From an uncultured Eubacteriales bacterium (GTDB taxonomy: Bacteria; Bacillota; Sulfobacillia; Fermentithermobacillales; Fermentithermobacillaceae): 32,426 nucleotides of DNA. Location: the NCBI GenBank assembly GCA_964414105.1, contig CAYPVF010000005.1, positions 1-32,426 of the forward strand, written 5' to 3'. This document shows, in pieces, positions 1 to 32,426 of this stretch; within the stretch, counting starts at the first letter, position 1; each line of letters starts with the position of its first letter. A model generated the notes under the pieces. The model did no database searches and was not told where the DNA came from. It saw nothing but the letters and a program-made list of their open reading frames with translations. Both the position numbers and the translations under genes were made by a program.

Positions 1-29
1 CCCGAAGTGATCACTATTGCCTGGTTCAA
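1..29 (-). CDS. minD: Septum site-determining ATPase MinD, 5' end only (runs off the left edge)
   Basis: Minus-strand reading TTG AAC CAG GCA ATA GTG ATC ACT TCG GG gives (M)NQAIVITSG. This is the typical MinD N-terminus just before the KGGVGKT Walker A. The TTG start overlaps the minC stop (TTGA). Position directly after minC fits. Confidence 0.6.
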
Positions 30-766
30 CGCTCTCCCTCCCATCGAGTTCCCTCAAGCGCTTCAACTATAATCATACCGTCTTTTAATCTTGCTACCTC
101 TGGTTCTTTCGCTGAAGAATCACTGTTTTCGGGAGGACGCCCGATTATGTCCGCGATCCTAAGCTGTGTTGGAGCTAAACGAAAAGCTATCACCGAAACG
201 TCTATATCGCCGTTGGCCCCGGCGTGGGCCAGGCCCCTTAAGGCCCCCATGACGGCGATGTCGCCTGTAGCACGTATTTCAGCGCCGGGATTGACGTCGC
301 CGATCACTACGACATTGCCATGGTGGTCAATTCTTTGGCCTGATCTCAAAGTCCCCCTATGAAGCAGTGTCTCTTGGACGCCGGAGTCCGGATGGCTAAG
401 AGGACGCGTTTCAGGAACTTTTGGAAGAACGGCGGCCGGTTCAGGAATCCCTTTACGAATCTTGTCCTTTACAACAGGCGCTTGGTAATCACCGTGTACC
501 AACTTTTTCAGGCGCAAACCTGAAGGCGAAGCCAGAATGTGCTGAATATCCAGCACCTCATCGATAGACAATTGTCGCGTCCCCACATCCAATATAACGT
601 CAGAGCTTTGAAAAAAGCATTCCGCCTGAAGCAGACGCTCTTTCAGCTTTTCTTTTAAAACATCCAATTCCTGAGTATCGTTAAGAGTAATATACAGCCC
701 GTCTTTTACACCTTTAAACACAACGTCTTGCCTTACTGACAAAATTCCACCCCCGCCTAACTTCAC
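26..766 (-). CDS. minC: Septum site-determining protein MinC
   Basis: 246-aa ORF. The C-terminal beta-helix region (RSGQRIDHHGNVVVIGDVNPGAEIRATGDIAVMGALRGLAHAGANGD...QLRIADI) matches the MinC C-domain pattern. Sits in a mreBCD-pbp2-minCD context. Confidence 0.85.
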   Translation of the reverse strand: MKLGGGGILSVRQDVVFKGVKDGLYITLNDTQELDVLKEKLKERLLQAECFFQSSDVILDVGTRQLSIDEVLDIQHILASPSGLRLKKLVHGDYQAPVVKDKIRKGIPEPAAVLPKVPETRPLSHPDSGVQETLLHRGTLRSGQRIDHHGNVVVIGDVNPGAEIRATGDIAVMGALRGLAHAGANGDIDVSVIAFRLAPTQLRIADIIGRPPENSDSSAKEPEVARLKDGMIIVEALEGTRWEGER

Positions 767-2631
767 TCTCCGCTTCGCAGTACATCTTCTTTCAACAAAA
801 GATAGGCGTCAAAAATCTCTCTGGCAACAGGAGCCGCCACACCCGAACCCGAACCGCCTTGTTCCACCACTACGGCTACGGCAATTTCCGGATCTTCGCT
901 GGGCCCGAACCCCACAAACCACGCGTGACTTTGCCCGGTGGGATTTTCCGCGGTCCCCGTCTTCCCGGCTACCTGCATTGGCAGCCCATAAAACGCCCAA
1001 TACGCTGTACCGTTAATATGTGACGTGACTTCAATCATACCTTGTTTAACCGTATCCAGCACGCTTTCGTCTACATCCAAAACGCCTAGCACCTCGGCTG
1101 GGAACTCCTCCACAACCTCACCCGCGGAATTTGTGATGTAGCTTGCCAACCGGGGCCTCATCCGCACCCCGCCGTTGGCCAAGGTTTGCGCCACCGACGC
1201 CATCTGCATTGGGGTATCCAAGTGAAACACCTGTCCCATGGCAGCCATCATGTGCTCGGAGTATAAAAACTCAGGCTGCGCCACCCTACCGTCTTCATAG
1301 GCCGCGGCCTTCCAGGCGGAACTTGGCACGGTGCCGTAATACTCTCCCAAAAGATCGATTCCGGTTGTAGAACCCAGCCCCATTGCGGCCCCGTACTTGG
1401 CGATGGAATCAACCCCCAAACGCCTGCCCATCTCATAAAAGTACACGTTGCACGAAACAGCCAAGGCTTCAACCATGTCAACCGAACCGTGGCCCCCTGC
1501 CTTATTGCATGGCAACGAGGGCACCAAAGGATGGTACCCAGGACAGAAAAATGTCTCATTGGGGGTGACTTTTCCCTCCGCCAAAGCCGCCACGGCAGTG
1601 ACAATTTTGAAAACAGAACCGGGCGGGTACAAACCCGTCACCGCCAGGTTTGAGAATCTCCATAATCCTGTTGAAATATAGTCGTCAAAGTCTTTTTGGC
1701 TGATACCGGCCACAAGGCGGTTGGCGTCAAAACCGGGGTATTGAGCCATTGCCAAAACTCCTCCGGTTTTTGCATCCAATACTATGGCTACCCCGGCTTT
1801 AGCCGTTGCGCTAGAATCTACGGTGGATTTGAGGGCCATTTCCGCGGCTTCCTGCAATCCGGTATCCAAATTGAGATGAACGTCGTTACCCGATTCGGGA
1901 TCAATACCGGGCCCGACATTGCCGGTCGGACGGCCCCTATGGTCCACTTCCACCTGGTAGCCGCCCTTTTTGCCTTTCAGAGTGGATTCGTAGAACCTTT
2001 CCAAGCCCTGCTGACCCACGGTATCGCCCATTTTGTATTCTGACCACACAGGGTCGCCCAACTGTTCGCCGGTTATTTCGCTAGCGTACCCCAGCACCAA
2101 AGACGCCACCGGGCCGTTAGGATAAAACCTAATTGGCTCCGATTCTATAAATACACCTGGAAGATCAGGCGCGTCTTCCACAATTGCCACATATTGTTCT
2201 GTGCTTATATCCTTTGCGATAGGTATAGGTTCAAAATAGCGGCCTGAATACCTGTCTACAGTGGCCTCAACTTTGGCCAAATCGATATCCAGAATATCGC
2301 ACAGACGGGGCAAGGTTTCATTAGCCTTGTCTTCATCCAAGAACCAATAGTAAACCGAAAACGACGGGCGCGTTGTCACCAAAATCGTGCCATCTTTGTC
2401 CACTATATTTCCGCGGGGTGCCGCGATAGGGGTGATCCTCATGTAGTTTTCCATTGAAATCGATCGGTAGTTTTCGCCCTGAACGACTTGAAGGTTCACA
2501 AGCTGTCCAACAAGCAGCGCAAAAACCAAAGCAAATATTATGATAAAAGTATCCCGCCTGGATTTCATTTCGGCCCAGGGTAGGTTTTGGCCTGTTACGT
2601 TATCCTCTTTACGATACAGGCTCACGCCCAA
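763..2631 (-). CDS. mrdA: Penicillin-binding protein 2 (elongation-specific peptidoglycan D,D-transpeptidase)
   Basis: 622 aa with an N-terminal TM segment. Has SxxK (GSVFKIV), SxN (VSCNVYF) and KTG (AGKTGTAE) motifs and lies directly after mreD. The start is uncertain: TTG at 2631, or GTG at 2625 overlapping the mreD stop (GTGA). Confidence 0.9.
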   Translation of the reverse strand: MGVSLYRKEDNVTGQNLPWAEMKSRRDTFIIIFALVFALLVGQLVNLQVVQGENYRSISMENYMRITPIAAPRGNIVDKDGTILVTTRPSFSVYYWFLDEDKANETLPRLCDILDIDLAKVEATVDRYSGRYFEPIPIAKDISTEQYVAIVEDAPDLPGVFIESEPIRFYPNGPVASLVLGYASEITGEQLGDPVWSEYKMGDTVGQQGLERFYESTLKGKKGGYQVEVDHRGRPTGNVGPGIDPESGNDVHLNLDTGLQEAAEMALKSTVDSSATAKAGVAIVLDAKTGGVLAMAQYPGFDANRLVAGISQKDFDDYISTGLWRFSNLAVTGLYPPGSVFKIVTAVAALAEGKVTPNETFFCPGYHPLVPSLPCNKAGGHGSVDMVEALAVSCNVYFYEMGRRLGVDSIAKYGAAMGLGSTTGIDLLGEYYGTVPSSAWKAAAYEDGRVAQPEFLYSEHMMAAMGQVFHLDTPMQMASVAQTLANGGVRMRPRLASYITNSAGEVVEEFPAEVLGVLDVDESVLDTVKQGMIEVTSHINGTAYWAFYGLPMQVAGKTGTAENPTGQSHAWFVGFGPSEDPEIAVAVVVEQGGSGSGVAAPVAREIFDAYLLLKEDVLRSGE

Positions 2632-3152
2632 AGCCCCCCTTCGCGGTGGGTTTTACCGGGCAAGATATTTGACAACAATTGGACCAGTTTTGTCATAATG
2701 GCGTTTATCGGTATCACTAACATCACTGACCAAAACAAAGTTCCAAGCAGCACGGTTTTGAAATACGACAAGCTAAACGATAAACCTAAGCCGCGTAGAA
2801 CCAAAAAAGCCGCCGCGTCGCCTGTAACAGAAGCGGCAAAAGCCAAAGCAAGCTTGGAAATAGCAGCGTCGGGGTTTAAGGCCTTTGAGCCCAAAGACAC
2901 GGTTCCCGCGGCTAAAGCCAAAGAAATCGCCCTTACCCCTAAAAACCTTTTTGCCGCAAGGTCTTCTAAAAGGCCCACAATAAAACCTAAGGGCATAGAA
3001 TCCCACATATCGCAAGTGAGACTCACAGATATGACCAGAAGCAATAGAAGATCGGGTTTCCGCCCACCCGGAAAAGCTACGAACTCAATCGCCTTAAAAA
3101 CCGGACTGAGCGCTACAGTCAAAATTACAGTTTGCCACTGTTTGCGTGTCAT
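2622..3152 (-). CDS. mreD: Rod shape-determining protein MreD
   Basis: 176-aa polytopic hydrophobic ORF between mreC and PBP2. Its start overlaps the mreC stop (ATGA). Confidence 0.75.
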   Translation of the reverse strand: MTRKQWQTVILTVALSPVFKAIEFVAFPGGRKPDLLLLLVISVSLTCDMWDSMPLGFIVGLLEDLAAKRFLGVRAISLALAAGTVSLGSKALNPDAAISKLALAFAASVTGDAAAFLVLRGLGLSFSLSYFKTVLLGTLFWSVMLVIPINAIMTKLVQLLSNILPGKTHREGGLWA

Positions 3153-3961
3153 CGCATCATCACCAATACTTCTTCCAAATGCTGAAGGTCGGCGGCAGGC
3201 CTGATAACGGCTTCTTTGACCAGACCAGGCCTCGGGATATACACAGATTGAACTTCTCCTACGAAAATCCCTGGGGGAAATTTGCTGCCTACACCGGAAG
3301 TCAGTACTTTGTCGCCTGGTTCAATGTCGGCGTCTTTGTTGAACAAACGCAACACCAAGTTTTCGGGGTCGCCGGTGCCCAACAAAACACCAAAATCCCG
3401 GGAGCGCTCCAGCATAACCCCTACACCGCTTTCAGGGTCGGTTATAAGAACCACAGTGGACATTTCCTTGTCAACAGACAATGTGCGACCCACAAGTCCG
3501 CTTCCCGATACCACCGGGGAATCTACCTCGACCCCGTCTTCCTCCCCCAAGGAAATCGCAACAGTGGAGAACCATTTTACAGGGTTTCGTCCGACAATTT
3601 CCGCCACCAGGTATTGTTCTTGAGAGCTTTCCTTGAACCCAAGAAGCTCCCTGTAAGCCGCGTTTTTTCGCCGGAGCTCCTCTACCAAGGCGCGCAAATG
3701 TTCCACCGTCTCGGTTTCTTGGGATAACCTTTTGTTCTCTTTTTCCAAGTCGGCTTTATCAGCAAGAAGAGCGGTCCAGGCATTCCATTTGGCCCCAATT
3801 TTGTCTGCGGTTTGAAATACAGGGCTGGATATTTTCAAGAACACGCTTTGCCATATACTGGGCCCGCTGCGGGTATTGCCCGCCAAACTCAAAAGGAAAA
3901 TGGAGGCGGCTACAAGTACCACAAGTGTGATCACTTTTTTATAAGGTAATTGCCGCCTCAC
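3149..3961 (-). CDS. mreC: Rod shape-determining protein MreC
   Basis: 270 aa: N-terminal TM, coiled-coil segment (EKENKRLSQETETVEHLRALVEELRRKN), then a beta-rich C-domain (GLVGRTLSV...VLTSG..FPPGI.VG.V). Lies immediately downstream of mreB. Confidence 0.85.
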   Translation of the reverse strand: MRRQLPYKKVITLVVLVAASIFLLSLAGNTRSGPSIWQSVFLKISSPVFQTADKIGAKWNAWTALLADKADLEKENKRLSQETETVEHLRALVEELRRKNAAYRELLGFKESSQEQYLVAEIVGRNPVKWFSTVAISLGEEDGVEVDSPVVSGSGLVGRTLSVDKEMSTVVLITDPESGVGVMLERSRDFGVLLGTGDPENLVLRLFNKDADIEPGDKVLTSGVGSKFPPGIFVGEVQSVYIPRPGLVKEAVIRPAADLQHLEEVLVMMR

Positions 3962-3985
3962 ACGATCCCATCCTTATATGAAGCG

Positions 3986-5029
3986 TTATTGCTTCGCCCT
4001 CCTGGACGAAGCAAGCACTTTTCTCAGCATAGGCTGGTCTTCGAGCATAATCCCGGTGCCTTTGGCCACAGCCTGCAAGGGATCGTCGATTATGTGTACG
4101 GGCATCCCCGTCTCCTGGGATATGAGTTTATCTAGCCCCATTAGGCAGGATCCCCCACCGGTCATAACTATCCCACGATCCATAATGTCCGCCGCAAGCT
4201 CCGGGGGCGTGCGTTCCAAAGTACCCTTGATTGCGTCGATGATTGCGCCCACAGGTTCAGATAACGCCTTTCGGATTTCCCTTGAATCCACGGTAATGGT
4301 TCGCGGAAGGCCCGTCACCAAATCCCTGCCTCTGATTTCGGCGCTTTGCTCTTCATCCAGCTCAAAAGCAGAGCCAATGGCAACTTTCACTTCCTCGGCG
4401 GTTCTTTCGCCAATAAGCAGATTGTAAGCTCGCTTAACATAACTGACCACAGAATCGTCAAGTTCATCGCCGCCAACCCTGATAGATCTCGAGGTAACTA
4501 TGCCCTCCAGGGAAATCACGGCTACTTCACAGGTGCCGCCGCCAATATCTACGACCATGTTTCCCGTAGGTTCGTTAACCGGCAATCCGGCTCCCACAGC
4601 CGCCGCCATGGGTTCCGGAACAGTCTCCGCGTCCCGCGCCCCCGCGGATTCGGCCGCGTCAATAACAGCTCTTCTTTCCACCTCGGTGCAGCCCGACGGG
4701 ACAGCCACCAAAACGAAAGGTTTTAGAATACGCCGCCTGTAAGCTTTGCGGATAAAATACCTCATCATAGCTTGGGTAATGTCAAAATCTGCAATGACTC
4801 CGTCTTTCATGGGCCGCACGGCAATTATGTTACCCGGGGTGCGTCCTATCATCAGTTTTGCTTCGGTGCCAACAGCAAGCACCTCTTTGGAATCAGCGTT
4901 TATGGCTACCACCGAAGGTTCCATCAACACGACTCCTTTGCCTCTGACGTGTACAAGAGTATTAGCCGTCCCCAGGTCTATGCCAATATCTTTACTTAGG
5001 TAGTTGTAGAGCCATTGCACCGTACCCAC
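3986..5029 (-). CDS. mreB: Actin-like rod shape-determining protein MreB
   Basis: 347 aa with actin-fold phosphate motifs ([44 protein letters not shown]). The exact start codon is not resolved. Confidence 0.95.
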
Positions 5030-5053
5030 ACTCCTTTTTTGAATCGCGTCTCT

Positions 5054-5755
5054 CTAGAACCAGCCAGGAGACAGCTCTCTTATACTGACATAGCTCCCCT
5101 CGGCGACAACAACATGATCTAATACGTGTATGCCCAAAAGCCTACCCGCATCTATGAGCCTTTTGGTGACATTTATGTCTTCATCGCTGGGCGTTGGATC
5201 CCCGCTAGGATGATTGTGAACCAAAATGATGGCCTTAGCGCTTTTCTTTATGCAATTTTTAAATATCTCCCTGGGATGCACTATAGAAGCATCTAGACTT
5301 CCCACAGATATGAGCTCTTTGCCGGTAATCTGGTGTCTTGCGTTGAGCGTCAATATCCAAAAATGTTCTCTGTCCAATCCGTGGGCGTAATGCCGCACAT
5401 GCTCGTACACTTCTTTACCTTGCCGTACAGTAACCGGTTTACCTGTGCCAAGGCGCGGCCTTTGAAGCCTTTTGGCTATCTCTCCGGCCGCTTTAAGCCG
5501 GGCCACTTTTGCGGGGCCTATACCGGATATGGCTCTAATCTCGTCGTCAGTGGCTTGTGTGAGAAAACCCAAACCTGTTCCATAGTTTTTCTGACTGTCT
5601 GAAACCATACGCCACGCCAATTGGACCGCCGACTCTCCGGAACGTCCCGTGCCCACAAGTATGGCTATTATCTCGGCGTCACTCAATGCTTCAGCGCCCA
5701 GACGCGCCATCCTCTCCCGGGGCCTGTCCTGAACAGGCCAATCTTGAATTGTCAA
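5054..5755 (-). CDS. radC: RadC-like JAB/JAMM domain protein (UPF0758)
   Basis: 233 aa: N-terminal HhH-like DRPRERMARLGAEALSDAEIIAILVGTG and a C-terminal JAMM motif (ILVHNHPSGDPTPSDED). TTG start. The nearest GGAGG is about 21 nt upstream, so the start is uncertain. Confidence 0.85.
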   Translation of the reverse strand: MTIQDWPVQDRPRERMARLGAEALSDAEIIAILVGTGRSGESAVQLAWRMVSDSQKNYGTGLGFLTQATDDEIRAISGIGPAKVARLKAAGEIAKRLQRPRLGTGKPVTVRQGKEVYEHVRHYAHGLDREHFWILTLNARHQITGKELISVGSLDASIVHPREIFKNCIKKSAKAIILVHNHPSGDPTPSDEDINVTKRLIDAGRLLGIHVLDHVVVAEGSYVSIRELSPGWF

Positions 5756-5828
5756 ATGCTCTGAAGTTATGTTTGACTCCTCCTTCTACGGGCGCCCTTC
5801 GCAGCTTTTGCCCCCTGTAGGGAATGGG

Positions 5829-6416
5829 TCAACGCATAAGATCGTTAAGTTTTAATTCTGAACGTTTCAAAAGATCGTAAGTTTTAGGTAAAGGCAGGCC
5901 AATGACGCTTGAATAGTCTCCTACAACCCGACTTACGAAAAAAGCGCCCAAGCCTTGTAACCCGTAAGCGCCGGCTTTATCCATAGGTTCTTTTGTCCCC
6001 ACATACCATTCCACTTCACGGTCACAAAGCCTTTTGAAGGTGACATCGGTGCAATCCCAATCGGATAGCGCCCGGGAAGTTTTTGGGTCGTACAACACTA
6101 CCCCCGTGTACACCTGGTGAGTTCTGCCTGACAAACGCCTTAACATGGATTTTGCCTCTGCGGCGTCTTGCGGCTTTCCCAAAATGTGGCCATCGATGCT
6201 AACCACTGTGTCCGCACCCAATATATAGTCCTTGGGATACCTTTGGGACACGGCGTCTACTTTCTGCCGAGCCAAGCACACAACCATAGTCCCCGGGTCG
6301 CCTGCCGTTTCCACAAAGGCCTCATCGATCCCCGAAGGCACCACCAAAGGTTCGATCCCAACAGATCGAAGCAAATCTTTTCGTCTGGCCGACTCTGAAG
6401 CTAAAATGAGCCTCAC
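5829..6416 (-). CDS. maf: Maf-like nucleoside triphosphate pyrophosphatase
   Basis: 195 aa with LILASESARRKDLL at the N-terminus, plus GADTVV and GAYGLQG motifs typical of Maf/YhdE. In a maf-radC-mreB context. Confidence 0.9.
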   Translation of the reverse strand: MRLILASESARRKDLLRSVGIEPLVVPSGIDEAFVETAGDPGTMVVCLARQKVDAVSQRYPKDYILGADTVVSIDGHILGKPQDAAEAKSMLRRLSGRTHQVYTGVVLYDPKTSRALSDWDCTDVTFKRLCDREVEWYVGTKEPMDKAGAYGLQGLGAFFVSRVVGDYSSVIGLPLPKTYDLLKRSELKLNDLMR

Positions 6417-6423
6417 AGATTTT

Positions 6424-6669
6424 TCACCGTCCGAGCAGTAAAATCAACAATAAAACAACAATTCCGCCCGCCAAGTTCAAATGCAACGTAAATCCAAGAG
6501 AAAATGCCATTACGTTCAAGTCCAGAACGAAAGGCGGATCGATCCCAACAGTGAAGCCTTGTGCCAATACGGGGGCTATACCCGATAGTACCTGGCCAAT
6601 TATGCTGCCTACTATAGCGCCGGCCATAAGAGCCACGAAAAACAACCACGTTCGAGTCTGCTTTCTCAT
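6424..6669 (-). CDS. Small integral membrane protein, DUF4321-like
   Basis: 81-aa, two-TM hydrophobic ORF just upstream of maf, a position where DUF4321 proteins occur in Clostridia. Preferred over the overlapping 6413..6679 frame, which is not membrane-like. Confidence 0.55.
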   Translation of the reverse strand: MRKQTRTWLFFVALMAGAIVGSIIGQVLSGIAPVLAQGFTVGIDPPFVLDLNVMAFSLGFTLHLNLAGGIVVLLLILLLGR

Positions 6670-6751
6670 AGGACGTCACTCCAGATTATACCAATCTACC
6701 GTTCCTCTATCCACCCATTTCTATACGGAACAAACGCCTCTAACTGCAATA

Positions 6752-7798
6752 CTATTGGAACACGAAATCGTCCACAAGACCCTGGAGTATCATATTTCCG
6801 TCCTCAACGACATATATAACGCCCAGGTTTTCAAATTTCGTCAATATCTCCTCACCGGCGTCAGGGCCCAAAACAAAAAGCGATGTAGACAAGGCATCCG
6901 CATCTGTTGACGAAGGCAGAAACACTGCAGTTCCATGGATTCCCCTTACAGGATATCCTGTTTTTGGGTCTATAATATGATGATATTTTACACCATCTTC
7001 CACGAAAAACCTTTGGTAATCGCCGGATCCCACAATGGCAAGATTCTTTGACGGCATAACCCCGATGAAATCCTCAGGGTTTGAAGGATCTGTTACCGCA
7101 ACCCGCCACAGGCTGCCGTCGGGTTTGGTACCGGAAGTAAGCGTGTTGCCGCCGGCATTTATGAGAAACGAAGACACGTTTTTGTCTCGCATCACCTGGG
7201 CCATTTTATCCACCGCGTAACCTTTGGCGATGCCGCCCAGATCCAACCCCATCCCATATTCGCTGACAAACACTGTGCCATCATCGCTGTTTACGTATAT
7301 TTTTTTGTAATCTACAAGTTTTAAAGCGTCTTGAAGCTCAGCGGGTTTCGGTACACTTGCCGCAGGTGTGCCGAAACCCCATAAGGACATCACCGGTAAA
7401 ATGGTGGGATCAAAAGCTCCGTCTGTAATTTGGGCAAAGTACAGGGCTCTTTCTACGACATACATGGTATCCGGGGAGACTTCAACCGGGTCAATCCCCG
7501 CATTCTGGTTTACCGCCCATATTTCAGATCCAGAATCATGGGCACTCAAAAGAGCATCCAGCCTTTTAATTTCCTCAAAAGCCGCGTCAACAGCCGCTTC
7601 GGCATCACGCCCATAGGCCTTGATTGTAACGTCGGTATCCATAATGCCGTAGCTGGTCTTTTCCACCAAACGTCTGCTTTGAAAAGAAGAGCAGCCAACA
7701 CACGCCGCTGCCGCAAGGCAGAGCACCATGAACTGGAAAAGGCTTCGAGTTTTCAGTGTGGTCACCCCCTTAAAAGAAGCATATCCGCTGGATGTCAT
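6752..7798 (-). CDS. apbE: FAD:protein FMN transferase (ApbE family), probably exported
   Basis: 348 aa with an N-terminal hydrophobic signal ending in CVGCSS. Has ApbE motifs (AFDPT, LGGIAKGYAVDK, GDYQRFF..G..YHHIIDPKTG). Lies immediately downstream of rnfB. Confidence 0.85.
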   Translation of the reverse strand: MTSSGYASFKGVTTLKTRSLFQFMVLCLAAAACVGCSSFQSRRLVEKTSYGIMDTDVTIKAYGRDAEAAVDAAFEEIKRLDALLSAHDSGSEIWAVNQNAGIDPVEVSPDTMYVVERALYFAQITDGAFDPTILPVMSLWGFGTPAASVPKPAELQDALKLVDYKKIYVNSDDGTVFVSEYGMGLDLGGIAKGYAVDKMAQVMRDKNVSSFLINAGGNTLTSGTKPDGSLWRVAVTDPSNPEDFIGVMPSKNLAIVGSGDYQRFFVEDGVKYHHIIDPKTGYPVRGIHGTAVFLPSSTDADALSTSLFVLGPDAGEEILTKFENLGVIYVVEDGNMILQGLVDDFVFQ

Positions 7799-7843
7799 AT
7801 CACCCAGCGGATTATTTTGGCGCTTTAAGTAAAAATCCCCTCT

Positions 7844-8647
7844 TTAAGCCACATCAACCTTTTTCTTGGGAAATGATATGGTACCTACGGGGCATTTGGT
7901 TGAACATATACCGCAATTGGTGCAAACCGTATAGTCGATTTTTGCCAAGGTCCCTTTATCCATGACGATACAGTTCTCGGGGCAAGCTCTGACGCACGCG
8001 CTGCACGCAATGCACCCGGCTTTATTGTGCTTCCTTACTACAGGGCCCCTTTCGTAAGAACGGCAAAGCACATGAACCTCTTGATCGATAGGCGCAAGGC
8101 CTATCACACCACGGGGGCAAGCTGCGACACAAATACCGCACCCTGTGCATTTTTCAACGTCAACCACAGGCAAACCGTTGTCAGCCATAGTAATAGCCCC
8201 AAAAGGACACGCGCGCGCGCACGTACCGAGGCCAAGACAACCGAAAGTGCATTGCTTGTCACCGCCAAGCATGTTCAGTGCCTGACACTCGGTTACACCG
8301 TAATACTCCGCGGTTTTCTCCGCATTCGTATTGTCTCCCTGGCAATAAATAACCGCCACTTGAGGCACAACTGCTTCCGCGCCCACTCCCATGATTTCGG
8401 ATATTCTCTCGGCCACGGGGTTACCGCCAACAGGGCAAGCGTTTACTGCGGCGCGGCCCTGGCAAATAGCGGCGGCCAGCCCGGAACAACCGGGGAAACC
8501 GCACCCGCCGCAATTGGCGCCGGGCAGGCATGCCAAAATTTCCGCAATTTTCGGATCTTCTTCTACCTTGAATTTTTTAGCAGCTAAAGCTAACAGGACA
8601 CCAATTGCGAGCCCCGACGCGCCAAGAAATACGGTAGCTTGAACCAC
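7844..8647 (-). CDS. rnfB: Rnf complex subunit B (polyferredoxin)
   Basis: 267 aa with an N-terminal TM helix. The CLPGANCGGCGFPGCSGLA cluster motif is followed by several CxxCxxCxxxCP ferredoxin motifs. Confidence 0.85.
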   Translation of the reverse strand: MVQATVFLGASGLAIGVLLALAAKKFKVEEDPKIAEILACLPGANCGGCGFPGCSGLAAAICQGRAAVNACPVGGNPVAERISEIMGVGAEAVVPQVAVIYCQGDNTNAEKTAEYYGVTECQALNMLGGDKQCTFGCLGLGTCARACPFGAITMADNGLPVVDVEKCTGCGICVAACPRGVIGLAPIDQEVHVLCRSYERGPVVRKHNKAGCIACSACVRACPENCIVMDKGTLAKIDYTVCTNCGICSTKCPVGTISFPKKKVDVA

Positions 8648-8659
8648 AGCAGATCACCT

Positions 8660-9253
8660 CTATTTGAACAAGCTCGAAAACAGGTTCTGGAAACCCAGAA
8701 ACGCTAAAGACATTAGGCAAGTTGATACCAAAGCCAAAGGAAAGCCTTTAAGCGCCTTGGGAATATCCATGTATTTCCACCGTTCTCTGATACCCGCAAA
8801 AATGAGAATAGCCAAACTCCACCCAAGGGCACCCGCCAACCCGTTGAAAGCGCTCATGAGCACCCCGTAGCTCTTACCGGCGTTAATCAAAGCCGCCCCC
8901 AGCACTGCGCAGTTGGTGGTTATAAGAGGCAAATAAATGCCCAAAGATTTGTACAAACCGGGAGCCACTTTCTTGAGGAAAATCTCCACAAGCTGCACAA
9001 ATCCTGCGATTACCAAAATATATACAATAGTCCTCATGTACTCTAGGTGCAGGGGCAACAGCACAAAAGTTTCAAAAGCCGAGGCCACCGCGGAAGCAAG
9101 AGTCATTACAAATACAACCGCTCCCGACATGCCCAGGGCCGTCTCCATCTGCTCCGACAAACCCAAGAACGGACAGAGCCCGAGATACTGCATAAACACC
9201 ATGTTGGAGATTAGTACTCCCCCCAACAAAATAGAAACCAATTCCACGGTCAT
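8660..9253 (-). CDS. rnfA: Rnf complex subunit A
   Basis: 197-aa six-TM protein of the RnfA/NqrE type (LGLCPFLG, ITTNCAVLG). Confidence 0.85.
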   Translation of the reverse strand: MTVELVSILLGGVLISNMVFMQYLGLCPFLGLSEQMETALGMSGAVVFVMTLASAVASAFETFVLLPLHLEYMRTIVYILVIAGFVQLVEIFLKKVAPGLYKSLGIYLPLITTNCAVLGAALINAGKSYGVLMSAFNGLAGALGWSLAILIFAGIRERWKYMDIPKALKGFPLALVSTCLMSLAFLGFQNLFSSLFK

Positions 9254-9271
9254 CCCTCCATCCTAAATGGC

Positions 9272-9901
9272 CTAGGCCACGCGTTTTGCTTTTTCGGAAC
9301 GTTGGATGAAAATATTCAAAACCGCCATCAAAACCCCCAAAGTCATGAACCCTCCGGGTGGGGTTAGCATTACTACCAAAGGCTCAAATAGCGGAACACT
9401 GGGGAACACCCCAGAACCCAAAGCTATTTGTCCTGTTCCGAAGAACTCCCTTATAGCTCCAATTACCATCAGGTTCATGGTGTTTGCCGCTCCGATACCA
9501 AGTCCGTCCATGAGTGATCTCGCTACGGACTCTCTGTAAGCAAAGGCTTCCGCCCTACCTATTATGATACAGTTCACCACTATTAAAGGTACAAATATGC
9601 CAAGAACTTGGTACATATCACGCAGATAAGCTCTCATCAGAAGCTCGACAATGACAACGGGAGTCGCTATAAGTATGACAAATACCGGGATGCGAATCCC
9701 GTCAGGGATTACCTTCCTCAAAAGCGAGACAAACACGTTTGAAAACGTAAGCACAAAAATGACGGCCACGCCCATCCAAAACCCGTTAACCACAGAGGTG
9801 GTTACGGCTAATGTAGGACACATACCGATGACCAGTTTGAACGCCGGGTTTACTTCCACAAACCCTTTTGTAAATTCGCTAATAAGAGACCTTTTTTTCA
9901 C
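9272..9901 (-). CDS. rnfE: Rnf complex subunit E
   Basis: RnfE/NqrD-type membrane protein (NPAFKLVIGMCPTLAVTT, VVNCIIIGRAEAFA). The ORF track extends it to 9976. A GTG at 9901 sits 7 nt after GGAGGTGA, which contains the rnfD TGA stop, so I call 9901 as the start. Confidence 0.85.
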   Translation of the reverse strand: MKKRSLISEFTKGFVEVNPAFKLVIGMCPTLAVTTSVVNGFWMGVAVIFVLTFSNVFVSLLRKVIPDGIRIPVFVILIATPVVIVELLMRAYLRDMYQVLGIFVPLIVVNCIIIGRAEAFAYRESVARSLMDGLGIGAANTMNLMVIGAIREFFGTGQIALGSGVFPSVPLFEPLVVMLTPPGGFMTLGVLMAVLNIFIQRSEKAKRVA

Positions 9902-9908
9902 TACAGGC

Positions 9909-10892
9909 TCACCTCCCGGCGGCGATACGTTTCGCCGCGACATCATGCTCATAGCCGTAGTATTTCGGCACGACAAATCTATCTATGAGCGGGGTGACCA
10001 GATTCATGAACAAAATACCGTAGGTAACTCCCTCCGGGTACCCACCCCAAAGCCTAATGATTAAAGTGATGAAACCCGCTCCAATCCCCATGTACAGCCT
10101 GCCTTTGGGGGTAACGGGTGAAGTTACATAATCGGTGGCCATAAAGAAGGCGCCCAACACCGCGCCGCCCAAAAGTAAGGCTGTGACTCCATCACCCTTG
10201 AACAACTGCCCTGATTTGCCAAATACCAATGTTCCTAAAAACAAGGTTCCCAGAAACCCGATAGGGGTCTGGAAATCGATAACCTTTCGCCAAACCAAAT
10301 ACAGACCGCCCAAAATGAGCGCCAGGATACAGGTCTCCCCCAAAGAGCCCGCCCTTTTTCCTATGAGAAGGTCCATTACACCGGGCATTGTACCGACACC
10401 TGTCCCTTTAAAAACTGCCAGCGGAGTGGCGCCGGACAGTGCGTCGGCAGTTACAGGGTTCAGCCAATCCTGAGTCATTTGCATGGGGTACGCGGCCAAA
10501 AGAAAGGCCCTGCCCGCAAGAGCAGGATTTATAAAGTTGCAGCCCAAGCCGCCAAAAATCTGCTTTGCTATTACAATGGCAAACACAGACCCCACCACAG
10601 GAACATAAAGCGGCACCCCGGGGGGAAGCGTCATCGCTAAAAGAAGCCCCGTGATTACCGCCGAGTAATCGTTTATGGTAATTTGGCGCCCTACCGCCCT
10701 CTCATACAAAGCCTCCGCCAAAACCGCGGATACGGTAGACACAAGCAGTACTAAGAAAGCCTTTACGCCGAAAAACACAACCGCTACCACGCAAGCGGGT
10801 AAAAGGGCGATAACTACATCCCGCATTATCCCTTTTACCGTATTGGGGCTTTTCATATGTGGAGACGGCGTTATTATAAGCTTTTCTCCCAT
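9909..10892 (-). CDS. rnfD: Rnf complex subunit D (FMN-binding membrane subunit)
   Basis: 327-aa polytopic protein carrying the SGATPL motif (ADALSGATPLA). This motif contains the Thr that is flavinylated in RnfD/NqrB. Confidence 0.85.
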   Translation of the reverse strand: MGEKLIITPSPHMKSPNTVKGIMRDVVIALLPACVVAVVFFGVKAFLVLLVSTVSAVLAEALYERAVGRQITINDYSAVITGLLLAMTLPPGVPLYVPVVGSVFAIVIAKQIFGGLGCNFINPALAGRAFLLAAYPMQMTQDWLNPVTADALSGATPLAVFKGTGVGTMPGVMDLLIGKRAGSLGETCILALILGGLYLVWRKVIDFQTPIGFLGTLFLGTLVFGKSGQLFKGDGVTALLLGGAVLGAFFMATDYVTSPVTPKGRLYMGIGAGFITLIIRLWGGYPEGVTYGILFMNLVTPLIDRFVVPKYYGYEHDVAAKRIAAGR

Positions 10893-10921
10893 GAGTTACC
10901 CTCCGTCCTACCTCTTCGCAG

Positions 10922-12274
10922 TTAACGAGAGGCCTGAGCTCTCCTTCTGGCCGTTATTTCTTGTTTGGCCAGTTTGATGTGTTGCACCAACGGTCTTTTT
11001 GAGGGACATTCATACGTGCAAGCCCCGCATTCACAACAATCCATTACTCTAAACTTTTCAGCGTCATCCAGGTACCCGTGTTCTGCCGAAGCGGCCATCC
11101 ACACTGGCATAAGGTGCATTGGACATACCTCCACACACTTGCCGCACCGAAGACAAGGCTGAACTTGTTCGTCTTTTGACTGCTCTCTTGTGAGAACCAG
11201 AATCCCGGAAGTGCCTTTCATAATTGGGGAATCGAGATCTCGGATAGAGGGCCCCATCATAGGTCCGCCCATAACAACCTTGCCGGGAGTACCTGAAAAA
11301 CCGCCGGCCTTTTCAAGGAGATATGAAACCGGCGTACCGATCAATGCCCTAAAGTTTGAGGGCTCTTTTATGCCTTCTCCGGTTACAGTCACGATTCTTT
11401 CCACCAAAGGCATCCCTGTTTTCACGGCATTGGCCAAAGCCTTCGCTGTCCCTACGTTTGAAACGATAACCCCCACATCTAAAGGAAGACCGGGCGGGGG
11501 CGGAACCTGCCTGCCCAAGACGATGTGTATGAGCTGTTTTTCTCCCCCGCTTGGATACAACGTGGGAAGAACAGCCAACTCCAGTTCAGGATAGGGTTCC
11601 ATAGCCTTCTTCATGGCCGAAACGGCTTCCGCTTTGTTATCTTCTATGCAGACAATTCCTCTGTCTACTCCACTGGCCTTCATTAAAGCTCTGAAGCCGA
11701 AAATAACATCGTCCGGCTCTTCCATCATCAAGCGTTCATCAGCCGTCAAATACGGCTCGCACTCGATCCCATTAAGAAGATATACATCGATCTTCTTATC
11801 GGGAGGAGGTGTTAGCTTTACGGCAGTGGGAAAGGCTGCGCCGCCCAAACCCACAATGCCCGAATCCCTGGTAAGTTTCACTAGATCTTCTTTGGATATT
11901 TCGTCTAGCGACTTTGCTTTAGGCACTACCGACTCGTGCAGCTCATCTTTGCCGTCGGGTTCAATTACTATAGCATCCGCTAGCCGCCCTAAAACCGGTT
12001 GGTATCTTTGTTCAACACTTTTGACTTTACCCGATGTCGGAGCGTGAATCGGAGCGCTGACTGCCCCCCTCGCTTCGGCTATGATCTGACCCTTCTTTAC
12101 CGGATCTCGTGCCTTAACTAAAGCATTCGCAGGTGCGCCGATATGCTGTGAAAGGAAAAGACAAAGCTCCTTGGGCGCGCCCACGGACACTACAGCAGCC
12201 CCAGACGAAAACTCTTTTTTGTCCGGTACCTTTACTCCTCCGTAACCACGCTTAAGATTGACCACCCGCACCAC
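10922..12274 (-). CDS. rnfC: Rnf complex subunit C
   Basis: 450 aa with a GLGGAAFPT nucleotide/FMN-binding region and two C-terminal 4Fe-4S motifs (CLRCGKCVEVCP, CCECGACTYECP). The start is GTG at 12274, or GTG at 12265 which has better spacing from GAGGTG. Confidence 0.85.
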   Translation of the reverse strand: MVRVVNLKRGYGGVKVPDKKEFSSGAAVVSVGAPKELCLFLSQHIGAPANALVKARDPVKKGQIIAEARGAVSAPIHAPTSGKVKSVEQRYQPVLGRLADAIVIEPDGKDELHESVVPKAKSLDEISKEDLVKLTRDSGIVGLGGAAFPTAVKLTPPPDKKIDVYLLNGIECEPYLTADERLMMEEPDDVIFGFRALMKASGVDRGIVCIEDNKAEAVSAMKKAMEPYPELELAVLPTLYPSGGEKQLIHIVLGRQVPPPPGLPLDVGVIVSNVGTAKALANAVKTGMPLVERIVTVTGEGIKEPSNFRALIGTPVSYLLEKAGGFSGTPGKVVMGGPMMGPSIRDLDSPIMKGTSGILVLTREQSKDEQVQPCLRCGKCVEVCPMHLMPVWMAASAEHGYLDDAEKFRVMDCCECGACTYECPSKRPLVQHIKLAKQEITARRRAQASR

Positions 12275-12331
12275 CTCATCGCTTATTCACATGGCTTTCG
12301 ACCTGCCAGTCCATGACTACACACACCCATC

Positions 12332-12361
12332 ATTCTAGATGTTTTACACGTCTTTCGTCAA
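12332..12361 (-). promoter_or_regulatory. Candidate sigma-A promoter of the rnf operon
   Basis: Minus strand reads TTGACG (12361-12356), an 18-nt spacer, then TAGAAT (12337-12332), about 60 nt upstream of rnfC. Pattern match only. Confidence 0.3.
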
Positions 12362-12450
12362 ACTGTACGATATTTCACAACCTCACGTATGGATGGAACA
12401 GGTTTGGGGGTATAGGACGAGGTCTGGCCAGTAGCCTTACGCGAAGCCAT

Positions 12451-13314
12451 TTATTCAAGACTTATTTTCTTGGCCAAAACATTCACTTGTTCGAGGTATA
12501 TGCCTGTCAGATATTCAAGCTTTTCTTTAAGCGCCTTTTGGACAGTTTTCAGAACATCGAAGTAGTTTCCGCCGTGATTGAGCACAAGTTCAGCATCGAT
12601 AACCGTGCCCGCCCCCGTTGAAAACACCATAACTTTCAGAACTTTCTTCACACCATCTACCTCAAAACATACTTTTTGCGCCATTTGCATGACCACGGCG
12701 TCGGCTATAAAGAAATGCCCGAAGTAGCTGTAAGTCGGTCTTACTACAGACCTTTCGGCCGATATATACCGCCGTTCCGCTCTTGAGCGAACAAACATCT
12801 GCAAAGGGTCAACAAGATATCCGGAAAAGGTCTTCTTGACTTCAAAGGTGGGCGCCGGAATAACGTGTTTGCCTTCTTGCTTTCTTTGCCACAGCGCTTT
12901 ATGTATCTCTTCATTTGTGGCAAGATCCTTGATATCCAAATATTCTCTTGGCGGGTTCAGACCCAGCCGACCAGTTATTCGGTCCACCATCGTCACTGAG
13001 GTCCCCAGCACAAGAAGCCTTGCGGGCCGCAAAGCCGCCAAAGCTCCGCGAACTTCAGACACGTGGGAAGCTGTGGAAAAGATAGCTCTGCGAATAGCCG
13101 CCGTAGTAGTTTCCTCACGCTTTGCCGAACGCCCCGCGAGAATCCGAGAATCCGATATCAACAAACCATCATCTATAAGCGCGTCACAATCCCGTTCTTG
13201 CGCCACAGCCATGGCACGGTGAGATTTGCCTGTCCCGCTAGGCCCTACAAGCGCAACAACGTCAATCTCAGAGAACACGCGGTTGTTTTCTACTTCTTGT
13301 TTCGAAAAAGCCAC
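12451..13314 (-). CDS. Uncharacterised fusion protein: N-terminal P-loop NTPase domain plus C-terminal Asp23/Gls24-like domain
   Basis: 287 aa. Walker A (VALVGPSGTGKSH) is followed about 19 aa later by LIDDG. The C-terminal ~100 aa (FFIADAVVMQMAQKVCFEVDGVKK...VIDAELVLNHGGNYFDVLKTVQKALKEKLEYLTGIYLEQVNVLAKKI) follows the Asp23/alkaline-shock pattern. GTG start lies 6 nt after AGGAGG, inside the 3' end of the TPR gene. Confidence 0.6.
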   Translation of the reverse strand: MAFSKQEVENNRVFSEIDVVALVGPSGTGKSHRAMAVAQERDCDALIDDGLLISDSRILAGRSAKREETTTAAIRRAIFSTASHVSEVRGALAALRPARLLVLGTSVTMVDRITGRLGLNPPREYLDIKDLATNEEIHKALWQRKQEGKHVIPAPTFEVKKTFSGYLVDPLQMFVRSRAERRYISAERSVVRPTYSYFGHFFIADAVVMQMAQKVCFEVDGVKKVLKVMVFSTGAGTVIDAELVLNHGGNYFDVLKTVQKALKEKLEYLTGIYLEQVNVLAKKISLE

Positions 13315-14801
13315 GAGAGGCCTCCTTTTCTTGCTTTCTCGTTACCTTTGTCTTGGCTAATGCTGTTGACGTCCTCCTGAGTTCCGGATTCAGGCGCTCT
13401 AGGCGGAACGGTACTGTTCTTCACGTGCTCTTTCACCAAACGGAGCACTTCTTTGTCAGATTCTTTTTGGTGTTGCTCCGCCTGGGATATAAGGGACGGC
13501 CATATGTACTTAGATATAAACGCCGCATTTGATTGAGCAAAGTCCGGCTCCAGTTTTCTGCTAGCCGCCCAATGGGCTAAGCCATCTTTGTATTTTCCCA
13601 GCGCCATAGCGACGGCGCCCCTTAAAAACTCGGCCGAAGATTGAACCGGTTTGTATTCTTCTATGTTAGGAATTTTCCCAAGCTTCTCTAACAGACTGTC
13701 ACACACAGCCTCTGCCTGAGAAAACTCCCCCATGCGAAAATAAATCTCCCCTACTGCCAAGTCGGCGTCAATGGCGTTGGGCTCTGCCTTTCTCAGAGAT
13801 TCCCACCAAAAAGCCGCCCGATCCAACTCGCCCTGGCCAAATGCCGCAATGGCCAAATTGCGCATCGCGGGTACATAACGCGGTTCTATCGCCACGCAAG
13901 TCTCCCAGTAGTCGACAGCTTTTTCCAGGTCCTCTTTTTGAAAATAGGCAAGCCCAAGGTTAAAAGCGGCGAAAAGATCGTCGGGTTTTTTATCTAAAGC
14001 TGTTCCCCAAGTTTCAATAGCCTTATCCAATTGCCCCGAAGAAGCGTAGGCCTCCCCCAAAGTAGTAAGGGTTACGGTGTTGTCGGGCTCCAATTCGTAA
14101 GCCTTTGTAAACCCGGCAATAGCTTTATCGTATTCTTTCATGGCCAGTTGGCAAATGCCTATATTGAAGTACAGTCCCGGGTTATCCGACCCCAGCTTTT
14201 CCGCTTTCGACAAATAGGCCAAAGCTTCCTGGTGCTTTTGCGAGTCGGTCAAAGACGCCCCAAGGTTGTGCAAAGCCTGTAGGTTCTGAGGGTCAACTTT
14301 AAGAATCTCTTCCCATTCTGTGACGGCATCGGAGACTCTGCCTCTGGCTATGTATAATTCCCCTAACTGGCTTCTGGCTAAAACATTGCCCGGCGAAAGA
14401 GTTTTGGCCTGTTCTGTGGCTTTAATGGCCGAATCCAAGTCTCCTTTAAGGGCAAGAAGCTTCCCTAAAAAATAATGCCCGGGGCTATGTGATTTGTCTA
14501 GGGAAACCACCTTTTGAAAGCTTTCTATGGCGTTATCTATTTCTTCTGCATCGGCGTGCAAAATACCCAAATAGTATTGAGCGTCGACATTTTTCCTGTT
14601 CTTGCGCAACACACCTTGCAGGGTTTCTTTTGCCTCATCCTGCCGCCCAACCCTCATATAGGAAAGGGCTAACTGTAGCCGCACACTTTCATCGGTGGGC
14701 CTTTTCTTCGTTTCTTTTTCCAGGTTCGCGATTATCTCGTTTAGGGACTTATCGTCGACATCCACAACTAATCCCCCGTTTTCATTGTTTTTTGGTCTCA
14801 A
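13290..14801 (-). CDS. TPR repeat protein
   Basis: 503 aa made almost entirely of 34-aa TPR-like units (for example AQYYLGILHADAEEIDNAIESFQKVVSLDKSH and ALHNLGASLTDSQKHQEALAYLSKAEKLGSDN). Polar C-terminal tail ends GGLSWLFRNKK. The start is uncertain: TTG at 14801 or GTG at 14765. Confidence 0.8.
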   Translation of the reverse strand: MRPKNNENGGLVVDVDDKSLNEIIANLEKETKKRPTDESVRLQLALSYMRVGRQDEAKETLQGVLRKNRKNVDAQYYLGILHADAEEIDNAIESFQKVVSLDKSHSPGHYFLGKLLALKGDLDSAIKATEQAKTLSPGNVLARSQLGELYIARGRVSDAVTEWEEILKVDPQNLQALHNLGASLTDSQKHQEALAYLSKAEKLGSDNPGLYFNIGICQLAMKEYDKAIAGFTKAYELEPDNTVTLTTLGEAYASSGQLDKAIETWGTALDKKPDDLFAAFNLGLAYFQKEDLEKAVDYWETCVAIEPRYVPAMRNLAIAAFGQGELDRAAFWWESLRKAEPNAIDADLAVGEIYFRMGEFSQAEAVCDSLLEKLGKIPNIEEYKPVQSSAEFLRGAVAMALGKYKDGLAHWAASRKLEPDFAQSNAAFISKYIWPSLISQAEQHQKESDKEVLRLVKEHVKNSTVPPRAPESGTQEDVNSISQDKGNEKARKGGLSWLFRNKK

Positions 14802-14859
14802 AGCTGAATTTCTATCTTAAAACATATAATACCTCTTGCCGCGTCTTACCTCCAAACTA

Positions 14860-14892
14860 TTGACTAAGAGTAATCCTACTATAATAATAGGA
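14860..14892 (+). promoter_or_regulatory. Candidate promoter plus operator of the Rrf2-iscS-iscU operon
   Basis: TTGACT (14860-14865), a 17-nt spacer, then AATAAT (14883-14888). A 19-bp imperfect palindrome, TCCTACTATAATAATAGGA (14874-14892, one mismatch), overlaps the -10. Confidence 0.35.
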
Positions 14893-14908
14893 ATTGAGGA
14901 GGAGCCAA

Positions 14909-15331
14909 ATGCCATTTAGACTGTCGACCCGAGGTCAACATGCGGTGTTGCTCATGTATGAACTGGCACGCGCCGGTGATTCCCACGCGTCTTTGGCCGA
15001 AATTGCTTCGGCCCAAAATATCTCCCAAAGATATCTGGAGCAAATTGTGAGGCCGTTACGAGAAGACGGCTTGGTGATTGGCCGCAGAGGGTTTGGGGGC
15101 GGTTATGTGCTGGGTAGACCCGCTAAAAGCATAACAGTGGGGGAAATAGTGCGGGCAGTAGAGGGACCTGTAATACCCGTCAAATGTGTGTCCGATACGG
15201 ATATGCCTAAATCTTGCCCCGAAGATTGCCAGGCCAGAATGGTATGGCAAAAAGTTGGCGAAGCGATAGACTCTGTCTTGGATTCTTTTACTTTGGAAAC
15301 TTTGGCAAACCAATCACCTAAAGAACTGTAG
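14909..15331 (+). CDS. iscR: Rrf2-family transcriptional regulator, IscR-like
   Basis: N-terminal wHTH (RLSTRGQHAVLLMYELA...SLAEIASAQNISQRYLEQIVRPLREDGLV) and three clustered Cys (CVSDTDMPKSCPEDC). ATG at 14909 follows GAGGAGGAG; the track's TTG at 14894 lies inside that SD. Directly upstream of the desulfurase and scaffold genes. Confidence 0.85.
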   Translation: MPFRLSTRGQHAVLLMYELARAGDSHASLAEIASAQNISQRYLEQIVRPLREDGLVIGRRGFGGGYVLGRPAKSITVGEIVRAVEGPVIPVKCVSDTDMPKSCPEDCQARMVWQKVGEAIDSVLDSFTLETLANQSPKEL

Positions 15332-15355
15332 CCCAGTGAGAAGGGGGCCCTTTAT

Positions 15356-16531
15356 TTGAGTACACAAGTTATCGCACACGCGCGCCGCATTTATTTGGAT
15401 CATTCTGCTACAACGCCTGTTTCACCAGAAGTGCTTGAGGCGATGATGCCTTTTTTCAGCGAGAACTTCGGAAACGCTTCCAGCATCCACAAATGGGGAC
15501 AAAGGGCAAAAGCGGCTATTGAAGAAGCGCGCGGAAAAACAGCAGATCTCATTGGCGCTGCGCCGCAAGAAATCTTTTTCACATCCAGCGGCACGGAATC
15601 AGACAATTTAGCCATTAGGGGTGCGGCGGCAAAGAACCGGGGCCGCAAAAATCACATAATTACCTCGGCAATAGAGCACCACGCGGTTTTACACAGCTGT
15701 GAGGATCTTGAAAAGAACGGGTTCAGGGTAACTTACCTTCCTGTTGATAAATATGGAATGGTAGACCCCGGCGATGTCAAAAAATCCATCAGCGATGATA
15801 CCTTTTTGATTACGATTATGCACGGTCAAAACGAGGTTGGCACTATCCAGCCCATAGAAGAAATAGCGTCAATAGCCCGTTCCAAAGGGGTTCTTTTTCA
15901 CACCGATGCGGTACAAAGCGCGGGACTGTTACAGATAGACGTCAAGGATATGAACATTGATCTTCTGACATTATCGGGGCACAAAATGTACGGGCCCAAA
16001 GGTGTGGCCGCTCTTTATGTCAGAAGAGGAGTGCGGCTTGAGCCGCAGATTACCGGCGGCGCACACGAGCGCGGCCTGCGGGCGGGCACTGAAAACGTGA
16101 CGGGAATAGTGGGTTTGGGGGAGGCTTGTTACCAAGCCAAACAGAACCTGGCCCAAGAAAGCCCCCGGTTACAGGAATTGCGAGATTATTTGATATCCGG
16201 AATTCTTAGCAGCATCCCCAACACCGTGCTAAATGGGCACCCAGTGAAAAGACTTCCCCATAACGTTAACATCAGCGTGAAAAGTGTTGAAGGAGAAGCC
16301 ATGCTTTTGAACTTGGATTTGTTGGGAATCGGCGCGTCGTCTGGGTCTGCCTGCACATCCGGGTCCCTGGAACCTTCACATGTACTTTTGGCCATGGGGG
16401 TTCCCCACGAAATGGCCCACGGGTCTTTAAGGATGACGTTAGGGCAAAGCACTGCGAAGGAAGATTTAGACTACGTCATCTCCGTTTTACCCCCAATAGT
16501 AAAAAGATTAAGAGATATGTCAGCGCTGTAA
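15356..16531 (+). CDS. iscS: Cysteine desulfurase (NifS/IscS class)
   Basis: 391 aa with the PLP-lysine motif SGHKMYGPKG and the catalytic Cys loop SSGSACTSG. Confidence 0.9.
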   Translation: MSTQVIAHARRIYLDHSATTPVSPEVLEAMMPFFSENFGNASSIHKWGQRAKAAIEEARGKTADLIGAAPQEIFFTSSGTESDNLAIRGAAAKNRGRKNHIITSAIEHHAVLHSCEDLEKNGFRVTYLPVDKYGMVDPGDVKKSISDDTFLITIMHGQNEVGTIQPIEEIASIARSKGVLFHTDAVQSAGLLQIDVKDMNIDLLTLSGHKMYGPKGVAALYVRRGVRLEPQITGGAHERGLRAGTENVTGIVGLGEACYQAKQNLAQESPRLQELRDYLISGILSSIPNTVLNGHPVKRLPHNVNISVKSVEGEAMLLNLDLLGIGASSGSACTSGSLEPSHVLLAMGVPHEMAHGSLRMTLGQSTAKEDLDYVISVLPPIVKRLRDMSAL

Positions 16532-16564
16532 GTTTTTTGCGCGGGGAAAGGCGAGGGTATCATT

Positions 16565-16939
16565 ATGTACAATGACAAAGTGATGGATCACTTTTTTAAT
16601 CCCAGAAACGTGGGAGAGCTGGAAAACCCCGATGGCATTGGGGAAATGGGAAACCCCGTGTGCGGAGACATCATGCGCATAACCATTCGCGTAAAAGACG
16701 GGCGAATTGATGATATCAAATTTAAAACTTTTGGCTGCGGAGCCGCGATCGCTACGAGCTCCATGGTTACGGAATTGGTGAAAGGGCTAAAGCTGGACGA
16801 AGCCATGGCGGTTTCCAACAAGGTGGTAGCCGAGGCCTTGGGCGGGCTCCCCCCGCCGAAAATGCATTGTTCAAACCTTGCGGCTGACGCCCTTCACAAA
16901 GCCATAGAAGATTACCGCCTAAAAGCAAAAGCAGGTTAA
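16565..16939 (+). CDS. iscU: Fe-S cluster assembly scaffold, IscU/NifU N-terminal type
   Basis: 124 aa with the three scaffold cysteines in NPVCGD, FGCGAAIATSS and HCSNLAADAL. Confidence 0.9.
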   Translation: MYNDKVMDHFFNPRNVGELENPDGIGEMGNPVCGDIMRITIRVKDGRIDDIKFKTFGCGAAIATSSMVTELVKGLKLDEAMAVSNKVVAEALGGLPPPKMHCSNLAADALHKAIEDYRLKAKAG

Positions 16940-16963
16940 GCCTGTTATAATATAACCTTTCCG

Positions 16964-16995
16964 ACATGGCCGAGTTTTGGGCCATGTTCTTTTTC
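16964..16995 (+). terminator. Rho-independent terminator after iscU
   Basis: Stem ACATGGCC (16964-16971) pairs with GGCCATGT (16980-16987) around an 8-nt loop, followed by TCTTTTTC. Confidence 0.6.
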
Positions 16996-17072
16996 GCCAG
17001 AATGGAACACCTTTTGCAGGATTGGAGTCAAATTCCAAGAATACCTTTCCAACTGCGCAAATAAGAACCGGG

Positions 17073-19073
17073 GTGACCATTTTGTGGCGATCTAGGTCGA
17101 GAACTGCAAATACCTGTACCGTCTGGGTGCTGGTATTCATCATGATTTCGGTTTTCTTTGTAAAGCCGGTTGAGGCCGCAGACCCACCCAAACCTGTGCC
17201 TGAATCCTTCCAGGGTTTTAAAGGGACTGTGGTGGGCGATGTGTGCAATGTTCGCTCAGGCCCGGACACCTCTTATGCCAGCGTAGGTTTAGCACTTGAA
17301 GGGCAGTCCGTAACGATATTGGGCTCATCCGGCCAATGGTACAGAATCCAGTGGGGTTCTTCTGAAGGCTACATAGCTAACTGGCTGGTCGATGTGGATC
17401 TTAAATCCTACAGCATAAATGCAAGGATAACCAAAACTGACGTAAACATTAGAACCTCCCCGGATCTTGCTTCGGAAGTGAGGCGGATGACCCAAAAAAA
17501 CTCGCTTTTCGCCGCCGTGGCCAAACGGGGTGATTGGGTAAAAGTCAATTTGGAGGCCGAATCGGGCTGGATTCATCAAACATTGCTGCAACTGGAATAC
17601 CCGCCGGAAATCGTTCAAAGCGGATCAAAGGCGGAATGCGCCGACGAGGATATAAGCTGCGGGGCCTCGGATTCACTTTGGGGACTAGGCAGATTAGCGT
17701 CCGTTACGGTAACTCACACTGATGTGAATTTTAGGGCCGGTCCTGGGACAAGCTACCCGGTTATAGGATCCCTGCAAAAGGGAGACGTTCTTAATGTTGT
17801 GGGCGCCCAAGACGACGGCTGGGTTCGAGCCATTTCCTCAAAAGGCCTTATTGGTTACGTCGCTGATTGGCTGGTAGGCGAGGTTTCCAAACCTTCCCCC
17901 AAAGCCTTTTCCGTAGTTGTCGACGCCAACGGTCCGACCAGGCTTCTTACTGTTACAGGCGGGTTTGAGTCGGCCGTGATAGTTCCCGGGGGAAACGAAA
18001 CTACCTTAGTCATAAGCACGTCGATGTTCTTTGGAACGCAGGCGGTTCTGCCTGTGAATCGTTTTGAATTCTCCGATTTAAAAGTTGGAACCAGTGATGT
18101 AACTATTAACCTTAGCGGCAAGGCCAACTACAGGGTCATAACCAACTTGCCTGGGAAAGTTGTACTGGAGTTCTTCCCCACCATCACATCCATAGGTATT
18201 AGCCCACACTCAGACGGGGACGTTCTTACTGTCAACACTGTGGGGTATGCTTTCCCCACAGTAACTAACAAAGGCGATTCCATGGAGTTTTTCATACCGG
18301 GAGCGACTTTTGTGGGAATGCCGGTTCTATCCCAAGGCGAGTCAGTCAGATGTCTTTCTGTTACCCCAAAAGATGGCGGCACCTGTGTGCTTTTGGACAC
18401 CCAAGACGCCACTTATCTCATAAAGCAAAGTGACAATGTCATCCAAGTGCGGTTCCCTAAAGGCGGGCTTACAGGCCGGGTTATTGTGCTCGACCCAGGC
18501 CATGAAGCCCAAGACCCCGGGGCTATAGGCCCCACAGGCTTGGCCGAAAGAAATGTAAACTGGGAAATTGCCAACGCCGCCGCTGAAAAGCTTAGGAACG
18601 CGGGAGCCACCGTGTATATAACCCGGTCAGGTCTTTACGATATGTCGTACCCCCCGGCAAATGCAAAACCCGTAGCCGGCGGTTACAGTGGTTCTTTGGC
18701 TAAAAGAGCCGCTTGGGGCCAGATAGCGGATATCTTCATATCGATTCACAACGATTGGAACTACAATAGCAGCGTAAATGGTACAACGGCCTACCTGACC
18801 AGCAACACGCCATACGGCGCCGAATCCAAAAAACTCGCCGCCTTACTGCTTAAGCATGTTACGTCATACCTTGGTACGCAAAGCAAAGGCGTACGAGAAG
18901 CCGAATATTTTGTCACCAAGGAAACCCCTTGCCCTTCGGTGCTGGTGGAAGTAATGTTTTTGTCAAATCCTTCAGAAGAGCTTCGGCTCAAGCAGCCTGC
19001 GACCTGGGAAAACGCGGCTATGGGAATACTGTCCGCGGTCCAGGAGTATTTCGAGACCGCACCACACCGGTAA
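17073..19073 (+). CDS. Secreted N-acetylmuramoyl-L-alanine amidase with three SH3b domains
   Basis: C-terminal Amidase_3 motifs (VLDPGHEAQDPGA, SIHND, LVEVMFLSNPSEE). Three N-terminal SH3b-like repeats (VCNVRSGPDTSY..., DVNIRTSPDL..., DVNFRAGPGTSY...). The track start at 16977 lies inside the iscU terminator. GTG at 17073 gives a plausible signal peptide (RSRSRTANTCTVWVLVFIMISVFFVKPVEA). Confidence 0.8.
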   Translation: MTILWRSRSRTANTCTVWVLVFIMISVFFVKPVEAADPPKPVPESFQGFKGTVVGDVCNVRSGPDTSYASVGLALEGQSVTILGSSGQWYRIQWGSSEGYIANWLVDVDLKSYSINARITKTDVNIRTSPDLASEVRRMTQKNSLFAAVAKRGDWVKVNLEAESGWIHQTLLQLEYPPEIVQSGSKAECADEDISCGASDSLWGLGRLASVTVTHTDVNFRAGPGTSYPVIGSLQKGDVLNVVGAQDDGWVRAISSKGLIGYVADWLVGEVSKPSPKAFSVVVDANGPTRLLTVTGGFESAVIVPGGNETTLVISTSMFFGTQAVLPVNRFEFSDLKVGTSDVTINLSGKANYRVITNLPGKVVLEFFPTITSIGISPHSDGDVLTVNTVGYAFPTVTNKGDSMEFFIPGATFVGMPVLSQGESVRCLSVTPKDGGTCVLLDTQDATYLIKQSDNVIQVRFPKGGLTGRVIVLDPGHEAQDPGAIGPTGLAERNVNWEIANAAAEKLRNAGATVYITRSGLYDMSYPPANAKPVAGGYSGSLAKRAAWGQIADIFISIHNDWNYNSSVNGTTAYLTSNTPYGAESKKLAALLLKHVTSYLGTQSKGVREAEYFVTKETPCPSVLVEVMFLSNPSEELRLKQPATWENAAMGILSAVQEYFETAPHR

Positions 19074-19082
19074 GCTCAAAGT

Positions 19083-19119
19083 AAAATCCCCCGGCAGTTG
19101 CAGGTGCCGGGGGATTTTT
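19083..19119. terminator. Bidirectional rho-independent terminator between convergent genes
   Basis: A perfect 13-bp stem, AAAATCCCCCGGC (19083-19095) with GCCGGGGGATTTT (19106-19118), around a 10-nt loop. A/T runs on both sides allow it to function on either strand. Confidence 0.7.
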
Positions 19120-19138
19120 CACACAGAACATCCGGCGT

Positions 19139-20485
19139 CTAAACCATACTTGAGCCTGTAAACGCGAAATCATTCATTTTGACGCAAGGCAAAACAGGCG
19201 TAAAAGTGCTCCACCAATCCCTGGTCAACCTGGAGGTTTTGGAAATCGATTCGACGCGCGCAAACGCGTCTATCATGGATTCCGTGAAACGCAGGTTTTT
19301 TACCCGTGCCACGATTTGACCGTCTTCGATAAGGAATGTGCCGTCCCTGGTGGTTCCTGTAGCGACTACCCTGGATGGCTCGGGACAGTGGGTGTAGTGA
19401 AATCTCGTCACCAACAAACCGCGTTTTGTGGATTTTATCATTTCGTCCCGGGTTGAATCTCCCTCAGCCATAAACATGTTTCCCGGCATCGGGCCCCTGC
19501 TCCAACCGGTGCGTGACCCGGCGTGACCGGTAGATTTATGCCCTTCAACCGCCGCCGAGCGTGAATCGTATACGACTCCCGAAGCCACTCCTTTGTCGAT
19601 AATAACCACTTTCTTTTTGGGCATCCCCTCAGAGTCGAATGGATCCGCAAGTCCCCTCAGGTCATTGCCATCGTCCCAAATGGTAACATTATCGCCCATA
19701 ACTTTCTTGCCCATCTCGTAAGCCATAAAACTTCGGCCTTGCTGCTTTGCTTCGGCCCCAAAAGCCAAATAGCCCAGAAAGCGTATTAAATCGGCTAAAG
19801 CGTATTCCTCAAATATCGTGTCGTACCGGCCGGGTTCAAGCGCTATAGCGTCCGGGTATAGTGTTGCTTTTTCAAGCGCTTCTTCCGCTACCGAAACAGG
19901 GTCAATAGTCCTGACATCCCTGGTAAGTCGGTCGGCGTAGCCGGTGTTGGGGCCTGATTCTATGATGGTTCTAAAAAACGCGTCTGTTGACGCATTGTAA
20001 GCCCTGACGCCTGCCGTGTTTGCCACGGCATGTTCATACGCGGCGGTGTGGAAAGTGCCGGACGCTTCGATGCCTTTTTCCCTTGCCTTGTCTATCACCA
20101 CGCCACAGGCATCAGCCCTGTATTTTGGTGTTGTGTTAGCCGTAGCAGGCACGAAAGTAGCCAGCTCTTGATAAGGCCCGGGCTTAGGAAAACCCGGAAA
20201 CTGCGGGTCGTCCCCTGCCATTTCCATGTTTTCCACAGCTGTTTGAACAGCCCACCGCAAGGAGCCGTCGTCCAAAAGGTTCACAGAACACGTCCCGATT
20301 TTTTTACCTTTGGATACCCTCAGTGTCAAAACGTGGTTCTGACGTTTTAGGTTCTGATGAATGTGATTTCTGGAAAACCTTGTCAGACTGAAATCTTCAG
20401 CTGTTAAATTCGCCTCAAGGTCCACCCCTTGAGCAAAAGAAGTAATCTTTTCCAAGACTTTGAAAACATCATCTTTCCCTATCAC
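19139..20485 (-). CDS. pmbA: TldE/PmbA-family metalloprotease subunit
   Basis: PmbA/TldD-fold protein without the HExxxH motif, immediately after tldD. A GTG at 20485 overlaps the tldD stop (GTGA), so the track's extension to 20599 is probably not translated. Confidence 0.8.
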   Translation of the reverse strand: MIGKDDVFKVLEKITSFAQGVDLEANLTAEDFSLTRFSRNHIHQNLKRQNHVLTLRVSKGKKIGTCSVNLLDDGSLRWAVQTAVENMEMAGDDPQFPGFPKPGPYQELATFVPATANTTPKYRADACGVVIDKAREKGIEASGTFHTAAYEHAVANTAGVRAYNASTDAFFRTIIESGPNTGYADRLTRDVRTIDPVSVAEEALEKATLYPDAIALEPGRYDTIFEEYALADLIRFLGYLAFGAEAKQQGRSFMAYEMGKKVMGDNVTIWDDGNDLRGLADPFDSEGMPKKKVVIIDKGVASGVVYDSRSAAVEGHKSTGHAGSRTGWSRGPMPGNMFMAEGDSTRDEMIKSTKRGLLVTRFHYTHCPEPSRVVATGTTRDGTFLIEDGQIVARVKNLRFTESMIDAFARVESISKTSRLTRDWWSTFTPVLPCVKMNDFAFTGSSMV

Positions 20486-21912
20486 TGTCCCACACCTACC
20501 TTTACCTTCCTGAATCGCGCCGGCGCCGCCCCGTGACCCACTTGAACAACCTGAACCGGTTCGCCCTTGGCACAACCGGGTGTTCCCCAAATATGCCACT
20601 CGTCTTTTCTTGCGACAGCGTCACAAGAGCCCCAGAATTCCGGCGTTATGGCGGTGTGAGCAGGGTTTTTGACCATCCCCACAATTGAACCGTCTTTTAT
20701 CTCATACCCTATTTCCTGACCGAAGTGGAAATTCCACCTTTTGTCATCTAAACTCCAGCTTTTAGGGGTATCCACAAAGATGCCGCTTTTGGTGTCTTTT
20801 ATAATCTCGTCCAGTGTCCAATCCCCCGGCTCAAGGTTGATGTTAGTCATCCTTACCATGGGGATGTTTTCCCATCCTACGGCCCGGCAAGTGCCATTTG
20901 ACTCTTGACCAAACATTGGGGCCAGCTCCCGGGATGTCAGATAGTCTTTGAAGATACCCTCCACCACCAAATCGGTGCGCTGTGCCGGGATTCCGTCGTC
21001 GTCAAACCCAAAACTCCCTAATCCCCCGGGGCATGTCGCGTCTGCGACCAGGTGCACCTGGGGAGAACCGTAACGATAAGAACCTTTCTTTTCAGGAGTC
21101 AAAAACGATGTGCCCGCGTAAGTGGCTTCCTGGCCCAAAACCCTGTCAAGCTCCACTGGATGCCCGCACGATTCGTGTACCTGGAGTGCTACCATAGAAC
21201 CACCCTGGATAAGATCCGTCACCCCTTGGGGGCACTGAGGGGCGGACAAAAGTTTTACAGCTTCTTCGCCTAGAGTTTCCGCTTTCGAGGCCAACTCAAG
21301 CCCGGAGACGAATTCGTAACCGCCGTCTATATAGTCCTCGAAAGAACGTGACTGTACCTCGTTCTGCCCCCTAGCCATTACTTGCACAGAAGCGCCTGTA
21401 TGTACAGTGGTCTGCTGAATCTCACGGCCGTCTGTGGAAGCAAACTCTTTTTCCTCTTTGTAGTTCATCATAGAAGCGCTGGCCCTTGACACCCCCGGCA
21501 CCTTCATTGCCGTACCCACAACATCGGATAGGAGCGCGGCTTTGTCTTCTACTTTTACGCTAAAAGGGTCGATCTTATAAGGAGTTTGCCATTTGGCTTT
21601 TAGGGCAGGAAGGGGCGACAAGGCTATCCCGTCCCCCACTTTATATTTTGCGGAAGCTTCAGCGATCTTTACGGCCTCTTCCGCTGTTTTTTCCAGACTG
21701 CGAGGATCCAAATACGGGGTTGCCGCGAAGCCCCAGGCCCCATCCACAAGCACCCTCACGCCCAATCCTACACTTTTGGACGCCTGTACTTGCGGCGCTC
21801 CGTCACTTGAAACAGTGACCGGTTGGGAGCTGGTGCTCACGTACCTGGCGTCAGCGTACTCGGCCCCGAATTTTTGTGCCAAACCTAAAACCTTGTCTAG
21901 TTGCGTCAACAC
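20482..21912 (-). CDS. tldD: TldD-family zinc metalloprotease
   Basis: 476 aa with the TldD active-site motif HESCGHPVELD (HExxxH) and a conserved C-terminal GGxG-rich region. Confidence 0.85.
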   Translation of the reverse strand: MLTQLDKVLGLAQKFGAEYADARYVSTSSQPVTVSSDGAPQVQASKSVGLGVRVLVDGAWGFAATPYLDPRSLEKTAEEAVKIAEASAKYKVGDGIALSPLPALKAKWQTPYKIDPFSVKVEDKAALLSDVVGTAMKVPGVSRASASMMNYKEEKEFASTDGREIQQTTVHTGASVQVMARGQNEVQSRSFEDYIDGGYEFVSGLELASKAETLGEEAVKLLSAPQCPQGVTDLIQGGSMVALQVHESCGHPVELDRVLGQEATYAGTSFLTPEKKGSYRYGSPQVHLVADATCPGGLGSFGFDDDGIPAQRTDLVVEGIFKDYLTSRELAPMFGQESNGTCRAVGWENIPMVRMTNINLEPGDWTLDEIIKDTKSGIFVDTPKSWSLDDKRWNFHFGQEIGYEIKDGSIVGMVKNPAHTAITPEFWGSCDAVARKDEWHIWGTPGCAKGEPVQVVQVGHGAAPARFRKVKVGVGQ

Positions 21913-21931
21913 CTACGGCTTCCTCCCTTTG

Positions 21932-22927
21932 CTAAAACTCCAACGGACTCTCGCACAACGCCTTGCATAGCTTGACGCAGTCTTCCATATCGTCTAGATC
22001 TACCATCTCGCTTGGGCTATGGATGTACCTGCATGGTATTGATATAACCCCGGCGGGAATACCCGCTTTGGTCATTTGAATGGCGCCGGAATTGGTACCC
22101 CCGGCCTCCAGAATCTCAAGCTGATATTTGATTCCATTGTCTTCTGCCACTTTTTCCATATAAGCGCGCAAAGCGGGAGTGCATATCAGGCTTGAATCTT
22201 TTACTTTTATGGCAGCGCCGCCACCCAAAGAAACATCCATGGTGACGCCTTTTGGGGTATCACCTGTTCCGGTAACATCTAAAGCGATTCCCACATCAGG
22301 CGAAATGCCGTAGGCTGCGACGCGCGCACCCCTTAGACCGACTTCCTCTTGAGTGGAAAACAAAGCATATATATCATTCGGCGTTTCGCCCAAACGCTTC
22401 AAGGTCTGGATTATAACAGCGCAAGCTGCCCTGTCGTCCAGCGCCTTAGCCACGAAACGGTTCCCAAAGCAAACCGCCGGCTGGAAAAACGCCGCGCTAT
22501 CCCCAATTCGAACTTTGGCTGAAGCTTCTTCTTTATCCTTGGCGCCAATATCGATAAACAGTTTTTCGGCTTTCATGTCCTTGACGTCTGTCACCCTGTC
22601 AGAGCCTACTACCCCTTGGGTTCCGTTTTCAAAGTAGACTCTTTGACCCAGTGACACAAATGGGTTGACGCCGCCGATATTGCCAAACCGCAAGAACCCG
22701 TTTTTATCGATGTGGGTTACCATAAGGCCAATTTCGTCCATGTGCCCGTCAATTAACAGCTTTTTGCCGCCCCCAGTGCCTTTTTTAAGGCAAATGAGAT
22801 TGCCCAAAGCGTCCACTTTGATGTCGTCCACATAGGCCGAAACCTCTTCACGTATTACATCTCTTATTTGCCCTTCCGAGCCCGACGGTCCGTAAGCCTC
22901 AGTAAGTCTTATCAAAAGATCTTTCAC
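21932..22927 (-). CDS. M42-family (TET/FrvX-like) aminopeptidase, paralog 1
   Basis: 331 aa with GHMDEIGLMVTHI, ALDDRAACAV and FSTQEEVGLRGA motifs. GTG start overlaps the upstream stop (GTGA) and lies 9 nt after GAAGGAGG. Confidence 0.85.
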   Translation of the reverse strand: MKDLLIRLTEAYGPSGSEGQIRDVIREEVSAYVDDIKVDALGNLICLKKGTGGGKKLLIDGHMDEIGLMVTHIDKNGFLRFGNIGGVNPFVSLGQRVYFENGTQGVVGSDRVTDVKDMKAEKLFIDIGAKDKEEASAKVRIGDSAAFFQPAVCFGNRFVAKALDDRAACAVIIQTLKRLGETPNDIYALFSTQEEVGLRGARVAAYGISPDVGIALDVTGTGDTPKGVTMDVSLGGGAAIKVKDSSLICTPALRAYMEKVAEDNGIKYQLEILEAGGTNSGAIQMTKAGIPAGVISIPCRYIHSPSEMVDLDDMEDCVKLCKALCESPLEF

Positions 22928-23940
22928 GGTCTGAAACCTCCTTCAACACTGCGCAAGAATTGGATCAAAAGCTCCAATGCGGCATCGTAATCGTCTTTGG
23001 ACATAAGCGAGAACGGGGTGTGAATGTATCGGCAGGGAACCGAGATGGCCGCCACGGGGCAACCGGCTTTGGCTTGATGGATAGGCGAAGCGTCATTTCC
23101 CCCGGAGGTAGCCTCCCTGAACTGCACGCGTATTTGCTTCTCTTTCGCAACACGCAGGAGCTCCTCCAACATGCCTTTGTGCGCTATGGTTCCCCTATCC
23201 ATAACCGATAAAGCGGCGCCGTGGCCAATCCGTGTGGCATAAAACTCTTCTTGGGAGCCGGGTATGTCAGCACAAACGGTTCCTTCCAAGGCTATACCCA
23301 TGTGGGGCTCAATCTTGTACGCGGCAACTCTCGCTCCCCGGGTGCCAACCTCTTCCTGAACTGAAAAAACCGCGAACAACCTGATATCTTCCCACGATTC
23401 TTTCAGGCACTCCAAAAGTATAGAGCACCCTACCCTGTCGTCCAGCGCCTTGGCTTTGATGATGCCGGGCCAAAGCTCTTGATATTCTGTATCAAATACG
23501 ACGTAATCGCCAAGGTTTACTTTGCGTTTGGCATCGTCTTCATCTTTTGCCCCAATATCTATAAAAAGCTGATCTAGCGGAATAACCGATTGCCTTTCTT
23601 TTCTTTCTTGCAGGTGAATCGCTTTTGCCCCGATCACCCCGGGCACTTTGTCTGGGCCGATCAAAACTCTTTGCGACGCCAAAACCGACAAAGGAACGCC
23701 TATGCTCGCAAACCTCAAAAAGCCATTCTTCTCAATGTGCTTTATGAGAAGCCCTACCTCATCCATGTGGGCGTCCACCATGATTTTGGGACCCTTCACG
23801 CCCTTTTGGGCGATGATGTTTCCCATGATATCGGTCTCGTAAGCCACACCCATAGAGTTCAACTCGTGAATTATGGCATTTCTAATTTGACTCTCGTTCC
23901 CTGAAACACCGGCCAAGGAAGTAAGCTGTTCTAAGTCCAT
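22924..23940 (-). CDS. M42-family aminopeptidase, paralog 2
   Basis: 338 aa with AHMDEVGLLIKHI, ALDDRVGCSI and FSVQEEVGTRGA motifs. ATG start lies 8 nt after GAAGGAG. Confidence 0.85.
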   Translation of the reverse strand: MDLEQLTSLAGVSGNESQIRNAIIHELNSMGVAYETDIMGNIIAQKGVKGPKIMVDAHMDEVGLLIKHIEKNGFLRFASIGVPLSVLASQRVLIGPDKVPGVIGAKAIHLQERKERQSVIPLDQLFIDIGAKDEDDAKRKVNLGDYVVFDTEYQELWPGIIKAKALDDRVGCSILLECLKESWEDIRLFAVFSVQEEVGTRGARVAAYKIEPHMGIALEGTVCADIPGSQEEFYATRIGHGAALSVMDRGTIAHKGMLEELLRVAKEKQIRVQFREATSGGNDASPIHQAKAGCPVAAISVPCRYIHTPFSLMSKDDYDAALELLIQFLRSVEGGFRP

Positions 23941-25004
23941 GTCGTCAACTCCTTCACGGCCGCGCTATCACAGGAGGCGATAAATCGGGCCAATAGCTGT
24001 CCGCCCTTTATGACATCCCCAAGTGAAAGAGTTTCAACGGATGTGTGCATGTAACGCAAGGGGATTGAAATTAGCCCTGTGGCCACGCCTTCCCCGGCCA
24101 TTTGAATCGCCCACGCGTCTGTCCCCGTAGGCCCGGGCGCCACTTCGGTTTGAACAATGATTCCCATTTCGCCGGCTGCTTTTTTCAGCCCCGCGTAAAC
24201 CTTGGGGTGGATGTTTCCCCCCATACATAAGACGGGCCCTTTTCCCAACATAGACGTTCGCCACGGGGGCACGCCGGGCGTTTCACCGTGGCATACATCG
24301 ATGGCCACACCTATATCCGGTTCTATATCGTAGGCGGAAACAGTAGCGCCCCTAAGCCCAACTTCTTCTTGAGTTGTAGCCACCGCAAAAACGTCGGCCT
24401 GCACTTTATATTTTCGTAACTCATCAAGACAAACCAGAATTAACCCGAAACCTGCTCTGTCGTCCATGGATTTGCCCGCCAGAATATCGCCCATAAGCTC
24501 AGTTACTTGCATTTTGTAAGTGACGACATCCCCAACCTTGCATAGCTTTCTCACTTCTTCTTCGGGCAGACCCAAATCGATGAAAAGATCTTCCATCTTT
24601 TGAGCCTTCATTGCGTCTTCAGGAGCTGTAAGATGCGGGGGCTTGACCCCTACAAGCCCGGTTAAAGGACGTTTTGCGTAAACTATTACTTCATGCCCCG
24701 GCAAAATGCGAGGGTCTACGCCAATACCCACAAACCTAAGAAATCCGCGTTCTTCAATTTTGGTTATCATCAGCCCGACTTCATCCATATGCCCCGCCAA
24801 CATAATTTTGGGGCGAGGAGAATCGCCTTGGCCTTTCTTGAAACCGATAAGGTTACCAAGGCTGTCCTCTCGGATTTCGTCTACTAGGCCGGCCATCGCT
24901 TCCCTGCATACGGAAGCGGCGTTCATGAACTCGTGTCCCGATACTCCGTGGGCCATTGAGGCCTTTTTTAAAAATTCTTTAATAGAGAAACTCAGGTTCG
25001 ACAC
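23931..25004 (-). CDS. M42-family aminopeptidase, paralog 3
   Basis: 357 aa with GHMDEVGLMITKI, SMDDRAGFGL and TTQEEVGLRGA motifs. The start is uncertain: the GTG at 25004 abuts GGAG with no spacing, and an internal ATG (MAHGVSGHE) is an alternative. Confidence 0.8.
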   Translation of the reverse strand: MSNLSFSIKEFLKKASMAHGVSGHEFMNAASVCREAMAGLVDEIREDSLGNLIGFKKGQGDSPRPKIMLAGHMDEVGLMITKIEERGFLRFVGIGVDPRILPGHEVIVYAKRPLTGLVGVKPPHLTAPEDAMKAQKMEDLFIDLGLPEEEVRKLCKVGDVVTYKMQVTELMGDILAGKSMDDRAGFGLILVCLDELRKYKVQADVFAVATTQEEVGLRGATVSAYDIEPDIGVAIDVCHGETPGVPPWRTSMLGKGPVLCMGGNIHPKVYAGLKKAAGEMGIIVQTEVAPGPTGTDAWAIQMAGEGVATGLISIPLRYMHTSVETLSLGDVIKGGQLLARFIASCDSAAVKELTTWT

Positions 25005-25070
25005 CTCCTATACCAAGGGGATAGTACCCAGTGTGAGATATTCGTCCGGTTTGTAACCTAATCCTGCCAA

Positions 25071-26420
25071 TCACCCGGCCAAAATGACCGACGCTTTGGT
25101 GGTTTCACTGAACACCCGCAGACTGACGCCTTCAAGATCCCGGCCCCAAGGGTCAAACGCCCTAGCCGGTAAAGAAACCGTGGGGGGGGGTTGCCTCAAA
25201 TCAAGTAAGGAATAAGCCCTAATGAAATCCCCGACAGTGAGAAGCCCCGCCGCCTGAATATTGCCGCCAAAATACCTGCTTTTCACCGCAACCACCTTTG
25301 CCGTGAGGCCGCGTATCTCTAATATGCTTTCAACTAGAGGTTTCGCTAAAGAAGAGGTAAGAACCAAAGGAACGCCGCGTCCAAACCCCGCCTGGTTCTC
25401 CCAAGACACCCATTCTTGGAACCCAATGTCTTCGTACATGATGAAGCCCGGCGAAGCGTATCGTGGTTTTATCAACCGCAGTTCTTGTGTTATACCATCC
25501 CTTTCCAAAGATATTTGTGGATTCTCTTTGGACCGCACAGCGGCAAAACAGTCTTTTCGCGAAAACACCCTTTTGCCCGAAACCCGTGTTATCAAATCTC
25601 CCGTCCGCACCCCTGCCGCATATGCGGGGCTGTTGGGTATTACGGCGTCAACTCTGGCTTCCCAGCGACGCAAGCCCGGTGGCTCAAACAATACAGGAAT
25701 TCCTAGAGAATCGTTTTGCGCGACCGAAAACTTGCGAATCTCACCCCAAACACTAGGCGTAACACTGTCAGCTAATGGATGCTTTCGCGAAAACCCGGGT
25801 CCCAGAATACGTATTCCTTCAGCCCCGGAGTTTTTCAGGAATAACACTGTTTCTTCAAGGTCGTCCCACCCTGTAATAAACGGAAGGGCCACGATACTGC
25901 CTTCAAAAGATAACCTACCGCCCAGGTACTCAACGTTTTCCAGAGTTCGCTTGGGATCTGAATCTCCCATGATCTCCAGCCTTTTTCCCACAGTGTTCAG
26001 GGAAACCAAGAGCTCGATATCCAAAGCTTGCAACTGGTTCGTAATTGAAGGCGAAAGATGGCAAGCGTTTGTAGTAACCTGGATGGTTTTTTTAGGGTAC
26101 TCTTTTCTCACCAACTCCAATATCTTAAGAAAATCGGGATGGGTGAAAGGCTCCCCTTCCTTTACGCGGGTGGCCGATTCGCCTATGACTATTGGCCCTG
26201 GGGCGGATTGAAGCCACGCCAAAGTGTCCTGAATGTCTTGGATACTTCTGGGCGGGATAGCAAAAATCTCGCAGGAAGGCGGATTAAAACTGTTGGAGCA
26301 AAACACGCAACCCGAATCACACACAGAGGTGATAGGCAAAACGCCCGCGCTTTGGGCCTTGTACAAAAGCGCCTCGAGAGATGGGGCAGGCGAAGTTTGT
26401 CTTAAAAGACGGCCGCACAT
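25071..26420 (-). CDS. Radical SAM protein with an internal PDZ domain and a DUF512-like C-terminus
   Basis: 449 aa. CxxxCxxC motif near the N-terminus (CDSGCVFC). PDZ-like segment (VDAVIPNSPAYAAGVRTGDLITRVSGKRVFS). C-terminal YFGGNIQAAGLLTVGDF resembles the DUF512 signature. Confidence 0.7.
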   Translation of the reverse strand: MCGRLLRQTSPAPSLEALLYKAQSAGVLPITSVCDSGCVFCSNSFNPPSCEIFAIPPRSIQDIQDTLAWLQSAPGPIVIGESATRVKEGEPFTHPDFLKILELVRKEYPKKTIQVTTNACHLSPSITNQLQALDIELLVSLNTVGKRLEIMGDSDPKRTLENVEYLGGRLSFEGSIVALPFITGWDDLEETVLFLKNSGAEGIRILGPGFSRKHPLADSVTPSVWGEIRKFSVAQNDSLGIPVLFEPPGLRRWEARVDAVIPNSPAYAAGVRTGDLITRVSGKRVFSRKDCFAAVRSKENPQISLERDGITQELRLIKPRYASPGFIMYEDIGFQEWVSWENQAGFGRGVPLVLTSSLAKPLVESILEIRGLTAKVVAVKSRYFGGNIQAAGLLTVGDFIRAYSLLDLRQPPPTVSLPARAFDPWGRDLEGVSLRVFSETTKASVILAG

Positions 26421-26438
26421 CTTATATCATCCTTTCAG

Positions 26439-27443
26439 TTACCACGAGGACAGAGGTAGGTTGGAAATGGCATTAAGACTTGGCCCGTGGGATAGTCCGG
26501 CCATAAGATGGCGATACCCCGCTGCCGCTATCATAGCCCCATTATCGGTGCAAAACCGCTTGTCCGGTATAAACAAGGGTATCTTTAGCCTTTGACACAA
26601 AACCGCGGCCTCTTCTCTCAAAAGCGAGTTGGAAGCGACGCCGCCAGAAATGGCCAACGCTTTGGCCTTAGTCTCCAAAATCAACGGTTCAATGTGGTAT
26701 AGGAGTTCCCTCACAACAGCTTGTCTGAAACTCGCCGAGATGTCGGCCACGCATTGAGGGCTTTTCTCACAGGCTTCGAAATGCTGGAGCGCCCTTGTTT
26801 TTAACCCGCTGAAACTGTAATCATACAAATTGCCTTTAAGCTTGGGATGGGGAAAATCGAACCTTTTTGGATCACCCTGTTCAGCTTTTTCGTCAAGATG
26901 GGGTCCGCCGGGAAAAGGTAGCCCTATTTCCCTGGCAACTTTGTCGAAAGCCTCCCCCGCGGCATCGTCCCGGGTCTGGCCAATAATCTCGTGAGAACCG
27001 AATCGCTTCATCAATATGACATCGGAGTGACCGCCGGATACCACCAAATTTAGCAGAGGAAATTGTGGTTCGTTATCGCCCAGGAAGTTGGCCATTATGT
27101 GACCCTCCAGATGCTGAACCCCCACAAGAGGGATTCTCAGACCCGCGGCAAGACTTTTCCCGAAACACACGCCCACCAATAACGAGCCCAAAAGGCCAGG
27201 GCCATTTGTCACCGCCACACCCTGAATATCTTGTTTCCAAACCCCGGCTTCGCCAAGGGCGGCTTCTAAAACAGGTACCATCATTTCCAAATGCCTTCTG
27301 GAGGCTATCTCGGGCACCACCCCGCCGTATTCTTGGTGAAACTTTGTTTGGGAAGAAACGATATTGGACAAAACCCTGCGCCCGTTAAAAACCAAGGCAC
27401 AAGATGTATCATCACAAGAAGTATCTATACCCAGCACTAACAT
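26439..27443 (-). CDS. tsaD: tRNA N6-adenosine threonylcarbamoyltransferase TsaD
   Basis: Kae1/TsaD motifs VLGIDTSCDDTS, HLEGH, VVSGGHS and ISGGVASN. The second ATG (27443) follows GGCGGTGA; the track start is 27470. Confidence 0.9.
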   Translation of the reverse strand: MLVLGIDTSCDDTSCALVFNGRRVLSNIVSSQTKFHQEYGGVVPEIASRRHLEMMVPVLEAALGEAGVWKQDIQGVAVTNGPGLLGSLLVGVCFGKSLAAGLRIPLVGVQHLEGHIMANFLGDNEPQFPLLNLVVSGGHSDVILMKRFGSHEIIGQTRDDAAGEAFDKVAREIGLPFPGGPHLDEKAEQGDPKRFDFPHPKLKGNLYDYSFSGLKTRALQHFEACEKSPQCVADISASFRQAVVRELLYHIEPLILETKAKALAISGGVASNSLLREEAAVLCQRLKIPLFIPDKRFCTDNGAMIAAAGYRHLMAGLSHGPSLNAISNLPLSSW

Positions 27444-27561
27444 GAGTTCACCGCCTAAAAAATCATTCATGTCCCTTTTTCGTTTTTAAAGTACCTATTA
27501 CTCCTCGTAGACATCCTATAAGATTATGAAAGACTATCAAAAGAAAATCGGAGGTGCATCG

Positions 27562-28482
27562 ATGCATTTTTCGGACAGGTTATATGAACGTATCGGCGCG
27601 GTAAATTCCCGCTTGGTTATTGGCATCGATCCTGACCCGGAACGCATTTTCGAAAACAATTCTTTGTTCACAAAAGCATTCCCCCACAAAACCCAGGAAG
27701 AAGTTCTGGACATATTTTGTCGCATAGCCGTGGAAGCGGCTGAAACCACGGCTTGCGCCATAAAACCTCAAATTGCTTTTTTTGAAAGCTTCGGACTTTT
27801 GGGGTTATCGGCTTTGCAGAAATGCATCAAAACCGCCAAAGATAGGCGCATCCCCGTTATACTTGACGCCAAAAGAGGCGACATAGGTAACACAGCCAAA
27901 GCTTACGCCAAAGCTTATCTCGACCCAAAATCAGAACTGTTCTGTGACGCCCTTACCGTAAACCCGTATTTGGGACCTGATGCTCTGGAACCTTTCATAG
28001 ATGCGGCGAACCGCAATGGCTGCGGTTTGTTCGTGTTGGTCAAAACTTCAAACCCCGGTTCGGTGGAGTTCCAAGATGCTGAGCTTGCCCAGGGTCAAAC
28101 CTTGTACGCCAAAGTAGCTGAAAAAGTAAACCATTTGGGAAGCGGTAATCTTGGCGATTGCGGCTATTCCAACATCGGTTCGGTATGCGGCGTAACTTAC
28201 CCCAAAGAGCTTTCTCTTCTCAGAAGGCTTATGCCCACCTCAATTTTCCTGTTACCAGGCTATGGAGCGCAAGGCGGAACGGCCGACGATACGATAAATG
28301 CCTTCCACCCCGGTGGAATGGGGGCGGTGGTATCGGCGTCCCGCAGCATAATCTTCGCCTACGAGTCCTTGGAACATCCATCTCCCAAGCATGACGACAT
28401 ATTTACGTCGGTCTTGGAAGCCGCGAAAAAAGCCAAAGAAGACATCCAAACCGCGGCAAATTCTAAACGCCCATCCATTTGA
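27562..28482 (+). CDS. pyrF: Orotidine 5'-phosphate decarboxylase, long (type 2) form
   Basis: LVIGIDPDP, ILDAKRGDIGNTAKAY and LPGYGAQGG motifs. ATG at 27562 lies 7 nt after GGAGGTG; the track start is 27526. It is the only plus-strand gene in this block. Confidence 0.85.
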   Translation: MHFSDRLYERIGAVNSRLVIGIDPDPERIFENNSLFTKAFPHKTQEEVLDIFCRIAVEAAETTACAIKPQIAFFESFGLLGLSALQKCIKTAKDRRIPVILDAKRGDIGNTAKAYAKAYLDPKSELFCDALTVNPYLGPDALEPFIDAANRNGCGLFVLVKTSNPGSVEFQDAELAQGQTLYAKVAEKVNHLGSGNLGDCGYSNIGSVCGVTYPKELSLLRRLMPTSIFLLPGYGAQGGTADDTINAFHPGGMGAVVSASRSIIFAYESLEHPSPKHDDIFTSVLEAAKKAKEDIQTAANSKRPSI

Positions 28483-28963
28483 CCTGTTCGGCCCTGGGTT
28501 TCCCCGGGGCTAGGTTGTCTTTCCACATAACGATGGCGTCTTCGTGTGTGTCTGTGTAATAACCCTTCCTTATGCCGCGGTCTTGAAAGCCAAGACTACG
28601 GTACAGGTGTATGGCACTGGCATTGGACACTCGCACTTCCAGAGTCATTTTGGTGGAGCCGAGCTCCCGGGCGCGTTGAAACATGTTCTCAAGCACAAAC
28701 CTGCCGACACCGCGATTTTGATAATCGGGATGGATGGCGATGTTTGTAATATGGGATTCCTCTAAAATGACCCACATCCCCACGTAACCAATAATGGTGT
28801 CATTAGCCCGAACTATATGGTAATAAGCGTAAGCATTTTCGGTAAGCTCTGATTGAAAGGCACGTCTTGACCAAGGAGTGGGGTACGATAATGCCTCAAT
28901 TTCGAGTACTCTGTCCAGGTGGCACATTTGCATCTTTTCCACAGATATATTTAGCTTTTCCAA
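28463..28963 (-). CDS. rimI: Ribosomal-protein-alanine N-acetyltransferase (GNAT)
   Basis: GNAT acetyl-CoA motif IAIHPDYQNRGVGRFVL, positioned between tsaB and tsaD. The start is uncertain: TTG at 28963 or ATG at 28933. Confidence 0.8.
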   Translation of the reverse strand: MEKLNISVEKMQMCHLDRVLEIEALSYPTPWSRRAFQSELTENAYAYYHIVRANDTIIGYVGMWVILEESHITNIAIHPDYQNRGVGRFVLENMFQRARELGSTKMTLEVRVSNASAIHLYRSLGFQDRGIRKGYYTDTHEDAIVMWKDNLAPGKPRAEQVKWMGV

Positions 28964-29715
28964 ATTGTTTCACCCATCCTTTTCCGTGCCTCCGCCTGCG
29001 ACTTTCTGACATAATCGGGTATCGCCTCTTGAGCCGAAGCAAAAAACCCCCGCTGATACATATGATCGCCGATCAATCCCAGCACACCTGCCTTGGGGTG
29101 AATCCAGTAATAATCTAAAAGGGCCAATCGGGCGGAAAGATCATCCAAACTCTGTTCTGACTTTGCGACCTTTATTAACGCCTCCGCCCCATCACCGGTA
29201 ACAAATATTGGATCTTTACAGATTCCGCGCAGATCCCCAAGAAACGAAGCGGCGTCATAAGGACCTGCAGGCACCGCTTCCGTAAACCCGCAGTAGCCCC
29301 AAAAATCGTCGTTTTTCGCGCCCGGTTTGTTTTGATAAAACCCGAACACGGCTTGGGCTTTTGCTTTGCCTGAAGCGATGACTACGTTTGCAGCGTGCCT
29401 TGCCTGATATAGGTACACATAAAAGGAAGGAACCATAACAACGGGAATGTCCCACGAATAGGCCAGCCCTTGAGCAGTTGCAGCCCCTATTCTGAGCCCG
29501 GTGAATGAACCTGGTCCCCCGGACACGGCAATACAGTTGATGTCGCCGGGACCTATCCCGGTTACATCAATGGCATCCATACATGTAGGCAAAAGCATAG
29601 ATGAATGTGCTTTTGGTTTCTCCAAGCTTACCTCGTACAACACTTTTCCCCGGGAGATTATGGAGACACCCAAAAGTGAGGTGCTCGTTTCAAGAGCCAA
29701 AACCGTCGACGACAT
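28951..29715 (-). CDS. tsaB: tRNA threonylcarbamoyladenosine biosynthesis protein TsaB
   Basis: 254 aa of the YeaZ type (VLALETSTSLLGVSI, AVSGGPGSFTGLRIG). ATG start at 29715. Confidence 0.85.
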   Translation of the reverse strand: MSSTVLALETSTSLLGVSIISRGKVLYEVSLEKPKAHSSMLLPTCMDAIDVTGIGPGDINCIAVSGGPGSFTGLRIGAATAQGLAYSWDIPVVMVPSFYVYLYQARHAANVVIASGKAKAQAVFGFYQNKPGAKNDDFWGYCGFTEAVPAGPYDAASFLGDLRGICKDPIFVTGDGAEALIKVAKSEQSLDDLSARLALLDYYWIHPKAGVLGLIGDHMYQRGFFASAQEAIPDYVRKSQAEARKRMGETIWKS

Positions 29716-30169
29716 CCTGAACCTTCCCTTGCCACTGACTGTGAGGCGTACTCAACGTTATAAGGCGTTCCTCGGTATCGGCGGCAGAAAACTTTATACT
29801 CGCTACAATCGTCGGAACAAAATACCCGGACACCCGCTCTGCCCATTCCACGGCCATGACAGTGTCTTCTTCGGGGCCTAAGAGTAACCCGGCAGCCTCG
29901 GCTTCCTGGAAAGTTAGCCTGTATAAATCCAGGTGCCTCAGGATAAGCCTGCCGCGGTGAATTCTTTCCAACACGAAACTGGGGCTTTGAACCAAACCTG
30001 TGATCCCTAAACCTTGGGCGAGCCCTTGGACAAATACCGTCTTCCCCGCGCCCAAATGGCCTTCCAAAAGAACTATCTCCCCGCCCGATAGCTTTTCCCC
30101 TACAAGCTTCCCCAATCGCCTGGTATCATCGGCAGACCTTGTGACAAAACTCGCTCGGCAGTCTTTCAA
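29690..30169 (-). CDS. tsaE: tRNA threonylcarbamoyladenosine biosynthesis ATPase TsaE
   Basis: 159 aa with the P-loop LEGHLGAGKTVFVQGLAQGLG and HLDLYRL motif. TTG start overlaps the udg stop (TTGA). Confidence 0.85.
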   Translation of the reverse strand: MKDCRASFVTRSADDTRRLGKLVGEKLSGGEIVLLEGHLGAGKTVFVQGLAQGLGITGLVQSPSFVLERIHRGRLILRHLDLYRLTFQEAEAAGLLLGPEEDTVMAVEWAERVSGYFVPTIVASIKFSAADTEERLITLSTPHSQWQGKVQDVVDGFGS

Positions 30170-30843
30170 CTATCCGTCCACCTAGACTTAAGACTCCTGA
30201 AATCCTCGAGAACAAGCTTCTTTTTATTTGCCTCGTCGCGAAGCACGGCGGCGGGGTGGAAAGTAACAAGGTGGCTAATCCCGTCTTTTTCAAACCACTT
30301 TCCCCTGTCTCTTGTAACGCGTATGGAAGAATCGATCATGGTTTGGCTGGCCAAAGCCCCCAAAAGCACAATAATCTTGGGCTGGATAATGCGAATTTGG
30401 GCCTGAAGATGCGGCAGACAAGCGGCCACTTCAGGAGGCGATGGAAGCCTGTTTCCCGGGGGGCGGCATTTTACAATATTGGTTATAAAAACGTCGTCAC
30501 GGCTAAGCCCCACCAAATGGAAAATAGAATCCAGAAGCTGTCCCGCTCGGCCCACGAAAGGTTTTCCTGTGTTATCCTCGTTCTGCCCGGGACCTTCGCC
30601 CACCATAAGGATGCGGGCGGCGGGGTTCCCGTCGCCAAAAACAACACCTTTTGCCCCTTTGCGGAGTTCGCAATCGCTACATTGTATTACTTGCGCGCGC
30701 AGGCCATCAAGATCGTTTATTCCTTGCCAAGAATCACTTCTGGAAGGTTTCCACGGTTTTTCCTGGGCGTCAAACAACGAGCCCTGCCGCGCTGTAAAAT
30801 CGGCTTCATATGGTTTCGTCAATTTTCTGTTTCTCACCGGCAA
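30166..30843 (-). CDS. udg: Family 4 uracil-DNA glycosylase (Fe-S type)
   Basis: Motifs CSDCELRK, GEGPGQNEDNTGKPFVGRAGQLL and HPAAVLR. There is no ATG near the N-terminus; the start is TTG at 30843 or 30821. Either start overlaps the upstream gene. Confidence 0.85.
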   Translation of the reverse strand: MPVRNRKLTKPYEADFTARQGSLFDAQEKPWKPSRSDSWQGINDLDGLRAQVIQCSDCELRKGAKGVVFGDGNPAARILMVGEGPGQNEDNTGKPFVGRAGQLLDSIFHLVGLSRDDVFITNIVKCRPPGNRLPSPPEVAACLPHLQAQIRIIQPKIIVLLGALASQTMIDSSIRVTRDRGKWFEKDGISHLVTFHPAAVLRDEANKKKLVLEDFRSLKSRWTDS

Positions 30844-31747
30844 TTCTTTGAAGCATCTCCACTTTGCTTTTTATGATCTCTGGATATTGTCTTATGAGCG
30901 AAACATTATCCTCCAAATGCTTTTTGTAGTTCTCAGCTACCGCGTCGTCTAACTTCAGCAATTTCCCGTATATACTTTCACCTAAAGCCGCTGCTTCTTC
31001 GCAATCGGGTTGGCAAGGAAAGAAATCCTTGGTGAAGTAGGAGAACGGATTGTGCACTTCAGGCTCCTCCATGTGGATGAGCTGATTGGCTGCCCTTGAC
31101 TCCGGCGACAAGATTCCGCTTTGGCGGTCGAATACATAACGATCGATACAACAGGCAGGGAACCCCAGGATAGACCCGAGCCTCTTCAAATAAGCCGGGC
31201 TGGCCTCCTCGGGAAACGCCCGCACATGAGCAGCGCCAAGATCGGGCGTGCGAAGCCTTTGGTACCTAATGTCTTTTCGAATTTCTTGAAGCTCATCGAG
31301 CTCTTGGGCAACTGTATCATCGGTGAACAAGTAAATTTCTCTTATGGTTGGGCGGGACTCCAGCTCTTTCTTTTTGAGGCCAAGCTTGTCTATCCACTTC
31401 ATGAAAACCGTGTAAGAATGCGCTTTGGTAACCACATTGTCATAAATGTCCCGCAGCACATCCATTCTGTGCCTAATCTCGGCCATTTGGGACTTCCGCC
31501 AATACTTGCCCATTTTGCCTTTCAAAAACTTGGACATGGATTCGCCCGGTAACCTTCTACCCTGGGTTTTCTGGCGAAATTGTTCATCTATAGTACCGCC
31601 TAAAACTGAAGCGTCAGGCAATTCCGCCGGGGTAATTATTTGAGATGCGCGTCTAACGCCTAAAGCCACCGGCAAATAGTCGTCAAATTTAGCGCGTTCA
31701 GGAATAACTCTTTCATTCATAAACTCAATCAGAAGCGTTTTATCCAT
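30806..31747 (-). CDS. Uncharacterised protein with a CC...CxxxC cysteine motif
   Basis: 313-aa ORF with normal-looking composition. Contains GFPACCIDRY and FFPCQPDCEEA, about 45 aa apart. From memory the GFPxCC-type motif resembles the DUF483 family, but this is unverified. Its 3' end overlaps udg. Confidence 0.6.
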   Translation of the reverse strand: MDKTLLIEFMNERVIPERAKFDDYLPVALGVRRASQIITPAELPDASVLGGTIDEQFRQKTQGRRLPGESMSKFLKGKMGKYWRKSQMAEIRHRMDVLRDIYDNVVTKAHSYTVFMKWIDKLGLKKKELESRPTIREIYLFTDDTVAQELDELQEIRKDIRYQRLRTPDLGAAHVRAFPEEASPAYLKRLGSILGFPACCIDRYVFDRQSGILSPESRAANQLIHMEEPEVHNPFSYFTKDFFPCQPDCEEAAALGESIYGKLLKLDDAVAENYKKHLEDNVSLIRQYPEIIKSKVEMLQRIAGEKQKIDETI

Positions 31748-31918
31748 AACCTACCTGAGCAAACCCTCCTTCAGAACCAACATCCTTTTTACCATTGTTC
31801 TCTATTACAGGTTTCTATCCCTTCCCAATTGGGTCGGGACCACAGTGCTTTGAAACTAGGATACCCCATTTTGTGGCAGTAGCCGTTGAACAAACCACGG
31901 ATTAGAATCCTGCCATGG

Positions 31919-31980
31919 CCGGCGCGGCGTTGATTCTGCTACCGAAATTCTTAGAATTTCTGTAGCCATCGCGACGCCGG
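31919..31980. repeat. Imperfect ~62-nt inverted repeat (long hairpin) in the ORF-free spacer
   Basis: Inner stem: GCTAC-C-GAAATTC (31938-31950), loop TTA, GAATTTC-T-GTAGC (31954-31966). Outer stem: CCGGCG (31919-31924) pairs with CGCCGG (31975-31980), with partial pairing between. No T-tract on either side. Confidence 0.55.
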
Positions 31981-32087
31981 TTCGGAACTAGTTTATACCC
32001 TTTAACCCGATCTAGGGAGGTATTTGCCTCATAAACCACCTCTGCGATTAAGCAATCGTCTAGCTGCTGCACTGCTTTGGTGGCATA

Positions 32088-32426
32088 TTCACCGCCCCGC
32101 CCAACTCACGATGAAAATATCAGCGCAGCAGCTGTCCCGCGCGGGTATCTTCACCGCCCCGCCCGACTCACGATGATAATATCGGCGCTGCAACGGTCGC
32201 ACGCCGGTTTCTTCACCGCTTCGCCCAACTCACGATGAAAATATCAGCGCAGCAACTGTCGCACGCGGGTATCTTCACCGCTTCGCCCCACTCACGATGA
32301 AAATATCAGCATCGCAGCTGTCGCGCGCCGGTATCTTCACCGCTTCGCCCAACTCACGATGAAAATATCAGCATCGCAGCTGTCGCGCGCGGGTATCTTC
32401 ACCGTCCCGCCCAACTCACGATGAAA
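32088..32426. repeat. Tandem direct repeat array with exact 62-bp period, 5 full units plus a 29-nt partial unit cut by the window edge
   Basis: The unit-initial TTCACCG occurs at 32088, 32150, 32212, 32274, 32336 and 32398. Consensus is roughly TTCACCGCYYCGCCCAACTCACGATGAAAATATCAGCRYMGCAGCTGTCGCGCGCGGGTATC. No indels between units. Confidence 0.95.

Follow-up and report, generated by a model that had tools for sequence, protein, structure and literature searches.

The 62-bp tandem array at the right-hand end of the window, by which we mean the whole stretch of 32,426 nucleotides analysed here, is a genuine, lineage-specific, non-coding intergenic minisatellite located at a synteny breakpoint. 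It is of a known kind, a bacterial VNTR or minisatellite, with a new unit sequence, and nothing observed here links it to a known system. The array evolves in concert: slippage, unequal recombination or gene conversion homogenises the units of each array. Between species, both the unit length (62 vs 84 bp) and most of the unit sequence have turned over, and only a dyad core of about 22 nt has been retained. We suggest, with a probability of about 0.4, that this core represents reiterated binding sites for a dimeric protein, with a spacing near whole helical turns.

The array and its repeat unit

Tandem Repeats Finder describes positions 32088-32426 as a 62-bp tandem array of 5.5 copies with 88% matches, 0% indels and a score of 489, and the 32.4-kb window contains no other long-period array; the copy number is a lower bound because the contig end cuts the array. 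The unit table resolves five full units and 29 nt of a sixth. Unit 1 (TTCACCGCCCCGCCCAACTCACGATGAAAATATCAGCGCAGCAGCTGTCCCGCGCGGGTATC) occupies positions 32088-32149, unit 2 32150-32211, unit 3 32212-32273, unit 4 32274-32335, unit 5 32336-32397, and the partial unit 6, cut by the contig end, 32398-32426. The exact 62-bp register without indels, the start of each of the six units, and the truncation at the window edge, all of which were given in a preliminary description of this DNA, are reproduced. The same description put the differences between units at 2 to 10 of 62 positions; the five full units differ pairwise at 2 to 13 positions (79-97% identity), unit 2 being the outlier with 9-13 differences from the others, and the 2 sites reported between units 4 and 5 are correct. 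Fifteen columns vary in all, five of them in the 36-nt conserved part of the unit and 10 in the 26-nt GC-rich part, and the uneven spread of substitutions that had been noticed is thus found again, at a marginal level (Fisher p = 0.036). The array contains five occurrences of a 21-nt core pattern, vs 0.01 expected by chance, and the rest of the window contains none. We also considered whether a degenerate unit precedes unit 1 on its left, but the support was weak and the idea was rejected. The left flank also holds a 13-nt inverted copy of the GCAGCAGC segment of the unit (32062-32074 vs 32121-32133, 92% complementary), which may be a remnant of the seeding of the array or a chance occurrence in GC-rich sequence.

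Two further assemblies of the locus, both from different sequencing runs, were found through an exact look-up of the flanking 313-aa protein. The first, L001 (run SRR8925811), is an independent assembly that matches the flank and unit 1 exactly up to nt 40 of the unit, where its contig ends, and the contig of the second, L002 (SRR8925721), stops in the flank about 170 nt short of the array. Contigs that end at or before the array are what a genuine repeat would yield if short-read assemblers fail to cross it. An origin as an assembly artefact is improbable, since the junction of the array with the flank is reproduced in L001.

The core pattern was sought in 185,579 species genomes, with one non-tandem chance match (L003), and in JGI metagenomes and viral contigs, with no match. 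Plasmid and phage records hold no similarity to the array, and a protein collection searched with its six-frame translation, to catch spurious ORFs on array-bearing contigs, gave no match. A loose tandem-core scan of viral contigs matched only 75-nt coding repeats in AT-rich giant-virus contigs, which are irrelevant to the array. The IMG/VR giant-virus contigs L092 and L093 (32% GC) carry very extensive 75-nt (25-aa) coding repeat arrays and are unrelated chance matches.

The array cannot encode a repeat protein, because 62 is not a multiple of 3, stops are present in each unit (one triplet on the plus strand and three on the minus strand of the consensus), and no ORF that touches the array exceeds 53 aa; its earlier description as non-coding is upheld. 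ARAGORN found no tRNA or tmRNA in the array, and the Rfam 15 covariance models gave only sub-threshold chance matches to eukaryotic or archaeal snoRNA and miRNA models. The array is also not CRISPR-like, as had been stated, because the whole 62-bp unit is repeated. All 62 columns recur and only 15 of them vary, in place of a layout of repeats and unrelated spacers, and no cas-like gene is found among the 18 largest ORFs of the window, which are housekeeping or of unknown nature and represent the visible side of the array.

The best example of the core common to this array and that of the sister genome L004 lies at 32296-32318 on the plus strand, where the local alignment reaches a score of 27, a value attained by 1 of 1000 column permutations in the whole-array comparison. 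In the aligned block, TGAAAATATCAGC-ATCGCAGC of the window corresponds to TGAAATTTTCAGCAATCGCAGC of L004, with 19 of 22 positions identical in the same orientation. The dyad core has the sequence GMTGAAAWTWTCAGC, and an imperfect 7-1-7 dyad, GATGAAA-A-TATCAGC, is present at 32110, 32172, 32234, 32296, and 32358. Five of seven positions match per half-site in the window, and the corresponding sequence of L004 is a perfect palindrome of 17-19 nt in both copies. Outside the array, the dyad core is no commoner within the window than expected by chance, and the idea of a global-regulator motif is unsupported. Likenesses to attC, REP, cre, Rex, Fur, CodY and parS, judged by eye, were rejected, as length and register fit none of them.

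An imperfect palindrome of about 48 nt also occurs once per unit, for example at 32109-32156 (minus strand, from local folding). Its arms, CGATGAAAATA and TATCTTCACCG, flank the GC-rich variable segment and are 9/11 complementary as DNA. As a minus-strand RNA they are 11/11 complementary with two G-U pairs, and the predicted structure consists of this 11-bp stem and an apical stem. Over the five units, 91.6% of cells are paired, vs 34-64% when the pairing is slid, with 19 pairs per unit; the compensatory changes number zero over the same five units, and unit 2 breaks two outer pairs. The minus-strand fold has a z-score of -5.65 against dinucleotide shuffles and of -2.5 (3/200) against repeat-preserving permutations. 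The plus strand folds no better than controls (z -0.9), in MFE folding that is blind to toxin-bound pseudoknots. In L004, the better-folding strand has the opposite orientation to that of the window (z -3.5 vs -1.3), a difference that argues for DNA-level dyads rather than one RNA. A single conserved RNA structure is unsupported, covariation being absent and the favoured strand differing between the two genomes, and the comparison of the sequences points to dyad symmetry at the level of DNA as the recurring feature of both arrays.

Genomic context and the sister genome

The host is an uncultured Bacillota bacterium and the window is ordinary chromosomal DNA. Its genes are those of the chromosomal core, including MinC, PBP2, MreC, MreB, RadC, ApbE and Rnf subunits, together with M42 peptidases, TsaD, PyrF, RimI, TsaB, TsaE, and UDG. 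A 391-aa protein encoded at 15356-16531 (plus strand) gives very strong PADLOC matches to DndA and SspA (E about 1e-160) and is most likely a housekeeping cysteine desulfurase of the IscS/NifS type. The gene nearest the array, at 30806-31747 on the minus strand, points away from it and encodes a Cys-rich protein of 313 aa with the motifs FPACCIDRY and FFPCQPDCEE, a weak DUF483 match below the Pfam cut-off, and no match among the PADLOC models. This protein is conserved in many uncultured Bacillota, and at all inspected syntenic loci its gene lies directly upstream of, and usually overlaps, a UDG-family gene that is followed by TsaE, TsaB, and RimI. It is not an array-specific partner, because it is also conserved in relatives without any array.

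The array is separated from the start codon of the 313-aa gene by a spacer of 340 nt (31748-32087), and alignments show that only the 80 nt or so nearest the gene are conserved in all relatives, the rest being found in the lineage of the window and L004 only. Within this lineage-specific part, a block of about 40 nt at 31846-31889 (core AAACTAGGATACCCCAYTTTGTGG; about 1150-1200 in L004) is about 85-90% conserved between the two genomes despite saturated four-fold sites, and is missing from the other relatives. It has no Rfam match; a regulatory site and a small RNA element are both possible. A single sigma-70-like site, TTGATT-16-TAGAAT, faces the array and is located at 31930-31957 on the plus strand; the count of such sites is no higher than in shuffled sequence, and this one is not conserved in L004. 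A 55-nt imperfect palindrome at 31925-31979, with 27-nt arms that are 74% complementary and separated by 1 nt, overlaps this site about 110 nt to the left of the array and is likewise not conserved in L004. The array probably lies between two divergent promoters, the right-hand gene of this arrangement being borrowed from L004.

L004 (GCA_964643285.1) is the only close relative, with a flanking protein that is 93% identical. It carries an 84-bp array of 2.5 copies, which begins 351 nt from the start of the orthologous gene, vs 340 nt in the window. Beyond this array come 320 nt of non-coding DNA and then a membrane-protein gene of opposite orientation. L004 and the window have a derived breakpoint in common, and beyond the conserved 80 nt their DNA is lineage-specific. 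The synteny breakpoint is located about 80 nt upstream of the DUF483-like gene (31748-31830 in the window) and is seen against L005-L009 and L086-L091. Relatives at 70-80% identity retain the ancestral order, in which a MutL-like gene and a 373-aa gene are followed, after a gap of 125-175 nt, by the DUF483-like gene; only about 80 nt of the upstream sequence can be aligned across all relatives. No array is present in these 70-80% relatives (L005-L009 and L086-L091, eleven syntenic loci that represent four distinct relatives).

Long-period non-coding arrays are rare in comparable DNA, where 369 kb of other loci gave roughly one clear case, and given this rarity two independent arrays at the same place are very unlikely; the arrays of the window and L004 are therefore taken as positional homologues. 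Their units are unalignable outside the 22-nt core, and the homology of the arrays rests on position and one short core (p about 0.001). An earlier comparison of the window with L004, which used only two units, was not significant. The MAFFT alignment places a 24-column gap beside the common block, and this gap broadly accounts for the 22-bp difference in unit length.

The orthologous flanking genes of the window and L004 are 84% identical as DNA, and 55% of the four-fold degenerate sites in the flanking gene differ, which corresponds to a saturated Jukes-Cantor distance of about 1.0. The mean divergence between units of the same array is 12% in the window and 18-19% in L004. The saturation of the four-fold sites together with a within-array divergence of 12-19% argues for concerted evolution, or for re-amplification after the split. 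Against the saturated neutral sites, the retained core and the block at 31846-31889 stand out as probably constrained.

On the far side of the L004 array, no toxin-sized ORF is present, and the PADLOC models matched neither that region nor the neighbours in the window. The gene beyond the L004 array has no close homologue that can be assigned to the window organism (best 64%). A coding role for the L004 repeat (84 = 28 codons; 118-aa ORF) was rejected, as the differences are spread evenly over codon positions in a hand count and PADLOC gave no match. The arrays of L004 and L013 prompted the idea that an array accompanies the membrane-protein/GerE-regulator operon; this idea was also rejected, since L013 is the only one of 74 family loci (369 kb) with an upstream non-coding long-period array, and the dyad core is not enriched upstream of this operon family. 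The array of L013, a JGI metagenome contig, is unrelated: it lies at 3711-3849, consists of 3.2 copies of a 43-bp non-coding unit with 91% matches, and carries a GATCAC-N10-GTGATC dyad in each unit. A strong TTGAAT-17-TATAAT promoter, which belongs to a membrane-protein/GerE-regulator operon, follows about 75 nt downstream of it. Tandem repeats of 96 bp in 2-3 copies are found in L070 (2217-2504) and L071 (2313-2504), about 500 nt upstream of membrane-protein homologues (36% identical), and may be coding, the period being a multiple of 3.

Candidate functions of the array

The array persists across saturated synonymous divergence and its dyad core is conserved, and for these reasons we lean slightly towards a function at the level of DNA. 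In the mechanism that we propose, the core would be a candidate reiterated binding site for a dimeric DNA-binding protein, and the candidate sites would stand at roughly whole helical turns (62 is about 6 x 10.4, and 84 = 8 x 10.5), a rough phasing that was recognised only post hoc. The rest of the unit, rich in GC, would be a freely evolving spacer, and the array would act as DNA on one or both of the neighbouring promoters. The preliminary description had offered an iteron or centromere array as one of three candidates. The housekeeping context on the visible side and the lack of a plasmid or phage match speak against this origin, but the dyad core keeps a reiterated protein-binding site plausible. 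Much of the evidence for binding sites could also come from a repeat-prone site that is purely neutral.

Such a neutral minisatellite (VNTR) would be repeat-prone junk DNA from a rearrangement breakpoint that expands, contracts and is homogenised by slippage and unequal recombination. We regard it as quite possible and nearly as likely as the binding-site reading. The restriction of the array to the lineage of the window and L004, missing as it is from all of the 70-80% relatives, is consistent with neutrality, as are the change of period and of most of the sequence between the two genomes and the identity of 79-97% between units in the absence of covariation. The array matches no RNA family, plasmid, phage, or public contig, and neither flanking gene family is associated with arrays. 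Bacterial genomes show a deletion bias, under which an unconstrained array is expected to collapse. The array has, however, been kept at the same position although the four-fold sites are saturated, and 19 of 22 core positions survive where neutral DNA would be expected to be unalignable. A recently amplified, neutral minisatellite was another of the three candidates offered earlier, and for evolutionary behaviour the minisatellite is the best of them, given its lineage specificity, its differing period and the likeness of units within the array; the qualification "recent and neutral" is too simple, as position and the 22-nt core have been kept.

It is unlikely that the array is a functional multi-copy element of an undescribed kind, in either of two versions taken together. 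It could be an operator or architectural array built on the dyad core, in which selection would keep the copies multiple while the rest of the unit turns over, or an antitoxin-like or guide-like RNA array of an unrecognised system, with a protein partner that would lie just past the contig end.

The last of the earlier candidates, an RNA repeat array transcribed from the plus strand and cut to unit-length RNAs, such as a type III antitoxin with its toxin gene past the contig end, is in our view unlikely. The part of this proposal that stands is the size of the array: published toxIN arrays have units of 31-62 nt in 1.9-5.6 copies, and Firmicutes and Fusobacteria predominate in the type III families (PMC3401426, Table 2 for the range), so that a unit of 62 nt in at least 5.5 copies fits a type III antitoxin. 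One sigma-70-like site faces the array from 130 nt upstream, but promoter-like sites are present at no more than the chance level and this one is not conserved. ToxN-type nucleases cut A-rich sites, and an A-rich AAAAU/AAAU stretch is found in the conserved core. The proposal is weakened by the neighbours of the L004 homologue, which is followed by non-coding DNA (320 nt) and a membrane-protein gene with no toxin-sized ORF and no PADLOC match, and by structure, as the plus-strand fold (z -0.9) does not surpass the controls. Rfam gave no match, and the units are variable with no compensatory changes among them.

A stem-loop of about 48 nt in each unit, acting either in a minus-strand RNA as a weak terminator or a sponge for an RNA-binding protein, or as a DNA cruciform, is improbable. 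The excess of the minus strand over repeat-preserving permutations (z -2.5, 3/200) and the pairing of 91.6% of cells at 19 pairs per unit speak for it, and both G-U pairs of the outer stem become A-C mismatches on the other strand. Against it stand the zero compensatory changes, the two outer pairs broken in unit 2, and the preference of L004 for the opposite strand and a different hairpin architecture. Two units are terminator-like on the minus strand, but this count is no higher than in shuffles, and no known minus-strand transcript enters the array.

We give very little weight to a MIRU-like element, in which a 21-codon ORF in each unit would relay ribosomes through ATGA overlaps to a downstream gene. 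In the published description (PMC12548453), MIRUs link an ORF of their own to the neighbouring gene through a -4 overlap. Every unit of the array does contain an ATG...TGA frame over 21 codons with an ATGA overlap, as 62 = 3 x 21 - 1, but 13.5% of shuffled 62-nt units do so too, and the arrangement is thus a chance expectation. No Shine-Dalgarno sequence is found ahead of the unit ATG, the substitutions between units are mostly non-synonymous in the peptides of the mini-ORF, and the window has no further copies of the unit at dispersed sites. The array also lies outside an operon, because the neighbouring gene in view is divergent. An assembly artefact, in which reads of a shorter repeat or of several loci were mis-joined, is highly improbable even though the contig end falls inside the array and short-read contigs from other samples reach no further than unit 1, as the units carry distinct, ordered variants, the junction of the flank with unit 1 is independently reproduced, and the sister genome was assembled straight through an array at the same place.

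If the core is a real binding site, the array would be a cis-regulatory element kept in multiple copies by concerted evolution, with the unit length and the spacer free to change and the core held, and would provide a small, clean natural experiment in the evolution of bacterial regulatory arrays. If a nuclease or toxin gene lies past the contig end, the array would widen the type III-like RNA-protein systems to include a unit of 62 nt from an uncultured lineage of Bacillota. If neither is the case, the array is an ordinary VNTR, which matters in practice mainly because short-read assemblies break there.

Comparison with known systems

CRISPR arrays resemble the present array in their regular periodicity of about 60 bp and in the breaking of assemblies at the locus. 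The array differs from them in that its whole 62-bp unit is repeated and in that no cas-like neighbours are found among those examined; even its "variable" half is about 60-85% identical between units, which argues against unique CRISPR spacers. With iteron and centromere arrays, of which the F sopC centromere is an example (12 copies of 43 bp), it has in common direct repeats that each carry a dyad-symmetric motif, with a period near whole helical turns. Unlike these arrays, it is located in a chromosomal housekeeping context with no rep or par genes on the visible side, and it has no similarity to plasmids, phages, or viral contigs.

Type III toxIN loci also consist of a tandem non-coding array, and the array falls inside their range, at 62 nt and at least 5.5 copies in a Firmicutes host. 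In contrast to these loci, the homologous array of L004 has no toxin gene, a structure signal on the plus strand is absent, and the units differ by up to 21%. The terminator-plus-toxin module of toxIN is not in view on a contig that ends inside the array.

The mycobacterial MIRU-VNTR loci share with the array head-to-tail units of tens of bp (40-100 bp) in an intergenic position, changes of copy number or unit between relatives, homogenisation within the array, and an ATGA-overlapped mini-ORF in the unit. The array differs from MIRU-VNTR loci in its host phylum and in the level of its mini-ORF, which is that of chance (13.5% of shuffles). Its unit has no dispersed copies in the 32-kb window or the related loci, and it lies outside an operon on the visible side, with no coupling of an ORF to a co-oriented flanking gene. 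A further difference is that an array has been kept at one locus, with its dyad core conserved, while synonymous sites became saturated. As in a minisatellite that evolves in concert, the units are closer to each other within an array than between arrays, and the periods of the two arrays are 62 and 84 bp.
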